From contig OZ244732.1 of NCBI GenBank assembly GCA_965219345.1, positions 1,536,001-1,600,000 on the forward strand: a stretch of 64,000 bases of DNA, in the 5' to 3' direction. Source of the DNA: Nitrosopumilus sp. GTDB lineage: Archaea; Thermoproteota; Nitrososphaeria; Nitrososphaerales; Nitrosopumilaceae. Below are positions 1 through 64,000 of the stretch, one piece after another. The position numbers and the translations under genes are program-made. Positions within the stretch are counted from its first letter, which is position 1. The number at the start of each line of letters is the position of its first letter. The notes below the pieces were generated by a model. The model ran no database searches. It worked only from the letters and a program-made list of their open reading frames with translations, and was not told where the DNA came from.

Positions 1-332
1 ACAAAAACTGCTTTTGGCGCTTTGCATCCTACATCACATGCTTCTTCTATGTTGGTTTGTTTAGGTGCTTTTCTTTTAGAAAAAAGAATTTCGTGAATTA
101 ATGGTAAGAGTGCAGAGCGTCCACCATATGCATTTTCTCCATCAATAAACCAAAACATTTCAGTTGCTTTAGAATCAAGATGTTCTTTTCTTAGTTTTTC
201 TCCCATTTCTGAATAATGCCCAATCAGAGCAATTTTTCCTCTTGCAAGAAAATTAACTGAATTTGCAAATTTTATACAAAGATGACATGCATTGTCATAA
301 ATTATAATCGGTGCCATTTCCTGTATGTTCAT
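1..332 (-). CDS. DCC1-like thiol-disulfide oxidoreductase (DUF393), runs off the window edge
   Basis: Manual translation MNIQEMAPIIIYDNACHLCIKFAN... contains the DxxCxxC motif typical of DUF393/DCC. Confidence 0.75.
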   Translation of the reverse strand, partial: MNIQEMAPIIIYDNACHLCIKFANSVNFLARGKIALIGHYSEMGEKLRKEHLDSKATEMFWFIDGENAYGGRSALLPLIHEILFSKRKAPKQTNIEEACDVGCKAPKAVF

Positions 333-544
333 TGCTAATTTACAATATGATTATTTGATAATAACTTTTTAGAAACAATCATTGTAAATCCAGTACTATC
401 ATTATGCCCGCATAGAAAACTAACTAAAAATCAGCCAAAATTTCTTTATTTTCTATACATCATCCATATTCTAGTTCCTATCAAAATTCCCACTGCGAGA
501 ACTATCAGTAAAGGAACAATGATTTGACCCTCAGTCATTATACA

Positions 545-721
545 TCATATATCTTTGATGAGTGATTTTATTTTTGCCACAAGCTCAGGAGTTACCTCCA
601 AGTCTTTGTGGTCTATTTTGGCGTGTTCTGCTACTTTTCCCATCAATTCCTCTTCTGTTTCTGCAGTTGCAGACCATCCACAGCCAGATCCTCCATCTGC
701 ACAGGCAATACTTTTTGTCAT
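545..721 (-). CDS. DUF1059 small metal-binding protein (58 aa, not in ORF track)
   Basis: MTKSIACADGGSGCGWSATAETEEELMGKVAEHAKIDH: C..C..AETEEEL...HA..H pattern of DUF1059. Confidence 0.8.
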   Translation of the reverse strand: MTKSIACADGGSGCGWSATAETEEELMGKVAEHAKIDHKDLEVTPELVAKIKSLIKDI

Positions 722-814
722 AAATAAAATCTATTTTACAAGTATTTATCGAATTTACCCAATCTGAATTTCTCAAAAAATAGAATAATAAAGAGAGTCA
801 TATCACTTAATTCA

Positions 815-1285
815 GTGACAGAACCATTTCCAGAAGGATTTCATACAGCTACACCTGGTTTAGTTGTAAGCGATTCCAAAGAAGCAATTGAATTTTATAA
901 AAATGCATTTGGTGCTACTGAAATTTATCGATTTCCAACACCAGATGGAAAAATCATGCATGCAATGATTCAGATTGGTGATTCAAAAGTTATGATGTCT
1001 GATGAATTCCCAGAGATGGGTGCTAAATCACCTAAAACAGTAGGTGGTACTCCAGTGAATATTCATTTGTATGTTGAAGATGCAGACAAGACATTCAATC
1101 AGGCCGTAGAGGCAGGAGCTAAAGTAGATCTACCAATGATGGATGCTTTTTGGGGCGATAGATATGGTAAGATAACTGATCCGTTTGGTCATTCATGGTC
1201 TATAGCAACACCACTGAAGAGTCTGAGTGCAGAAGAGATTCAAAAAGCAGGCAATGAATATTTTGCCAATATGACAAAACAATAA
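815..1285 (+). CDS. VOC/glyoxalase family protein (PhnB-like)
   Basis: AIEFYKNAFGA, HAMIQIGDS, FWGDRYG..DPFGHSW motifs. Confidence 0.9.
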   Translation: MTEPFPEGFHTATPGLVVSDSKEAIEFYKNAFGATEIYRFPTPDGKIMHAMIQIGDSKVMMSDEFPEMGAKSPKTVGGTPVNIHLYVEDADKTFNQAVEAGAKVDLPMMDAFWGDRYGKITDPFGHSWSIATPLKSLSAEEIQKAGNEYFANMTKQ

Positions 1286-1330
1286 CTACTTTTTTTAATT
1301 CTTAAAATAATAGATTACCACACAAAATTT

Positions 1331-1528
1331 GTGGAGGGTTCAGAAATAGCGAAACGTGACCATCAGAGAAATAAATCTGAAATTGTAAAATTAGTGAAAG
1401 AAATGTTTGTTTTAGAAAAATGGGGTGATGAAGAATATAAGAAAAAACTACAAGAATTAGTCATGAAAGATGATGAACTAATTAGAGATGTTATTAAAAA
1501 AATAAAGTTAGAAAAAGGCTTGGAATGA
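1331..1528 (+). CDS. hypothetical protein
   Basis: 65-aa ORF with host-like codon usage in a co-directional run. Confidence 0.55.
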   Translation: MEGSEIAKRDHQRNKSEIVKLVKEMFVLEKWGDEEYKKKLQELVMKDDELIRDVIKKIKLEKGLE

Positions 1529-1531
1529 ATA

Positions 1532-1870
1532 ATGTATGAGGATCTAAAAACAACTATCTCAATAAAGATAAAAAGATTAGATATTTTCCCAAATCATTTT
1601 TTTGGAAGTGCTGAGATAAATGGCAAAGATTACAAAATTAACATTCAAGGTCAGAGTATGTTTAGATCAAAATTAATCAAACTACCAGTAAACTTCAAAG
1701 ATGAAAAGGCATTATTACGTCTAAGCGGAACCAACGATGCTTTTTTTGAAGATATTGTGAGCTACAAAGGCGAATCAGAATGGATAGAAGTAGATTCAGA
1801 TGGTATTTTGTATTATTTAGCAGATCACCAAGATCAAATTAAGACTATAGATATTCTTAGTAGATTCTAA
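1532..1870 (+). CDS. hypothetical protein
   Basis: 112-aa ORF immediately downstream of previous gene. Confidence 0.65.
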   Translation: MYEDLKTTISIKIKRLDIFPNHFFGSAEINGKDYKINIQGQSMFRSKLIKLPVNFKDEKALLRLSGTNDAFFEDIVSYKGESEWIEVDSDGILYYLADHQDQIKTIDILSRF

Positions 1871-1917
1871 AATCCAAAAATAGTTTAGATTAAATTAGTA
1901 AATTAGAAACAAAATTC

Positions 1918-2214
1918 ATGGCAGATAAGATAACAGCACAAGATCTCAAGGCTCGAAAAGATGAATTTGTAATAATTGATGTTAGAGAGGCTGATGAGAT
2001 AGAGAGTGGAAAGATTGAAAGTTCTACTAACATGCCACTAGGTTTGACAATTAGAAACGCAAAGAAAAAGCAGATAGAAGATATGCGAGGAAAGAAAATT
2101 TGCACTTATTGTGGAACTGGTTATCGAGGAAACATTGCAGCAGATGAACTAAACAAAGAGGGATTTGATGCAGTAACTCTAGATGGCGGCTTTGGTTCTT
2201 GGAATCAATCTTGA
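1918..2214 (+). CDS. rhodanese-like domain protein
   Basis: IIDVRE..E, YCGTGYRG active-site loop, LDGGF.SW. Confidence 0.9.
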   Translation: MADKITAQDLKARKDEFVIIDVREADEIESGKIESSTNMPLGLTIRNAKKKQIEDMRGKKICTYCGTGYRGNIAADELNKEGFDAVTLDGGFGSWNQS

Positions 2215-2240
2215 TTTTTTTAATTAGATTCTAAACCCAT

Positions 2241-2321
2241 TTATTTTTCAAAGTGAAGTTCATGACAAATTCTACATGTCTTGTGTTTTGGTATGATAAT
2301 CCATTTATGTTTATGACTCAT
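2241..2321 (-). CDS. putative 26-aa His/Cys micro-protein
   Basis: MSHKHKWIIIPKHKTCRICHELHFEK; HxW...CxxC zinc-ribbon-like. Confidence 0.4.
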   Translation of the reverse strand: MSHKHKWIIIPKHKTCRICHELHFEK

Positions 2322-2457
2322 AGTTTCATTATGTCAAAACAATCCATAAAGAACATGGAAGTTTAGAGACATAAATGATTCCAAAATGGAACATAAACTT
2401 AACTAGATTCTAAACTCTTTTCGTATTCCTAAAATAACCGAATAAGGAAGATAATTT

Positions 2458-2835
2458 GTGAAATTAGCCATTATTGCATTATTATTCTTAATTCCAATCT
2501 CTGCATTTGCACAGGAGTCACAAACTGAAACAATCGAAGAAGACAGTCCAGTGAAATATGTTGTTGGTATTGGGTTAATCTTTATCATAATATTAGCAAT
2601 TATTGCTGGGAGATACAGAAAAAAATTCATAGCCCAATCGATGGCAAACATAGGTTGGACAGAGTCAGAGAAAGAACAAGTAAGAACCAGACAAGATGGA
2701 AAATGTGCAAAGTGCCAAAATCCGCCACCCGCAAAATGGGAATATTATCATATGGATGGTAATCTAACCAACAAGAGTTTAGAAAATTGTGAGGGATTGT
2801 GCCCTAATTGTTATTCCATAAAAACACAAGATTAG
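2458..2835 (+). CDS. membrane-anchored protein with C-terminal HNH-like zinc domain
   Basis: Signal peptide, TM helix, RQDGKCAKC...YHMDGNLTNKSLENCEGLCPNC. Confidence 0.75.
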   Translation: MKLAIIALLFLIPISAFAQESQTETIEEDSPVKYVVGIGLIFIIILAIIAGRYRKKFIAQSMANIGWTESEKEQVRTRQDGKCAKCQNPPPAKWEYYHMDGNLTNKSLENCEGLCPNCYSIKTQD

Positions 2836-2923
2836 ATTCCAATTTTGTTTTCAATCTTAATTGCTGTAATGTCTACAAGTTACAGGATCATTAATAAATC
2901 ATATGTTAACATAATACTATGCT

Positions 2924-3244
2924 ATGAGACGACTTAGTGATATCAAACATGAAAAAAATGAAATGGGGCAAATGAAATTATTATTAAACAAAATTAATGA
3001 AGACCTAAAAACAAATCAAGGTATTAGTGAAGAGATTTTTGATTCATTTAGTGAAAAATTAACAAACCCCATAGTGGGAATCAAGGCATATACTGATATG
3101 ATTTTGAATGGAAATTTTGGAGAATTAACACCGCTTCAACAAGAAAAGTTATCACGAGTAAAAGAAAACACTGAATTATTGATTGAAGTAGTAATGCAGA
3201 TGTTAGATAAAATCAAAGAAAGAAGAATTTTAACCTCTCAATAA
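2924..3244 (+). CDS. stand-alone HisKA-like dimerisation domain protein lacking the phospho-His
   Basis: SEKLTNPIVGIKAYTDMILNGNFGELTPLQ resembles SHELKTPL..IKGY. Confidence 0.65.
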   Translation: MRRLSDIKHEKNEMGQMKLLLNKINEDLKTNQGISEEIFDSFSEKLTNPIVGIKAYTDMILNGNFGELTPLQQEKLSRVKENTELLIEVVMQMLDKIKERRILTSQ

Positions 3245-3253
3245 TAACTCAAA

Positions 3254-3955
3254 CTAACAAAAGTTCTGTGTCACATGAATTGTAAATGTATCTATTGAAA
3301 CTCCAATTCCTTCTTTACTAAAATTTGAGGTTAGGATATTTTTTTTGTGTCCGGGAGAGTCCATCCAACCTGAAACAGCTAGTTCAGCAATTGATTCTGG
3401 AGTGGACATGATTGATACTGAAGAACCTCTTACCATGTGGATGTTCTCACCAATTCCAGAGTAAATGAGATTACCAATCTGATATTGACATGTATAATCA
3501 GCTTCATTTGCTCTGTCTGTTGGATCCAATCCATCTGGTGTCTCATGAGCAAAATATTCATCGTTTGCCATGTCTATACTGTGCAATTTTGCAACAGAAG
3601 CTAATTCTTTATCATATTCTAAGGTCTTTAGACCATACTTTTCTCTTTCTAGATTAATTAATCGGTGAACTTCCATCTCAGCTAGTTCTTCTTTTGTCAT
3701 ATTGACCGTATCATAAGATTTTGTTGTATTGTCTGAAATTTGACTCAAGGAAAAAGTTCCTTTTTCAACAGTTTCAGTAATTGGAGTAATATCTTTCTTA
3801 ATTGCATCAAGTACAGAAAATGCTGAATCACTATTTATCGCACTAAAAAGAAACATACCGCCAGCTCCAACATTATCAATAAATGAACTAGGTCCGGCAC
3901 CAATAACTGCTAATCCTATAACAACAATGAGAAAAAAAATGATCAGAGTTTTCAT
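3254..3955 (-). CDS. CAP/SCP domain secreted protein
   Basis: INLEREKYGL..L, HSIDMA..YFAH, GENI, WMDSPGHKKNIL. Confidence 0.9.
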   Translation of the reverse strand: MKTLIIFFLIVVIGLAVIGAGPSSFIDNVGAGGMFLFSAINSDSAFSVLDAIKKDITPITETVEKGTFSLSQISDNTTKSYDTVNMTKEELAEMEVHRLINLEREKYGLKTLEYDKELASVAKLHSIDMANDEYFAHETPDGLDPTDRANEADYTCQYQIGNLIYSGIGENIHMVRGSSVSIMSTPESIAELAVSGWMDSPGHKKNILTSNFSKEGIGVSIDTFTIHVTQNFC

Positions 3956-4274
3956 TTTCCTAAATAATTATTATTCATTTGAAAGATATACAAAACTAAG
4001 AATTTCTACGTAATCTTTTAATGCCTGGAATCAAAATTATCGCAAAAAATAGATCTTAGGTATTACTCATAGTATTAGAAAACTAGGTAAAATTAACCAA
4101 AAAGTGATTCATTATAGCCAAACCCCTAAAATAATTGAACAACAAACAAAATTATGGGATTTCTCAAAAGTCTAAGTAAATACTGTATTCTAAAAAAGGT
4201 CAGAGACAAGGCAGATGACACTGAAGAAAAGTCAGACTCGTCATAATCCTTTCAAGATAGTTTGGAGTTATGGA

Positions 4275-4361
4275 ATGAGAGAACATAGTTGGGTATTGGA
4301 TGTTTTGATAGGATTGGTATTAGGTTCTATACTTGTTTGGGCATTGACTCAGTTGGTATGA
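4275..4361 (+). CDS. putative 28-aa single-TM micro-protein
   Basis: MREHSWVLDVLIGLVLGSILVWALTQLV. Confidence 0.45.
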   Translation: MREHSWVLDVLIGLVLGSILVWALTQLV

Positions 4362-4540
4362 TGATTTAGAAATGGCTTTAGAATCATGACTTTGTAGGTA
4401 TTAATTTGTGCTCAATTTTTGGATAACTAGTTGTAACTCTCAAATGTTACATACAGAAGCATAAAACCAAATAGTGAATTATGAAATATTGATGAGAGCA
4501 ATTTCTGAGTGTCTAGAAGTACGTAAAAACCCCCAAAGTA

Positions 4541-4894
4541 TTGGAGGAGTTAAAATGTGAAAAATGTAATGGTGAAGCCAGAGTTAATTCTTACGACGAA
4601 TTATGGTGTAAAAATTGTGCTATGCTAGTTAATGCATGTAACTGCCCTTTAACAAAACCACAACAAAACAATGTCTCAACTGATTTGGATAATATACAAC
4701 AATTACAAGTAGAATTAAATGGAAATATTCCTGCTTTAAATGAATTAAAACAATTACAACTTCTTTTTGAATATTATAATAAAAGAAACAAAGAAAAAAC
4801 ACTTCAATTAAAAGAAGCCTATAAAGAACTTGAAGAACAAACACAACACATTAAGTATTTAGAGAATCTTTTGAATAAATCTAAACTCACTTGA
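4541..4894 (+). CDS. zinc-ribbon plus coiled-coil hypothetical protein
   Basis: CEKC...CKNC..CNC followed by heptad-rich tail. Confidence 0.55.
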   Translation: MEELKCEKCNGEARVNSYDELWCKNCAMLVNACNCPLTKPQQNNVSTDLDNIQQLQVELNGNIPALNELKQLQLLFEYYNKRNKEKTLQLKEAYKELEEQTQHIKYLENLLNKSKLT

Positions 4895-4932
4895 CAAGTC
4901 AAACTTAGATTCTGAACCCTTTTTTACAATAA

Positions 4933-5130
4933 CTATCTCCGAGAGCACCTACATTCCACATAAACTATTTTGAATTCTCCATCTGCTTTGATATTATGTG
5001 ATAATGGCCTACGACATTGCTGACATTCTACAAATCCATGATATTCTTCAACTTTGATCAATTTATGATCCCATGATTTTTTCTCTTCATTCCAAAATAC
5101 AGAATTGATTTCAGTTGGATTATCTGTCAT
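4933..5130 (-). CDS. small zinc-binding hypothetical protein
   Basis: CQQC...ECRC. Confidence 0.7.
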   Translation of the reverse strand: MTDNPTEINSVFWNEEKKSWDHKLIKVEEYHGFVECQQCRRPLSHNIKADGEFKIVYVECRCSRR

Positions 5131-5374
5131 ACATTATCTGGCACTAATCTAAGAATTAAGTTCGTGCTTCATAATTCGGCAAACTCATCACGATTAAGAG
5201 GAATCAGAGAGAACACCTTGATATAATCATCAGCATACCTACTGGAATTTTTAAATTATAAAATGCTTTGATCGCACTTGATCTAGGAATAAAATAACAA
5301 AAATTTCTTTAGCAAAGTGTAATTATTTTTTATCCTAATTTTTTATCTCAAATACAATTTTACTCCATTTATTG

Positions 5375-5474
5375 AGTCAGGAATATCTCGCGGTATTAGC
5401 TGGGGGCCCAAAAGCTCACATAAACTAGTTAATGCATGACAAGGTCTCCAAAATAAAGGAGACTGACTTTTTTT
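5375..5474 (+). ncRNA. candidate structured small RNA
   Basis: Closing stem AGTCA/TGACT, 11-bp stem 5393-5403/5425-5435 with G-U pairs, hairpin GTCTCC/GGAGAC, T-tract at 3' end, TTTTAT about 30 nt upstream. Confidence 0.45.
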
Positions 5475-5558
5475 CAGATTAAATTAAACACAATAAATTT
5501 TCCAAAAATTAACCATGCAATGGTATAATTATGGCAATCGTCCATTGATCATTATAAT

Positions 5559-6419
5559 ATGTCCAGATACGAAAATCCAAAAATCAATGTGAATGTGGGC
5601 GCCGCTAAAGGCGTTATGATTGGAATTGTCGTACTAATAATTATTGGAGTAGTAGTAGCTTCTGCAGTACAAATTGTAGATGCAGGACATAGAGGCGTCT
5701 TACTTCATTGGAATGCAGTTGATATTCAAGCTCAACCACTTAATGAAGGGCTTCATTTTGTAATGCCATTTGCAGACTCTGTTGTGAATATGGAAGTCAG
5801 GACACTAAAGTATGTGAAATCAACATCTTCAGCTTCTAAAGATCTTCAGACAGTATCCACTGCAATTACAGTAAACTATCACCCATCACCTGATTCAGTT
5901 AATTTCCTCTTTAAAGAGGTCGGCCTTGACTATGAGAACAGAATCATTCAACCAACAATAGAAGAAGTTGTAAAACAAATTACTGCAAATTATAATGCAG
6001 AAGAACTTATCACAAAAAGACCTCTGGTAAAATCTGATATTGAATCAGAGATTAGTTCTCGTTTAGGTGCATTCAATATTGTTACTGAAGTTGTCTCTAT
6101 TACAGACTTTCAATTTTCAGCACTATTTGCACGAGCAATTGAAGATAAAGTAGAGGCAGAACAAAAAGCACTAAAGGCAGAAAATGACCTTAAAAGAATT
6201 GAGGTAGAGGCAAGACAACATGAAGCCGAGGCCGTTGGTATTGCTGCCGCAAACATTGCACAAGCTAATGGTGAAGCAGAAGCAATTAGAATCATCAATG
6301 AAGCATTATCAAACAACCCACACTATTTGGAATGGCTAAAGACACAAGCATGGAATGGAGTATTACCATTGGTAGTTGGTGAAGGCGGAACACCATTCAT
6401 TGCAATACCAACTGAATAA
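5559..6419 (+). CDS. prohibitin / SPFH (band 7) family protein
   Basis: VDAGHRGV, EGLHF..PF, SKDLQTV, YNAEELITKR, AIEDK.EAEQ. Confidence 0.95.
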   Translation: MSRYENPKINVNVGAAKGVMIGIVVLIIIGVVVASAVQIVDAGHRGVLLHWNAVDIQAQPLNEGLHFVMPFADSVVNMEVRTLKYVKSTSSASKDLQTVSTAITVNYHPSPDSVNFLFKEVGLDYENRIIQPTIEEVVKQITANYNAEELITKRPLVKSDIESEISSRLGAFNIVTEVVSITDFQFSALFARAIEDKVEAEQKALKAENDLKRIEVEARQHEAEAVGIAAANIAQANGEAEAIRIINEALSNNPHYLEWLKTQAWNGVLPLVVGEGGTPFIAIPTE

Positions 6420-6427
6420 TTTTTAGT

Positions 6428-6733
6428 TTAATCTTTTTTCTCAGTATCTGATTTGTCTCTTATCGAATCATACATTGCAAGGAACTGATCAGGTTCATGT
6501 TGTCTGTAACGTTTTTGGAGCTGCATAATCTCTTTATCTGAAATTTTCTCTCCCTTGAATTCGTGGTATTCTTTGATGATTTGAAATTGAGTTTTTTTAA
6601 TCTTGTATTCTTTTAGAGTAGCGTTAACTGTTCTATTGCACATAAAATCATTAATTACAAAACGATATACCAAATAGCCAGCAATTCCAATAACAGCAAC
6701 TATTACTATGGGAATAATGATAAAGAATACCAT
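6428..6733 (-). CDS. membrane-anchored hypothetical protein
   Basis: N-terminal TM helix, 101 aa. Confidence 0.75.
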   Translation of the reverse strand: MVFFIIIPIVIVAVIGIAGYLVYRFVINDFMCNRTVNATLKEYKIKKTQFQIIKEYHEFKGEKISDKEIMQLQKRYRQHEPDQFLAMYDSIRDKSDTEKKD

Positions 6734-6875
6734 AATTTTTTACTAATTTACTTAGTATTTCATTGTATATATTCCCAAAAACTTGATTTTGTTAAACAAA
6801 TCACGCATGACAAAATTAGACTCATCTAATTAGTTTGCTCTAATTTTCAAACCGTTTAAATGAATAATTTACAAT

Positions 6876-7058
6876 ATGACAAATATGAAACAAGACTCAT
6901 GTAGAACATGTGGAATAGAATTAAAAGTAAAGAAAACATGTAATGTTTGTACTCAAGCAAATCAATTCTTTTGCCACAACTGTGGATATGAGACTGAAGA
7001 ACAAATTCACTCTCAATGTATGTTGATAAGCTGTAATCATGCCTTGCTAAGTGCATAG
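6876..7058 (+). CDS. small multi-CxxC zinc-finger protein
   Basis: CRTCG...CNVC...CHNC...IHSQC. Confidence 0.75.
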   Translation: MTNMKQDSCRTCGIELKVKKTCNVCTQANQFFCHNCGYETEEQIHSQCMLISCNHALLSA

Positions 7059-7120
7059 TTAATCATTCTAAATTATTGATGATTTGAAAATTTTATAACT
7101 AGTTTTTTAGGAATCACCCC

Positions 7121-7354
7121 ATGACTGATAAAACTGATATTTCTGAACAAGATCTATTTGTGACGGAATTTCCAAAAAAGGGCTATGGCATTGTAGATTA
7201 TCTTCAAGGAAGAGTACATTTTGCTTTGCTTGATCAAATGAAACTAATGACAAAATCTGGAATGACACAATCACAAATCAAAGAAACAATCATTGCTAAT
7301 GTGACTGAAATAATAGATAACTTTGAACCAGAAAAAGGATCAAAAAGTCTTTGA
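7121..7354 (+). CDS. hypothetical protein
   Basis: 77-aa ORF with TTTTATAA upstream. Confidence 0.6.
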   Translation: MTDKTDISEQDLFVTEFPKKGYGIVDYLQGRVHFALLDQMKLMTKSGMTQSQIKETIIANVTEIIDNFEPEKGSKSL

Positions 7355-7465
7355 ATCCATCATTCCTGATTCCGCCATAATGATTTTGTGGCATTTACAA
7401 TAACAGTTAGTATGCGGCATATCGTTATTGTTTCTATACTTGCATTCTTTTGTGTGGTCTATCAT
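7340..7465 (-). CDS. putative 41-aa Cys/His micro-protein
   Basis: MIDHTKECKYRNNNDMPHTNCYCKCHK... Confidence 0.45.
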   Translation of the reverse strand: MIDHTKECKYRNNNDMPHTNCYCKCHKIIMAESGMMDSKTF

Positions 7466-7490
7466 TGACAATTTTTAGACCGATGTTATG

Positions 7491-7901
7491 TTACGCTAAA
7501 GTTGGGTCGCCGCTCAATATGTTTAGTACATGTTCAACAATTTGTTTTTGACCTCCTGCATGAAGATCAGTTCGTACTTGATCAGAACCCAAACTAACAA
7601 AAATTAGATTATCTTCTCCTAGAGGAAAAGTCATTCTTGTAATTTTTTCAAATGCTGCTATTGCGTATAATCCCTTTCCAATTTTTGGACTCAATTCATT
7701 TCTTCCTTTCCATGCAACTGCAGCTCTTTTGAGCGATGCTTCGGTCTCTTCTTTAGATAGATAGTTTGTAACTCCAGGACGATGGTGTATAGCAAGTATT
7801 TTTCCTTCATTATCCGAAATTATACTATGTCTGATGTTAGGGTCAGAGTTCATTATCCTCATTAAGAGATTCATAAAATCCATCCTTTTTTCTAGGATCA
7901 A
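7491..7901 (-). CDS. roadblock/profilin-like thaumarchaeal protein (DUF6659-like)
   Basis: DPNIRHSII.D.EGKI...RPGV...LSPKIGKGLY.IA.FEKI.RMTFPL. Confidence 0.7.
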   Translation of the reverse strand: MILEKRMDFMNLLMRIMNSDPNIRHSIISDNEGKILAIHHRPGVTNYLSKEETEASLKRAAVAWKGRNELSPKIGKGLYAIAAFEKITRMTFPLGEDNLIFVSLGSDQVRTDLHAGGQKQIVEHVLNILSGDPTLA

Positions 7902-7924
7902 ATATTACTTAAGGGATCTCCAGA

Positions 7925-8404
7925 TTAACTGCCTTGAGAATTTGCAGTTTTTTCATAAAAAAATTCCTGTTTTTTTAATTTTTTTTCAGAAATAATCCTA
8001 CATTTTCTCATGGGAACCAAACTGGAAATTTCTTCATACGTACTCATATCTATGATATCTTTAGCATAAGCAATTTGCAATAGAGGTGGCCTTTCCTCAA
8101 TCATTGGTTTTACTTGCTCATATCCACTGCTTTGTCTCATCCCTGTTCTAAATAATCCAATATGCTTGTCACTCTTTGATATTTGGGGATCTTGATAACA
8201 ACAAATTGCATACTCGTCATCCTTTTTTTCAATAACTGTTAATCTTGTGAATTTTTCACTCCAATTTTCTATTTCTTTAGCAAGAGAAATGGCCTCTTCT
8301 TTGTCTTCAAATACCGTTGAAACTACAAATCTCTCTTTTTCATATGCCCATAAGATTCCAAAATTCCCATGCCAATCAATTTCAAAGGACATGTATTTTA
8401 TCAA
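7925..8404 (-). CDS. hypothetical protein
   Basis: 159-aa ORF. Confidence 0.7.
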   Translation of the reverse strand: MIKYMSFEIDWHGNFGILWAYEKERFVVSTVFEDKEEAISLAKEIENWSEKFTRLTVIEKKDDEYAICCYQDPQISKSDKHIGLFRTGMRQSSGYEQVKPMIEERPPLLQIAYAKDIIDMSTYEEISSLVPMRKCRIISEKKLKKQEFFYEKTANSQGS

Positions 8405-8543
8405 GAAATTATCAAATTAATGCTTTCGAATTTTGAGATCATTAAAGATAGAAATCCTAAAAAATAGTTTTATTTTTTCATTCCAATTAAACAAACGTTT
8501 GAACAATACAATAATTTCTTTTATAGTTCGAGCCTAACATAGT

Positions 8544-8618
8544 ATTGACGACTTCGTTTAGTGGTCTAGGCATGCTATAAACGACCACTATTCCAAGACG
8601 TCGTTAATCTATTTTTTT
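8544..8618 (+). ncRNA. candidate hairpin small RNA (or 3' structure of the convergent ORF)
   Basis: ATTGACGAC/GTCGTTAAT and TAGTGGTC/GACCACTA stems, TTTATA about 25 nt upstream, T7 tract downstream. Confidence 0.4.
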
Positions 8619-8752
8619 AACAATGCTTCTGCTGGTGACTTGTCTTTGTTTGATTCCCAATGCCAATTATGATGTTTCTTCCAATGTTCATCTAATTCAT
8701 CTGTAGTCGGTTCTTTTCCAAGTGGAGATCCACATAATTTACATTGTTTCAT
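8609..8752 (-). CDS. 47-aa C2H2-like zinc-finger micro-protein
   Basis: MKQCKLCGSPLGKEPTTDELDEHWKKHHNWHW... Confidence 0.7.
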   Translation of the reverse strand: MKQCKLCGSPLGKEPTTDELDEHWKKHHNWHWESNKDKSPAEALLKK

Positions 8753-8823
8753 TTTTTGAATCCTTTAATTTTTTCTTTTTTGATTTAATTGTGGGATGAC
8801 ATCGTACAGGTAAATTTTCATCA

Positions 8824-9198
8824 TTATCCATTTACTTGAATTAAAAGTTGTACAAAATTAAGAGTTTTGTTATTTTCTCTTTTTCTTAAACGAAGTGAAT
8901 TTCTCTCTTTTCTTTTTCATTTCTAAACCTCTAATCTGATATGTCTTTCCAGTTTCACAGAGTTTCATTTCTCCAGTGATTTCGTCATGTATGGATTCTA
9001 GTAAGTCATTAGATAATAACTCTCCAACAATCTCTCCCCCGCTCTACTTTCTGAAATCTCAAATTTATATGGAATTGTTGAAACTTTGCTGAAATAATCA
9101 TTTTGTGAATTTCTCAAAATAAACTGTTCAATTTTTTGCTCTCTAGTTAAGGAAGGCTCTTTTCTTTTGAATTTCCTAAATGGTCTTCTTTCTGACAA
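8824..9198 (-). pseudogene. frameshifted hypothetical (winged-helix-like) protein
   Basis: Reading frame continues as IVGELLSNDLLESIHDEITGEMKLCETGK... after a shift at GGGGGAGAGA (~9031-9040). Confidence 0.6.
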
Positions 9199-9231
9199 TA
9201 TTTTTTTTAATATTTTCTAATATTTTAGCTA

Positions 9232-9822
9232 TCATTCAGAATGTGTTGAATCAGGATCATTATTTCCAGGCAAATATTTATCTCCAAGTTTATTTTTCAT
9301 TTTTTCATCAAATTCTTCCTGAAGTCTTGTAAGATAGATTTCAGCTTCTGTCTCATCATCTGGAATTCCTGTATCTATATCGTAATTGAAACCAGTTGCT
9401 AAATGATAAAATTCCTCAAAGAATTCTTTACAATCAATTACATCTGTTTTGTCATCTACTGATACTACAAGACAATCATTGTCCATTCTAAAGTTGAGAC
9501 AAACTTCCTCCTCAATCATAGTATCCACCAAAACTGCCATAAGATATGCTACATATTGATTTTCTAGCTTACCTTTCCTCTTATTTGCAATCCATAATTC
9601 GTTACCTTCTGCCAAATTATCAAAGGTCCTGACTGTCATATCTCGAATATCTGAATCAGGATATGCTAGTTTGGAATCCCATGATTTTGTACTATGATCC
9701 CCTGGCTCTACGTACAATGCATCAAACGTCAAATTTTCATTTAGTTGTTCAAATTCCCATATCTGTTTGTTAGTCCACATGGGCGAAAAATTTCCAATTA
9801 ATTTTCTTGATATTTGATTCAA
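9232..9822 (-). CDS. acidic hypothetical protein
   Basis: 196-aa ORF. Confidence 0.7.
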   Translation of the reverse strand: MNQISRKLIGNFSPMWTNKQIWEFEQLNENLTFDALYVEPGDHSTKSWDSKLAYPDSDIRDMTVRTFDNLAEGNELWIANKRKGKLENQYVAYLMAVLVDTMIEEEVCLNFRMDNDCLVVSVDDKTDVIDCKEFFEEFYHLATGFNYDIDTGIPDDETEAEIYLTRLQEEFDEKMKNKLGDKYLPGNNDPDSTHSE

Positions 9823-9862
9823 TGAATATTTCCAAATTGTCCAATGTTTAATCTTATCTTAA

Positions 9863-10069
9863 CTAATCATTAATTCCTGATTTGAGAAACTCTAATGTGC
9901 ATTCAGTAAGTTCTTTGCTAGAATGTTTTTTGACTTCATGTTTACAATTAGGACAAATACCTGGCTGTTCTTCTGTAAATTCTTCATTAACTTGTTTCAT
10001 ACAACATTCCATTAATTCCGGTGTTGAATGGGATTCCATTGCAAGCTTACAAGTTGGACACTCTGTCAT
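9863..10069 (-). CDS. tandem CxxC-H-C zinc-finger protein
   Basis: Two internal repeats CPxCK.....HS..EL.EC. Confidence 0.75.
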   Translation of the reverse strand: MTECPTCKLAMESHSTPELMECCMKQVNEEFTEEQPGICPNCKHEVKKHSSKELTECTLEFLKSGIND

Positions 10070-10201
10070 GTTCTCGATCTTTTTTATCTTAATTTTTTGC
10101 TCATAATATGTATTTCATTTTTCAAAGATCCTAGTAAGAATATATCTGAAAAATTTGATTATATGTTAAATTCTACCCATGTTAAATTGGTAAAGATTAT
10201 G

Positions 10202-10279
10202 CTATCCAAATAATATGGTAAATCCAACAGCTAAAGCTATAATTGAAATTCCCATCGAAACATAAAATCTCATATTCAT
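10202..10279 (-). CDS. putative 25-aa single-TM micro-protein
   Basis: MNMRFYVSMGISIIALAVGFTILFG. Confidence 0.45.
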   Translation of the reverse strand: MNMRFYVSMGISIIALAVGFTILFG

Positions 10280-10320
10280 TAAGATAGCTAAAATAGTCTA
10301 AAATTAATAGTTTAGAATTT

Positions 10321-10405
10321 GGGAAGCAAGCAAGTATGATATCCACCTTGCATCGACTCTTTGGGAGTTATGTTCAGATATCAAACTAGCAACCGACCTT
10401 GCTCC
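10321..10405 (+). ncRNA. candidate long-hairpin small RNA
   Basis: Nested stems GGAAGCAAG/CTTGCTCC, TGATATC/GATATCA, GCAT/ATGT, GACTCT/GGAGTT (G-U pairs favour + strand). Confidence 0.4.
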
Positions 10406-10763
10406 AATTTGTTTAATAATTCGTGTTTTCAAAAATTCTTAAAATAAAACATGTCTTGATTATTGATCAAAATGGGTTGAAAAAGCTATCCTGTTTTAAT
10501 TTTCAGAAAAATCGAGCCTATATTTCATTGAAAATAGTATCTTAGGTATGGAGTGTCTGTTTCAAATTATACACACAATTTCTTTTAATCTAGTCTGAGT
10601 TATCTATAGAGTCATACGTTTGACGGCGTTCATGTCTTTAACCGACCATGCCCCTCCTAGTATTCATTAGCAGTCAAACATCTTGATTCTAATATTTTTT
10701 TCAATTGCTTTTGATTGAATAATAGATTAAAATCTCAATAATTTTATTCTGAGATAGATATGG

Positions 10764-11306
10764 TTGAATATGAGTGAAAAAAATGTCCTAGTTTGGTCAA
10801 ATGACTCTTTTCTCCGATGGCCTGATTTCATTGCAGAGTCTAACACTGCAGCTTTTGAAGACTCTCATAGTATTATCAAATATAGTTATACATGGACAGT
10901 ACACTCTGATGAAATTGAAAGTCAAATTATATTTTTTATTGAGAACATTCAACTCTCTGTTGAATTTCATCCTGTCTTATCGTGGGTTAGGACTTTACAA
11001 GCCAGTGATGATTTACTAAAACATGAACAAGGCCATTTTGATCTGGCTGAACTGATAAAACGTGAAAACCTAGAAAAATTACAAAACAAATTTCATAAAA
11101 AACAATTTCCTACAAGAGGAAAAAATGAAGAACAAAGAAAGCAGTTTGCAAAAGAAGATTCTGGTAAAATGATTGCTATCGAAGTTGAAAAACTTGAAGA
11201 GGTTTTATCACAAAGACGTCAAGAATATGATCAGCAAACAAATTTTGGTCAAGATTTAGAAAAACAATCAGAATATAATTCAATATTTGATAAATTAAGA
11301 TTATAA
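10764..11306 (+). CDS. DUF922-like zinc-peptidase-motif protein
   Basis: L.W.DF, SWV, LLKHEQGHFDLAEL, Q.YD.QT.FG..Q. Confidence 0.8.
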   Translation: MNMSEKNVLVWSNDSFLRWPDFIAESNTAAFEDSHSIIKYSYTWTVHSDEIESQIIFFIENIQLSVEFHPVLSWVRTLQASDDLLKHEQGHFDLAELIKRENLEKLQNKFHKKQFPTRGKNEEQRKQFAKEDSGKMIAIEVEKLEEVLSQRRQEYDQQTNFGQDLEKQSEYNSIFDKLRL

Positions 11307-11324
11307 TTTACTATACACCAAGAA

Positions 11325-11585
11325 TTATTGCTCAATAATTTTATTTTCAGGAATTGAATTGATGTAATTTACTAAACTTCTATAATATTTTAAATGAAAG
11401 TCTAAATCTTTAATCTCTGTTTGTTTTAACTCTTCAAGTTCAGGACCGAAATCTCTTTTGTCTGTTTGAATATGATTTAATGTATCTTCATTTACTTCAA
11501 TCATGTGAAAAAGACTATGAAGCACTTCACTTTTACTGAGTGTTTTATTACATGATTTTTTTAATAAAGCCTCAACCCAATCCAT
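11325..11585 (-). CDS. hypothetical protein
   Basis: 86-aa ORF. Confidence 0.65.
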   Translation of the reverse strand: MDWVEALLKKSCNKTLSKSEVLHSLFHMIEVNEDTLNHIQTDKRDFGPELEELKQTEIKDLDFHLKYYRSLVNYINSIPENKIIEQ

Positions 11586-11672
11586 ATGAATTGAGACCAG
11601 AATTATTATATCCGTCCCTAACTTGATAAATTCTAACTTTTACTCTATTTTTTTTAGTTTAGGCTGAAATGA

Positions 11673-11804
11673 TTACTTTTTTTCCTGTTTGTTTTTTCGG
11701 TTCATGACTTCCTTGTTTCTTTCAATATCTGAGTGAACCTCAACATGTTCAAACAATTCTTCTTTTGATTCAAATAATTGTTCACAATAATAGCATTGAT
11801 GCAT
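11673..11804 (-). CDS. 43-aa C2H2 zinc-finger micro-protein
   Basis: MHQCYYCEQLFESKEELFEHVEVH: canonical C-x2-C-x3-F-x5-L-x2-H-x3-H. Confidence 0.75.
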   Translation of the reverse strand: MHQCYYCEQLFESKEELFEHVEVHSDIERNKEVMNRKNKQEKK

Positions 11805-11918
11805 TGCATATTTACGCTCATCTTAGATTAATGACTTTCACTATTTTCATGTCTAAACTACCTGATCATATTAAAAATTAGTGAATTTAACAAAAAATAC
11901 GATTTAGATGGAATTAAT

Positions 11919-12236
11919 TTAATGAGCTTCTAATTCAATTTCAGAGTTACATCCAGGCAATTTACCTGAATCATTTTTGACTTGTTCAATTAATCGTAGT
12001 TGATATTCCTTGGGATTGTCCATAAATTCTCTCTGATATGATTGAGTTTTTTGTTTACATTCGTTTCCTTCAAAATCAGTATCAACATACCTTGTAAATG
12101 TCCTTTCAAGATTATTTGTCTCTCCAATGTAAATTGGTTCTTTGCTTCTATCATACAACACATAAACTCCTGAAACTGGTTTCACAAATTTAGCACTCTC
12201 AAGCCAAACCCTCATTTTATCATCAAGTAATTCCAT
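11919..12236 (-). CDS. GIY-YIG-like domain protein
   Basis: SGVYVLYD...IYIGETNNL..., C-terminal PGCN. Confidence 0.75.
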   Translation of the reverse strand: MELLDDKMRVWLESAKFVKPVSGVYVLYDRSKEPIYIGETNNLERTFTRYVDTDFEGNECKQKTQSYQREFMDNPKEYQLRLIEQVKNDSGKLPGCNSEIELEAH

Positions 12237-12335
12237 GATCTAGGATTATTTCACTAGATATTAAACTAGATTATAAAAATTAAGATATTACAAGAACCTT
12301 TATACTTTTAATATTAAGAAAAAAGAAGATTAATC

Positions 12336-14015
12336 CTGTCACTTTTAGAAAAATTCCCTGACAAATTTAATCCCCGAGAAATTCAAAAAGAGATCCTCAC
12401 TGAAATTGAAGAGAAACTGAAATCTGGATACAAAAAAATCATCTTATGCGCTCCAACTGGTGTTGGGAAATCATTAGTAGGCGCTACTGTTTCTAGTTAT
12501 TTTGATAGTTCCTTTACGATAACTGCAACAAAACATCTCCAAGATCAATACATCAAAGATATCCCATTTCTAAAACCTGTAAAGGGAAAACAAAATTTCC
12601 CATGTCTCAAATTGATGTCTTCTGAGAAGGTTAATAATACTAGAAGGGCCATGAGGTGGGGACTGACATGCGATAAGGGACAATGCCAAGAACGAGTTAA
12701 CAAAAATGGCAAAGAAATCATCGAAGTATGTAAATTCAAACCTACGATTAAGCAAGTTGAAGCAAATACTCCGGATTCAGAGTCTTGTCACTATTATTTA
12801 CAAAAATATGAAGCTCTTGTATCGAAACATTCCTTGTGGAATTATTCTGCATTTTTTCAAATTATGAAATTCAACAAGAAACTCTTTGAAGATTATCTTG
12901 ATAGAAAGGTATCTATTTTTGATGAGGCTCATAAAATCGAAGACCAAATAATACAATTTGTTGGATTTGATATTTTTAGCGGACAAGTAGATGAATGTAA
13001 TCTTAATTCTGACAAATATGATTTCACAGATTTAGATTCCATGATTCAGTTAACTGATGATATTGCTTATTCATATGCAAAGAAAATTAAGGATATTAAG
13101 GAAAGCACTGCATTTCAAAACAATCCTGATTATGAATTAATTACAAGATTAGAAAGACGTTATGATAAAGCTGCTCAAGCTAAAATTGACATCATGTCTG
13201 ATAAAGACAATTTTGTGGTAAATGATCCTCTACGGGATTTGAATGGAAATTTTAGAACCATTTCTGTAAAGCCAATAGATGTTTCGAAATTTGCAGATAC
13301 TTTTTTTGAAACTGATTATCAAATTTTCATGTCTGCCACAATTGATAAACTAAGCTTCTGTGAAAATATGGGATTAGAACAGGAAGATGTTGCATTTGTA
13401 GATAGTCAAAAATCACCTTTTCCAATTGAACATAGAAAGATTGATCTTCTTAATATCCGACGACTTAGTTATGGCTCTACTGAGGAAGATGAACTTGAAG
13501 TGATTAAAACAATTGATAGAATTTTAGATGAGCATTCAAACGAAAGGGGATTAATACTAACATCTTCTATTCCAAGGTGTCAAAAAATTCTCCGATTTCT
13601 TTCACCAAAAAATACTAGAAGAATTAGAATCTGTCATAGTAAAAACAAGGATGGAAAAACACAGAATGAAGTCATTTCAGAACATGAAACTGACCCTACC
13701 GGGGTCTTGTTGTCTTCTTCACTTTGGGAGGGTGTTGACCTAAAAGATGATTTGTCGAGATTCCAAATTATCGCAAAGGTACCGTATCCTAACTATAAAG
13801 AAAAAAGAACTAAGGCAAAGATGGACAAATTTCCTATGTGGTATACCTCTCAAACACTAACTAAATTACTACAAGGATTTGGTCGTTCAATTAGAAGTGA
13901 AGATGATTGGGCAAATACTTATGTTCTTGATACTGCAGTAAATAATGTCTTTTTCAAGGCTCAACAAATGATTCCAAAGTCATACTATGATGTTTTAGGA
14001 ATAGAAAACCTGTAG
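12336..14015 (+). CDS. DinG/XPD (Rad3)-family ATP-dependent helicase; N-terminus extends to CTG at 12336
   Basis: In-frame upstream segment gives PREIQ (Q motif), APTGVGKS (Walker A), TKHLQDQY; later DEAH, SAT, WEGVD, QGFGRSIRSEDD. Confidence 0.9.
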   Translation: MSLLEKFPDKFNPREIQKEILTEIEEKLKSGYKKIILCAPTGVGKSLVGATVSSYFDSSFTITATKHLQDQYIKDIPFLKPVKGKQNFPCLKLMSSEKVNNTRRAMRWGLTCDKGQCQERVNKNGKEIIEVCKFKPTIKQVEANTPDSESCHYYLQKYEALVSKHSLWNYSAFFQIMKFNKKLFEDYLDRKVSIFDEAHKIEDQIIQFVGFDIFSGQVDECNLNSDKYDFTDLDSMIQLTDDIAYSYAKKIKDIKESTAFQNNPDYELITRLERRYDKAAQAKIDIMSDKDNFVVNDPLRDLNGNFRTISVKPIDVSKFADTFFETDYQIFMSATIDKLSFCENMGLEQEDVAFVDSQKSPFPIEHRKIDLLNIRRLSYGSTEEDELEVIKTIDRILDEHSNERGLILTSSIPRCQKILRFLSPKNTRRIRICHSKNKDGKTQNEVISEHETDPTGVLLSSSLWEGVDLKDDLSRFQIIAKVPYPNYKEKRTKAKMDKFPMWYTSQTLTKLLQGFGRSIRSEDDWANTYVLDTAVNNVFFKAQQMIPKSYYDVLGIENL

Positions 14016-14120
14016 TAGATAACAGAAATTTAATTATGATAATGTAATTTTTTCTGCCTGTTATCTCTAAGAATTATTACAAATTGCGATCTATAAAGAT
14101 TGTGGACAAATTGTTCATTG

Positions 14121-15794
14121 TTAGAGTTTTGGGCTGGTAATTGCACCATTAGCAGCAGAACCTACTAGTGTTGCATATTTTGCCAAAGCTCCTGTAGTAT
14201 AGTTTGGTTTAGGTGGGGTCCATTCATCACTTCTAGTTTCTAGTTCTTCTTTTGATACGTGAAGATCAATTGCATTGGTTTCAGTATCGATTGTTATTTC
14301 ATCATTATCTTTTACTAGTGCAATTGGACCACCAACATATGCTTCAGGTGCAACATGACCTACCATGAATCCACGTGTACCTCCTGAGAATCTACCATCT
14401 GTTACCATTGCAACTTTTTTTCCTAATCCCTGACCTACAAGTGCCGCAGTTGTAGCTAACATCTCTCTCATTCCAGGACCTCCTTTTGGTCCTTCATATC
14501 TGATAACTATTACATCACCTTCATCAATTTCTCCTTTTGCCACTGCATCAAATGCTGATTCTTCTCTATCAAATACACGAGCTTTTCCTGTAAATTTTGT
14601 CATATCTACTCCTGCAGTTTTAATCACTGCTCCATCTGGAGCAAGACTTCCTTTGAGAATTACTGCAGTTCCAACTGAGTGAAGTGGATTTTCAATTGAT
14701 CTTACAATAGTTTGTTCTGGTTCTGAAATATTCATTGAAACAAGATTTTCTTTAATAGTTTTTCCAGTAACTGTAATACAGTTTTCATTTAGAAGTCCTT
14801 TGTCAAGTAATTTCTTCATTACAAATGGAATTCCTCCTATCTTATCAAGGGAATTCATTACATAATTTCCACCTGGTTTCATATCTGCCAAGTGAGGTGT
14901 TCTTTTTCTTATTCTTTCAAAATCATCATAACTCAAATCAATATTAACTTCGTTTGCTAGTGCTAGTAAATGTAATATTCCATTTGTTGATCCCCCAACA
15001 GAATTTAACATTACAATTGCGTTTTCAAATGCCTCAAACGACAAAATTTCTTTTGGTCTTATATTCATCTCCAATAATTTGGCACATGCTACTCCTGTAT
15101 CGTAGACCATCTTGTCTCGCCTATCATCTTCAGCTGGTGGACTGGCACTTCCGGGTAAAGCAAGACCAATTGCTTCAGATATTGATGCCATTGTATTTGC
15201 AGTAAACATTCCTCCACAAGATCCAGCATTTGGACATGCTGTATTTTCAATATTTTTTAGTCCTTCAAGGGTTAGCTGACCTGCATCATATGCACCAACA
15301 GCTTCATACACATCAACTACTGTTAGCTCTTTACCGTCAAGTATTCCTGGCATGATGGTTCCACCGTACACAAACACTGATGGAATGTTTAGTCTGGCCA
15401 TAGCCATCATGGTTCCTGGTAAACTCTTATCGCATCCTGCAATTCCTACTAGTGCATCGTATTGATGTGCTCTTACCATTAGTTCAATTGAATCTGCAAT
15501 GACCTCTCGAGAAATTAATGACGACTTCATTCCTTCATGACCCATTGCGATTCCATCACTTACTGCAATTGTTGAAAATTCCCTTGGTGTTGCACCTGAA
15601 TCTGAAACACCTTCTTTAGCTTTTAGAGCTAATTTTGGAAGATGAATATTACATGGTGTTGCCTCATTTCCTGTGTGGCATATGCCAATGAATTGTTTTG
15701 ATAAATCTTCATCAGTTAACCCCATAGCTTTGTACATTGCTCTATGTGGTGCCCGAGCAGTTCCTTCTACAACATTTCTACTGGAAATTTCCAT
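14121..15794 (-). CDS. ilvD: dihydroxy-acid dehydratase
   Basis: [34 protein letters not shown]. Confidence 0.98.
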
Positions 15795-15844
15795 AACATG
15801 TAATTTTCCGATTGGTATAATTTAGACTTTTATTCTTCATGGAA

Positions 15845-15910
15845 AGGGGTCAGGGAAAGACAAACACTTCCCCCGATAAAACATCAACCGATGTTAGTTT
15901 GTCGATCTAC
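15845..15910 (+). ncRNA. candidate pseudoknotted small RNA divergent from ilvD
   Basis: GGGTC/GATCT, GGGAA/TTCCC, GACAAAC/GTTTGTC and AACATC/GATGTT pairings in a GC-rich intergenic patch. Confidence 0.4.
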
Positions 15911-16058
15911 ATACTTGATTAATTTTTCAAGATGACAGATTATTTTCTGAAACATCATTCATGCCATTGATTATGTATTATAAATCTAGATAAAATTAGT
16001 TGGAACTAAATTTTTTATTGAAAATTATTTGACTAGATTAAAGACTTTGTTGATATTA

Positions 16059-16655
16059 TTACTTGATTAATTCTTGATTATCTAATTTTAGTAGTACTGC
16101 ATCTATTTCTTCAGAAGTTTGACCACCGTATAAAACCAGAACTCTATCGCCTTCCATGATTTCATAATCTCTAATATCTGAGACCCTATCTCTGTTAATG
16201 AAGAATTTTAAATCATAGTCCTCGTTTGTACAGAAACTTCTACCATCTTGAAATACAAAGCATTGATCATCAAGACCCAAAGATAATGAATCAAATAGAT
16301 ATCCTAGAGTAACCCCTGTGGCATGTTTGTGAATTGTAGAGCCATCCCTTCCTTCAAAGTGAGTCCAAGGTGATTTAATCTGATAAGCTGGAGCTGCGAA
16401 ATCAAATTCATCACCAAAAACATTCACTATAATTGCTGCATGTGAATGATCACTTCCCATTGCACCCGCATTTTCTGGTCCTCCTGGTGCAGTTTCAGTC
16501 ATGGTCATAAACAAGTATGCTGAATATCCTACAATTACTGCAATTACAGCAAAAACAGCAATCGCAATTAGAGTGTGTTTTCTTTTTTCTGCTGTATGCT
16601 TTGTAGCATAGTTTTCACGTTTTTGTTCACGTTCTCTTCTTTCTTTTCTACCCAT
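16059..16655 (-). CDS. conserved membrane-anchored thaumarchaeal protein
   Basis: Basic N-terminus, TM helix, HSHA, HFEGRDGSTIHKHATGVTLG. Confidence 0.8.
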   Translation of the reverse strand: MGRKERREREQKRENYATKHTAEKRKHTLIAIAVFAVIAVIVGYSAYLFMTMTETAPGGPENAGAMGSDHSHAAIIVNVFGDEFDFAAPAYQIKSPWTHFEGRDGSTIHKHATGVTLGYLFDSLSLGLDDQCFVFQDGRSFCTNEDYDLKFFINRDRVSDIRDYEIMEGDRVLVLYGGQTSEEIDAVLLKLDNQELIK

Positions 16656-16722
16656 AAGATGTTCAGACTCTAAAATTTACCCTAATTAACCATTCGATAA
16701 AAACAATAAATAAAATCAAAAA

Positions 16723-17142
16723 TTGCTGTTCATTATGAATTGTCTTTTTTGTGACATCTTAGATGGAAAAAAAGATGGACATTTTTTGTATGAAGATGAT
16801 TCTCATGTGGCATTTTTAGACAAGTATCCAATTGATGTAGGTCATAGTTTGGTACTTCCTAGAAAACATCATGAAAAAATAACAGATATGACTACCGAAG
16901 AGGTTGGAAATATTTTTGCACTTGTTCCAAAAATTGCAAGGGCTATTTTGGAAGCAACAAATGCAGATGCATTTAGTATTGGTCAGAATAATGGCAGAGC
17001 AGCTAAACAGATTGTCCCGCATGTTCATGTACATATTATTCCTAGATATAATGAGAAAGGCACCGTATGGACTAAGCGTCAAATATCAAATGACACTGAA
17101 CTTTCAGAGCTTGCAAAAAAGATTCGCAGTATTCTTACTTAG
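16723..17142 (+). CDS. HIT family hydrolase
   Basis: CLFC, GHSLVLPRKH, HVHVHIIPR. Confidence 0.95.
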   Translation: MLFIMNCLFCDILDGKKDGHFLYEDDSHVAFLDKYPIDVGHSLVLPRKHHEKITDMTTEEVGNIFALVPKIARAILEATNADAFSIGQNNGRAAKQIVPHVHVHIIPRYNEKGTVWTKRQISNDTELSELAKKIRSILT

Positions 17143-18415
17143 TATGACCTGGATTATATCTCAAAATTGCACCAGCTTTTCCAAGACTTGCAAGCATATT
17201 TCCATGCTCTGCACTTCCAGAAATAACTTCTAACTGAGTTCCTGTTTTTGCTGCAAGCAATTCCAAATAATCTACAATATCCTGCTCATTAACATCTACT
17301 TCCATGGCTTTACAACCTGGACATGGATTACTTGTAAATTCTGTCTTTTTTGGGATAACTTGGGGTCTCTCAACAATATCTTCTTGAACGTGTTTGCATC
17401 TTTTACACTTTCCTTCAACTCTGTGCAAGTTTGTATCATCAGTAATGATTAGAGTTTTGGCAACATTGTTCTTTAGATATTCAATAATTTCTTGTAAACC
17501 ATATGAGCCCTTCCCAGAATGAGAATTAATCTCTCTGAACAAATCTTCTACAAGTTTCTTCTCTTCTACCATTCTAAAATTTCCCAAAATCTCTCCAGAC
17601 TTTGCAAAAGCCTCTCTGATTCCTTCAGATCCTGCATACGACGCATCAATTGTATTAATTATCATACCCTGCAATCTATACTCCAAATAATTTCCATTTA
17701 TGAAATCTTCTTTGGTAGGACCTGGACCCGAAATTATTAATCCTTTAATTGGGTAAATATCAATAAAGTATTCTCTTGTGGTTTCAGCTACTCTGTTATA
17801 GAAATATGATAATTCCATCTCTCTGAGTTTTTGAAATCTTTTTGCAGATTGTCCACCTTGCCTATGTTTTCCAGCTACCCCTGACCCAGTTTGAGATAAC
17901 ACTTCAATTTTTTCACCATACAATAATCCCCAACCAGCATCTTTTGCATCAATCGCTAAAAACCCAATTAGATTATCATCTTTTAACATGTCTTTTAAAA
18001 TGTCAACATGAAAATGATCATCACATCTGTACAAATATTGTTTCAAATCTTTTGGCGGTTCAATCTCCCAAACTTTTACAACTTCACTTCCTAAAGGCCC
18101 TCCTTCATCTGGTGGCAATGCTCCACAAAACATCACCAATCCCTTTTCTGGAGTTTTTTTGTATAGTTTCAGTCTCTGAACTACTTTTCCTAGAGAGTCA
18201 ACTACATGTGTTCTAGTCAGATCTGATTTGATGTTATCTGCTGTTCCTTGCTCTTGTTGAAGTGAACTGATAATTTCATGAAGTTGTTTTCCTTTTGGAA
18301 TGTATACTGTAATAAGCTCAGTCCCTCTCCCTGATTTTTGTGATAGTTCCTCTAACATCTTTCTTATTTTATAGATTTTAACAGAATCTTGTTTTTCTAC
18401 GTTAATTTTCTTCAT
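17135..18415 (-). CDS. prf1: peptide chain release factor aRF1
   Basis: NIKS, YRCD, GGQSAKRF motifs. Confidence 0.97.
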   Translation of the reverse strand: MKKINVEKQDSVKIYKIRKMLEELSQKSGRGTELITVYIPKGKQLHEIISSLQQEQGTADNIKSDLTRTHVVDSLGKVVQRLKLYKKTPEKGLVMFCGALPPDEGGPLGSEVVKVWEIEPPKDLKQYLYRCDDHFHVDILKDMLKDDNLIGFLAIDAKDAGWGLLYGEKIEVLSQTGSGVAGKHRQGGQSAKRFQKLREMELSYFYNRVAETTREYFIDIYPIKGLIISGPGPTKEDFINGNYLEYRLQGMIINTIDASYAGSEGIREAFAKSGEILGNFRMVEEKKLVEDLFREINSHSGKGSYGLQEIIEYLKNNVAKTLIITDDTNLHRVEGKCKRCKHVQEDIVERPQVIPKKTEFTSNPCPGCKAMEVDVNEQDIVDYLELLAAKTGTQLEVISGSAEHGNMLASLGKAGAILRYNPGHTK

Positions 18416-18473
18416 TTGTGATTTCTCATTTGCATGCGAATATTAATTTTGATTGATTCTAGGTTTCATAAAA

Positions 18474-19118
18474 TCACAATTCATCAAATGTTTTCAAAAA
18501 TACTTCTAGTGGCTGATTTCCTCTAATTTTGATAATTTTTTGATCATTAAAGACCAAAAAAGATGGTGTTGCATCAATCCCAATCTCTTTCCCAAATTCA
18601 TAAAGTGCAATGACCCGACTTTTGTATTTATTCTCATCAAGACATGTGTTGAATTTCACTAAATCCAAATCAACTGTAACTGCAAATCTATCTAGTGACT
18701 CTCTTGTTATCCATCCAGTTCTCTCGCCTCCCCAATTTTTGTAAAGTTCATCATGATATTGCCAGTATTTTTCTTGATCTTCTGCACAATATGATGCCTC
18801 TGCAGCTAGTAAAGAATCAGGACCATTTAGGGGAAAGTCTTTGAAGACTAGTTTTACTTTACCCATCTCAATAAAATCTTCATTGATAATATCTAGCGTA
18901 TTTTCATGAAATCTGTAACAAAAAGTACATTGATAATCTCCCCATTCTAAAATAGTAATTGGTGCATGTGGATCACCTAATACAGGAGAACCATTATCAA
19001 TTAATTTTGTAGTAGTAAATAATTTTGAATCGTTTTGTAATTCAGGATAAAATGTCAAAAACATTCCTGTGATAATTCCTATTGCGATCGGTATTGATAA
19101 GAGGTATAGTTTTGTCAT
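18474..19118 (-). CDS. DsbA-family thioredoxin-fold oxidoreductase
   Basis: GDYQCTFC, FKDFPL, GIDATPSF. Confidence 0.92.
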   Translation of the reverse strand: MTKLYLLSIPIAIGIITGMFLTFYPELQNDSKLFTTTKLIDNGSPVLGDPHAPITILEWGDYQCTFCYRFHENTLDIINEDFIEMGKVKLVFKDFPLNGPDSLLAAEASYCAEDQEKYWQYHDELYKNWGGERTGWITRESLDRFAVTVDLDLVKFNTCLDENKYKSRVIALYEFGKEIGIDATPSFLVFNDQKIIKIRGNQPLEVFLKTFDEL

Positions 19119-19239
19119 AACTTGACGAAATACGTTTCTAGTATAAAGTATCCATTTTTATCAAACAGATCGATCAATAATCTTTGAATATGTTAGAAAT
19201 ATCCAAGAGCTTAAATATATTCAAATGTTGTTAAATTTC

Positions 19240-19455
19240 ATGTCTGAATCAAGACAAGTTAATGTCTCTAAGACTGGTGTTTCAAAACTAGCAATAGTTG
19301 CATTAGCTATAGTCTTTGTAGCAGGATTGTTTCTTGTTGGGTTTGATCAAGGCCATATCTTTAGTCTGGTTATTGGTGAACAAGCATTTGAAGATCTTTA
19401 CATTCATGAACTCACCCATGATATGAGACATGCAGCCGGTTTTCCTTGTCATTAG
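19240..19455 (+). CDS. cbtB: cobalt transporter subunit CbtB
   Basis: TM helix then HELTHDMRHAAGFPCH. Confidence 0.9.
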   Translation: MSESRQVNVSKTGVSKLAIVALAIVFVAGLFLVGFDQGHIFSLVIGEQAFEDLYIHELTHDMRHAAGFPCH

Positions 19456-19467
19456 GAACTTTATGTT

Positions 19468-20199
19468 ATGAAAACATCCCTTTTTCTCATAATTGTTTTA
19501 ATTTCGGGTGCATTTGCAGGTACTATTCATGGTATGGTGAATTTTGCAATTGTCGAACCTTATCTTGATCAAGCAATTGAAATTGAAAACCAAAATCTAT
19601 TTGCATCAGGTGAAGAACAAGACACTCCTGAATTTTGGGCAGAATATGAAGGGTATAGAGTATGGCAAAAAAGTGGCCAGATTCTCGCTGAGACTATTTT
19701 AGGAACATCTGTTGGTGCATTATTTGGAATAGTATACGCGTTATCTAGAAATTCATTGCCAGGTAATAATGATCTTAAAAAGGCACTTGTCTTGGCCGGA
19801 ATAATGTGGTTTACAATATTTTTGATTCCATTTCTCAAATATCCGGCAAATCCGCCAACTGTAGGTGATCCTGAAACTGTTGTATTGAGATCTATCTTGT
19901 ATCTTTCTTTTATTGCAATTTCTGGGTTTGGCGCAGTTGCTTTTTTCAAATTATCAAAGAAATTCCAAAACAAGAAAAAACTTGTTGCAATTATTGGTTA
20001 TGGTATTTTCATATCCATTGTTTTCTTTGCAATGCCAGAAAATCCAGATGAAATTACTGCTCCAATGGATTTGGTGAATGAGTTTAGAATAATGTCATTC
20101 CTTGGTGTTACTTCTTTCTGGATTTCAATTGGTATAATTTTAGGATTCTTTTGGAATCGTTTTAGTCCTCATAAAGAAACTACTCAATATTATAACTAG
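19468..20199 (+). CDS. cbtA: cobalt transporter subunit CbtA
   Basis: EPYLDQAIEIE, PFLKYPANPPTVGDPET; follows cbtB. Confidence 0.9.
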   Translation: MKTSLFLIIVLISGAFAGTIHGMVNFAIVEPYLDQAIEIENQNLFASGEEQDTPEFWAEYEGYRVWQKSGQILAETILGTSVGALFGIVYALSRNSLPGNNDLKKALVLAGIMWFTIFLIPFLKYPANPPTVGDPETVVLRSILYLSFIAISGFGAVAFFKLSKKFQNKKKLVAIIGYGIFISIVFFAMPENPDEITAPMDLVNEFRIMSFLGVTSFWISIGIILGFFWNRFSPHKETTQYYN

Positions 20200-20221
20200 T
20201 TATTCTTACTCTCTAGAATGA
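20200..20221. promoter_or_regulatory. palindromic operator TTATTCTT-N6-TAGAATGA
   Basis: 16 nt upstream of TTTAAATA (20238-20245); a second copy lies at 20987-21008. Confidence 0.55.
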
Positions 20222-20269
20222 GAGCAAAAACATGTCGTTTAAATATTGTACCATAATTACGGAATCTAC

Positions 20270-20599
20270 ATGTCAAGACGACTTACTTTACCACAATTAA
20301 AAAAATATGATATTACTCAAAAAGTGATAGAAGCATTAGCAGATTCTGAATCTCGCGCAATTCTTTTCTCTATAATTAAAAAAGGAAATACTGCTGCAGA
20401 ACTCTCAGATAAACTCAAAATTCCTCTTAGCTCTGTATATAAAAAATTATCAGACCTTGAAGAACTTACACTAATTAAAGTTGAAAAATGGATGCTGTCT
20501 GATAAAGGTAGAAAATACAAAGTTTATCGCAGTAGAATTAGCAAAGCTGATATCTCCATTAAAAAACCTGAACCAATTCTTACACTGATTCCCAATTGA
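20270..20599 (+). CDS. ArsR-like winged-helix regulator
   Basis: ALAD.ESRAIL...TAAELSDKLKIPLSSVYKKL..LE. Confidence 0.88.
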   Translation: MSRRLTLPQLKKYDITQKVIEALADSESRAILFSIIKKGNTAAELSDKLKIPLSSVYKKLSDLEELTLIKVEKWMLSDKGRKYKVYRSRISKADISIKKPEPILTLIPN

Positions 20600-20608
20600 G
20601 TGATTTTA

Positions 20609-20959
20609 ATGTCAAAGCCAAACATAATCCAATTATCTGAATTTGATATCACTCAAAGAATTATTGAATCACTTAGTAGTGTATGTACAAGAGCAGTATT
20701 GTTTTCAATCAAAAATGAATCAAAAGATGCAACTCAGATTGCAGATGAATTAAAAATTTCACTTTCTACTGTTTACAAAACATTGTGTACTTTAGAAGAT
20801 CTTGCTCTTGTAGAGGTATACAAGTATATTATTTCATCAGAAGGAAAAAAGATCAAACAATATCGTAGTAGAATTGGTAAGGTGGAAATAACTTTAGAGA
20901 ACTCATATCCTAGTTTGAATTTGTATCCAAATACATCAAACCTTGAATCAAATTCTTAA
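20609..20959 (+). CDS. ArsR-like winged-helix regulator (paralog)
   Basis: ATQIADELKISLSTVYKTL..LE; YRSRI shared with upstream paralog. Confidence 0.88.
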   Translation: MSKPNIIQLSEFDITQRIIESLSSVCTRAVLFSIKNESKDATQIADELKISLSTVYKTLCTLEDLALVEVYKYIISSEGKKIKQYRSRIGKVEITLENSYPSLNLYPNTSNLESNS

Positions 20960-20986
20960 AAAAACCAATTGTCAATCTCGATATTC

Positions 20987-21021
20987 TCATTCTATGTACT
21001 TGGAATGAACCTTTAGAATGA
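20987..21021. promoter_or_regulatory. palindromic operator TCATTCTA-N6-TGGAATGA plus half-site TAGAATGA upstream of phnD
   Basis: Upstream of TTTAAATA at 21030-21037. Confidence 0.55.
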
Positions 21022-21067
21022 AAATCTAATTTAAATAACTTAGCTGAACCTAAGATTTTTGTAAATC

Positions 21068-22156
21068 ATGAAAAAACGAACAACGTTAGGATTATTTACT
21101 ATAATTGTTGCAATTGGCGTTGTAACAATTCCTTTGGTTCAGAATGCTGAAGCAGAGAGCCTAATTCCAGACTGGATTAAAACAAATGCAGGTTGGTGGG
21201 CTGATGGTACAATTGATGATACAACTTTTCTAAATGGAATTGAATTCCTTGTTGAAAATGGAATAATTAATGTCCCAACTGAATCAAAATCTATAGATGT
21301 TGACACCATCACTATTGGGTTTATTCCTGTTGAAAAAGCCGATGAGTTGACTCCAAAAGCTCAAGCTTTGGAAGAATTTCTTGAGAATAAAATTGATGTT
21401 GATATTGAAGTTGTTATTCCCACAGACTACGAGATTATTATTGAAGGAATGAGATTTGGCCATATTGATGCTGCTTTTATGGATACTGGACCTGCATGGA
21501 TTACACATCAAAGAACAGGCGCAGAAGCTGTACTGGCAGAACTTGTTGCAGGTAAAGTAAATTATCAAGCAACAGTTTGGACTTTGGCTGAAAACGATTC
21601 TATTAATTCATTAGAAGATACTGTTGGTAAAAAAGTGGCATTTACTAGCATTACAGGTTCATCAGGTTTTGTAAGACCTATGGGGACTTTGGTAACTGCT
21701 GGGCATGTCAACATTGAAGGAGACGATATAGTTGCATTGGAATCTGCATTGGTAAATAACTTTGAAAGTTACACTTTTGCAGGAGGTTATAAAGCAGCTT
21801 TACAATTACTTCTTAATGGTAATGTGGATGTAGCATTTGGCTCAGATATTGCTCCTCAAAAATATCTTGGATTAGAAGATCAAACAAAATTACGTCCAGT
21901 TACAACAATTGGATCTGTACCCTCACATGTATTCATGGTAAATACTGAAATGTCAGAATCAACACGTGATGCACTTGTTGATGCCCTTATCGAACTCAAC
22001 TATGATGAAAATAATTCTATTTTAACAGATTTATATGGTGCTGAAGCACTTGTTCCGACAACTACTACTATGCATATTGGTGAATTTGGGGAATTTATTA
22101 ATGCGTTAACCGGTCTTGATCAATTAATTCTTGACAAATACAACAAGAGTAAATAA
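21068..22156 (+). CDS. phnD: phosphonate/phosphite ABC transporter substrate-binding protein with thaumarchaeal IPDWIK..AGWWA domain
   Basis: PTDYE.IIEGMRFGHID, GKKVAFTSITGSSGF. Confidence 0.88.
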   Translation: MKKRTTLGLFTIIVAIGVVTIPLVQNAEAESLIPDWIKTNAGWWADGTIDDTTFLNGIEFLVENGIINVPTESKSIDVDTITIGFIPVEKADELTPKAQALEEFLENKIDVDIEVVIPTDYEIIIEGMRFGHIDAAFMDTGPAWITHQRTGAEAVLAELVAGKVNYQATVWTLAENDSINSLEDTVGKKVAFTSITGSSGFVRPMGTLVTAGHVNIEGDDIVALESALVNNFESYTFAGGYKAALQLLLNGNVDVAFGSDIAPQKYLGLEDQTKLRPVTTIGSVPSHVFMVNTEMSESTRDALVDALIELNYDENNSILTDLYGAEALVPTTTTMHIGEFGEFINALTGLDQLILDKYNKSK

Positions 22157-22173
22157 AAACTAGCATTTTTAGG

Positions 22174-23004
22174 ATGATACAAACTCAGATGACTCCTGAC
22201 TCTTCTTTTTCACTAATTTCCACAAATAAGATTATACAAATGAGTGATGTCTCGACATCTTATGATTCTAAAAATTTTGCATTAAAAGGAATCAACTTAT
22301 CCATTGATAGGGGAACAAATTATGCAATTATAGGACAATCTGGTTCTGGAAAATCTACTTTACTCAAATTAATGAACGGAATGATGATTCCTAGCAAAGG
22401 AACAATCAAAATTGATTATGTTTCTCCTAACATGAATGATAGAAAATTCAAAAATATGATGCATACTATTGGCTACATTCCTCAAAGTCTTGGATTAATA
22501 AAAAACATCACAGTTCTTGAAAATACTCTCATCGGTGCACTCCCAAGACTCAACAAAACTCAATCATTACTTAAGAGATTTCCAGAACATGAGATTAAAG
22601 AGGCTAAAAGAATTCTAAATTTAGTCGGGTTGTCTGGAAAAGAAACTAGAAAAGCCTACATGCTTAGTGGTGGTGAAAAGAGAAGAGTTGCTATTGCTCG
22701 AGCGTTAATGCAAAAACCTTCAATATTGTTAGCAGACGAAATTGTTTCAGAATTAGATTATGTGACTGCTCATGAAATAATGGATTTGATTGCAGACGCC
22801 CAAAAACGAATGAATCTAACAGCAATTATGGTTCACCATGACATGCAACTAGCATTAGAGTATGCAAATAGAGTCGCAGTTATCAAAGAAGGGCAAAAAA
22901 TTTTAGAGATTGGTGTTGAAGGTGACGCTATAGTTGATTTTCAAACGGGTGATATGAACACCGATGATATTATGGAGATGTATGCTGATGACACCCAAAA
23001 ATAA
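22174..23004 (+). CDS. phnC: phosphonate ABC transporter ATP-binding protein
   Basis: GQSGSGKST, LSGGEKRRVAIARALMQ. Confidence 0.9.
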   Translation: MIQTQMTPDSSFSLISTNKIIQMSDVSTSYDSKNFALKGINLSIDRGTNYAIIGQSGSGKSTLLKLMNGMMIPSKGTIKIDYVSPNMNDRKFKNMMHTIGYIPQSLGLIKNITVLENTLIGALPRLNKTQSLLKRFPEHEIKEAKRILNLVGLSGKETRKAYMLSGGEKRRVAIARALMQKPSILLADEIVSELDYVTAHEIMDLIADAQKRMNLTAIMVHHDMQLALEYANRVAVIKEGQKILEIGVEGDAIVDFQTGDMNTDDIMEMYADDTQK

Positions 23005-23773
23005 TATTGTTATTGGAATCATTATTGGATTAGTAGTAATTGCATCTTACAATGTAGATGCTAATCCTATAGAGTTTGTTGAAGGATTACCAAATCTTGC
23101 AATCGTTGCTGAAGAAATGCTTTTAGTTGAACCAAAATACGTCCCAACTGCTATTTGGGCAATGTTTGAAACTATTCAAATGGCATTTATTGGAACAATA
23201 GTTGGTTTTGCAATTGCATTACCACTAAGTATGCTTGCTGCAAGGAACCTTAACAGCAAATATGTTTATGCCCCAGTTCGTGCCTTGTTAGCAGCTATTC
23301 GTACATTTCCATCAATTTTGTGGGCAATCTTATTTGTAATTATGGTTGGGTTGGGTCCTTTTGCAGGAGTTTTGGCAATTATCATGTATACCGTGGGATT
23401 TGTTGCCAAATTACAATACGAAGCAATTGAAACAATTGATTCTGATCCTATGGATGCAGTAAGCTCAATTGGAGTATCAAAATGGCAATTGATTCGTTAT
23501 GTTGTAATTCCTGAATCAGCTTCTCATCTGCTTAGCCAATTGCTTTACATGTTTGATTATAATATTCGTCAAACCAGTATTCTTGGATTAGTAGGTGCTG
23601 GTGGAATTGGTTTTTACATTATCAACTATATCAAATTCTTTGAGTATGGAAAAGCAGCAGTTTTCATGTTAGTAGTACTGATTACTGTTTTGATAATTGA
23701 TTGGGTTAGTGTAAAGATTAGAGACAAGTATATCATTAAATCACAACACGGGATGGAAGTTACTACAAAATAG
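22988..23773 (+). CDS. phnE: phosphonate ABC transporter permease
   Basis: ETIQMAFIGT, IRTFP, YNIRQTSILGLVGAGGIG. Confidence 0.92.
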   Translation: MTPKNNIVIGIIIGLVVIASYNVDANPIEFVEGLPNLAIVAEEMLLVEPKYVPTAIWAMFETIQMAFIGTIVGFAIALPLSMLAARNLNSKYVYAPVRALLAAIRTFPSILWAILFVIMVGLGPFAGVLAIIMYTVGFVAKLQYEAIETIDSDPMDAVSSIGVSKWQLIRYVVIPESASHLLSQLLYMFDYNIRQTSILGLVGAGGIGFYIINYIKFFEYGKAAVFMLVVLITVLIIDWVSVKIRDKYIIKSQHGMEVTTK

Positions 23774-23788
23774 ATTTCTTTAGTAATT

Positions 23789-24814
23789 TTAGGTTGTAAT
23801 TTTATCTAATTGATTAGATTCAACTGCTGTTTTTACCTCTCTTGCAATTCTTTTACCCATACTCATAGGCTCATTAAACAAGAAGGAGTAGTATGGAGAA
23901 CCATCAGTGTAGATATTGGTTCCTGCAACAATCCTCGCTGAAAATTCAAATGATGTGAATTTTGCATTTTCATCATAAACGCCTTCTATACAAAATGGTC
24001 CATTCATACCTGGTGATACTAGTTTTTTAGATGCATCAACAAAGTTTTCTCCCATTTTGTATACTTCATCTAAAAGTGATTCTCTTAAAACCAGAGGACT
24101 ATTCCCAATTACATTGAATGATGGAACCTTATCGCTTTTTAGTTGTTGTTCTGATGGGATTCTAGCTAGACCTTCAATATCTGATTCATGTCTTTGATCA
24201 GCTCCAAAGAACTCTAATTCTTCTTTTAGCGGAGAATAAAAGAATTGTAAATAAGCTAACACTCCTACTGCATATTCTTGAATGTAAAGTATTTCATCTT
24301 TTGAAATTGTTCCTTCTGAAATCAATTGGTTTCTTTTTGTGTTGTAATCATCTTCATTTGCTGCCAAAAAGTACCCTTTTCCACCTGCTGCCCCTTGTCT
24401 TTTTACAATTGCCAAATTATTGATATCTTTAGGATTTGATACTGGTTTTGGAATAGGTAGATTTGCTTCTCTCATTAGTTTCTCTTTCATCTCTCTATCT
24501 GATTCCCATCTTAGAATCCATTTGTTACCAAAGATAGGAGTCTTTATTGATTCAATCTCTTCAGAATTCATTTGCGCAATTAACGTTCCATGTGGAATTA
24601 ACACCGCATTGTTTTGTTCTAGGACTGATTGGCATTTTTGGTCTAGAATTTCTTTGAAAGAATCTACCATAATTAGTTCATCAATAAATGGAAATCTTCG
24701 ATATAGTTTTTCACGTTTTTTTTCACACACTAGTATAGTTTTTAGACCTTCATCTTTTGCACCTTTGAGAACTTGAAGTGCACAGTGAGACCCAAGTGTA
24801 GCAATAGATGTCAT
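23789..24814 (-). CDS. purP: PurP-family formate--AICAR ligase (ATP-grasp)
   Basis: ATLGSHCALQ, PHGT, GGKGYF, FEFSARIVAGTN. Confidence 0.9.
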   Translation of the reverse strand: MTSIATLGSHCALQVLKGAKDEGLKTILVCEKKREKLYRRFPFIDELIMVDSFKEILDQKCQSVLEQNNAVLIPHGTLIAQMNSEEIESIKTPIFGNKWILRWESDREMKEKLMREANLPIPKPVSNPKDINNLAIVKRQGAAGGKGYFLAANEDDYNTKRNQLISEGTISKDEILYIQEYAVGVLAYLQFFYSPLKEELEFFGADQRHESDIEGLARIPSEQQLKSDKVPSFNVIGNSPLVLRESLLDEVYKMGENFVDASKKLVSPGMNGPFCIEGVYDENAKFTSFEFSARIVAGTNIYTDGSPYYSFLFNEPMSMGKRIAREVKTAVESNQLDKITT

Positions 24815-24841
24815 ATTATGCCTTCCCTAACATTTTGTACC

Positions 24842-25051
24842 TTATGAACTATGTGTGGTTGAAACGTATTGAAATATATCGTCTATCAATTCAATGCTTA
24901 ATTCTGATTTGATATCTTCAGGAACCACCCTTAGCACAAAATCATACATTGTTGTATTTTCAGGAAGGTCACCTCTTTCTTGTAATAACGAGAAAACTGC
25001 AATTCCATTTGAGATGATTGCTACAATCTTTTCTTTGTTAGTAAGAGCCAT
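24842..25051 (-). CDS. conserved hypothetical protein
   Basis: 69-aa ORF upstream of purP. Confidence 0.7.
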   Translation of the reverse strand: MALTNKEKIVAIISNGIAVFSLLQERGDLPENTTMYDFVLRVVPEDIKSELSIELIDDIFQYVSTTHSS

Positions 25052-25168
25052 AACATCTATGAAAAATCGTGGTAATTTAATGTAAATCTGGTTATTGAAA
25101 ATTAAGGTATTAGTTCATTATTTTGTGTAAAAATTAATTACACCATGGAATATGAAATAAAGTAAATT

Positions 25169-26479
25169 ATGATAGAAACTGAATTAGGAAATTTACGTAG
25201 ATCTCATTATTCTGATGAAATTAACTCGTCCATGGATGGGACTTTAGTAACCATAATGGGTTGGATTTTAACAATACGAGGACATGGTAACATTAGTTTT
25301 GCTACAATCCGTGACAAAAATGGTGATATCTCAGTTGTTGCAAAAAAGGGAGATTGTTCAGATGATATTCGCGAAAAAATATCTTCACTAAAAGCACATT
25401 CTTCAATTGCTATTACTGGAAAAGTAAAATCCTCGGAAAAGGCACCTTGTGGATTTGAGATAATTCCAACTGAACTAAGGGTCTTTTCAGAAGTTGAAAA
25501 GGTTCCTCCTTTTGAGCCAACTGCAAAAACTGTCAAAAATATTGATACGAGATTAGAGGTAAGACCTATTGATTTAAGACGTAAGCCTCTCCAGCATATT
25601 TTCAATGCTAGAAGTCTAGTCTTAAAGTCAATCCGAGATTATTTTAATTCTCAAAATTTTACTGAAATCAATACTCCAAAAATGATTGCTACAGCTACTG
25701 AAGGTGGGGCCGCATTATTTGCAATCTTTTATTACAACAAAGAAGCTTTCCTGGCACAAAGTCCGCAATTGTATAAAGAACAATTAACGATGAGCTTTGA
25801 AAAAGTCTTTGAGATTGCTCCAATTTTTAGAGCAGAACCATCTAGAACTAATCGTCATTTAGCAGAGGCCATCTCTATTGATTTGGAAGAAGCATTTGTT
25901 GATTACAATGATGTAATGAATAGGACAGAAGATATCATCAAAATTTCAATTAAAACTGTTAATGATTATGTAAAAGATAATCCTGATGCTGAATTTATAA
26001 TTCCTGGCATTCCAGAAAACATTCCTCGATATTCTTATGATGAATTAGTAGATAAAATGAAAAAGGCAGAAGTGAAAACTGAATGGGGAGATGACTTGTA
26101 TCCGTCTAATCTCAAAAAGATCGGTCTTGATGGATTTTACTTTATCACCGATTGGCCTTTGGGCCCAAAACCATTTTATGTAAAAGATAGCAAATCAAAC
26201 CCAAAAATTTCTGAATCCTTTGATTTGATGTATGGGGATTTAGAACTGTCTTCAGGTAGTACCAGAATTGAAAAACGAGACGAACTAGCTGAGAGAATGA
26301 AGAACAAAGGAATGAAAACTGATGCATTTGAATATCACCTTGGCGCATTTGATTATGGTGTTCCACCTCATGCTGGTTGTGGAATTGGTTTAGAGAGGCT
26401 CATTATGGCTCTTACTGGCACAGAAAACATCCGAGATGTAACATTTTATCCAAGAGATGTTGACAGATTAACACCCTAG
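25169..26479 (+). CDS. aspS: aspartate--tRNA(Asp/Asn) ligase, non-discriminating
   Basis: LAQSPQLYKE, FRAE, PPHAGCGIGLER; operon with gatCAB. Confidence 0.97.
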   Translation: MIETELGNLRRSHYSDEINSSMDGTLVTIMGWILTIRGHGNISFATIRDKNGDISVVAKKGDCSDDIREKISSLKAHSSIAITGKVKSSEKAPCGFEIIPTELRVFSEVEKVPPFEPTAKTVKNIDTRLEVRPIDLRRKPLQHIFNARSLVLKSIRDYFNSQNFTEINTPKMIATATEGGAALFAIFYYNKEAFLAQSPQLYKEQLTMSFEKVFEIAPIFRAEPSRTNRHLAEAISIDLEEAFVDYNDVMNRTEDIIKISIKTVNDYVKDNPDAEFIIPGIPENIPRYSYDELVDKMKKAEVKTEWGDDLYPSNLKKIGLDGFYFITDWPLGPKPFYVKDSKSNPKISESFDLMYGDLELSSGSTRIEKRDELAERMKNKGMKTDAFEYHLGAFDYGVPPHAGCGIGLERLIMALTGTENIRDVTFYPRDVDRLTP

Positions 26480-26485
26480 GTGTAA

Positions 26486-26758
26486 GTGATGGTTACTGAA
26501 GAAGAAATTGAACATGTGGCAAAATTAATGAGGATTGAAGTTGATGATCATAAAGAATTTGTAGACAAAGTACATGCAATGATTGATTATTTTGATGTTT
26601 TGGATTCTGCAGGTGTTGAATCTGAAAAAATCTCAATGCATGAAATCCCAATTTCTAATCTACGAGAAGATGAATATATTCCATTTAATGAAAAACTAAT
26701 CTACAAACTAAACAACTACAAAGGGACCTATGTTCGAGCACCAAAGATGTCTACATGA
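26486..26758 (+). CDS. gatC: Asp/Glu-tRNA amidotransferase subunit C
   Basis: EEIEHVAKL.RI, LRED, YVRAPK. Confidence 0.9.
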   Translation: MMVTEEEIEHVAKLMRIEVDDHKEFVDKVHAMIDYFDVLDSAGVESEKISMHEIPISNLREDEYIPFNEKLIYKLNNYKGTYVRAPKMST

Positions 26759-28200
26759 ATCTCAAAATCTCTGCCCTTGAATTTGTCGAAGAAGTAAAAA
26801 ATGGAAATATTTCTGCTGAGGATTTTGTTGCAAAAACTCTAGAAAGAATACAAAGTGTTGATGATAAACTTCATGCTTTCTTATCTGTTAATGAAGAAGC
26901 AGTAGATAAAGCACAAGAGATTGACAAGAAAGTAAAATCCGGAGATAAAGTTGGTGCATGTTTTGGAATGCCAATTTCAATTAAAGATAACATCTGCATA
27001 AAAGACAGTAAAACAACATGTGCTTCAAAAATGCTTGAAAATTTTGTTGCTCCTTATGATGCAACCGTCATAACAAAATTAAAAGAACAAGATGCCGTAT
27101 TTATTGGAAAAGTAAATCTTGATGAATTTGCTATGGGATTAACAACTGAATTTAGTGCGTTTGGTCCAAGCAAAAATCCATGGAATACTGAATACGTTCC
27201 AGGTGGGTCTTCTGGCGGTAGTGCAGTTTCTGTAAGTTCTTTTGAATGTATTGCATCATTGGGCTCTGATACAGGTGGCTCTGTTAGAAACCCTGCAAGC
27301 TTTTGTTCTACAGTCGGATACAAACCAACGTATAGCTTAATCAGCAGATATGGCTTGATTTCCTATTCAAATAGCATTGAGCAAATTGGACCACTAACTA
27401 GAACTGTAAAAGACGCTGCCTTTATGCTGAATATTGTCTCTGGATTAGACGTTAACGATAATACTACTATGAATAACAAAAATGAAGATTATCTCTCAGA
27501 AATTGATTCTGGCATAGAAGGTAAGAAAATTGGTATTATCAAAGAGATGATTGGTGAGGGTATCGATCCTGCAGTATTTTCTGCAACAAAAGATGCCATA
27601 ACAAAATTAGAGAATCTTGGGGCCATATGCGAAGAAGTATCCTTAGATATGGTCAAGTATTCTGTTGCAGCATACTATACAATTACTGCAACTGAGGCTG
27701 GAAGTAATCTTGCAAGATATGATAATTTGAGATATGGGTATGATTTTTCAGTTGAAGGATATGAGTTTAATTCCTATATTGCAAAAGCAAGAAAAAACTT
27801 TGGCCCAGAAGTTATCCGAAGAATGATAATTGGAGGATTTGTTCCATCTGCAGGGCAAGCAGGAAAATATTTCCTAAAGGCTATGAAAGTAAAAAGTAAA
27901 CTTAGCAAAGAAGTTGATGAGGCTTTTAAAAAATATGATTTACTAATTGCACCAACCGTTCCAATTTTACCATTTAAAATTGGTGAAAAAATTGATGATC
28001 CGGTTTCATTATTCTTAGTTGATATTAATACTGTTACTGCAAATCTTACTGGAAAACCTGCCATCTCGATTCCATTTACGATTTCAAATGGATTGCCAAT
28101 TGGAATACAATTATTGGCAGATTCTATGAATGACAAATTACTATTACAAGCAGCTCGTGCATTAGAGAAAACTGTCAGATTGCCAGAGGTTCCCATATGA
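26755..28200 (+). CDS. gatA: Asp/Glu-tRNA amidotransferase subunit A
   Basis: IKDNI, PGGSSGGSA, GSDTGGSVR. Confidence 0.97.
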   Translation: MNLKISALEFVEEVKNGNISAEDFVAKTLERIQSVDDKLHAFLSVNEEAVDKAQEIDKKVKSGDKVGACFGMPISIKDNICIKDSKTTCASKMLENFVAPYDATVITKLKEQDAVFIGKVNLDEFAMGLTTEFSAFGPSKNPWNTEYVPGGSSGGSAVSVSSFECIASLGSDTGGSVRNPASFCSTVGYKPTYSLISRYGLISYSNSIEQIGPLTRTVKDAAFMLNIVSGLDVNDNTTMNNKNEDYLSEIDSGIEGKKIGIIKEMIGEGIDPAVFSATKDAITKLENLGAICEEVSLDMVKYSVAAYYTITATEAGSNLARYDNLRYGYDFSVEGYEFNSYIAKARKNFGPEVIRRMIIGGFVPSAGQAGKYFLKAMKVKSKLSKEVDEAFKKYDLLIAPTVPILPFKIGEKIDDPVSLFLVDINTVTANLTGKPAISIPFTISNGLPIGIQLLADSMNDKLLLQAARALEKTVRLPEVPI

Positions 28201-29600
28201 CCAAAATTGGATTAGAGATTCACTGCCAATTGACAAATCTTGAAAGCAAATTGTTTTGCTCATGTAAAGCAAACTATCGAGAATTTGAAATTAATGAAAA
28301 TATTTGCCCAATTTGTGTAGGGTTGCCAGGAAGTTTACCTAGATTAAATCAAGAAGCCGTTAAAAAAGCAACAATGATTGCCATGGCTCTTAATTGTAGT
28401 ACACCAGATAAAATTGCATTTTTTAGGAAAAATTACTTTTATCCAGATTTACCAAAAAACTTCCAAATTACTCAGCTTAACATTTACGGAGACACCAGTA
28501 TTGGCGGTATAGGCTCAATAATGGTAGGTGATAAAAAAATCAACATCACTAGAATTCAGCTAGAAGAAGACCCTGGCAGACTAATTTACGAAGGAAGTTC
28601 CTCTAAAAATCAAATAACTTTGGTAGATTACAATCGTGCTGGTACCCCCTTAGTTGAAATTGTTACGGAACCTGACTTTGAGAGCCCAAAGCAAGTTAGA
28701 GACTTTCTTAACATTTTGTCTGATTTACTTGAAAATCTTGGCGTATCAGATCCTAGTTTGGAAGGTGCAATGAGGGCTGATGCTAATGTTTCAATTGAAG
28801 GAGGAAAAAAAGTTGAAATCAAAAATATTGGGTCTTTTCATGATTTAGAAAAAGCTACTATTTTTGAAATTACAAGACAAAAAAGCTTGCATTCTAGAGA
28901 TATAGAAATAATTCAAGAAACCCGTCATTGGGATGACAAGAGAAAGATTACAGTTTCATCACGTTCCAAAGAAGAAGACTTGGATTATCGTTATTTTCTA
29001 GAAGGCGATATACCATGGGTCAAAATTGATTCTGAGACTCAACAAAAACTAAAATCAAAAATGCCAGAAAGCATAATCTCTAAAAAAGAAAGATATATCT
29101 CACAATTCGATATTCCTGCACAAGTTGCAACTGTTTTATCATCTGACAAATTTTATTCTGATTTGTTTGAAAAATCTTATACTGAAAATAATGCAAAAGA
29201 TGTTGCAAATATTATTACAACTGATTTAATGGGGTTAGTTGATACACGGGAAAAACGTGAAAAATCAAAAATTACTCCAACACATCTAAAAGACTTAGTT
29301 GACTCAATTCAATCTGGAAAAATCTCTAGAAATTCTGCTAAAAATGCATTGTATGAAATTGTAAAAACTGGAAAGGATTTGTCTAAAGTAATGTCTGAAT
29401 TAGATCTTGGAAATGTATCTGATGAATCAGAATTATTAGGAATAATTAAAGAAGTTATATCTGAGGAGTCACATGCAGTAGAACAAGCAAAATCTAATCC
29501 ACAGACAATCAATTATCTAGTTGGAAAAGTAATGCAAAAGACAAAAGGAAAAGCAGATCCTACCTTAACCTTAGATTTGTTAAAAAAACAGATAGAGTAA
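28197..29600 (+). CDS. gatB: Asp/Glu-tRNA amidotransferase subunit B
   Basis: IGLEIHCQL, RKNYFYPDLPK, DYNRAGTPLVEIVTEPD. Confidence 0.98.
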   Translation: MTKIGLEIHCQLTNLESKLFCSCKANYREFEINENICPICVGLPGSLPRLNQEAVKKATMIAMALNCSTPDKIAFFRKNYFYPDLPKNFQITQLNIYGDTSIGGIGSIMVGDKKINITRIQLEEDPGRLIYEGSSSKNQITLVDYNRAGTPLVEIVTEPDFESPKQVRDFLNILSDLLENLGVSDPSLEGAMRADANVSIEGGKKVEIKNIGSFHDLEKATIFEITRQKSLHSRDIEIIQETRHWDDKRKITVSSRSKEEDLDYRYFLEGDIPWVKIDSETQQKLKSKMPESIISKKERYISQFDIPAQVATVLSSDKFYSDLFEKSYTENNAKDVANIITTDLMGLVDTREKREKSKITPTHLKDLVDSIQSGKISRNSAKNALYEIVKTGKDLSKVMSELDLGNVSDESELLGIIKEVISEESHAVEQAKSNPQTINYLVGKVMQKTKGKADPTLTLDLLKKQIE

Positions 29601-29603
29601 TTC

Positions 29604-29867
29604 ATGACTGATTTATCTTTAGAAGACATTGAATTCATCAAAATACTTGCCACTTCTGATACTACAATTCTTCAGGCAGGAATGAATGATGCAACTAGAC
29701 AGCGACTAGATAATCAAATAGGGATGATTTTACGTGAATATTATCATGAAAATACTATGAATACTGGAAATAAGTGCACTGAAAAATTTCTAAAAGCAGG
29801 CATTACTGAAGATGATAAAAAAGCTACAATTGCATGTGCAAGACGTCTCGGAATAGATATTTCATAA
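29604..29867 (+). CDS. hypothetical protein
   Basis: 87-aa ORF following gatB. Confidence 0.7.
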   Translation: MTDLSLEDIEFIKILATSDTTILQAGMNDATRQRLDNQIGMILREYYHENTMNTGNKCTEKFLKAGITEDDKKATIACARRLGIDIS

Positions 29868-29911
29868 ACCAAAAAATCTTTTTACACTCTTCAAGTTTGT
29901 AACATTATAAC

Positions 29912-31837
29912 TTGTCCGATTTTGAATTCATTCCAACTGAAAAACAAATCCAAGAATCTAACATCTTCAAATTTATGCAAAAACACAGTATATTATCATT
30001 AGAAGAACTAACTCAAAAGGCTAAGGATGATTTAGAATGGTTTTGGCAATCAGTAGATAAGGATATTGGAATTGTTTGGGATGAGCCCTATACTAAAACA
30101 TTGGATATTTCTAAAGGAATTGCGTGGCCAAGGTGGTTTGTAAATGGTAAAACAAATATCTATAAATCGTCTGTTGAGAAATTTGCGAAACGAAATCCTG
30201 ATAAAATTGCATATCATTTTGTATCCGAAGATGGACAAACATCTAATATTTCATATTCAGAATTGGATTACAAAGTATCAAAACTTGCAAATGGCCTTAA
30301 ATCCATTGGAATAAAAAAAGGAGATGTCATTGCAATTTATTTGCCCATGATTGAAGAAGCAATACTGTCGATACTTGCAGCATCTAAGATTGGCGCAGTT
30401 CAAACTGTAATTTTCTCTGGATATAGTTCTGAATCATTGCATATGCGATTACAGGATTGTAAAGCAAAAGCACTTTTCATCTCTGATGGATTTTACAGGA
30501 AAGGAAAACCAGTATCTCAAAAACAGGATGTAGAAATTGCAATCAAAGATACTAGTGTTGAAAAAATTATTGTGGTTTCATACAAAAGAATTGATAATTA
30601 TGAAAAATCAGACAAAATAATTTTTTATGATGATCTGATATCTTCTCAAAACTATCTTTGTGATACAGAAATTTTAGATTCTGATGATCCACTGTTTATT
30701 TTGTATACGTCAGGCACAACAGGCAAGCCTAAAGGAGTTATTCACGCTCATGGAGGATTCTCTGTTTTTGCGGGCCATCAGGCTGCATATCTCATTGACA
30801 TGAATCAAAATGACACACTATTTTGGCCTGCTGATATTGGTTGGATTACTGGCTTAGTATGGAATGTATATGGACTTTTGATAATGGGGGCAAGTGCTGT
30901 AATTTATGATGGTGCATTTGATTTTCCAACGATTGATAGGATCTGGAAGACGTTATCTGATTATCAAGCAACAATTTTTGGAATATCTCCAACTGCAGTG
31001 CGATTATTTAAAAAAAATAATGTTGAACCACTAAAATCCTATTCGTTAGATAAAATTAAAAATATTCCAACTACCGGCGAACCACTTGATAAGGATTCTT
31101 GGTGGTGGTTATTTGAAAAAGTGGGTAACAAGAAGATTCCCATTATGAATTTGTCTGGTGGTACTGAAATTGGAGGAGCAATGTTATCTGTCTTTCCTGG
31201 AATGAAACTTAAACCATCCACTGTTGGAATTCCAGTTCCTGGAATGAATCTAGATGTATTTGATGATGATGGAAATTCTATAAGAAACCAAAATGGCTAT
31301 TTGATAATTAAATCTCCATGGCCTGCAATTACTAGAGGGTTGTTAAATGATGATGAAAGATATCTTGAAACTTATTGGTCACGATTTGAAAATATTTGGT
31401 TTCATGGAGATTATGTTTATGTTGATGAAGATAATCTTTGGTATATGCGTGGCAGAACTGATGATGTGATAAATATTTCTGGTCATAGAATGAGTACAGC
31501 TGAAATTGAACATGCTGTAATTTCTCATAAAAACATATCTGATGCTGCATCGATTTCTATTCCAGATGATATTACAGGTGAAGCAATTGTTGTGTTTTTT
31601 GTAACTGATAATAAATTAGATACTGGTTTAGAATCTGAGATTTCTAATTATGTTTCTGAAAAGATTGGAAAAGTTGCAAGACCCAAACTTGTTATCCAAC
31701 TTTCTGATTTGCCAAAAACAAGGACAGGTAAAATTATGCGTCGATTGTTAAAATCTAAATTATTGGGCCAGGATCTTGGTGATTTATCATCTCTCGAAAA
31801 CCCAAATGTTTTGGATGAAATTCCAAAATTAGGTTGA
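29912..31837 (+). CDS. AMP-forming acyl-CoA (acetyl-CoA-like) synthetase
   Basis: YTSGTTGKPKG, ADIGWITG, GRTDD, PKTRTGKIMRR. Confidence 0.93.
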   Translation: MSDFEFIPTEKQIQESNIFKFMQKHSILSLEELTQKAKDDLEWFWQSVDKDIGIVWDEPYTKTLDISKGIAWPRWFVNGKTNIYKSSVEKFAKRNPDKIAYHFVSEDGQTSNISYSELDYKVSKLANGLKSIGIKKGDVIAIYLPMIEEAILSILAASKIGAVQTVIFSGYSSESLHMRLQDCKAKALFISDGFYRKGKPVSQKQDVEIAIKDTSVEKIIVVSYKRIDNYEKSDKIIFYDDLISSQNYLCDTEILDSDDPLFILYTSGTTGKPKGVIHAHGGFSVFAGHQAAYLIDMNQNDTLFWPADIGWITGLVWNVYGLLIMGASAVIYDGAFDFPTIDRIWKTLSDYQATIFGISPTAVRLFKKNNVEPLKSYSLDKIKNIPTTGEPLDKDSWWWLFEKVGNKKIPIMNLSGGTEIGGAMLSVFPGMKLKPSTVGIPVPGMNLDVFDDDGNSIRNQNGYLIIKSPWPAITRGLLNDDERYLETYWSRFENIWFHGDYVYVDEDNLWYMRGRTDDVINISGHRMSTAEIEHAVISHKNISDAASISIPDDITGEAIVVFFVTDNKLDTGLESEISNYVSEKIGKVARPKLVIQLSDLPKTRTGKIMRRLLKSKLLGQDLGDLSSLENPNVLDEIPKLG

Positions 31838-31906
31838 AAAAATCTAACTTTTTGCTATTTACTATTTCACGCTTTGTGTCTTAATCAAATCTGATTATAC
31901 TCATTA

Positions 31907-33265
31907 TTGAAATTCATAGTTGATCAGCAGGTCGAAGACATAGAGATGCCTGAAAATCTCAAATTAAACACGTTTTTGAAGGAATTTCACTCTGATTGCC
32001 CTTATTCTGAGTGTAGTTTTGGATTATACGGCTTTGCATTTGGCCAATCGCCATTTCCAGTGCCATTATTAATGCAAGAAGCATTAATGAAAAACGCAAA
32101 CCAAGGGATATATGCTCCAGTTCCGGGAATTCCTGAATTACGTATTGCTATCTCAAAATACAACAAACACTATTTTGGAATGGATGTATCTCCTGAACGA
32201 ATCTATGTTGGTCCTGGAACTAAAGAGCTGATTTTCAATCTTTTAGAGATTTTACATGGAACTGTAATTTTACCTACACCAGCTTGGTTGGGGTATCTTC
32301 CACAAATTAGATTCTTGAAGAAAAATTTTCATATGTTACCATCTAAACCAAATAAGAAATTTTCTCCTGGTGATCTAAAGAAATTGGCACTTAGATTACA
32401 GGATAGACAAAAGATTTTGATTTTAAACAATCCTCACAATCCAACTGGATTATTGTACGATAAATTTGAACTAGAAGAAATTGCATATGTTTGTAGAGAG
32501 CAAAATATTACTGTAATTTCTGATGAAATTTATGCTCAGACAACTTATGATTTTTCAAAATTTGTTAGCATGGGAAAAATTTATCCTGAAGGTACATTTG
32601 TTACAAATGGTTTATCAAAATCCCACGCTGCCGGTGGTTATAGACTAGGCTATGTAATTTTCCCTCAACATGCAGTTGATTTAAAGAGACAATTTAAAAA
32701 AATTCTTGCAACAGAGTATACAGCAGTATCTACCCCAATTCAATATGCTGCAGTTGCAGGATTTGAAATCAGTAAAGAGATGAATATCTATTTTGATGCA
32801 ACTCGAAAAATTCATCAGATTATGGGAGAATATACTTACAATACATTATCTGCTATTAAAGGAATTAAACTAACAAAACCTGATGCCACATTTTATCTTC
32901 TAGCTGATTTTAATGCATTTTCAGCAGAGTTACGGAAAGCCAAAATTACTACATCTCAGAAATTATCCGAATCTTTAATCATTCATCCATATCATACTGC
33001 AATTGTAGGTGGTGATAATCTTGTTTTGGAGAGAACTGACTTTAGTGCGAGAATTGCCTATGTTGACTATAACGGAACTAAAGTTCTTCAAAATTATCTT
33101 AATGACAAACCAAAAACCAGTTCTGAAAGGGTAGAATTCGTAAAAAATAATGCCCCAAAGATGGTTGCAGGAATTGATATGATTGGTAAATTCTTTGAGG
33201 ATCTTAAAAAAGACTCATCACATGATTTACAAACTGAAAAAAGTTTGATAATTCCTCAAAATTAG
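31907..33265 (+). CDS. PLP-dependent class I/II aminotransferase
   Basis: NNPHNPTG, SDEIY, GLSKSHAAGGYRLG. Confidence 0.92.
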   Translation: MKFIVDQQVEDIEMPENLKLNTFLKEFHSDCPYSECSFGLYGFAFGQSPFPVPLLMQEALMKNANQGIYAPVPGIPELRIAISKYNKHYFGMDVSPERIYVGPGTKELIFNLLEILHGTVILPTPAWLGYLPQIRFLKKNFHMLPSKPNKKFSPGDLKKLALRLQDRQKILILNNPHNPTGLLYDKFELEEIAYVCREQNITVISDEIYAQTTYDFSKFVSMGKIYPEGTFVTNGLSKSHAAGGYRLGYVIFPQHAVDLKRQFKKILATEYTAVSTPIQYAAVAGFEISKEMNIYFDATRKIHQIMGEYTYNTLSAIKGIKLTKPDATFYLLADFNAFSAELRKAKITTSQKLSESLIIHPYHTAIVGGDNLVLERTDFSARIAYVDYNGTKVLQNYLNDKPKTSSERVEFVKNNAPKMVAGIDMIGKFFEDLKKDSSHDLQTEKSLIIPQN

Positions 33266-34491
33266 CGTAATTTCTTTTTTCTAATTTGTTGTACAATCAT
33301 TGGTAAAAATGCACCCACATCTGATACAATTCCTAATGCTTGCCATGTTCCTCTGTCCATAAGTTTTGTAACTGTTGGTTGATTGATATCGATAACAATC
33401 ACTTTGACATTGGCTGGAAGCATATTTCCAGTTGCAATAGAATGAAGCATAGTTGAAATCATGATTACCATACTTGCGTCTTTTAGAACTTTTTTGTATT
33501 CGCGTTGTGCTTCAGTAACGTCTGTGATAACATCTGGTAGTGGTCCATCATCTCGAATTGAGCTTGCCAACACAAATGGTACTTTGTTTTTTACACATTC
33601 ATACATAATTCCCTTTGTCAATTTCTTAGTCTTTACCATATTTGCAATAGAACCTGCTTTGAAAACAGCATTAATTGCATCCATATGATTTCTATGTCCA
33701 TGATATGCCAAAGTTGCGTCATGAACATTCATTCCTAGTGATGTTCCAAGTGTAGCATATTCAATATCATGAACCGCAAGAGCATTTCCTGCCAATACTG
33801 CATCAATATATCCTGATTTGATTAGTTCGGAAACTGCATCATCTGCACCAGTATGTACTATCGCAGGACCTCCAACAATGACTATTTTTCCACCCTTCTT
33901 TTTGGTATTGTAGATATCATCTGCAACTTTCTTTGCAATGTGTTGAGTTGGCCTTTCGCTAGAACTTGAACTTCCCATAAACTCAAAAACATTGACTCCT
34001 TCTCTTGGACGCTCAGGTGGAGTTATTTTGATTCCTTTTTCTCCGACAATTATTTGATCTCCTTTTTTGACATCTCTCACTGGTACACAAAATGCCTTGT
34101 TTCCCTTTACGACAATACATTTGTCCATCATCATATTTTCAACTTGAATCCATTTTCCTTTACGAAAAACTTGGGTATGATTGTTTGTTGTACTGTAAAA
34201 ATTATCAGGCATTACATAGTCTTTTGGAGATTTCTTTAATGCAATTTCTCTTTGTATTTTTGATACTGCCCCTTCTCGATAAATTGTTTCTAAAATTGTA
34301 TCAAGATGTTTTTGATTTTTACCCTTAACAAGTAATCGTGCGTACGATTGATCTTTTTTTCTCTTACCAATGTCAATTTCTTGTACTTGGAATTCTCCTT
34401 TGAGGTCCATTATCTTATCAAAGATCTTAGTTAAAATCAAAGAATCAATTAGGTGACCACTAACTTCAATCTCTTGAGAGAATTTACTCAT
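33262..34491 (-). CDS. LOR/SDH-family (TIGR00300-like) putative ornithine cyclodeaminase
   Basis: GHLIDS, FYSTTN, GNALAVHDIE, SIRDDGPLPD, TMLHSIATGN. Confidence 0.9.
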   Translation of the reverse strand: MSKFSQEIEVSGHLIDSLILTKIFDKIMDLKGEFQVQEIDIGKRKKDQSYARLLVKGKNQKHLDTILETIYREGAVSKIQREIALKKSPKDYVMPDNFYSTTNNHTQVFRKGKWIQVENMMMDKCIVVKGNKAFCVPVRDVKKGDQIIVGEKGIKITPPERPREGVNVFEFMGSSSSSERPTQHIAKKVADDIYNTKKKGGKIVIVGGPAIVHTGADDAVSELIKSGYIDAVLAGNALAVHDIEYATLGTSLGMNVHDATLAYHGHRNHMDAINAVFKAGSIANMVKTKKLTKGIMYECVKNKVPFVLASSIRDDGPLPDVITDVTEAQREYKKVLKDASMVIMISTMLHSIATGNMLPANVKVIVIDINQPTVTKLMDRGTWQALGIVSDVGAFLPMIVQQIRKKKLR

Positions 34492-34535
34492 TTTACTATT
34501 ATCTATATCATGATAACTAAAGGTTTACTTTTTGT

Positions 34536-34585
34536 GGGACGGAAGTTAACGGGAGCTGATCCTTCTTGGGAAAGGCCGGGAGCTG
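34536..34585 (+). repeat. left terminal inverted repeat
   Basis: GGGACGGAAGTTAACGGGAGCTGATCCTTCTTGGGAAAGGCCGGGAGCTG. Confidence 0.95.
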
Positions 34586-34643
34586 CCTACCTGGGCATGA
34601 AATGTGGTCAAGGGAGGAATCACAAAAGTTCTTTGAAATTGTT

Positions 34644-35274
34644 CTATCGGCGGCGGTGTCTCTTAGTTAGATTCCACTTGGCCGCCCTATATGCCAATAT
34701 TAGAAGAATGAATACTATAACGACCAAATCGTAAGCAGACACCCAAACATCCAACGTGATAATCTCGAATAGGCCAACATAATACAGAATCGTGACACTG
34801 AACACTACTCCAAACAGTTTCTTGGTGGTTTTTCCTCTGCGCTTGATCCACACTCGATCTCCTGCTGAATGCTCACGATACTTTACAGCATCCCACAGCA
34901 TGTATGTCAGAAATATTACGACTACTGCTATGGGAAAGTCACTGGCATGTTCAGTTTGGGAGATGCGAAGCAGGTAAAAGTACTCGAAGAGTATTACCAA
35001 GTCAATAACGAATCTTATGGCACCCGGATTGGTATCCTTGTGTGGCTTGATTGACACAGACCTAGAGTACCCTACCCATCCAGAAACGATTAGTATGTAT
35101 GCAAATGTCAATGTCATGACAGTCGTGTGGTTGTCCGGCTCAAACATGGACTGGATTGGAATCATAATACCCGAGGCCAGCATGAAACTCTGACCCAGTA
35201 CTATCGCGAACAGCACGTGGATGGCTTGGGCATAACTGCGTGCGCTCAGGAGCCCCCATCTTGGGAGTTGTCAT
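34644..35274 (-). pseudogene. multi-TM membrane protein, likely frameshifted near the start
   Basis: 190-aa hydrophobic ORF; ATG at 35274 (MTTPKMG) joins the frame if the G5 run at ~35253-35257 loses one base. Confidence 0.6.
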
Positions 35275-35478
35275 CTATTCATCCTCTGGTACTAAACTGT
35301 CTTTGGGCATCGAATCCAAATCTGTCACAAAATAATAGTTTGTATCATTCGGATCTATCTATACTATGACTAGCGAATGGCACTTTGTACACTCGGCCTC
35401 AATCCAAGGATCATCTTCTTCGTAGAGTTTCTTCAAATCAGCCTCTTCGAGTATGTGTCCTCTGATTTTGCAGTATCT
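35275..35478 (-). pseudogene. 3' remnant of a zinc-finger gene cut by IS481, with internal stop
   Basis: ...YCKIRGHILEE...ECTKCHSLVIV*IDPNDTNYYF...PEDE*. Confidence 0.45.
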
Positions 35479-36675
35479 TGTACAGAAAGTAGTATACCCC
35501 AGAGCAGAAAACAATCCGGGGGGACAGGCATGAGGATACTGGACAGAGTCGAAATGAAGGTGCGCGGGTGGCTCGGGCGCCGTGCTTCCAGATGGAGGCG
35601 TACCAGGGGTCGCCGCATCAGGGTCATGAGAAAACTTGACGAGTCGAAGGTAAAATGGATAGTCCGCCAGAAGCGGAGGACGGATGCGGGCAGGCCCACC
35701 ACCGCCCAAATTGCAGAAACGATGGGCATCTCCGCAGTATGGGTCAAGAAGCTGTGGGCCAGGTACAGGCATGCCGGACCGGACGGCATGGCATACCCTG
35801 CCAGGATGGGCAGGCCCGCAACGGCATGCACGGACGCAGGGAACATTCTGCTGTAATCGGTGCCCGCAATGCAACAAACGGCGGGCAGGCACCGTCAGGG
35901 CGGCCATGCGGCAGGAGGGAATCAATATACCGCACAGGACAGTACACAGCATATTGAGGGAGGACGGCAGCGCAGACAGGCATCCGAGGAAGAGCAGGAG
36001 GCGGAGATGGGTGCGCTACGAGCGCACGTACTCGAACTCCATGTGGCATACCGACTGGAAGCAGATACGCGGGGGCATGTACGACGGCAGGTGGTTCCTG
36101 TGCTACGAGGACGACGCATCAAGGTTCGTCACCGGGTATGGCGTGTTTGATAACGCCACCGCAGACAACGCGCTTGCCGTGCTGGAGCGGGCCATAGTGG
36201 ACCACGGCAGGCCGGCCTCGATAATGACTGACCACGGCAGCCAGTTCTATGCCAACAAGAAGGAGACCGCAAAGAGGGGCGAGAGTGATTTTGAGAAGAG
36301 GCTTGTCAGGCTAGGCATACGCCAGATACTTGCAGGAGTGGGGCACCCCCAGACAAACGGCAAGCTCGAGAGGCTTCACGGAGAGATACAGCGAAAACTG
36401 CACCATTTTGAGGGATCCTCGTACGGTACGGCAGTCAAGGCAGATCCCGACTGCCACGTGGGAGGGCCGTTCCACACCGGCGGTGCAAGGGATCCAATGG
36501 AACGATTCATTGACTGGTACAACAACTCGCGTGCCCACATGTCCCTTGACTGGGAAGACCAGGAGACTTCCGCCCAGGCGTTTGTACGCAAGATGGCCCA
36601 AAGGCAAAAGGGTAATAGATACAGAGACCGGTGAGGAGTATGATGTCGGTTAGAGGGTATACTACTTTCTGTACA
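35479..36675 (+). mobile_element. IS481-family insertion sequence (1,197 bp), transposase frameshifted
   Basis: 21-bp TIRs TGTACAGAAAGTAGTATACCC / GGGTATACTACTTTCTGTACA; rve core WHTDWK, DDASRF, TDHGSQF, PQTNGKLER. Confidence 0.93.
35626..36653 (+). pseudogene. IS481 transposase split across three frames
   Basis: MRKLDESKVKWIVRQK HTH part, RREHSAV segment, and catalytic core in different frames; C-terminus also shifted. Confidence 0.85.
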
Positions 36676-36680
36676 CCACA

Positions 36681-37280
36681 ATGCATGACGCCTTTGGAAT
36701 AAAGGTAAACGTGAGGGGAACCCCAAACTCGTTTGATTCTGCAAAAGATCTGGCAAGGCGCAACAAATTCCAATTCGAGGCGTGGGCAGTCACGCTGATC
36801 CCCAATGTCCTGCCAAACACCAAGCAGGTAGGCGACAAGGGGGTTGATGGCAGAGGATACATCCATCTGGGCAAGAACAAAGACGGGAAGCGAATAGATG
36901 CCAAGATAATCGTGTCCGTGAAAGGAGGGGGCAACTTGACGCCGTCAATGGTGCGGGATTTGGCAGGCACCATGAGCAGTGAAAAGGCAAAGTTGGGCGT
37001 GTTCGTGTGCCTTAAGGAGCCCACGCGAAAGATGAGGGAGTCAGCGGCATCAGAAAAATTCTTCAGCACGCCTTTTGAGGAATCATACCCAAAATTGCAG
37101 ATATACACCACTTGCAGAATTTCTAATAAACTGCTGGTAGTTTTGGAATCATACCCAAAATTGCAGATATACACCATATCGGACTACAACGGGATCAAGC
37201 CAAACCTGCCGTCACTAGCAGACTTTGTCAAGGCTCCCCGGTCAGAGATGGATCCAAAAGGAATGCAAACCACGCTTTAG
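36681..37280 (+). pseudogene. C-terminal Mrr-like restriction endonuclease domain of a DNA methyltransferase fusion, 5'-truncated by IS481
   Basis: FQFEAWAV, GDKGVDGRGY, IIVSVKGG, MVRDLAGT...GVFVCL.EPT..M, YPKLQIYT. Confidence 0.75.
37079..37176 (+). repeat. 32-bp perfect direct repeat flanking a 34-bp unique insert (repeat-spacer-repeat)
   Basis: GGAATCATACCCAAAATTGCAGATATACACCA at 37079-37110 and 37145-37176. Confidence 0.95.
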
Positions 37281-37368
37281 GGAGACAATCTGAGAAGATT
37301 TACCACCCGAAGATTACCCAGAACCTGTTAACGGTACCTTTATTTACACTCTCAATTCAGGCGACACA

Positions 37369-38154
37369 ATGACAACAAAAACTACCTCAAAAATGGTAAT
37401 CCTGTTAGGGATAACGGCACTGTTAATCGCCATGCCGTTCTCTAGTACAGCGTTGGCCCAAGCAAGCGGTTTGCAACACATGTACACCCCTGACATCATA
37501 AGTCATAGTAGCAATCAAGCCAATATATGGAATGCGCCGGAGCACGTGTACTCCCCTGACATCATAAGTCATATAGACGGACTGCTCGATGGCACCATCC
37601 CAACTGCCAAAGAGTTCATGATTGGGAATATGACGGTGTTGCTGACCACGAGTGTGGATACAATTCAACCCAATTCATACGTCATCAAGACTATCGTGAC
37701 GCATGACGGTGTCGAACAGCCGGATCTGACCCTCAAATACAAGGTAAAGATCTATGATAACGGTACGTACCATGTGGTCAACGCCGACTTTAACATGCTG
37801 GTGACAGACACCTACATTAGGGATGTAACCAAGTCAATACCCAAAGTCGTGTGGCTGCCTGGATGCGGTGCGACCGTGGTGTTGATCGGATATGGTTCTG
37901 GAAGCAACGTGGGTTGTTATGGTGCCGTCGATGTGGATGCCTCGGTATCGGCATCATCTGCATCCATAACATGGGACGCAGACAGCGTAGTCAACTGGCT
38001 GATATGGACATTCACATACGAACGTGGTTATGCCAACATAGTAGGTCAGGAATACGAGTTCAACATCAACAGCGGCTCGATAACCACAAGTGGGGACTAT
38101 TCGTCAACCGCTCAACATGCCATAGGCGGAGTCTTCTTCTACATCGTGGAGTAA
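37369..38154 (+). CDS. secreted hypothetical protein
   Basis: Signal peptide ...STALAQ; internal H.Y.PDIISH duplication; T-rich tract after stop. Confidence 0.7.
   Translation: MTTKTTSKMVILLGITALLIAMPFSSTALAQASGLQHMYTPDIISHSSNQANIWNAPEHVYSPDIISHIDGLLDGTIPTAKEFMIGNMTVLLTTSVDTIQPNSYVIKTIVTHDGVEQPDLTLKYKVKIYDNGTYHVVNADFNMLVTDTYIRDVTKSIPKVVWLPGCGATVVLIGYGSGSNVGCYGAVDVDASVSASSASITWDADSVVNWLIWTFTYERGYANIVGQEYEFNINSGSITTSGDYSSTAQHAIGGVFFYIVE
37477..37573 (+). repeat. 31-bp direct repeat (2 mismatches) flanking a 35-bp unique insert, 66-bp period
   Basis: CACATGTACACCCCTGACATCATAAGTCATA 37477-37507 vs CACGTGTACTCCCCTGACATCATAAGTCATA 37543-37573. Confidence 0.9.
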
Positions 38155-38155
38155 C

Positions 38156-38592
38156 ATGTCTCCCATCCCCTCTTTTTTATTTAAAATAAAATCATGCACG
38201 TGGTTTGCAATATCGGGTTTGGGAATAATCGGGGCGGCACACCAACTTGCCAACATGGTAATGCTGTTCGATTTTCTCGGTACCGTATGGTGTATTGGAC
38301 TGGCCGCAGTCGCCATGTTCGTTGTAATGGCAACGATCGGAGCGCTCAAGATACGCCACACTTTGGGGTGGTTCATGTGGGTGTATGTGCCATCCCTAAT
38401 GGCAGTCGGCGCCTTTCTCACAGGATGGCAGTGGAGTTTCATAGGGCCAGTCTGTTTCGGGGGATTCGGGAGTATGCAGGCTGGATTATTTTGATCTCTA
38501 GAAACTTTACAGATGATTGTCTTGGCGTGGCGCTCATAATAGGGGGCATATTTGTCCTCAAGCGGACGGGTCCGCGCGCAAAGGGAATCTAA
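38156..38592 (+). pseudogene. small multi-TM membrane protein, probably frameshifted
   Basis: Hydrophobic ORF 38156-38494 continues as a hydrophobic tail in another frame after the G5 run near 38460. Confidence 0.45.
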
Positions 38593-38728
38593 AAGCAAAA
38601 CTGGGAATTGGCAAATAATACCCAAATTCAAGGGATCAGACATCAACACAATGGTTCAAGCCAAACAACCAAGAAAAGTATCCACACAAGATCCGATAAC
38701 AAAGCACTGGTTCGTGTGGGAATACTAA

Positions 38729-38926
38729 TTATCGTAGCTCTTCATCATCCACGTCTGGGACAACCATCCCGGTATCCCGTCGTTTTTTCAAATACTCGCA
38801 TGCAAACATCTGCATGTTTCCGCATTTGTGGCAAAGCTTCAATTCTGCCGGAAACGGAATCTCGGTCGTAAATTTGGTTTTGGGATCCGTGAGCATGTCG
38901 CTTAACGGATATTTGCAGATTGGCAC
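38729..38926 (-). CDS. small zinc-ribbon protein (possibly 5'-damaged)
   Basis: LCHKCGNMQMF. Confidence 0.5.
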   Translation of the reverse strand: MPICKYPLSDMLTDPKTKFTTEIPFPAELKLCHKCGNMQMFACEYLKKRRDTGMVVPDVDDEELR

Positions 38927-39300
38927 AAATATTAGGACACGTCATCTGTCGCAGCGTCACATTTGCTCATTGTGATGTGACTATGCCATGTCTTATTAAA
39001 CCGATCCCCGCCTCGAATCGCCTAAGTCCACATAACTAAAGTATATAATCCCCCGGCGATCAATCTGGAGAAGATCCGCCCAGCTCCCGATATTCCCAGG
39101 AAGAACCTTCTTGTCGGCAGGTGAGAACGACAAGTGGAAGACGATAATCCAGAACGTCGGCCTGCACGAGAACTAGGCATAACCCAAAGATCAAAATACC
39201 CCTTATTCCATACCAAGGCATGGTTTGTAAAGACTGCAAGGACTGGAAAGAGACCTTGGAGTGGCTAAACAGCAACATTCCCAAAGAATCTGAGTAGCTA

Positions 39301-39528
39301 CTACGTCATCTTGTCCAGTTTGTCATTGTCTACATAGTCTGGATCTCCCGGCTTGTTGAAGGCGTTTAGGTATGATTGAACCATGACCATGAGGTGTTCT
39401 GTCATGGTTTCAAGTGTTTTTGCCTTGTACCTCTTTTCTAATGCCCTGACGAAATCTTTCGAGAATATCTCGCTTGACACTAGAAACTCACGGATCATCT
39501 TGTCGCGCGGCGTGTATGCGGCTGACAC
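39301..39528 (-). CDS. hypothetical protein next to right TIR
   Basis: 75-aa ORF, TTTATA on minus strand about 25 nt upstream. Confidence 0.5.
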   Translation of the reverse strand: MSAAYTPRDKMIREFLVSSEIFSKDFVRALEKRYKAKTLETMTEHLMVMVQSYLNAFNKPGDPDYVDNDKLDKMT

Positions 39529-39579
39529 GGGATCAATCCTAATGGAGATCTCTATAAACCGATCCTTGGCCGACCGCCC

Positions 39580-39631
39580 CAGCTCCCGGCCTTTCCCAAG
39601 AAGGATCAGCTCCCGTTAACTTCCCAGTCCC
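39580..39631 (-). repeat. right terminal inverted repeat
   Basis: Reverse complement GGGACTGGGAAGTTAACGGGAGCTGATCCTTCTTGGGAAAGGCCGGGAGCTG. Confidence 0.95.
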
Positions 39632-39653
39632 CTTTTTGTTTTAAGGCTAAATA

Positions 39654-40010
39654 TTAAACTGGAAGGATAACCTTGCCTTCAAATTTTGGGATATTATCAA
39701 TCTCAAATGCTTTTTCCAAATTTTCTTTTTGTAGTTTCGTTACACCTTGAACTATTGTTTTTGAGGACCCAGTTTTGTCAACAAGTGCAAGAATAAAACC
39801 ACTATTATCGGTCAAAACAAAACCTGCTGATTCATCAACAAACGCATAGAGATTTTCTTCCCCTACAGGATTCCATACATTAGATTTGGTGTCAACCAAG
39901 GCAAGTGCTGGCATTGCTCGTCCATCGGTTAGTTTATTGAGATACTCTCTAGCTTCTGCAACTCTTTTTTGACCTAGTTTTAATGCCTGAAAATATTGCA
40001 TGTTTCTCAA
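39654..40010 (-). CDS. conserved thaumarchaeal hypothetical protein
   Basis: 118-aa ORF with host composition. Confidence 0.75.
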   Translation of the reverse strand: MRNMQYFQALKLGQKRVAEAREYLNKLTDGRAMPALALVDTKSNVWNPVGEENLYAFVDESAGFVLTDNSGFILALVDKTGSSKTIVQGVTKLQKENLEKAFEIDNIPKFEGKVILPV

Positions 40011-40078
40011 ATATTGGGATATTATAAAAACAATATCTCTTCAAAAGATTGTTATAGAATCTCAGATTTTCTAAATTT

Positions 40079-40378
40079 ATGCCTCTTACAAATAAGGTAA
40101 TAATCAAACTCAATGAAATAACTACCTTAGTTGAGGACAAGTCAAAATTATCTGAATCCGAAGTTGATGAAATAAAATCTATCTTCAAAACCATTGTAGA
40201 AAGTGGTGAGAGATACAACATTGACGAAATTGAATTCTGGTTTGAAAATGAAGGAAGTTGGGTAACTAAAGAACCTCGAATCAGAATTACAAATCTTTCA
40301 AATTACATTCAAGACAAATACCAACAAACAGCCCATCTAAGAATAATTTCTGATGATGATTGTAATTGTGATAACTAA
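40079..40378 (+). CDS. conserved hypothetical protein
   Basis: 99-aa ORF. Confidence 0.75.
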   Translation: MPLTNKVIIKLNEITTLVEDKSKLSESEVDEIKSIFKTIVESGERYNIDEIEFWFENEGSWVTKEPRIRITNLSNYIQDKYQQTAHLRIISDDDCNCDN

Positions 40379-40608
40379 GTTTCCAGTTTTTCTAGTAATC
40401 GCCCAACAATTTTTGCATTTTCTGTTCTTTTATTAAGAATTTCTTTTAGACGAGTTTCATTTTTGCTATCTTTTTCAATTATTTGAAAATATTCTTCATC
40501 CAGATCATTATTAGCTTGAAGTCTTTTGATTACCTCAAACAATATTCCTATTACTTGTTTTTGCGCATCAATTAGTTCATCTTTACTTTTCTCAGACATT
40601 TTTACCAT
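40375..40608 (-). CDS. hypothetical protein
   Basis: 77-aa ORF overlapping the HD gene stop. Confidence 0.7.
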   Translation of the reverse strand: MVKMSEKSKDELIDAQKQVIGILFEVIKRLQANNDLDEEYFQIIEKDSKNETRLKEILNKRTENAKIVGRLLEKLET

Positions 40609-41137
40609 CCATCTCTGACAATGCTCTAAATAATTCTTTTAATTTAGGATCAGTAATCTCTGTTTCTGCAGATTTGAAAAATGACTTTAGTTTTTCTTGA
40701 GAATGCCCATCTTTTTTATAGATATTAGCTTGAAGCATCATCTCCAGTCTGTCAATTTGATGTACCAGTTTTGATTCAAGCGAAGTATTTTTTTGGTATT
40801 CTTGCCAAATTTGTAAATACTGTGATTTGATCAAATCTGGTAAATTTCTAATTATCTCATTGAATGCATTATTTTCTATTTCATTCTTTTTTTCTTTATT
40901 TAGTTGTTTAGGAGTATAATCTCCAATTTTTGATTCAGCTAAATCATGTAATAAAACCATTTTAATAATTTTTTCAGAATTATAATTTTCCAAATCAGAA
41001 ATTACCATACTTATCATTGCCATAGAATATGAATGGTCTGCAACTGATTCAGGAGCATCCAGTGATAGCCTATCAATCCATCCTTGTCTAGGGACTTTTT
41101 TGAGATTTGCAGCGGTTTTGAAAAAATCTAAGATCAT
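40592..41137 (-). CDS. HD-domain hydrolase (HDDC2/YfbR-like)
   Basis: LKKVPRQGW, ESVADHS, LHDLAE..GD.TP. Confidence 0.92.
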   Translation of the reverse strand: MILDFFKTAANLKKVPRQGWIDRLSLDAPESVADHSYSMAMISMVISDLENYNSEKIIKMVLLHDLAESKIGDYTPKQLNKEKKNEIENNAFNEIIRNLPDLIKSQYLQIWQEYQKNTSLESKLVHQIDRLEMMLQANIYKKDGHSQEKLKSFFKSAETEITDPKLKELFRALSEMDGKNV

Positions 41138-41226
41138 TTTATTACAATATGTATAATATTTTCTCCTAATGAATTTTCATATTGTTTGATTTCGAATAAC
41201 ATAATAGTTAATTTTGCTATGATAAG

Positions 41227-41766
41227 TTGATGAAGATTTACACCAAAACAGGAGATGGAGGGAATACTGGTTTACAAGGAAATTTCAGAATATCAAAATC
41301 TCATCCAAGAATAATATCATATGGTACTATAGATGAAGCAAATGCGGCACTTGGACTAGTCCTAGTTAATTCATTAGATGAAAATATTACAAAAATTTTA
41401 ACAAATATACAAAATGAACTATTTTTAGTCGGGGCAGATCTTTCAAACCTTAATCTTGATGATACAAAAAATAGGGTCACATTGGCTATGATAGAAAGAC
41501 TTGAACACAATATTGACGAATTTGAATCAGAACTTTCTCCTCTGACAAATTTTATTTTACCAGGTGGAGACAAAGCTGCAGCACAATTACATTATGTTAG
41601 AACTATTGTGAGAAGAGCAGAAACCCAAGTAGTTCAATTAAGTGAAAAAGAAGAAATTAATTCAAACTGCATTAAATATCTCAATAGATTGTCTGATTTG
41701 TTTTTTGTAATGGGTCGTTTAATCAATAAACGAAAAGACAGAGATGATCTTCTCTGGAAGATCTGA
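41227..41766 (+). CDS. pduO: ATP:cob(I)alamin adenosyltransferase (PduO type)
   Basis: KIYTKTGD.G.T, FILPGG, RRAE, YLNRLSD. Confidence 0.95.
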   Translation: MMKIYTKTGDGGNTGLQGNFRISKSHPRIISYGTIDEANAALGLVLVNSLDENITKILTNIQNELFLVGADLSNLNLDDTKNRVTLAMIERLEHNIDEFESELSPLTNFILPGGDKAAAQLHYVRTIVRRAETQVVQLSEKEEINSNCIKYLNRLSDLFFVMGRLINKRKDRDDLLWKI

Positions 41767-41809
41767 AAAGACAAACTTTAATTCCTCATTTGAGTGCCTT
41801 TTTTTCAGT

Positions 41810-41883
41810 GCCGGGGTAGCTCAGCCTGGGAGAGCACTCGGCTGAAGACCGGGCTGTCGCGCGTTCAAATCTCGCCTCCGGCA
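41810..41883 (+). tRNA. tRNA-Phe (GAA)
   Basis: Cloverleaf GCCGGGG/CTCCGGC, anticodon arm CTCGG-CTGAAGA-CCGGG, TTCAAAT T-loop. Confidence 0.95.
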
Positions 41884-42164
41884 CTTAACACACTGTTTTC
41901 ACAATTTGTGAAAAAATACTAAAACAAAAATTGAATACATTTACCAATATCAAAATTATTTATTTTTTAAATTATAACTTTATTTTTTCTAAGTTGATTT
42001 ACTAATGTTTAATTATTGAATGCGTTGAACTGTGTAATCAATTATATGTAATTATGAAAATAATATTCTAATTGATCGCTAGAGAATCTTTATTATGAAA
42101 TTCGCACAAAAAATTATCTAACATAATCTTTAAAAACCCTAGGAACTCTTGATTTTCGATATTC

Positions 42165-42419
42165 ATGGTTGAAAAAAAGACTACAAAAAAACAAAAAAAT
42201 AGAATTACGACTAAAACAAAAACTAGAAAAGTTAAAGCTACTAAGACTAAATCAACAGCTAAATCTACTACATCAAGGAAGAAAAAAGCAAAGGAACAAT
42301 CATTTGATGATATGAGTATTGTTATAGTTGATGATGATATAGAGATTGATCAGGAAAAAATTAATGAAGAAAGAAGAGCATATCTTGAAGAAGCAAGGTC
42401 CCAAGAGGCATCTGACTAG
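42165..42419 (+). CDS. Lys/Thr-rich basic N-terminus, acidic C-terminus hypothetical protein
   Basis: Composition of the 84-aa ORF. Confidence 0.7.
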   Translation: MVEKKTTKKQKNRITTKTKTRKVKATKTKSTAKSTTSRKKKAKEQSFDDMSIVIVDDDIEIDQEKINEERRAYLEEARSQEASD

Positions 42420-42453
42420 AAATCTTTATCCAATCTAATGAAATGAGATAATT

Positions 42454-42693
42454 ATGCGTGCGTTATGTTTGATTACAGTGAAACCTGGCAAGGTTGATGT
42501 GGTTGTTTCTATATTAAAGAAAAAACGTAAAATTCTAAAACAGATTATGGTTGTTGCCGGAAGAGCAGACATTAGTGTACTTTTACAAGGAAATATTGAT
42601 GAAATCAACAGTATGGTAATTGATTTTAAAAAAATCAAAGATATTGTTACAACTGAAACATTAATTGAGGTAGAGGTAAATTTAGGTTGGTAA
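42454..42693 (+). CDS. Lrp/AsnC ligand-binding (RAM) domain protein
   Basis: A.CLITVKPGK...V.G.AD...TTETLI. Confidence 0.85.
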   Translation: MRALCLITVKPGKVDVVVSILKKKRKILKQIMVVAGRADISVLLQGNIDEINSMVIDFKKIKDIVTTETLIEVEVNLGW

Positions 42694-42905
42694 GAGCAAT
42701 AATTTTGGTGAAATCACCGAAGAAACTCATAGCTGCAAGATTGCGAAAAGTTACCTCAATCACAGATTCTTTTCCAACAAGTGGACAATTTGATGCTGTT
42801 GCAATAATTGATGTTGAACAACTAGTTCAGATTAAAGAAGTGGCTAATCAGATTCAAAAAATAAACGGTGTGGAAAGGACTGAAACTATGGTTGAAGTTC
42901 AATGA
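42687..42905 (+). CDS. Lrp/AsnC ligand-binding (RAM) domain protein
   Basis: SGQFD...IQKINGVERTET. Confidence 0.85.
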   Translation: MVRAIILVKSPKKLIAARLRKVTSITDSFPTSGQFDAVAIIDVEQLVQIKEVANQIQKINGVERTETMVEVQ

Positions 42906-42941
42906 CACAATGAATTTAAAGAACTTCTGGGTAGATGGCTT

Positions 42942-43355
42942 GTGAACATCAAAAAAGTTGGAAATGTAATTTTGGCTGTAAATGACCTAGACAAATCCTT
43001 AGAATTTTATCATGAAATCATAGGACTACCAATCAAAAAACAGAGAAGATCTTGGATTGATTTGGGTACATCTGGAGCTTTATTGAGTTTACATCCAGCA
43101 TCAATGTCTGAACAACATATTGGTGGGTCTATTGAAAATGGTATTACGATAGGATTTCTTGTCGGTGATGTAAAATCTGCAGTAAATGAATTAAGAGAGA
43201 AAGGTGTTAAGATTCATCGTGAGATTGTAGAAAAAGATGCAGGCAAAAATGCAGTAATTATAGATCCTGACGAGTATCTGATTTCTTTATTTGAGCCAAT
43301 CTTTAACGATAGTGCTCAACAAACAGGCGGATATCAAGGATTTACACCAGCTTAG
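42942..43355 (+). CDS. VOC/glyoxalase family protein
   Basis: LAVNDLDKSLEFY..IIGL, F.V.DV...L..KGV, DPD. Confidence 0.9.
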   Translation: MNIKKVGNVILAVNDLDKSLEFYHEIIGLPIKKQRRSWIDLGTSGALLSLHPASMSEQHIGGSIENGITIGFLVGDVKSAVNELREKGVKIHREIVEKDAGKNAVIIDPDEYLISLFEPIFNDSAQQTGGYQGFTPA

Positions 43356-43744
43356 ACTATCTTTTTTATTAAAGAGATAATTTTCTCTATTTCTTTTTCT
43401 TTCCTATTTATTGAAATATAATAAGTAACATTACTTTTCTGCAAAACTATAATTGTTATTTTTTGATGTTGTAAAATTACATGTTCTAATGCTCCAACCG
43501 TACTTGCAGTATTTTTTCTTAATGATATCAAAGTAGAAATAATGAAAAACTCATTTTTTACTTGTTCTGATTTTAAGAGAGGTTTTAAATTTGGTCTAAC
43601 TATTCCAGTTAATGTCCTACCATATTTGTTTATGACTCCTGCATATCTAATGCTATTTGATATTTTTAGAATATTTTGACATTGTTTTCGGTGTTTTATT
43701 ACAACATCTTTCCATTTTTCCGCCGGAGTTTTTACCATGACCAA
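43352..43744 (-). CDS. roadblock-like thaumarchaeal protein (DUF6659-like)
   Basis: CQNIL.IS.SIRYAGVINKYG. Confidence 0.75.
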   Translation of the reverse strand: MVMVKTPAEKWKDVVIKHRKQCQNILKISNSIRYAGVINKYGRTLTGIVRPNLKPLLKSEQVKNEFFIISTLISLRKNTASTVGALEHVILQHQKITIIVLQKSNVTYYISINRKEKEIEKIISLIKKIV

Positions 43745-43807
43745 AATTATTTAGGGAATTAATAAGGATTTTCACTAATTGTAAATTTTAGAATTTAAAA
43801 ATTATTT

Positions 43808-44185
43808 CTAATGGGATTTAGGTGTTGTTTCTTTTTCCACTTTTTTCTTTAACTCTAAGTTTTCTTTTAATAGTTTATCATTAGCAACTTGAAGTGCTTC
43901 AACCGAATTTTGTCTATTGTATAATGGATGCCCAGGAGGAATAATTGCAGAATTCATTGACACTAGTCCAGCTGCATATTGCTGATACATATGTTGGAAT
44001 CCTTGAAGTTTTTGACTAATATTAGAAACTTCTTCTGAAAACGGTTCTTTCATTGGATTTTCATAAATTTTGAACATTGGATGGGTTAATCCGGGAGGTA
44101 ATCTAGGAAATTGTAATGCAAGATGAGGAATATTGGGGCTCAATCCATAGAGGTCCTGTAAATGCTTCATGACTGAATTATCCAC
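43808..44185 (-). CDS. hypothetical protein with C-terminal coiled coil
   Basis: 125-aa ORF, PPGHPL motif. Confidence 0.7.
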   Translation of the reverse strand: MDNSVMKHLQDLYGLSPNIPHLALQFPRLPPGLTHPMFKIYENPMKEPFSEEVSNISQKLQGFQHMYQQYAAGLVSMNSAIIPPGHPLYNRQNSVEALQVANDKLLKENLELKKKVEKETTPKSH

Positions 44186-44322
44186 AAAATTGGTTCATAT
44201 TTACTATATTTCTGCCTTGCTTTAGGCATTTGATATACTGTTTAGTGAAATCTTAGTCATTTCAACTCAGTTTGAGCTGATCGCTGATCCTTATAGATTC
44301 CAAGTTTAGATCGCTGATACGC

Positions 44323-44469
44323 ATGATCAGTTCAAAAAAGATATGTCTCAAATGTAAAAAAGACATTAAAGAAAAAGAACTTCATAAGATTGTAATCTAT
44401 GTTGTTCAAGAAAAATTCACTGAGCATCACTATGAGCATGTTGAATGTCCAGACAGATTTTCTGTTTAG
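44323..44469 (+). CDS. 48-aa zinc-finger micro-protein
   Basis: MISSKKICLKCKKDI...HYEHVECP. Confidence 0.7.
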   Translation: MISSKKICLKCKKDIKEKELHKIVIYVVQEKFTEHHYEHVECPDRFSV

Positions 44470-44489
44470 TTAATTAATTACTGAAAAAA

Positions 44490-45248
44490 TTATTCTTTGT
44501 GTTCATATACTTGGTAAATTTTCCCAGTTAATCTCGATCGATATCTCCATTCAACATCTTTCCAAATGATTTGAGTAAATTCTTTTTGCAAATTTGGATT
44601 AAGTTTTTGAAATACATCACTACCAATCAAGATTTGGCTAGGTTTTGCCATGTATTGGATTTTTGAAGCAATATTCATTGCAGGACCCATTAAATCTACA
44701 TGAGAATGTTTTACATCTGCACCATATCTAACTACAATATTTTGTCCAAAGTCAACTCCAATCTTTACCATCAAATCTGGATAGTCATATTGATTTAGAA
44801 TTGGATTGATCCCTTTTTGAATTACTGAGATCATTGATTTTGCACAATTAACTGCATCATCTGCTGCTACTGTTCCGCAAATATCATCTTCATCTGAAAC
44901 AAAATATCCAATTACCGCATCACCTACAAACTTTAGTACATATCCATGATGTTGTCTAATTACTGCAGCCATTTCTTGTGAAAACGAGCTTACAATTATT
45001 GCAATTTTTTCAGCAGGCATTTCTAATGTCATTGTAGTTGAGCCGACTAAATCTACATAGAGTACTACCATATCCAATTTTAAAAATACATTTTTTCTTA
45101 GAAATTGATCTGATTCGTCAACTATTCCTGAATACTCATAACCTTTTTTGAGAGCCCCCCAAACTCTTTTTTGAGTTTCCAAGATCAGGGACTCTGAATC
45201 TAATGATTGATCTTTATTTTTATCTTCATTCATTTCCAATCCTCTCAT
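44490..45248 (-). CDS. class III adenylate/guanylate cyclase domain protein
   Basis: LYVDLVGST, VLKFVGDAV, DLMG.AMN.ASK. Confidence 0.92.
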   Translation of the reverse strand: MRGLEMNEDKNKDQSLDSESLILETQKRVWGALKKGYEYSGIVDESDQFLRKNVFLKLDMVVLYVDLVGSTTMTLEMPAEKIAIIVSSFSQEMAAVIRQHHGYVLKFVGDAVIGYFVSDEDDICGTVAADDAVNCAKSMISVIQKGINPILNQYDYPDLMVKIGVDFGQNIVVRYGADVKHSHVDLMGPAMNIASKIQYMAKPSQILIGSDVFQKLNPNLQKEFTQIIWKDVEWRYRSRLTGKIYQVYEHKE

Positions 45249-45367
45249 TCTAAGGGAAAATTAATCTTACAATGAGGGCATTTTCCTCTAATTCCATTAT
45301 AGCCTTCATCATAATACTCTATAATTTCTCCGTTACAATGTTCACATGTAATTTTCGATTTTTCCAT
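45245..45367 (-). CDS. 40-aa zinc-ribbon micro-protein upstream of the cyclase
   Basis: MEKSKITCEHCNGE...RGKCPHCKINFPLE. Confidence 0.7.
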   Translation of the reverse strand: MEKSKITCEHCNGEIIEYYDEGYNGIRGKCPHCKINFPLE

Positions 45368-45426
45368 GCCTGGGATTGTGATTTTGTCTATTTAGATGTA
45401 GATGAAGGTTTAAGGATAACAGTAAT

Positions 45427-46278
45427 TTGCTATTTCATGTGCGCTTAGATACAAGATCCACCAATGATTTCATTCAACAATTAAATCAAAAAAATGAAGA
45501 GATTCAAAAGTTGTTTTTATCAAAGATGAATGTTCTGACAAAAATGATTGATGTAAAAGTAATGATGGGGGATTCTACTATAACGGAACAGAAAACATTT
45601 GATCCAAAACTAGTAACAGATTATTTTCAAAAAATTAACAGTAATCTAAAAGATTGGTCTTTGCAAGATGTATCCATTACTAATAATGAAGACCTCAGGA
45701 GAATTTTTACAAAGTTTGAGATAATGGAGGGGAATTATTTAATATCTGGACATCTATCAATCCAATTTCATGTGTTGTTGTATTACAAACCAGATCAACG
45801 AGTTCTAGACTGTCAAAAAGAATTGTCTAATATTGTTGATTTGACAAAAAATAACGAACAGCAGGTTTCTGATAATAGTGATCAATTTGTTTTAAATAAA
45901 CTAAAAGAGATGGGATACAAAGACCTTGATCATCAAAAATTGTTTGAAATATTTTATGAAAATGATGAATTTAGAGAAAAAGTTTATGCCGAGATAGAAA
46001 AAGACGCAGGAGTAGACTTTCAAGAATTATCAGAAAAAAAGACAAAACTGTTTAATGAGCTTGATTCTTTTTTAATTGAAACTTATCAGATAGATTCTGT
46101 GTTGATTGATGATAATAGATTAATTACTGGTGAAGAGGGTTGTTTATGTACAATAGATTTAGAATTTGTTAAAAATAAAAATAGAGAAGGATTGTTTGAT
46201 CCAAGAAAAATATCTGATTCTGTAAGGGAAATTATTTTAAATCGCTTAGATAGTCTCAATAAAATACTAGGTTTTTAG
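45427..46278 (+). CDS. conserved thaumarchaeal hypothetical protein
   Basis: 283-aa ORF. Confidence 0.8.
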   Translation: MLFHVRLDTRSTNDFIQQLNQKNEEIQKLFLSKMNVLTKMIDVKVMMGDSTITEQKTFDPKLVTDYFQKINSNLKDWSLQDVSITNNEDLRRIFTKFEIMEGNYLISGHLSIQFHVLLYYKPDQRVLDCQKELSNIVDLTKNNEQQVSDNSDQFVLNKLKEMGYKDLDHQKLFEIFYENDEFREKVYAEIEKDAGVDFQELSEKKTKLFNELDSFLIETYQIDSVLIDDNRLITGEEGCLCTIDLEFVKNKNREGLFDPRKISDSVREIILNRLDSLNKILGF

Positions 46279-46333
46279 CGCCTAATATAGCAATAGTCCA
46301 AAATCCCATATGGAAACAGACGTAGAAGGTGAC

Positions 46334-46483
46334 ATGGCTGGTGAGGCGTATTCTAACTTTATTGAATCCATAAAGAGTCCCGTAACAAAGAGAAATTATC
46401 TTGTCTGCATACGCCAGTTCTTGGAAAAGATTCCAGAAATTGAAAGCAAGATAAAATTTTCAAAGCTAAAAAAATTATTTTAG
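46334..46483 (+). pseudogene. possible N-terminal stub of a tyrosine integrase
   Basis: MAGEAYSNFIESIKSPVTKRNYLVCIRQFLE resembles the N-terminal helix (S..T..NY...IR.F) of archaeal integrases; lies at the island edge. Confidence 0.45.
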
Positions 46484-46603
46484 ATTCTGTTTTGTCGGAT
46501 TTTTTAGTTTTCACAGAAATTTCAACATACATTTTCTTTGGAATTCCAAGTACCATTATTAATTGCACTAATGCTACATAACTTCACATAACCCTTGATC
46601 GAC

Positions 46604-49141
46604 ATGGTTATTACCCCCCCCCCCGTACGTCCTTTAGTGACACTAAAAGAGAGAGACGGCATTGCAGCAATCCTAGTGATTGCAACGATAACAGCAATGA
46701 CTGCAAGCAGCGTGACAGACAATGAATCAAACAAGGCAGCATACCAGACATTTGCCTATGCAACCGGCAGTGCAACGCTGACCGTGTCCTCCATTGGTAC
46801 TGCCGGCACATCAGAAATCCATGTCGTGCTGTCCGAAGACGTCACAGTAAACAATGCGGCACCCGGGGACTTTGTGCTGTCTGGTAACATATCCACAGAC
46901 CCGACCGTGACTGGAATCGAGGCCGTTGCAGACACGCTTGTCCTTACCCTCAGCGATACGCTTGGTCATGATGATGACATCAGACTGGCATACACCAAAA
47001 CCACAGGCAGCATAGATGACATTCCTGCTCCTCCGTCCTTTGTCGGCTCCTTCCCGGTAGGCTCACAAGACACATTCCCGACAGGCCTGGCCTTCTCTGC
47101 TGACGGAACAAGGATGTTTGTCGTAGGTCTCTCTGGCGCTGACGTAAACGAGTACGCGCTGACTGCCCCATTTGACGTATCGACTTCTGCCTTTGTCGGC
47201 TCCTTCTCAGTAAATTCAGAAGAGACAACACCGCGAGGTCTGGCCTTCTCTGCTGACGGAACAAGGATGTTTGTCGTAGGTAATTTTAACGATGCCGTAA
47301 ACGAGTACGCGCTGACTGCCGCCTTTGACGTATCCAATGTCACCCTTGCCAGATCTTTCTCAGTGGCTTCACAGGCATCCCAACCACAGGGTCTGGCCTT
47401 CTCTGCTGACGGAACAAAGATGTTTGTCGTAAGTGGTGGTAATGACGATGACGTAGACGAGTACGCGCTAGCTGCCCCATTTGACATATCCAATGTCACC
47501 TTTGTCGACTCTTTCCCAGTGGCATCAGGAGAGACAACACCGCGAGGTCTGGCCTTCTCTGCTGACGGAACAAGGATGTTTGTCACAGGTAATACTGGCG
47601 ATGCTGTATACGAGTACGCGCTGACTGCCGCCTTTGACGTATCCACTGCCGCCTTTGTCGGCTCTTTCTCAGTGGCTTCAGAAGATACAAGTCTATTTGG
47701 CCTGACCTTCTCCAGCGACGGAACAAGGATGTTTGTTTCAGGTACCACTAACGATGTCGTATACCAGTACGCGCTATCAGAGCCATTTACTTTGCTTCCG
47801 CAGCCAAACTCGCTTGCCAGCTTTGCGGCAACCCAGGTCACAAACAACATCATGACACCGCCAGATGACGAGTCTACGGGGGGGTCAGATGCGTCTGGCC
47901 AGTCAGAGGATGCTATGGTGAATGTTCTTCCGACGCTGAGATACGATGTCGGATATGGTACGATTGCCAATGATCTGTCCCTGTTAACAACAGATCATAT
48001 TCATCCCACATATCACAATGCCATCAACCTTAGACAACCCGGCAGTGACAATCCCTGGATTGCCGTGTTTCCAGACTCTTTGACTACCACAGAGGGCGGC
48101 AGCCTTGTGGCATCCGGAGATCCCATAAGACCGTACGACTATCATAATCTTACTAATCAGGTACCTGCCATAACCTGTGCTACGGATAATTTTGGCCACG
48201 ACCCCACAATGCTTGCCGAATTTGACTACATCCCCGGTGCCACATATACCGGTACCGACACGTTTGACATTGTCATAAAAGAGTTCATCTATACTGGAGA
48301 TGCCGAATCCGCTGCATGTCTTGTCACCGGGGCAACCGAGACCATACCCGTAGAGATTACGGTAGGTGAAAAACCATCCGTAACGTTTAGGGATGACTTT
48401 ACAAAGTTCTCCAACAGTTCCGGCGTAGTGGTGCTTGAGCATATTGATGACCTGTTTGGTTTGCAACCTCCTAGTTTCTCCTTTCCGTTTCCCTCCTTTG
48501 ATCCCTTTGTAAGTGATGCAGTAACCGGACTTGACCTTCCCGAGGCGACATCTGGCGGATCACCTATAACTCCCGTAACTTTCGAAAACGGTACCAAAAA
48601 CTATGTCATCAGGGGCGTGTTTAGTAATGACTCCTTTTCATACAATATGACTGCCAGCCTGGCATACGGTACCGTTGCTGCAGACGGCACCATCACAGAG
48701 TACCTAAACGAGATTGCATCAAAGACAATTGACGTCATGCTGGATGCCACCAACGCCGATGCCCCCGTATGCTCGGCCAGTGTAACCGGTGATCTGGACT
48801 TTGGCAGCCTGGCATACGGCGACACCTCGGATCCAAAGCAACTTCTAATTAATAATACTGGCACCGGTCTTGTTGATGTGGACATATCTGCAACTCACTG
48901 GCTGTACAGTCATGACGAGCCAATCATGGATGTGGGGCAGACAAGGTACAGTCTTAGTAATTCGAACGATGCATATGCGGACAGAACCCCAATGTCTGAA
49001 GCTGACGCTACTCTTGTAAGCGGTTTGCTACTTGACCTTCCTTATTACCAATATCTGCAGGTTCAAATTGGTGACATCAGTTCGAACTTTGCAGGTCAGC
49101 TGACACAGACCATAACCACGACTGCAACCTGCAGCAGCTAG
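46604..49141 (+). CDS. large secreted/surface protein with Ig/SwmB-like domain and beta-propeller repeats
   Basis: Hydrophobic N-terminus; five ~49-50 aa repeats P.GLAFSADGTRMFV.G...D.V.EY.L.A.FDVS; C-terminal Ig-like segment. Confidence 0.8.
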   Translation: MVITPPPVRPLVTLKERDGIAAILVIATITAMTASSVTDNESNKAAYQTFAYATGSATLTVSSIGTAGTSEIHVVLSEDVTVNNAAPGDFVLSGNISTDPTVTGIEAVADTLVLTLSDTLGHDDDIRLAYTKTTGSIDDIPAPPSFVGSFPVGSQDTFPTGLAFSADGTRMFVVGLSGADVNEYALTAPFDVSTSAFVGSFSVNSEETTPRGLAFSADGTRMFVVGNFNDAVNEYALTAAFDVSNVTLARSFSVASQASQPQGLAFSADGTKMFVVSGGNDDDVDEYALAAPFDISNVTFVDSFPVASGETTPRGLAFSADGTRMFVTGNTGDAVYEYALTAAFDVSTAAFVGSFSVASEDTSLFGLTFSSDGTRMFVSGTTNDVVYQYALSEPFTLLPQPNSLASFAATQVTNNIMTPPDDESTGGSDASGQSEDAMVNVLPTLRYDVGYGTIANDLSLLTTDHIHPTYHNAINLRQPGSDNPWIAVFPDSLTTTEGGSLVASGDPIRPYDYHNLTNQVPAITCATDNFGHDPTMLAEFDYIPGATYTGTDTFDIVIKEFIYTGDAESAACLVTGATETIPVEITVGEKPSVTFRDDFTKFSNSSGVVVLEHIDDLFGLQPPSFSFPFPSFDPFVSDAVTGLDLPEATSGGSPITPVTFENGTKNYVIRGVFSNDSFSYNMTASLAYGTVAADGTITEYLNEIASKTIDVMLDATNADAPVCSASVTGDLDFGSLAYGDTSDPKQLLINNTGTGLVDVDISATHWLYSHDEPIMDVGQTRYSLSNSNDAYADRTPMSEADATLVSGLLLDLPYYQYLQVQIGDISSNFAGQLTQTITTTATCSS
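47035..47790 (+). repeat. five tandem ~147-150 bp coding repeats
   Basis: Recurring CTGGCCTTCTCTGCTGACGGAACAAGGATGTTTGTC and GAGTACGCGCT; boundaries approximate. Confidence 0.9.
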
Positions 49142-50226
49142 CCCTTTCTTATTTATTTTGTAAGAATTCGCCATTATGAATCAAAAGGGATGCCAGCTGC
49201 ATAGCCATTGTCTCTGGCATCATTATGCACTGGCCTTCGCTGCTGTTGCTGCTGCTGCTGCTGCCACCACTACACAGTACAGTGATGATATCTCCATCGG
49301 ATGAAAGACCACAGCGGGGATTCCTGGCATCAAAGACCGTTGGCTTGGACTTGCGTGGGATTTTGCAAGTGGAGAAAAGAACTGTCATAACAAGATCCTA
49401 AAGTGGATAGACGGTGTCTCGTCAAAAGTATTACATGGGCATTCTATTGCAACAGAAATCGAAAAAGCTGTTGATAAAACCATAAAAGACTCTGAAAAAG
49501 TAGGGCAGGGGATCAGATGGTATCAAAACATACCTTGGTGAGATACTTTGATAATTACCAAAGCTTTTGAATCTCGAGAATGTTGATATTTTTACTGCTA
49601 AAGACTCGCAGGATCTGACAACTTTGTGTGATCTGCTCAGGATTCAAAAATTAGGATCTTGTGTCAGTTTTAGTCTTCTCTTTTTGTATTTCCCAATCTC
49701 ACTTTGAATTCTTTTCTTTGAATGCCCCCAGATTTTTGAGAGCCAGAACAACCATATAGACAGGATTAGAATCTCCTTTGGCTTCTCTTTTGATAATTTC
49801 AGAGAATATGAGATTATGGCCTAGTGGGACAGAACTGCCAAAGTTATTCATGCAGCAGCATGTAAGGAGTAATAGTAAAAAAAAGATGCCAATTCCCACA
49901 ATTGATGCCTTCGTACCCAAATAACCCCAGGCGGAACTTGCTCAATTATGTCCAAAACTGTTGCAGATTACGTACAAACAGCCCATCATAGTCCAAATTG
50001 TCAAACATAGTTCTATATCTTTAATAAAATTATTAAATTATAAATTAAAATCAAGAAACCGGAAATTGAGAAATTATCTCAAAGGGAAGTTCCGATCCCT
50101 TGATATATTTTCAACGTTATGAATGAACTATTTAGGCATTTCTGATAATCTATGCGTAAAATTTGACTAAAGATACAATTTTTGCATAGAAGAAGTCAAA
50201 TACACCATTTAGCAGCAACATTTCCA

Positions 50227-51435
50227 ATGAACCCGTCATATGATGAAATACAAAAGGCAAATTCAATGCGAGGAAATGAGATAAAGAAGACACCATTAAT
50301 TCACTCCCCTACATTCAGTGAACTTACAGGCTCTGAGGTTTATTTGAAAGCAGAATTTCGACAAAGAACTGGTTCATTTAAAATTCGTGGGGCTTATTAC
50401 AAAATCAAATCATTATCAGATGAAGAGAAAAAACATGGCGTTGTTGCAGCATCTGCAGGAAATCATGCTCAAGGAATGGCATTTGCATCATCACTTGAAA
50501 AAATTCCTTGTACAATCATAATGCCAAAAAATGCATCTCCTGCAAAAGTGGCAGCAACTAGAGGATACGGTGCCAATGTAATCTTAGAAGGAGTAAATTA
50601 TGATGAGTCGTTTGCTAAAGCAAAAGAAATTTCTAAAGAAACAGGCGCCACTATCATACATGCTTTTGATGATCCACAAATTATAGCAGCTCAAGGAGTA
50701 ATAGGACTGGAAATATTGGATGATCTACCAGATGTGGATGAAATTTACCTTCCAGTAGGTGGAGGGGGATTAGCTGCTGGAACTTTGATTGCAATTAAAG
50801 AAAAAAATCCAGATATCAAAGTTATTGGCGTTCAATCAAGTTCATTCCCATCAATGTATGAATCACTCAAAAAAGGCTCTTTAACTGCAAGTGGTGATGC
50901 ACGAACAATTGCAGATGGTATTTCTGTAAAAATTCCTGGACAGCTTACATTTGATATAATTAGTGAACTCATAGACGAAATTGTTCTTGTTAATGATACA
51001 GAAATCACAAAAGCAATGTTTCTCTTAATGGAAAGAATGAAGTTTGTTGTAGAACCTGCAGGCGCTGCAAGTTTAGCATATTTGATTTCAAAGAAACCTG
51101 CACCAGGAAAGAAAGTGGTAGCAGTTCTAGCGGGAGGAAACGTGGATATGTACCTCTTAGGTCAGATTGTAGACAAAGGTCTTGCTGCAATGGGGCGTTT
51201 ACTAAAACTATCAATATTACTTCCTGATAGGCCTGGAGCATTTAAAGAAATTGTTGATGAAATAACTCTAGCAAATGCAAATATTGTCGAAGTAGTTCAT
51301 GATAGACTAAGTTCCAATATCAATGCCGGTTCAGCTGGAGTAACTTTGAGTCTTGAAACTCAGGGAAAAGAACAAGCAAGTCTATTAATTGAAGCATTGA
51401 AAAAGAAAAATATTCAATTCACTTTACTGACTTAG
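50227..51435 (+). CDS. ilvA: threonine ammonia-lyase with C-terminal ACT domain
   Basis: TGSFKIRGA, SAGNHAQG, PVGGGGL, PDRPG. Confidence 0.95.
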   Translation: MNPSYDEIQKANSMRGNEIKKTPLIHSPTFSELTGSEVYLKAEFRQRTGSFKIRGAYYKIKSLSDEEKKHGVVAASAGNHAQGMAFASSLEKIPCTIIMPKNASPAKVAATRGYGANVILEGVNYDESFAKAKEISKETGATIIHAFDDPQIIAAQGVIGLEILDDLPDVDEIYLPVGGGGLAAGTLIAIKEKNPDIKVIGVQSSSFPSMYESLKKGSLTASGDARTIADGISVKIPGQLTFDIISELIDEIVLVNDTEITKAMFLLMERMKFVVEPAGAASLAYLISKKPAPGKKVVAVLAGGNVDMYLLGQIVDKGLAAMGRLLKLSILLPDRPGAFKEIVDEITLANANIVEVVHDRLSSNINAGSAGVTLSLETQGKEQASLLIEALKKKNIQFTLLT

Positions 51436-52011
51436 ATTACTTGAATTTTTTTTAGTGAATTTTGAAAGACCTTCTTTCTTTAATTGATTTGATTCTTTCA
51501 TAACAGAATCATGTTGATCAGATTTGTGCTGTTTTAGCTTCTTTTTTAAATCTGAAAATTCATTTGCAAGAATTTTCATTGCATAAATTCCGGCATTACC
51601 AGCTTTGTTAATTCCAACAGATACAACTGGGGATCCTGATGGCATTTCTGTAATAGATAGTAATGAATCTAATCCTCCAAACGCCGAAAATTTTGCAGCA
51701 TCTGTTTTTTTTGGATGTTTGTCATTATAGACTAGTATCGGTACCCCAATAACTGGAATAATTGTGTGTGATGCAATCATACCAGGTAGATGTGCTGCGC
51801 CACCAGCTCCTGCTATGATTACTTTGAATCCCATCTTTTCAGCATGTTGTGCATATTCTGTCAATCTAGCTGGAGTTCTGTGTGCCGAGACAATTTGATC
51901 TTCATGTTTGATTTTGAATTTATCTAAAATCTCAGCTGCACCATGCATAATTCTGCTATCTGAACTAGAACCCATGATAATTCCAACTAATGGCTTTTTT
52001 GAATACGTCAC
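51424..52011 (-). CDS. purE: N5-CAIR mutase
   Basis: IIMGSSSD, SAHRTP, GAGGAAHLPGM. Confidence 0.97.
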   Translation of the reverse strand: MTYSKKPLVGIIMGSSSDSRIMHGAAEILDKFKIKHEDQIVSAHRTPARLTEYAQHAEKMGFKVIIAGAGGAAHLPGMIASHTIIPVIGVPILVYNDKHPKKTDAAKFSAFGGLDSLLSITEMPSGSPVVSVGINKAGNAGIYAMKILANEFSDLKKKLKQHKSDQHDSVMKESNQLKKEGLSKFTKKNSSNLSQ

Positions 52012-52101
52012 TATATTAGAAAAAACTAGATGGTAATTATCTATAACTATTACAAAAAATCAAACAAAATTGTTCAAATTAACATTAGCTATTTTTAGTC
52101 G

Positions 52102-53262
52102 ATGAATGTGACTGATGTAATGGCAAAAATTCTTGGAATCATTGGAGGAGGACAACTTGGGATGATGATTACTGAGGCAGCAAAAAAAATGCCAGAACAT
52201 ATATCAAAAATTATTGTACTTGATCCAACTGAGAATTGTCCCGCAGCACAAGTAGGAGCTGAACAAATTGTTGCTGATTTTAAAGATAAAAATGCAATTA
52301 TTAATTTATCAAGCAAATCTGACATCATTACCTATGAGATAGAGTCAGGAGACAGTGATGTCTTAAAATCTGTTGAAAAAAATGCAGAAATTAATCCATC
52401 ACCTGAAACATTACAAATTATTCAAGACAAGTTTTTACAAAAATCATTCCTATTTGAAAATGACATTCCGGTTTCAGAATTTATCATAATTGAAAAAATT
52501 GAGGATGTAAAAGAAGGTTTGAAAAAATTTGGCCTTCCAGTGTTATTGAAAGCAAGGAGAGACGCATATGATGGTAGAGGTAATTTTAAAATCAATTTTG
52601 AAGATGATGTCCAAAAAGCATTTGATTATTTTAAAGGACAAAATATGTTACTAGAAAAATTTGTTCCATTTAAGATGGAAGTATCTGTTATTGCATCTAG
52701 AAATACAAAAGGCCAGATCAAAACATATCCTCTAGTTGAAAATATCCATGAAGACAATATTTTGCGTGAAACAATTGCTCCTGCTAGAGTTTCAGAAGAA
52801 GTTACAAAAAAAGCAGAACAAATTGCAGAAAAAACAATGGCTGTTCTAAAAGGAGCAGGGGTTTTTGGTATAGAGATGTTTGTGACACAAGATAATGATA
52901 TAGTAATTAATGAAATAGCACCCAGAGTTCATAATTCTGGACACCATACATTACAATCAAGTGAAACATCTCAGTTTGAACAACATCTAAGAGCAATTTT
53001 AGGATTGGAACTTGGAAAAACTAGACTAATTTACAATACGGTCATGTATAATATTTTAGGAAGTAAAGAATTTGAAGGAGAGTATGTCCCTCTTAATATT
53101 TCTCAAAATAATTTATTTTTGAAAATGTATGGAAAAAAGATTTCAAAACCGTTGCGAAAATTAGGTCATTTTAATCTAGTTGGAACACAAGGTGAATCTA
53201 TTGATCAATTATTACAAGATTTAGCTGGGCTTAAAGAAAAAACTTCTGTCAAATCTATCTAA
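52102..53262 (+). CDS. purK: N5-CAIR synthetase
   Basis: GIIGGGQLG, AYDGRGN, NEIAPRVHNSGH, RKLGH. Confidence 0.97.
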   Translation: MNVTDVMAKILGIIGGGQLGMMITEAAKKMPEHISKIIVLDPTENCPAAQVGAEQIVADFKDKNAIINLSSKSDIITYEIESGDSDVLKSVEKNAEINPSPETLQIIQDKFLQKSFLFENDIPVSEFIIIEKIEDVKEGLKKFGLPVLLKARRDAYDGRGNFKINFEDDVQKAFDYFKGQNMLLEKFVPFKMEVSVIASRNTKGQIKTYPLVENIHEDNILRETIAPARVSEEVTKKAEQIAEKTMAVLKGAGVFGIEMFVTQDNDIVINEIAPRVHNSGHHTLQSSETSQFEQHLRAILGLELGKTRLIYNTVMYNILGSKEFEGEYVPLNISQNNLFLKMYGKKISKPLRKLGHFNLVGTQGESIDQLLQDLAGLKEKTSVKSI

Positions 53263-53296
53263 TTAGATTTATTAATTGAGATGAATAAAATTTAGC

Positions 53297-53689
53297 GTGG
53301 CATTAACTGCAGCAGTAATAATTACTGGTATTGCAATTGGATTGCTTGTAATTTATGGTGCAGATGTTGCAGCAGGATATGGTAGTGATAGTGGAGAAGG
53401 TTTCATCCCATTTGATCATAAAACAAGAGGGATGGGATTGGGCCTTCCAGCATTGATATTACCAATTATTGCGTATTTTATTTCAAGAAACGAATCATCA
53501 AAAGGTCTTGGAGGCATGATAATTATTGCAGGCATTTTGATTATTATTGGAGGAGCTGTGGTTATAGGAAATGCAGATCCTGTTGAAGCAGAAGAGTCTG
53601 GAAGAAACATACTTTCTGAAACAATTCCATTAATCATTGCAGGATTAATTCAAATTGGATTAGGCATACTTAAAATCAAAAAATCCTGA
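53297..53689 (+). CDS. four-TM membrane protein
   Basis: Four hydrophobic segments. Confidence 0.75.
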   Translation: MALTAAVIITGIAIGLLVIYGADVAAGYGSDSGEGFIPFDHKTRGMGLGLPALILPIIAYFISRNESSKGLGGMIIIAGILIIIGGAVVIGNADPVEAEESGRNILSETIPLIIAGLIQIGLGILKIKKS

Positions 53690-53693
53690 ATGA

Positions 53694-53825
53694 GTGACAT
53701 TGCCCACCTGTGCTAAATGCAATAATGATGTAAAGAAAGTCTATGATTGTGATCATACGAATTTTGAAGAATACTGTGTTGAGTGTTATACCAAATTACA
53801 TTACTATTTGACAGAGAAAAATTGA
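53694..53825 (+). CDS. 43-aa zinc-finger micro-protein
   Basis: CAKC...CDHT....YCVECY..LHY. Confidence 0.65.
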   Translation: MTLPTCAKCNNDVKKVYDCDHTNFEEYCVECYTKLHYYLTEKN

Positions 53826-53870
53826 TTTTGTAAAATAATTCCTAAAATATTGGAATACAAAAGAAAGTTT

Positions 53871-54317
53871 GTGAGATATGCAATAATTGCTGCAATAGTT
53901 AGTTGTTTTGACGTTTATTCCATTAACTTCATTCTCGGAAGTTCATTTCAATAATCTCAGTTGTAATTGTGTTGCTTTTAGAATAGACGATATTCAAGAT
54001 CATTGGCTAAATAATGTTCAAATAGAAATAGTTTCACTTTTTGAGGAAAAATCAGTTCCTTTAACAATGGGGATAATTGGATACCATTTTGGTGAAGATA
54101 AAAAAATACTTGGTATGATTAAAAAAATTACATCTGAAACAGACAATTTTGAAATTGCTAATCATGGATGGAAGCATGAAGATTTTTCAAAGCTGGCACA
54201 AAATCAACAAAGTAATCTTATGAAACAGACAAACAACAAAATATCAAATATTTTGGGAATAAATCCCACTGTATTTGTTCCACCTTTCAATGAATTTACT
54301 AATGATACTTTAACTGT
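53871..54317 (+). pseudogene. polysaccharide deacetylase (NodB/DUF2334-like), frameshifted and IS-truncated
   Basis: FRIDD, EIANHGWKH, FVPPFN; signal peptide out of frame; ends at the IS boundary. Confidence 0.8.
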
Positions 54318-55124
54318 AGTCTGTTGCACAACCACGCCTAAAACCTGACTGATGCCAACAATTTTTGCCATTGGGACAAACATTGGTGTGCCAAAAGACA
54401 CTTGGATCAAGTAACCTGCCAACCATACACAGTGGCATCCACAGACAACGCAAAGTACGTGGAGCGTGGTAGGATGCTTGCCATGCACTAGGATCCGGGG
54501 TGGGAACAGGAGCTGAAATCTGCAAACTGCCGCAAGAACAGGGCGCCGTTCCTGTACGCAGAGTCCCTGTTTGTATCAATTGCCATCATAAGATCCATGG
54601 CGCAGATACCCTACAGGCAACTGCGGGGCATGGTATCAGAGATGATGCCCGGCGTTCCAATACCGGATCACGCCACCATGTTCAGGAGAATTCGTGATCT
54701 CAGCGTCCAGGCCATGGGCAGCATGGTTGCCGTTACTGCAAGGGACGGCACTAGGCATGTGTTCTATGCAGTCGATACAACAGGCATCAAGGTGGCCAAC
54801 AGGAGGAAGTGGATAAATAAAAAGTGGAAGGTCAGGCGCGGGTTTATCAAGATGCACGCGCTAGCAGACACCGACACGGGGCTGATCCTCGCGCTGAAGA
54901 TCACAGACGGCTCTGTGGGGGATTCCAAGACGTTTGTCCCCCTGCTGAACCAGGCGCTTGGTACGGCAGGATCAGGACAACAGGATGCAGCCAAAGGTGC
55001 AGATGTCGAGGCGGCCGCCGTCTCCGAAGGCATCTCGATCCTGGGGGACGGTGCGTATGCATCACGAAATATCCACAAGGAGTGCAAGAACCGCGGCATC
55101 ACGCCACTCATTTCAATTATATGA
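54318..55124 (+). mobile_element. IS5-family element remnant (premature TAG, 3'-truncated)
   Basis: End-like AGTCTGTTGCACAAC; transposase from GTG 54432 with TAG at 54489; PYRQL.G, PDHAT..RR, AVDTTGIKV, K.H, GDGAY; boundaries approximate. Confidence 0.85.
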
Positions 55125-55224
55125 AAACTCTCGTTAACTTACCAGTGTACTCAAATGTATAGAATTTGGAACAGCGTAAAGTATAGTTACTTTTTTTAAC
55201 TTAGAACAATAGAATGTATCATAA

Positions 55225-56334
55225 ATGAACAAAATATTGCTTTTGATACCTTTGCTTTTTATTGTATCATCTTCTATGGCATTTTCTTCATCCATTGATA
55301 GTCCTAAACATCAATTAGAATCTGGAATTGCCCCTGAAAATATAATCTGTAAAGAAAATCTGGTTTTAACCATTCGTACAAATGGACAACCTGCATGTGT
55401 TACTGAAAGAACCGCAGACAAATTAAATTGGAAGGTAATGTCAAATAACATACCTAAAGAATTTACCAAATCCATAACAAGTGAATCAGATACAACTACA
55501 GAACTTACAATACCCATAACAAATAAGATGAATGTATCAACAGAAATATCTAAAGAACGTATTCTAACAAAATTTGAACGATCTGCTAAACTTTCTTCAA
55601 TTGGAAATATCTGTTATAATTGGCCAGTTTTCTCAATTGATACACCAAGTCAAGTAACAATTGGTACAGAATTTGATGTAATACTTGATTATACATTTGT
55701 TATTCCTGATGTTGATGCGGGATATGAAGATCCCGATGCAATATTGGAACAAGAACTTTTTACAGTTTGTAATATGGGTAGCATTTACCTTATTTATCCA
55801 GAACATGCTGAGATTGTTGATGCTGGATATGTACACTATATCACACGTACAGACGACAACTGGGATCCTCCTTTAGTTATAAATTCTGGAAAAATTGCTT
55901 ATTCCTTTGATAATACAGCTCCTCAAAGCAAAACTATAACCATGAAAATAAATGAACCATCACCGTTTGATGATAGAAGCTTTTTTGATATTAGTATGGA
56001 TGTGAATAATGTTCGAAGATACATCAGTATCAACGGCGATGTTGTAACATTAAGTGAAAATGTTCCTCCACAACCATTAAGCACCACTGATATCTCTGCT
56101 GACAATAATACTACCGTAAGAACTTGGGTCGGCGATTATGCAAACAAAACCGGAACTGTTAAATTAGTTAATCGAAACCAACTTCCACAAAATGAGCCGC
56201 CAGTAGAATTATTTGCTGATTTTCTAAAAGAATATTATCCTGATAAAAATTATGAAGAATTTATACTTTCTTTCAATTTTACTGAATCTTATGTAGAGAT
56301 TTTTTTTGAAGCTAATCCCGACATGAGAAATTAA
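55225..56334 (+). CDS. secreted thaumarchaeal protein with SP..Q...G.....I.C...L......G.PACV domain
   Basis: Signal peptide; N-terminal cysteine domain common in Nitrosopumilaceae exported proteins. Confidence 0.8.
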   Translation: MNKILLLIPLLFIVSSSMAFSSSIDSPKHQLESGIAPENIICKENLVLTIRTNGQPACVTERTADKLNWKVMSNNIPKEFTKSITSESDTTTELTIPITNKMNVSTEISKERILTKFERSAKLSSIGNICYNWPVFSIDTPSQVTIGTEFDVILDYTFVIPDVDAGYEDPDAILEQELFTVCNMGSIYLIYPEHAEIVDAGYVHYITRTDDNWDPPLVINSGKIAYSFDNTAPQSKTITMKINEPSPFDDRSFFDISMDVNNVRRYISINGDVVTLSENVPPQPLSTTDISADNNTTVRTWVGDYANKTGTVKLVNRNQLPQNEPPVELFADFLKEYYPDKNYEEFILSFNFTESYVEIFFEANPDMRN

Positions 56335-56583
56335 TACTCTTTCAAATTAATTGAGCCTGCATTCTCAATAAATTGCTTAGAATTTGGTGGAACATATGCT
56401 GAATCATCTTTTGGTGCCAAATCCTGAACTGTCAGGAGATATGTCTTTTTTTTTTTGATTGCTCTGTGAGGGATTGATTTACTTTTCTAAGATGAGACAT
56501 TGAAATTCTCTTTAGGCCATACACCCACAATGATCACAGTGCTTTAATATTCTATAGTAAAAATTATCACGTTGATAAAATAA

Positions 56584-56763
56584 ATGCTAGAATTAGATAA
56601 ACAAATTATTTTGAGCGTATTCTTATCTTTAATTTTGGTTATAGGAAGTACTTCATTATCATTTGCAGAATTCTCTACTAATTCAATTATTTTACAAAAT
56701 ACTGATACCATAAATCATGAGCACGCATTTTCTGAAAAATTTACAGACAAAAGAATTAGGTGA
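56584..56763 (+). pseudogene. 5' fragment of a secreted protein truncated at the IS1595 edge
   Basis: MLELDKQIILSVFLSLILVIGSTSLSFAEF... stops at the composition boundary. Confidence 0.5.
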
Positions 56764-56766
56764 TTA

Positions 56767-57527
56767 TCAATCATTCACCACCAGTACATAATCAGGCAAT
56801 AATGAGAAAGTATCCTCATCTCTGTTGTTGCATCTCCATTCCCTCTCCTTGATATGCAACAGAAACCTTTCAGAGCCAACACCGTGATGCTTTGCCGTTC
56901 TCTCTTTTGCAAAACTCCAAAAACCCTCAGTTCCGTTGATGCAAACATCGCCTTTTCCAAACATCTTGCTGTGATCAGCTGACAGATGATGATAACCATG
57001 AAACATCAACGAGTCATGACCTTTCCACCTGTCCGTATACGCAATGCTTCCTTTCTTTACTTTCTTGACGGTTCCGGCAAGAAGTGTCCTGACTTTCACA
57101 TCCGTGAGTCTCAACGTGAACCCTTCCCTTTCTCTCCAAAATTCCAAATACAACTGTCTTGTTTTTGGCACCGCGTCCGCGATTTCCCTTTCCTTTGCCT
57201 CCAAAATACGCGCCTCATCAGCCCCAATTTTTCCCCTTGGTTTTTGTCTGACTTCAAGATGGCATGATATGGAATGGCACATACAATCAGATGCATTTAG
57301 TGCGGCAGGATGACTGGCATCTGCCTCTCTTGCCGCACATCCTGCACCAATCCTAGGATCAAAGAGCTGGTTGGAATCAACCATTTTGTAAAACCAACAT
57401 TGACTGTATCCGACCATGTTCCGCCAAACGGCCTGTAACCTATTTTACAGTCTTTGCACCTTAACTTTCCCCCTAATGTGATGCAATACTTTTTGGAACC
57501 ACATCCATATTTCATGTTTTGATACAC
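56767..57527 (-). mobile_element. IS1595-family (IS1016-like) transposase pseudogene
   Basis: N-terminal C..C / RCKDC zinc finger; YTD.W.., H, INGTEGFWSFAK, F.LHIKE.EWR.N.R; frameshifts and apparent internal deletion. Confidence 0.85.
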
Positions 57528-57804
57528 AGATCACTAGAATGCATCAGAACCATTAATTCTACCAATCAAGCTTTAGATCAGTAATATTTTTGGCATTTAA
57601 TGAAACGCTACAACACAACTTTTGTAATGAAAAATTAGAAAATCTGAAAATTAATAGTCACTTTTAGGGGTTATTAATTAAATCTATTGGTCTAATCCTA
57701 TTATTGAAATTACGAAAAAAGTAACTTTCTAGTTTACGATATTTTTTAGATTAAAATTATTTAGCTATTATATACTCTAAAAATAATGATTTGACAGAGA
57801 AGAA

Positions 57805-58473
57805 TTGAAAGCAATAATTTTAGCTGGCGGGCATGGTAAAAGATTAAAACCCATTACGGATTATGTTCCAAAATCTCTTGTACCTATAAAGAATATACCA
57901 CTTATTGAATGGCAAATCAAATATCTGAAAAAATATGGAATAACAGAAGTAATCATTTGTACAGGATACAAAACAAAAATGATTGAAAATTATTTAACAA
58001 TGAAAAACTTGGGAATTAAAATTAAATTTTCTGTTGAAAAATCTCCTTTAGGTACAGGAGGCGCAATAAAAAAAGCAGGTAAAAGTATCAAAGATAAATC
58101 ATTTTTTGTAATTAATGGTGATATAATTACTAACATTAATTTAAAAAAACTTGCAAAAAAACCAAATTCTATTGCTTCTATTGGATTACAAACTAAATTT
58201 GGAACTTTAGAAACAAGTGGAAATAAAATATTACAGTTTAAAGAAAAAAAAGAAATTTCAGATTTGTGGATGAACGCAGGAATTTATTATCTCCAAAAAG
58301 ATGTACTAAAAGATTTACCAAATAAAGGTGATATTGAAAAAACGCTTTTTCCAGATTATGCAAAAAAAGGTAAACTCAATACAGTCAAATTTAAAAAAGT
58401 AAAATGGCATTCAGTAGATTCCTTTAAGGATTTAGAAGAAAGTTCACTAAAAGTAGAAAAAATAATAAAATGA
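57805..58473 (+). CDS. sugar-phosphate nucleotidyltransferase
   Basis: KAIILAGG.GKRL.P.T...PK, PLGTGGAI, NGDI. Confidence 0.93.
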   Translation: MKAIILAGGHGKRLKPITDYVPKSLVPIKNIPLIEWQIKYLKKYGITEVIICTGYKTKMIENYLTMKNLGIKIKFSVEKSPLGTGGAIKKAGKSIKDKSFFVINGDIITNINLKKLAKKPNSIASIGLQTKFGTLETSGNKILQFKEKKEISDLWMNAGIYYLQKDVLKDLPNKGDIEKTLFPDYAKKGKLNTVKFKKVKWHSVDSFKDLEESSLKVEKIIK

Positions 58474-58484
58474 AATTTTGAGTC

Positions 58485-58631
58485 TTATGCACCAGTTCTG
58501 TGCAATGTAACCATCATGTATGCTACTTCTTCTACAAAGGGTTCATCTTTGCTAACAAGGGTATATTTTGTAGCATCATCCCAAAAGGGTGCTTTTTGAT
58601 GTAGGTTTTCAGATAGAGTTTGTTCACTCAA
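58485..58631 (-). CDS. putative 48-aa hypothetical protein
   Basis: TTG-start ORF MSEQTLSENLHQKAPFWDD... Confidence 0.45.
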   Translation of the reverse strand: MSEQTLSENLHQKAPFWDDATKYTLVSKDEPFVEEVAYMMVTLHRTGA

Positions 58632-58731
58632 TATTTGTTATTATGATCTAATCTGATAATACTCGGCCTCAATCAAAATTAACCCATTACTAAAACAGAT
58701 ACGCTAAATATCCAATATACATACAATTTTC

Positions 58732-59694
58732 ATGCGTATTGCATGTAGTTTAGGCTCTTTACTATCTGTAAATGAAGTCCTAAGGTGCACCGAAATCCTC
58801 TCTAAAACTAACGTAGATACAATTTGGATACCTGAAACATGGGGCATGGAGAATTTTTCTATGCTAAGCGCAATTTCTAATAGGACTAGTCAAAAAATAG
58901 GCTCATCAATTATCAACATCTATTCTCGAAGTCCATCTCTAATTGCAATGGGAGCGGCTACTATAGATACAATTTCTGATGGACGATTAATTCTAGGTCT
59001 CGGAACAAGTAGTTTGCCAATTATTGATACTTTTCATGGTTACAAATTTGAAAAACCAGTTCAAAGAATGAAAGAATGTATAGAAATAATTAAATTGGTG
59101 TTATCTGAAAAACCAGTAAACTATTCAGGTGAGATTTTTAATTTAAAGAATTTTTCATTATTAATAAAACCAAAAAGAGAATCAATTCCAATTTATCTTG
59201 CAGCTGTTAATCAAAAAATGGTAGAGTTATCATGGGATATTGGAGATGGAGTGATTTTTTATCTTCGACCATTAAATGAAATGAAAGAGACAATCACAAA
59301 AATGCAATCAAAGAAAAAAATTGATGTGACTTGTCAGATAATTACTTGTGTTGCAGAAGATTCTGATACTGCAATTAGACGTGCCAAAAAAACACTAGCA
59401 TTTTATGTATCTGTTGGTAAAGTTTATCGAGAATTTTTAGCAAAACATGGATTCAAAAATGAAACAACTAACATATTTGATGAATTTAAAAAATCAGGGT
59501 TTAAGTCAAATCATGATCTAATCCCAGATTCAATGTTAAAATCACTTTGCATAGCAGGCACCCCTAACGAATGTATAAAACAATTGGAAAAATTCTCTGA
59601 GACAGGAATTAACTTACCAATAATCCAATTTAATCCAGTTGGAGATACTTTTGATTCTTTTGAGTTGGTAAAAAAAACATTTTTGGATAATTGA
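58732..59694 (+). CDS. LLM-class (F420/flavin-dependent) oxidoreductase
   Basis: WIPETWG, SRSP..IAM.AAT.D.IS.GRLILGLG. Confidence 0.92.
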   Translation: MRIACSLGSLLSVNEVLRCTEILSKTNVDTIWIPETWGMENFSMLSAISNRTSQKIGSSIINIYSRSPSLIAMGAATIDTISDGRLILGLGTSSLPIIDTFHGYKFEKPVQRMKECIEIIKLVLSEKPVNYSGEIFNLKNFSLLIKPKRESIPIYLAAVNQKMVELSWDIGDGVIFYLRPLNEMKETITKMQSKKKIDVTCQIITCVAEDSDTAIRRAKKTLAFYVSVGKVYREFLAKHGFKNETTNIFDEFKKSGFKSNHDLIPDSMLKSLCIAGTPNECIKQLEKFSETGINLPIIQFNPVGDTFDSFELVKKTFLDN

Positions 59695-59695
59695 C

Positions 59696-60805
59696 ATGAA
59701 TAAAGTTGGAATTTCTGCATATGGAATTACCCCATTTACAAAAGATGATCAAAAGATTGATGGAGTTTTACTTCAATCTGCAAAAAATCTCTTTGAGACT
59801 AACCCTAAAATCAATAAAAAAGACATTGATGCTGTTTTAGTTTCCACAAATGATAACTCAAAATATCTATCTCCAATTTTATCTGAAATGGTTGGGATCC
59901 AGCCAAAAATTGCACATTCTATCGAAAGTCTATGTAATTCAGGCACAAATTCTATAGTTTCAGCATATTCCTATATTGCATCAGGGCTTGTAGATACGGT
60001 TCTAGTTAGTGGTGCTGAAAGATATGATAGTCCTGGTCAAGTATTAGAATGGGATAATTCCAGAGGGGAATTTAAACACCCAATCTTTTGGGCTTCAATT
60101 TTTACAAAATCCTACAAACGTGAATTTTCAATTTCAGATGAACAATTGGCTTTAGTTTCAGTGAAGAATCACAAACAAGCCAAAGAAAATCCCAATGCAT
60201 TATCCCAAAAAACTTTCACAGTTGAGGATGTAATGAATTCTAAACCATTAACTGAAGATCTTAGATTGTTAGATTGTTCAAGACCCTGTACTGGAAGTGC
60301 ATCAATAGTATTAACCTCTGAAGAAATGACTAAAAAAATTACAGAAATGCCAATATGGATTACAGGTATTGGTCAAAAAACAACTTCTGCTGGATTTACA
60401 AAAAATACATCATTTAGCACTATGAAATCTACTAAATTAGCAGTGAATACTGCGTTAAAAATGGCAAATCACGATATAAAAGATATTGATGTTGCAGAAG
60501 TACATGATGCATTTTCCGTTTGTGAACCTATGGCGTTAGAATCTTTAGGTTTTTCTAAATCAGGTACTGGAACTAGTATGATTAAGGAACTTTATGAAAC
60601 AAATGATTTTAAAATTAATCCTAGAGGAGGGTTAATCGGGTCAGGACACCCACTTGGCGCAACTGGTATAGCACAAACTATAGAAATTACACAACAACTT
60701 CAATCAAGTGCAAATACTAGACAAGTTAACAATGCAAAAGTAGGATTAGTTCACAATATGTCTGCAGCGGCTACATCATCAACGGTATTGGTTTTAGAAA
60801 AATGA
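59696..60805 (+). CDS. thiolase family (acetyl-CoA acetyltransferase-like) protein
   Basis: ESLCNSG, VAEVHDAF, INPRGGL...GHPLGATG. Confidence 0.92.
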   Translation: MNKVGISAYGITPFTKDDQKIDGVLLQSAKNLFETNPKINKKDIDAVLVSTNDNSKYLSPILSEMVGIQPKIAHSIESLCNSGTNSIVSAYSYIASGLVDTVLVSGAERYDSPGQVLEWDNSRGEFKHPIFWASIFTKSYKREFSISDEQLALVSVKNHKQAKENPNALSQKTFTVEDVMNSKPLTEDLRLLDCSRPCTGSASIVLTSEEMTKKITEMPIWITGIGQKTTSAGFTKNTSFSTMKSTKLAVNTALKMANHDIKDIDVAEVHDAFSVCEPMALESLGFSKSGTGTSMIKELYETNDFKINPRGGLIGSGHPLGATGIAQTIEITQQLQSSANTRQVNNAKVGLVHNMSAAATSSTVLVLEK

Positions 60806-61110
60806 GTTTTGAGTCTGAGTTATTACAAGGAAAATTCTGCATTCCGGAATGTACCGTTTGCAAGAAAATTGTTTGGCCTCCTGCAGAATTTTGCAATCAT
60901 TGTTTTGGCAAAGTAACTCTAAAAAAAGGAGATTTTGAAGGTAAAATTATCGAATTTTCAAGACAAAATGAGGAATATTTTTGCTTAGTGGAATTTGAAA
61001 AGACTATTAAATTAATGGCAAAAATTTTACAAATTCCTGAAATAGGACAAATAGTTAAAATTTCAAAATGTGGAATTTCTAATGGAAGTTATTTTTTTAA
61101 TGTTAATTGA
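60802..61110 (+). CDS. DUF35/ChsH2-like Zn-ribbon OB-fold partner of thiolase
   Basis: ECTVC...WPP..FC.HC, G.I..FS. Confidence 0.85.
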   Translation: MSFESELLQGKFCIPECTVCKKIVWPPAEFCNHCFGKVTLKKGDFEGKIIEFSRQNEEYFCLVEFEKTIKLMAKILQIPEIGQIVKISKCGISNGSYFFNVN

Positions 61111-61930
61111 ATTTTGTGTAAATGTATGGAGTTTCAATTGTTTGATCAAAAGTCCAAACAGTAGGCAACAAAACTGTATCAATTATGTCCATGTTGTGTT
61201 TTTTAATTAAAGAATCCCACCCACCATTAATCAAATCACCTGATAATTGTTTTTTTGAATAAGTTCCAACTAGTACTAATCCACTGGTATGTGTCAAATT
61301 AGAGATAGCATTTATTTTATCAATAATATTAGTTGCCAAAATATCACCTCCCATTTGAGCAAGGCCTCCGATAAAAAATACTGGATGTGTTAATTGAAGC
61401 TGAGAATAATCAAACTCTAACGCATCTTCACATTTTGGATCAAAGTTTTGATTTGTAGACTTGGTAATTGTTTTTTGTAATTCTACTAATACATTATCAA
61501 TCTCAATACTGTGTGAAATTAACCCTAAAATTTTTCCACAAAAAGCAATTCTTCCATCCCCAGAACCAATATCTACTAATTCCTTGTATCCTAATTTTTT
61601 TGCAATTAATGCCATTACATAAGCAGACATTATCCATGTTGGGTAAAATGGTTGACAGCTAGAACCATGTTTTAAACTATTTAACCAATATTCGTTAATA
61701 TCGCCTTCATAAACAATGCATGAAATTCCTGCAATTTTTTGTTCAAATGAATTAAAGTATATGGGATTTTTTTGAGCAAAATCATGAAGCATTTCTAAAT
61801 TATGTGTATCCACAGGAAATTTTTTAGATGAATACAGAGGAATTACTTCTTGAATATGTGCACTTCCAGTATAATTTTTTGCAAAATCTCGTTTTACAAG
61901 AACTAGATTTTTGACAAGTTCGTCAAGCAT
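61103..61930 (-). CDS. SAM-dependent methyltransferase-like protein
   Basis: LVDIGSGDGRI, SIEID. Confidence 0.8.
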   Translation of the reverse strand: MLDELVKNLVLVKRDFAKNYTGSAHIQEVIPLYSSKKFPVDTHNLEMLHDFAQKNPIYFNSFEQKIAGISCIVYEGDINEYWLNSLKHGSSCQPFYPTWIMSAYVMALIAKKLGYKELVDIGSGDGRIAFCGKILGLISHSIEIDNVLVELQKTITKSTNQNFDPKCEDALEFDYSQLQLTHPVFFIGGLAQMGGDILATNIIDKINAISNLTHTSGLVLVGTYSKKQLSGDLINGGWDSLIKKHNMDIIDTVLLPTVWTFDQTIETPYIYTKFN

Positions 61931-61935
61931 TAATT

Positions 61936-62175
61936 CTACAAAATCAATGGGCTTGATAAACTCACTGTAACTTGAAGCAATTTTTTAGATGATAGTGATA
62001 CAAGTTCTTGTTCAACTTTTTTTAATTGTTTAATTGTGTTTGTTTGCATTATTTCAATATCTGAAAACTCTTTTTTAGAAGGATCTGTTATTAAAAGAAA
62101 ATTCATCTGTTTTAACATATTAAGATAGAAATCTCGCTGTTCTAGTAACCTCTCAAATAGTATTTCAGACAACAA
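61936..62175 (-). CDS. hypothetical protein
   Basis: 79-aa ORF. Confidence 0.55.
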   Translation of the reverse strand: MLSEILFERLLEQRDFYLNMLKQMNFLLITDPSKKEFSDIEIMQTNTIKQLKKVEQELVSLSSKKLLQVTVSLSSPLIL

Positions 62176-62310
62176 AAAATCTATGAAACAGAAGTGTTTA
62201 ATGGTTTTTTATAATGTGTTGGTGTAAAAATGACACCCTCATATGACATTTTGTTGAGTTATTATGTAATTACCATCTTTACTATATCTAATATAGAGAA
62301 TAACTTGTCG

Positions 62311-62877
62311 ATGCGAACTAAAACACCAACATTAACAATTAGAAAACAAGAGATTGTTAAAAAAAGTACAAAAAATCACAAAAAAGCTGCTAGAATACGT
62401 CGGCAAAGAGGGTATCAGTGGGAAGACACATTAGTAAAACGATTTAACGCAACCAAAAAATGGAAGGCATTTAGGCTTGGATCTCCAAGCATTGCATTAC
62501 CTGATGTATTGGCAGTAAATACAGAAGAGAACCACATATTCACTATAGAAGCAAAATCTGGAACTAGTACCTCATTACTAGTACCTGCAGATCAAATTGA
62601 ACGATGTCTAGAATGGATAAAGACGTTTGATATTTATAAAAAAAGAAATGTGCTTTTGGCATTCAAATTTCTCTCAAAGAAAAGAATAGGTTTGAGGAAA
62701 TATGAAAGCCGTGAATTAAGAGAGTTCTACAAAATTTGGGACGAATCTCTGGAAATTACCGATTGTGTCTGTACTTATGAGGGAAATTTATTTGCAAAAA
62801 TAGATGGTACGCGTAAAGAACTGTTTCTTAAAGAATGTTTGATGCCATTTAAGACAAAACAAAGAAAAAATATCTAA
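62311..62877 (+). CDS. Hjc-like Holliday-junction resolvase (PD-(D/E)xK)
   Basis: RGYQWE, R.GS, PDVLA, IEAKS. Confidence 0.85.
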   Translation: MRTKTPTLTIRKQEIVKKSTKNHKKAARIRRQRGYQWEDTLVKRFNATKKWKAFRLGSPSIALPDVLAVNTEENHIFTIEAKSGTSTSLLVPADQIERCLEWIKTFDIYKKRNVLLAFKFLSKKRIGLRKYESRELREFYKIWDESLEITDCVCTYEGNLFAKIDGTRKELFLKECLMPFKTKQRKNI

Positions 62878-62927
62878 TCAGTGGAATTTTCCAATCGTTT
62901 TTTAAGGATTATACATGAATAAAGATA

Positions 62928-63377
62928 TTGTCTGATGATAGCACAGATATGGAATCAGCCGAAAAAAACCCTGAATCCTTATTAAAAACAATTTCTGACG
63001 CGGAAGTCAGCTCAGGAATTAGTTTTGAAGAATTTACTGATGAGAGAACCTTGATCAGTCATGATGCTTTTGGAAAAAAACAGATGAAGATCAAAGTATT
63101 GGAAGTATCTGATGAGCAACCTCCATCAAAATGGAAGCTTGGAGATCGTGTTAAAGTAATTAAAATTCTTGTTACAATTAGGCATCTTACAACACAACAA
63201 GTGGAAGAAGCTGAGTTTGATATTGAAGCTATTGAAAGAGAATTAGCTGAAAAGAGACATTATACTTCAACAAACAGATGGATTCCAGTAGACTATATTA
63301 AAAATGGATATGTGGTACGTTCACACCACACCCGATTAATCAGTGATGCATCTGCACTAGACTACATTGTATTTTAA
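62928..63377 (+). CDS. conserved hypothetical protein
   Basis: 149-aa ORF. Confidence 0.75.
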   Translation: MSDDSTDMESAEKNPESLLKTISDAEVSSGISFEEFTDERTLISHDAFGKKQMKIKVLEVSDEQPPSKWKLGDRVKVIKILVTIRHLTTQQVEEAEFDIEAIERELAEKRHYTSTNRWIPVDYIKNGYVVRSHHTRLISDASALDYIVF

Positions 63378-63449
63378 TTAGAGTTCACATTTAACATTCA
63401 TAATTTATCTCTAAAAAACATTATAAGCAAAAGAATTTGAAAATGATAT

Positions 63450-63767
63450 ATGAGTTCAAAAGAATTTGAAGTAAATGGAACTGATTACAAAGTTGTACTA
63501 ACAGACCAAGTAATAGGACATGTAAACAATCTCAAAGAACTCTATAATGCCGCATATGAAGATCCTGAAAGCTTTGAGGATGTTAGTTCAGAAATTTCAA
63601 ATACAATTAATGAAATTGCTGGTAATGTAGAACCTCCAGCAGATGATAGTGATCTTGACGGACTTATTCAAGAGATTATCGAAGCAGTTGATACCAAGGC
63701 AGCACAAATTGAAAAAGAACTAGAACAAAAAGAACCACCTAAAAGAAAATCAAAATCTAAAAAATAA
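63450..63767 (+). CDS. acidic hypothetical protein with basic tail
   Basis: 105-aa ORF. Confidence 0.75.
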   Translation: MSSKEFEVNGTDYKVVLTDQVIGHVNNLKELYNAAYEDPESFEDVSSEISNTINEIAGNVEPPADDSDLDGLIQEIIEAVDTKAAQIEKELEQKEPPKRKSKSKK

Positions 63768-63835
63768 TCCCATTTGACCTTAAACTCATAAAAAATCGAG
63801 ACATACATTATATTATTAATAACATAACCAATTTT

Positions 63836-63952
63836 ATGTCTAGAAGCTGTGAATGTGGAATTTGTGGTCATCATAGTGAATCTGAATGTCTGGAAAAAGA
63901 ATGTAAATGCTGTTTGAATTTCCATGAAAGATCAGGACCTAGAAGAAAATAA
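63836..63952 (+). CDS. 38-aa Cys-rich metallothionein-like micro-protein
   Basis: MSRSCECGICGHHSESECLEKECKCCLNFH...: 7 Cys, 3 His. Confidence 0.6.
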   Translation: MSRSCECGICGHHSESECLEKECKCCLNFHERSGPRRK

Positions 63953-64000
63953 TTATTTCTTTAAATCAATTATATTCATTATAACAACTACATTTTTTTG

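Follow-up and report, generated by a model that had tools for sequence, protein, structure and literature searches.

The 5.1-kb insert in the window, the whole 64,000-nucleotide stretch of Nitrosopumilus DNA analysed here, is very probably a non-autonomous, transposase-less derivative of an IS6-like unit transposon family of Nitrosopumilaceae. It combines insertion sequence-type ends and a target duplication with the lack of a transposase, and it has autonomous relatives sharing its ends, as non-autonomous IS derivatives of the MIC or MITE kind do. The preliminary description had proposed that the insert descends from a cargo-carrying archaeal transposon, and this is borne out by related elements in which the same ends occur together with a transposase.

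The element is confirmed as a genuine transposon insertion, bounded by terminal repeats and flanked by an 8-bp target duplication. An inverted-repeat search of 33500-40700 returned a terminal pair at 34541-34585 and 39580-39624 that is 100% complementary over 45 nt; the second-best pair (31 nt, 87%) belongs to a nested insertion sequence, and the remainder are at most 26 nt long or at most 93% complementary over 14-15 nt. The element is tipped by GGGAC at 34536-34540 and GTCCC at 39627-39631, and its right arm is longer by 2 nt (TG), reading GGGACTGGGAAG as against GGGAC--GGAAG on the left, so that the search upholds the perfect 45-bp match, the GGGAC tips and the 2-nt indel reported earlier. 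The complete left repeat (34536-34585, plus strand; nhmmer E 1.8e-12 against the profile of the repeat family) contains CGGGAGCTG twice. The right repeat (39580-39631, minus strand; E 3.5e-15) begins with GGGACTGG when read inward, and codes for ..LPAFPKKDQLP, matching LPAFPRENHLP at the C-terminus of the cognate transposase discussed below. The 8-bp duplication described on both sides is indeed present, CTTTTTGT occupying both 34528-34535 and 39632-39639. The earlier observation of a GC-richer interior was likewise confirmed: the span 34536-39631 has a G+C content of 0.499 (0.473 without the nested insertion sequence, which alone has 0.581) versus 0.36 in the genome and about 0.30-0.37 in the flanks (about 32% beside the element).

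The insertion point lies 44 nt upstream of a LOR/SDH (ArgZ-like) gene. An empty site had been anticipated in relatives and was found: in five genomes of the same genus (G007, G011, G021, G024 and G017; alignment A1) the flanks are joined directly and the target is present as a single copy, CGTTTTGT or CGTTTTTT-like. Contigs from public sequencing runs of two studies span the junctions by at least 35 nt, the left (35 nt) and the right one in X1 and the left one in X5; the X6 contig extends just 17 nt beyond the right junction. Read depth in X1 is even over flanks and insert, and no contig joining the flanks without the insert was found in that run.

Beside the left repeat, an open reading frame of 190 amino acids (34644-35216, minus strand) with about five hydrophobic segments, which belongs to no family of Pfam or NCBIfam, reads outward toward the repeat, and a 40% identical homologue is equivalently placed by a related repeat in G275 (L062:18994-19539). 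The nested IS481-like insertion sequence (35469-36685, plus strand; 58% G+C), bounded by the 31-nt ends mentioned above, has a transposase split over two overlapping frames, with an HTH part to 35856 and an rve part at 35684-36634. Its earlier assignment as an IS481 element with its own ends holds in that IS481 is the best NCBIfam model for the rve-domain protein, at 140.6 bits and below the cut-off of 224. Six further copies, about 68% identical, are found elsewhere in the genome, and a target duplication is absent at both candidate end pairs. The adjoining remnant of a methylase-nuclease fusion (36681-37280, plus strand) retains only the C-terminal Mrr_cat/NA-iREase1 domain and takes its start ATG from the end of the nested insertion sequence; the methylase portion is absent from the element, and a fused form, N6_N4_Mtase plus Mrr_cat, is present at L067:12061-12864. 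Because the nested insertion sequence lacks a target duplication and adjoins the truncated gene, an IS-mediated deletion inside the element is suggested.

Further to the right, an open reading frame of 261 amino acids with one N-terminal hydrophobic segment and no family match (37369-38154, plus strand) has a probable secreted or anchored product and is followed by one of 112 amino acids with about three hydrophobic segments (38156-38494, plus strand), homologues of which occur in G183 and G303 at 47-48% identity. The coding status of a 65-amino acid frame with Cys pairs (38729-38926, minus strand) is uncertain because its zinc-binding match is weak and sub-threshold. The cargo listed in the preliminary description is largely borne out: the membrane protein, the methylase-nuclease remnant and the secreted protein are supported by hydrophobic segments and the Mrr_cat/NA-iREase1 domain, the zinc ribbon by the weak match alone. 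A final frame of 75 amino acids (39301-39528, minus strand) has no family match. As stated before, no transposase fitting the ends is recognisable inside the element; there is a decayed IS6-like transposase C-terminus with internal stops (..DKWKTIIQN.., 39126-39203, plus strand; tblastn E 0.002-0.003), of which 39126-39173 also gave a profile match (i-E 0.005). We infer a former autonomous state of the window copy only conditionally, because its sole trace is this short decayed remnant (E 0.002-0.005). By eye, a degenerate repeat-like stretch follows the remnant; a neighbouring repeat-like stretch at 39080-39106 does not exceed shuffled controls.

The repeat recurs elsewhere, though outside this genome only. 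With up to 3 mismatches allowed, the 45-mer matched nothing but the element's own two ends in the 1.91-Mb genome (the reversed pattern, as control, gave 0 matches), and a family of terminal repeats of about 52 nt is carried by other Nitrosopumilaceae genomes. BLAST with the right repeat yielded 21 matches at E<1e-3, distributed over all five genomes re-searched. Scanning 185,579 species genomes gave 17 loci, 11 of which hold full-length copies by the repeat profile, all in Nitrosopumilus or Nitrosopumilaceae records; in the remaining six the pattern part alone matched. JGI metagenome contigs, scanned twice with degenerate repeat patterns, gave no match. The repeat tips start with GG in most copies, and among 43 listed ends, some of whose loci duplicate one place, most start with GGGACTGG, GGAACTGG or GGGATTGG, the degenerate ones being a minority. 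Each repeat contains twice an internal, subfamily-specific motif of 8-10 nt, and the two copies co-vary between subfamilies (CGGGAGCTG, CGGTAGAT, CGGGTGCT and CGGGATATGG); these paired motifs are probably the transposase binding sites.

A search for longer copies and their enzyme had been suggested, and it tied the repeats to an IS240-type DDE transposase in other Nitrosopumilaceae genomes. In five genomes, 28 distinct transposase places were compared with the G325 protein: the repeat lies on the 3′ end of all 11 that reach 67% identity or more and of none of the 17 with 38-61% identity. The cognate enzyme, of 372-382 amino acids, combines an HTH and a catalytic domain of the DDE_Tnp_IS240 type (Pfam E 1e-13, 52 bits, gathering cut-off 27) with Cys-rich zinc-binding motifs in its N-terminal part. 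Among NCBIfam models IS6 (NF033587) fits it best, at 100.9-111.7 bits, short of the equivalog cut-off of 125 bits, with IS1 as runner-up at 41-43 bits, and NCBI labels its relatives just 'DDE-type integrase/transposase/recombinase'. The transposase family of these ends is an already known one, and the candidate 8-bp families named before (IS256/Mutator, ISL3 and IS1595) omitted the one that fits, IS6. None of the 11 places has a compact copy of about 1.3 kb (repeat-transposase-repeat), nor a second repeat within 1.5 kb upstream of the transposase gene.

Eight repeat pairs have both tips (a ninth copy, L121, with damaged tips was left out of the count), and five of these are flanked by perfect 8-bp duplications: the window element (CTTTTTGT, 5.1 kb), L054 (TCACGCAA, 10.1 kb), L059 (CCTAAAAC, 3.7 kb), L122 (TTATTTTG, 13.7 kb) and L123 (TAATAAAG, 2.5 kb); there is none in L055, L125 and L128. 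The duplications suggest that repeat-bounded elements transpose as units. A transposase is present in four of the five, full-length in three and as residues 121-382 in one, and is lacking in the window copy. Cargo across elements comprises methylases and restriction-type nucleases, surface proteins of the subtilase-like and HYR/LamG kinds, and further insertion sequences. About 20 repeats are unpaired within 20 kb, and since three pairs are without duplication and one copy is damaged, the family appears much rearranged. The window copy itself is probably now immobile, because its genome contains neither a cognate transposase (the nearest relative is 55% identical) nor another copy of the repeat.

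Such rearrangement, with its many solo repeats, would also suit a compound origin, in which two inverted IS6-like copies flanked unrelated DNA, the outer ends transposed once and the IS bodies were later deleted down to the outer repeats. The decayed transposase C-terminus in the right part of the element and the transposase tail encoded by both window repeats are compatible with such a history. We nevertheless consider it improbable, as the four other duplication-flanked elements have a transposase at one end only, the opposite end being a repeat alone, next to unrelated sequence, and the non-transposase end in G325 has its own conserved subterminal sequence of 157-289 nt, common to three copies. 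Inverted IS6 compound structures would, moreover, stall at the cointegrate stage, according to the available part of one review (PMC7986276).

It is still less likely that the ends are used by another 8-bp-duplicating transposase, IS256/Mutator-, ISL3- or IS1595-like, with the IS240-type gene either a frequent passenger or adjacent through a preference for inserting there. The link between enzyme and ends is drawn from sequence comparison, and the zinc-binding N-terminus gives weak, sub-threshold matches to the zinc-domain models of IS1/IS1595 and IS256. Yet the IS240-type reading frame runs into the repeat at 11 of 11 places, the stop codon and the last 11-12 residues being encoded within it, repeat subfamilies and enzyme subfamilies change in step, and the scanned ORFs of the paired elements yielded no catalytic domain of the Mutator, ISL3 or IS1595 type.

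The casposon-like ends of the preliminary description, which would imply a casposon stripped of Cas1 and PolB, can practically be dismissed, the ends being tied physically and phylogenetically to an IS6-type DDE transposase (DDE_Tnp_IS240), found with them at 11 of 11 places. Casposons share the host group, terminal inverted repeats, target duplication and methylase cargo with the elements described here, but they use Cas1 and PolB, neither of which is linked to this repeat family, and typically duplicate about 14-15 bp, as against 8 bp in five of five elements. Neither Cas1 nor PolB or another polymerase domain was found in the scanned ORFs of the window element and its paired relatives. Casposons do occur in Nitrosopumilus, according to the part of PMC6563490 at hand, and this genome has one full Cas1 gene (C1:1640274-1641116) besides a 72-residue partial match at C1:1123019-1123234; however, the full gene lies about 65 kb off with no repeat copy nearby.

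Under the preferred reading, a derivative of an IS6-like unit transposon, autonomous members carry the transposase at one end, its last codons and stop inside the repeat of about 52 nt, with 1-12 kb of cargo from the promoter side of the transposase to the opposite repeat. By analogy with bacterial IS6/IS26, the enzyme would bind both repeats and nick their 3′ ends, which would be joined to a target whose two strands are cut 8 bp apart; replication would then give a cointegrate, and host recombination, as for bacterial IS26, would resolve it to a single copy between 8-bp duplications. A relative of higher G+C was probably the source of the copy in this low-G+C Nitrosopumilus genome. That copy may have come in with no transposase, mobilised by one acting in trans, or may have lost its own later.

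The likeness to IS6/IS26 extends to the DDE_Tnp_IS240 domain, the GG tips, the 8-bp duplications and the single transposase gene reaching one end; 8-bp duplications and GG tips are given as IS6 hallmarks in the accessible parts of two reviews (PMC7986276, PMC6807381), and some longer IS6 members (clade h, Varani et al. 2021) share an N-terminal zinc finger. The differences are that the repeats are about 52 nt long with two internal motifs instead of 14-20 nt, that the elements are 2.5-13.7 kb units with multi-gene cargo instead of compact insertion sequences of 0.7-1.8 kb, and that the transposase scores under the NCBIfam IS6 cut-off. IS6 cargo normally lies between two direct IS copies (pseudo-compound transposons), and multi-kb cargo within a single unit with 52-nt ends is unusual for the family. 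The available text of Varani et al. 2021 (PMC7986276) names just one IS6-family 'tIS' that has a passenger gene, ISDsp3 of Dehalococcoides, a single-copy element with one hypothetical passenger gene. Compared by description, ISDsp3 likewise holds its passenger inside the ends, whereas here a whole subfamily carries 1-12 kb of cargo, with methylase genes, restriction genes and large secreted proteins among it. Harmer and Hall, in the portion available, argue that archaeal 'IS6' elements may fall outside the family altogether and point out that experiments on them are lacking (PMC6807381); in the same portions of the two reviews 'Thaumarchaeota' does not occur and Nitrosopumilaceae hosts go unmentioned.

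The window copy resembles mobile insertion cassettes (MICs), the non-autonomous cargo elements bounded by IS ends in the Bacillus cereus IS231 literature, in its IS-type ends, target duplication, passenger genes and lack of a transposase. To our knowledge, all MICs described to date derive from the IS4-family IS231, whereas this copy stems from an IS6-like family and its host is without a trans-acting enzyme. Tn3-family transposons, which make 5-bp duplications and encode their own resolvase with a res site, are similar in having long terminal repeats, a single transposase and cargo within the unit, and in transposing replicatively by way of a cointegrate, the last presumed here by analogy. 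They differ in transposase family and in duplicating 5 bp where these elements duplicate 8, and no resolvase was found among the ORFs scanned in elements of this family.

The genomes of ammonia-oxidising archaea are usually portrayed as small and stable. The part of PMC6563490 consulted presents their insertion sequences as elements of one or two genes. For the window, a foreign high-G+C island just upstream of a LOR/SDH (ArgZ-like) gene is explained as a dead cassette and not as a new kind of element. More tentatively, with the balance leaning slightly against it, the family could be an obligately cargo-carrying unit transposon and not an ordinary insertion sequence, an archaeal counterpart in role of the Tn3 type whose bipartite ends of 52 nt would carry genes for restriction-modification, defence and surface proteins from one genus of ammonia-oxidising archaea to another, leaving many solo ends and dead cassettes, the window copy among them. 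The transposase and its ends with two co-varying motifs offer a defined pair for studying the chemistry of archaeal 'IS6' transposition. Copies of the 10.1-kb element in G325 (genus g1) and G275 (genus g23) share 99.77% identity across 10,150 bp, and this near-identity between two genera, together with the cargo, makes an IS6-like enzyme tied to units of several kilobases a concrete vehicle of gene flow among ammonia-oxidising archaea.

The 5,096-bp insert at 34536-39631, upstream of the LOR/SDH (ArgZ-like) gene, is very probably a transposase-less derivative of a family of IS6-like, cargo-carrying unit transposons of the Nitrosopumilaceae. The observation of the preliminary description is confirmed with regard to the ends, the target duplication and the GC-rich interior. 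An inverted-repeat search recovered a perfect 45-nt pair (34541-34585 and 39580-39624), the arms of which extend, one with a 2-nt indel relative to the other, to the tips GGGAC (34536) and GTCCC (39631), and the octamer CTTTTTGT lies immediately outside both tips. The second-best inverted repeat in the 7.2-kb region belongs to a nested insertion sequence (31 nt, 87%), and the remainder are short and poor. The G+C content is 50% in the element against ~32% in the neighbouring DNA and 36% in the genome. The 45-mer, allowing up to three mismatches, did not occur in the 1.91-Mb genome beyond the two arms, and the best other repeat match by short-word BLAST in the same genome was only 30 nt at 87%.

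The empty site that had been predicted in relatives was found in a search of 41 genomes (40 relatives and the window's own) with the region and its flanks as query. The flanks directly adjoin in many of the 24 other same-genus genomes, the window cargo is absent from all 24, and the aligned flanks of five same-genus genomes (G007, G011, G021, G024 and G017) contain the target once, as CGTTTTGT or a close variant of it, at the point where two copies enclose the insert in the window. The insertion is real and not an assembly join, since contigs from public sequencing runs of two studies (X1 and X5) cross a junction by at least 35 nt and depth in X1 is uniform over flanks and insert. The X1 contigs cross the left junction by 35 nt and also the right junction, the X5 contig crosses the left junction, and a contig from a third study (X6) extends only 17 nt beyond the right one. 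No flank-to-flank contig without the insert was reported among the contigs of four runs, three of them of low depth, and the empty-site form may still exist. In X5, one contig links 39078 back to 37298 with one additional T, and loose ends at 37325 and 39060 lead into A+T-rich sequence foreign to the window; 37298-37325 and 39060-39078 have a 14-15-nt direct repeat in common, CAATCTG(G)AGAAGAT, and the join may stem from a related short sequence with different genomic surroundings. The same-genus genome G009 has a different, 1.5-kb insert at the equivalent of 34535/39632 (L016:1373-2897), with a 145-aa TIR-domain (TIR_2) ORF and an IS5-like transposase fragment; this intergenic spacer, which precedes the LOR/SDH gene, is a possible hot spot for insertions.

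With the right 2.4 kb of the element as query, BLAST of 401 genomes from the class (400 and the window's own) gave repeat matches of 78-87% in six further genomes from the family and no close cargo relative, the only similarity beyond the repeats being a 67% match to a 112-aa ORF. Five of these six genomes were searched again and yielded 21 matches at E<1e-3; the aligned copies have ~52 nt in common, with an abrupt start at GG(G/A)ACTGG and no similarity beyond the tip. In the relative G325, two copies (51 nt, 96%) are located 10.1 kb apart, flanked by the 8-bp duplication TCACGCAA, and a 382-aa ORF just inside one of them (L054:1639-2787) has its stop codon within the repeat. The encoded protein matches Pfam DDE_Tnp_IS240 at 52 bits, above the gathering cut-off of 27, and among NCBIfam models it scores highest with IS6 family transposase (100.9 bits, below the cut-off of 125), followed by IS1 at 43 bits. 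It has a CxC...CxH motif, recognized by eye, and a Cys4 stretch weakly matching IS1/IS1595-type zinc domains. Among its 1,594 database relatives at E<=1e-10 some have a precomputed SWIM domain, and the few named ones are annotated as 'DDE-type integrase/transposase/recombinase' in Nitrosopumilus or Cenarchaeum. A comparison of the repeat with relatives, of the kind proposed in the preliminary description for finding the enzyme of longer copies, led in this manner to an IS240-type DDE transposase of the Nitrosopumilaceae.

The ends and this enzyme co-vary. When five genomes were searched with the G325 protein and the resulting 30 loci, corresponding to 28 distinct places, were scanned by the repeat profile, a repeat was present at the 3' end of the gene in all 11 places where the transposase is at least 67% identical to the G325 protein and at none of the 17 with 38-61% identity. 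Each repeat contains two copies of an 8-10-nt motif, which changes between subfamilies in both copies jointly (CGGGAGCTG in the window, CGGTAGAT in G325, CGGGTGCT at locus L125 and CGGGATATGG at locus L128), and the paired copies are putative transposase binding sites. A degenerate 22-nt pattern was also run against one genome per species in 185,579 species and found 17 loci, 11 of them with the full repeat, each in a record whose title gives Nitrosopumilus or Nitrosopumilaceae. In the remaining six (four Bacteroidota, one Enterobacterales and one Nitrosopumilaceae) the match was confined to the pattern part and was taken as chance. JGI metagenome contigs, scanned twice with degenerate patterns of the repeat, yielded no match.

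To find paired repeats, the profile was run over 20 kb of sequence on the inner side of repeats and of transposase genes. This gave eight pairs in which both tips are present, and five of them have a perfect 8-bp duplication: the window element, L054 in G325 (10,157 bp, TCACGCAA), L059 in G208 (3,694 bp, CCTAAAAC), L122 in G275 (13,698 bp, TTATTTTG) and L123 in G208 (2,460 bp, TAATAAAG). The transposase is full-length in L054, L059 and L122, and in L123 its residues 121-382 adjoin a nested IS481-like element. The 8-bp duplications are accordingly seen at five independent insertions, and each autonomous unit has one IS240-type DDE gene running into one end. Three pairs are without duplication (L055, 1.0 kb; L125, 3.3 kb; L128, 11.4 kb), the tips of another copy, L121, are damaged, and about 20 repeats have no partner inside 20 kb. 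A compact repeat-transposase-repeat copy was not found among the units and transposase places scanned. The elements of G325 and G208 share the repeat, the gene and ~150 nt upstream, and differ in cargo beyond. The 10.1-kb element of G325 (L054:1626-11782) and its copy in G275 (L121:9761-19898), which belong to different genera, are 99.77% identical over 10,150 bp, suggesting very recent transfer between genera; in the G275 copy one tip is short by ~14 nt and the other is mutated.

At L054 the element is situated at the 3' end of an IS110-family transposase gene (L054:409-1700), which is in two frames and the open frame of which extends 75 nt into the repeat of the element. Two stretches of ~95-140 nt at this locus, one ~200 nt inside the non-transposase end (L054:11498-11640) and the other within an IS110-family gene (L054:925-1017), have copies of 72-83% in many 20-kb loci of G275 and G325 and may be small repeated elements. 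IS481-like elements are nested in three of the five duplication-flanked units (window 35469-36685, L122:12632-13671 and L123:~18000-19070), the L122 copy being 76% identical to that of the window, and this nesting could reflect a chance effect or a target preference.

The preliminary description had regarded the insert as a derivative of a cargo-carrying archaeal transposon or of a casposon-like element. The former is upheld by the repeat-linked units with cargo, and the latter is rejected on the IS240-type enzyme, the 8-bp duplication and the lack of Cas1 or polymerase among the ORFs scanned. The window's genome does encode Cas1, with a match of 313 bits in a 566-aa open frame ~40 kb past the window's end (C1:1640274-1641116) and a second, partial match of 72 residues (C1:1123019-1123234). 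That locus may represent either a casposon or a CRISPR locus and is not linked to the repeat, no copy of which was found near the full Cas1 gene; nor did the ORFs scanned from related paired elements match Cas1 or polymerase.

As cargo, the G325 element encodes an N6_N4 methylase, a 367-aa ORF without family, a LamG-type protein and a 1,120-aa HYR-repeat protein, that of G208 an EcoRI-type methylase in two pieces and a GmrSD_N+HNH nuclease, and that of G275 a 1,147-aa subtilase-like protein together with three other insertion sequences. In the window element, the membrane protein, methylase-nuclease remnant and secreted protein of the preliminary description were recovered as a 190-aa membrane protein, an Mrr_cat/NA-iREase1 C-terminal domain and a 261-aa probable secreted protein, next to a 112-aa membrane protein and small ORFs. 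A 40% homologue of the 190-aa protein occurs in G275, placed and oriented alike, next to the most closely related repeat (87%). The Mrr_cat/NA-iREase1 ORF is the C-terminal domain of a methylase-nuclease fusion, with its ATG within the end of the nested insertion sequence; locus L067 has the fused form (N6_N4_Mtase and Mrr_cat) as a single 267-aa ORF, G007 has several occurrences of a split copy at 70% identity, and the methylase half was not found anywhere in the window element. A 14-kb inverted duplication of 99.9% identity in G007 (L013, C1:1863000-1878000, and L014, C1:1808000-1822000, on a contig of that genome) holds a split homologue of 36681-37280 and an adjoining IS6-like transposase. 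The nested IS481-like element has 58% G+C and lacks a target duplication whichever of its two plausible end pairs is taken. A deletion mediated by this insertion sequence would fit the missing duplication and may also have removed the transposase.

The claim that no cognate transposase is present inside the element holds, except that 39126-39203 retains a degraded piece of a transposase C-terminus (DKWKTIIQN..), with E 0.002-0.003 in tblastn and an i-E of 0.005 with the profile. Both repeats encode LPAFPKKDQLP, matching the transposase tail LPAFPRENHLP. A 55-aa transposase tail beside the right repeat (39451-39615) was rejected (E 0.14, missed by the profile), as were direct-orientation repeat remnants at 39080-39106 and 37286-37327, with scores within the shuffled or non-self control range. 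The window's genome has at least seven near-full-length IS6-like transposase genes with N-terminal zinc motifs (e.g. C1:211481-212581, 1035555-1036667 and 1730668-1731774) and many fragments. Terminal repeats of these copies were not convincing by short-word BLAST, which leaves their ends undefined rather than absent. The encoded transposases are 38-55% identical to the cognate enzyme, and the closest, at 55%, is under the 67% level of repeat-linked enzymes elsewhere. Since this is the closest host transposase and there is no other repeat copy, the window copy is probably an immobile, dead cassette. Its G+C content without the nested insertion sequence, 47%, resembles the 45-60% around repeats in G275, G325 and G002, the genomes in which the repeat family is most abundant.

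By analogy with bacterial IS6/IS26 (PMC7986276, PMC6807381), transposition would begin with cleavage at the 3' ends and strand transfer to target positions staggered by 8 bp; a cointegrate would then form by replication and be resolved by host recombination. This chemistry is the weakest step, because Harmer and Hall question the IS6 membership of the archaeal members and note that these are without experimental data (PMC6807381).

According to the IS6 review, members of the family are at most ~1.76 kb long, with repeats of 14 bp and duplications of 8 bp; their cargo lies between direct IS copies, one member (ISDsp3) being named with one passenger gene, and the archaeal clades are from Euryarchaeota and Crenarchaeota (PMC7986276). 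The word 'Thaumarchaeota' has no occurrence in the IS6 papers (PMC7986276, PMC6807381). A survey of thaumarchaeal mobile elements describes 13 families of IS-like transposons with 1-2 genes; 'IS6' appears in its main text only as the first part of the names IS605, IS607 and IS630, and its supplementary IS lists might hold IS6-like Nitrosopumilus entries (PMC6563490). Searches of the accessible literature, with the ISfinder catalogue outside their scope, found no description of such cargo-carrying elements. In contrast to the IS6 family, the Nitrosopumilaceae units have bipartite ends of 52 nt and carry multi-kb cargo inside one unit, and this combination is, as far as could be checked, a new architecture within the known IS6-like kind.

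Follow-up and report, generated by a model that had tools for sequence, protein, structure and literature searches.

Off-target integration by the type I-E system of Escherichia coli gives rise to neo-CRISPR units (Nivala, Shipman and Church 2018, as described in 10.1101/148544, PMC6698737, and PMC7054753). These units share with the structure described here, which was found in an archaeon of the genus Nitrosopumilus, a spacer-sized insert and a repeat-length duplication of non-CRISPR DNA, located outside the array. According to these citing texts, however, the E. coli work relies on Cas1-Cas2 over-produced in a bacterium, with circumstantial evidence only in two other species, whereas the scars reported here are natural, have been fixed in an archaeal genome, and occur by the dozen in two size classes. 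Moreover, and unlike the E. coli units as described there, one of these size classes fits a system that is now absent from the genome.

In Haloarcula hispanica, whose type I-B system holds a 30-bp repeat, displaced motifs are reported to result in duplications of 29, 31, 32, or 33 bp (Wang et al. 2016, PMC4872114). The end of the duplication is set there by distance, and not by sequence, and the 30-bp repeat is what this system has in common with the one proposed below. Its targets are engineered repeats within a leader-bearing array, whereas the target described here lies in unrelated coding DNA that does not resemble the repeat. Cas1-Cas2 from Pyrococcus furiosus integrates in vitro at non-CRISPR positions, and the likely harm of such events in vivo has been noted (PMC6698737). 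This case resembles the present one in being off-target integration by an archaeal Cas1-Cas2, but the products documented there are half-site and full-site products on plasmids in vitro, and not fixed genomic scars. Finally, ectopic spacer acquisition in Streptococcus thermophilus takes place inside arrays, away from the leader-proximal repeat (PMC7999890); according to this source, the target is a genuine CRISPR repeat, and no new repeat sequence is created. In a literature search that had most subscription journals outside its reach, no description of comparable natural scars in an archaeon came up.

A duplicated target with a spacer-sized insert

The window, that is, the whole stretch of 64,000 nucleotides that was analysed, holds the structure at the positions collected in Table 1. 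The earlier note had described a perfect 32-bp duplication around an AT-rich insert of 34 nt, with an in-frame gain of 66 bp, and both the sequence and the reading frame bear this description out. The starts of the two copies are 66 bp apart, and translation through the scar (...FEESYPKLQIYT TCRISNKLLVVL ESYPKLQIYT ISDYNGIKPNLP...) remains open and gains 22 codons. The boundaries are slightly ambiguous, in such a way that the true duplication may measure 30–32 bp, the insert then being of 34–36 nt. In the 1.91-Mb genome, both the 32-mer and the 34-mer are restricted to this locus, with up to 8 substitutions allowed.

Table 1. Position of the scars, the host gene, and the associated elements in the window, and of the I-B relic elsewhere in the genome.
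Feature	Position	Strand	Description
Higher-GC island	34500..40000 (approx.)	.	42-61% GC vs 28-34% around; composition profile
Insertion sequence, truncates host gene	35480..36675	+	1196 bp; rve transposase ORF 35684-36634; single-copy (BLAST)
Host ORF, 3' remnant of a DNA methylase / Mrr-like REase fusion gene	36681..37280	+	199 aa; Pfam
First target copy	37079..37110	+	32 bp, identical to 37145-37176; single copy in homologues and G007
Spacer-sized insert	37111..37144	+	34 nt, 32% GC; not in homologues, G007, or collections searched
Second target copy	37145..37176	+	32 bp, identical to 37079-37110; ~2x flank depth in run contigs
Second window scar	37477..37573	+	31-bp copies 37477-37507 / 37543-37573, 2 mismatches; 35-nt insert, period 66
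I-B relic locus	G000 C1:1123016-1123343		Cas1b fragment, 30-bp repeat, 38-nt spacer, degenerate terminal repeat

The scar at 37079–37176 is a real, derived insertion. Alignment with homologues, which had been proposed as a check, confirmed a single ancestral copy at both the protein and the DNA level. All of the 15 aligned homologues (the 15 best or longest relatives) hold a single target copy without insert, which corresponds to an xYPKxQIxT segment, and the 22 extra residues are present in none of them. At the DNA level, a search for the gene in 40 relatives was positive in one congener, G007, which carries at least three copies with 73% identity. The pieces of these alignments overlap on one target copy, and the window exceeds the three G007 copies (L004, L005, and L007) by exactly 66 bp. 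Metagenome and genome contigs gave no exact match to the 32-mer that would represent a closer empty site, and the best empty site for this target is the 73%-identical gene of G007. The G007 copies correspond to the 3' part of a full methylase-REase gene and are identical over the aligned stretch; the multiplicity of these 3' parts suggests that the genus harbours a mobile element present in several copies.

Read support was assessed by comparing Logan contigs of four runs against the stretch, X1 and X2 belonging to one study and X5 to a second one. Both X1 and X2 contain a 94-nt contig that spans the first copy, the insert, and the second copy, with a depth of 65 in X1 (flanks at 64.8 and 61.3) and of 148.7 in X2 (flanks at 175 and 205, i.e., 0.72–0.85 of the flanks). 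The 32-mer appears as a contig of its own at about double depth (130 in X1 and 290 in X2), as expected from two copies per genome, and a 96-nt contig from X5 covers the same junctions. The repeat-insert-repeat structure is thus found at flank depth in run contigs from two studies, as the read check had been intended to establish, although the assembly itself may derive from one of the supporting runs. An artefact of assembly or sequencing has a negligible probability, given that independently assembled contigs from the runs of two studies cross the junctions without any difference from the window, and that the depth of the 32-mer is doubled.

The gene that carries the scar had been described as a methyltransferase/REase gene. 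The family assignment stands: the host ORF matches Mrr_cat (4.2e-07) and NA-iREase1 (1.7e-08) in Pfam and has 1620 relatives at E <= 0.001 (HMMER, 1.84 billion representatives), the longer of which prove to be DNA methylases whose C-terminal domain is REase-like. The gene itself, however, is not complete. The ORF aligns to residues ~311–489 or ~393–570 of the full-length relatives, its 5' two thirds are gone, and tblastn located no adjoining methylase part in the window. Its start is 5 bp to the right of an insertion sequence (Pfam rve, 1.7e-12; terminal inverted repeats of ~21 bp; ~60% GC), at which no target duplication was seen. Since the left flank of this element does not correspond to the methylase's lost 5' portion, a deletion or rearrangement came with it. 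The scar therefore sits in a dead gene remnant, of which only the last ~190 residues are left, right behind the insertion sequence. Further downstream, the window holds a 153-bp tandem repeat (47037–47775; 4.8 copies, 78% match), which probably encodes a repeat-domain protein.

Several other origins of the duplication were considered and rejected. Tandem duplication by slippage does not agree with the 34 unrelated nt placed between the copies, nor with the sequence past the second copy, which is unlike the insert. Target-site duplications of insertion sequences are much shorter than 32 bp, and insertion of an IS or a MITE was discarded on the basis that the insert is unique in the genome and lacks terminal inverted repeats. 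A functional CRISPR array was discarded as well, as there are two copies only, embedded in a coding remnant, and no third copy in the genome. With respect to templated repair, which the earlier note had raised as a caveat because insert and repeat share TTGCAGA, the coincidence is at the level of chance, with a shared 7-mer appearing in 12% of 2000 shuffles. The search for a local template of the insert in the 3 kb on either side resulted in a best score of 11, compared to 11.6 +/- 1.3 for shuffles, 80% of which equal or beat the insert. Local similarity being no higher than in shuffles, a templated patchwork was rejected.

Scans of viral, genome, and metagenome contigs for the exact 34-mer were negative; with up to three mismatches it has no match in 150 congeners, and it is not found among the 163 spacers of the resident array. 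These donor searches were exact or near-exact, and a diverged donor would escape them. Tracing the insert, for which the earlier note had named the host genome, viromes, and CRISPR spacer sets, thus yielded no donor and hence no PAM, and for this reason the case for this scar rests on its geometry. The 32% GC of the insert suggests that the donor came from AT-rich DNA (for example, a Nitrosopumilus chromosome or its viruses), and not from the island in which the scar lies.

Two size classes of scars in the genome

A genome-wide census collected direct-repeat pairs with a period of 40–140, tolerating mismatches, and kept those that were isolated, non-tandem, and outside the array. A total of 47 pairs was obtained: two with periods of 40–61, one with a period of 63, eight with 64–68, 29 with 70–76, and seven with 77–140. 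From the density at other periods, only 0.7 pairs would be expected at 70–76 and 0.5 at 64–68 (Poisson P of 7e-36 and 9e-8, respectively). Curation led to a list of 38 rows, reduced to 37 scars by removing a paralogue that repeated the insert of another row. These ~37 isolated repeat-insert-repeat scars are distributed in two size classes, a long one with ~30 members and a short one with 7.

Scars of the long class hold a 36-bp duplication with a period of 70–76, the observed copies ranging from 35 to 38 bp. For three long-class scars, whose periods are 71–74, the aligner shortened the copies to 29, 32, and 34 bp, with a mismatch in every case, and one further scar combines the 36-bp duplication with a 32-nt insert (period 68). 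Seven inserts of this class reproduce, over their full length, sequences found elsewhere on the chromosome, six of them exactly and one with one mismatch. For these donor-matched scars, the period minus the donor match equals 36 bp in five of the seven, and 37–38 in the other two. Six of the seven inserts start with T (strand as listed), and inspection by eye of the sequences beside the seven donor sites revealed no clear flanking motif that could represent a PAM. At several sites, deletion of one long-class unit rejoins interrupted ORFs (for example, 142/82 into 199 aa, 185/173 into 303, and 439/257 into 666). An I-G integrase misdirecting self-derived prespacers would leave this pattern.

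The short class, to which the window scar belongs, comprises scars with periods of 66, 64, 67, 65, 65, 66, and 66, and with copies of 27, 30, 31, 31, 30, 32, and 31 bp, bearing one or two mismatches in three of them. No donor was found in the genome for any of the seven inserts, nor, consequently, a PAM. Two of these scars are in the window, both with a period of 66 and both inside the higher-GC island. The second one is located 400 bp downstream of the first, in frame in an ORF (37369–38154) for an unannotated secreted protein, directly behind the signal peptide. Its 22 residues are missing from all four homologues, and its insert was not found in 150 congeners. The preference for GC-rich surroundings extends to the whole class: a GC content of at least 0.42 in the surrounding 2.1 kb is observed for 7/7 short scars, 13/30 long scars, and 15% of the genome windows (hypergeometric P 0.0075, in a post hoc test). 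Clustering of the short scars was not significant, with three of the seven having a short-class scar as nearest neighbour (permutation P = 0.13).

The target sites are unlike either canonical repeat. In register, neither class is similar to the I-G or the I-B repeat, with means of 13.9 and 12.1 matches versus 14.5 and 12.6 for random sites, and their sequence itself names no enzyme. One hot spot is represented by three paralogous copies, of which C1:333045 is empty, 404166 bears a 36+38 scar, and 1448839 a 31+34 scar; the two inserts have nothing in common, and between the events the duplication limits differ by 7 and 2 nt. The target of this hot spot (G000:C1:333045, 404166, and 1448839) contains a CACAGA...TCTGTG palindrome.

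The interpretation of the window scar as spacer integration is made much stronger by ~36 other scars that share its layout, seven of them with donor-matched inserts. These scars, together with the derived state and the read contigs, support the natural ectopic spacer acquisition that the earlier note had put forward, and the scar at 37079–37176 can be attributed with considerable confidence to ectopic integration of a spacer by Cas1-Cas2. A repair or replication accident unrelated to CRISPR, through filler DNA and a local duplication or through template switching, would agree with the absence of a donor, a PAM, or an enzyme signature at this scar. Nevertheless, such an accident gives no reason for the quantisation of sizes at 64–67 and 70–76, which match both CRISPR geometries known in the genus, and the similarity of the insert to the 3 kb on either side is at chance level, making this origin improbable. 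Even less credit can be given to an unknown integrase or a tiny mobile element with a target duplication of ~30 bp. The length of 32 bp, far above the target duplications of insertion sequences, requires an unusual enzyme anyway; however, a mobile element would recur, whereas the seven inserts of the short class differ from one another, save one paralogous copy, and lack terminal inverted repeats (as checked for 37111–37144). The unknown integrase that had been offered as an alternative is thus not needed.

CRISPR systems of the genome and its congeners

If Cas1-Cas2 integrated the spacer, the dimensions of the scar should be compared with those of the systems present in the genome and in its relatives. 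A search of the genome with Cas1 models matched two places. The first one is a complete type I-G locus, consisting of Cas4g/Cas1g (6.3e-227), Cas2, the array, and then Csb2, Cas7g, Cas8g1/Csx17, and Cas3g; cas1 and cas2 are therefore present, with Cas4g/Cas1g and Cas2 adjoining the I-G array. This array holds 164 repeats of 36 bp, with a period of mostly 71–76 and spacers of mostly 35–40 nt, none of the 163 being shorter than 35 nt. In public records, relatives of Cas4g/Cas1g are found in Nitrosopumilus and Nitrosopumilaceae MAGs and, at ~50–57% identity, in Dehalococcoidia and Caldilineaceae MAGs (L170–L190), a distribution which hints that the I-G adaptation module may be common to both domains.

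The second place is a fragment of Cas1b (type I-B) of 83 aa with an internal stop. An intact 30-bp I-B repeat (C1:1123248-1123277) abuts this fragment, and the spacer and the degenerate repeat listed in Table 1 follow. A plain repeat search near the fragment detected none, and the two-repeat relic was found by means of a mismatch-tolerant scan. The relic sits in native DNA of 32% GC.

Full type I-B systems were looked for in 81 genomes of the genus with a Cas1b model, which resulted in six full-length hits above the curated cut-off. In all six congeners, the array beside the full Cas1b is built of 30-bp repeats spaced at periods of 64–69, the modal period being 66 in five of them and a tie between 65 and 66 in the other one. 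Their spacers are mostly of 34–39 nt, with a mode of 36. The geometry of the short class is the geometry of these I-B arrays. At the window scar, the insert of 34 nt (34–36) has the length of a spacer, given that those of the I-B congeners are mostly of 34–39 nt and those of the I-G array of 35–40 nt. The 32-bp duplication does not have the length of the resident I-G repeat, but it is at most 2 bp from the 30-bp I-B repeat. Comparison with the arrays of this genome, as the earlier note had recommended, gives a divided answer: the resident array (36 bp and 35–40 nt) does not fit, while the I-B relic and the intact I-B arrays of the six congeners do so to within 2 bp of repeat length.

The relation between scars and systems was also explored in two congeners. 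G017 (1.94 Mb, read whole) has an I-B array of 58 repeats. Its I-G system is reduced to a Cas4/1g fragment of 47 aa and a single isolated repeat, with no hits for Cas2, Csb2, Cas7g, or Cas8g1. This genome holds five scars with a period of 72–74 and observed copies of 33–40 bp, and the persistence of I-G-sized scars despite the loss of I-G indicates that scars can outlive their system. No 30/66 scars were found in the whole of G017, whose I-B system looks active; a 29/68 pair located 4.7 kb from the array is itself similar to the I-B repeat. G091, which has both systems, presents in its first 400 kb two 36–37/73 scars and one doubtful 29/66 pair with three mismatches. This cross-genome test of I-B scars, covering the whole of G017 and the first 400 kb of G091, is a weak one. 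G017:C1 also contains a multi-copy element (loci L038–L134, e.g., 1086776, 1305769, and 1221667), listed 7 times, in which two copies of ~29–37 nt with TACGGCA.CAGCATTACTGACAGTCTTTGCAG flank an insert containing a G-run, with a period of 72–81. Because the insert is shared, these loci constitute a repeat family and not independent scars.

Proposed integrase rulers and the scars as a record

In the proposed mechanism, Cas1-Cas2 loaded with a prespacer of ~34–36 nt would have attacked the gene on opposite strands, at points staggered by ~30–32 bp. Gap repair would then have duplicated the stretch between both points of attack, leaving a copy, the insert, and a second copy. Such a stagger would fit a 30-bp ruler, and not the 36-bp ruler of the resident I-G system, and an I-B-like adaptation module would therefore be the most likely agent. 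This module could be one that the lineage itself possessed and has since lost, or one from another Nitrosopumilus in which the mobile island previously resided. The derived state of the insertion, its geometry, the two size classes, and the relics are observed; the catalysis, the identity of the integrase, and the timing are what we infer from them.

Integration by a type I-B-like integrase with a 30-bp ruler is thus the reading to which we lean, with a probability somewhat above even. Under such a ruler, the 32-bp copy would involve two bases that are identical by chance (~16%, by our own estimate) or a measure of 32 bp. The latter is within the reach of an I-B enzyme, since PMC4872114 reports duplications of 29, 31, 32, or 33 bp. 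Alternatively, the resident I-G Cas4/1g-Cas2 could have carried out the ectopic integration, by occasionally measuring ~31 bp at non-canonical targets. This system is complete and adjoins an array of 164 repeats, and its frequent off-target integration is evident. In addition, one hot spot has received both 36-bp and 31-bp events, for which a single enzyme would be simpler, and G017, with I-B only, is devoid of short scars. However, the I-G duplication bounded by donors is of 36 bp in five of seven cases, and no scar falls between the two modes if the trimmed long copies (29, 32, and 34 bp) are taken to be 36-bp duplications. The second mode, besides, coincides with the length of the I-B repeat. 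A duplication of 32 bp leaves an insert of 34 nt, below the shortest of the 163 I-G spacers, and all seven short scars are in high-GC islands, versus 13 of the 30 long ones, with both scars of the 34500–40000 island being short. For these reasons, a short measure by the I-G integrase is considered unlikely, and an I-B-like ruler provides the better fit.

The confinement of the short scars to high-GC islands raises the possibility that they may have been written in earlier hosts. It is an even bet that the scars are fossils which outlive their CRISPR system, with this genome recording both a 36-bp I-G ruler and a ~30-bp I-B ruler, and a congener presenting the reverse situation. If this is true, the geometry of scars can reveal the past CRISPR content of a genome as well as the hosts through which mobile islands have passed.

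Evidence for off-target spacer integration comes mainly from E. coli with over-produced Cas1-Cas2. The Nitrosopumilus genomes described here preserve dozens of such events, fixed in nature, and the record they form includes inserts of self origin, disrupted genes, and a hot spot among the targets. This record bears on the cost of CRISPR adaptation, on rulers that operate without repeat motifs, and on the birth of new repeats and arrays. To it, the scar at 37079–37176 adds a second recorded ruler length, which agrees with a system no longer present in this genome.
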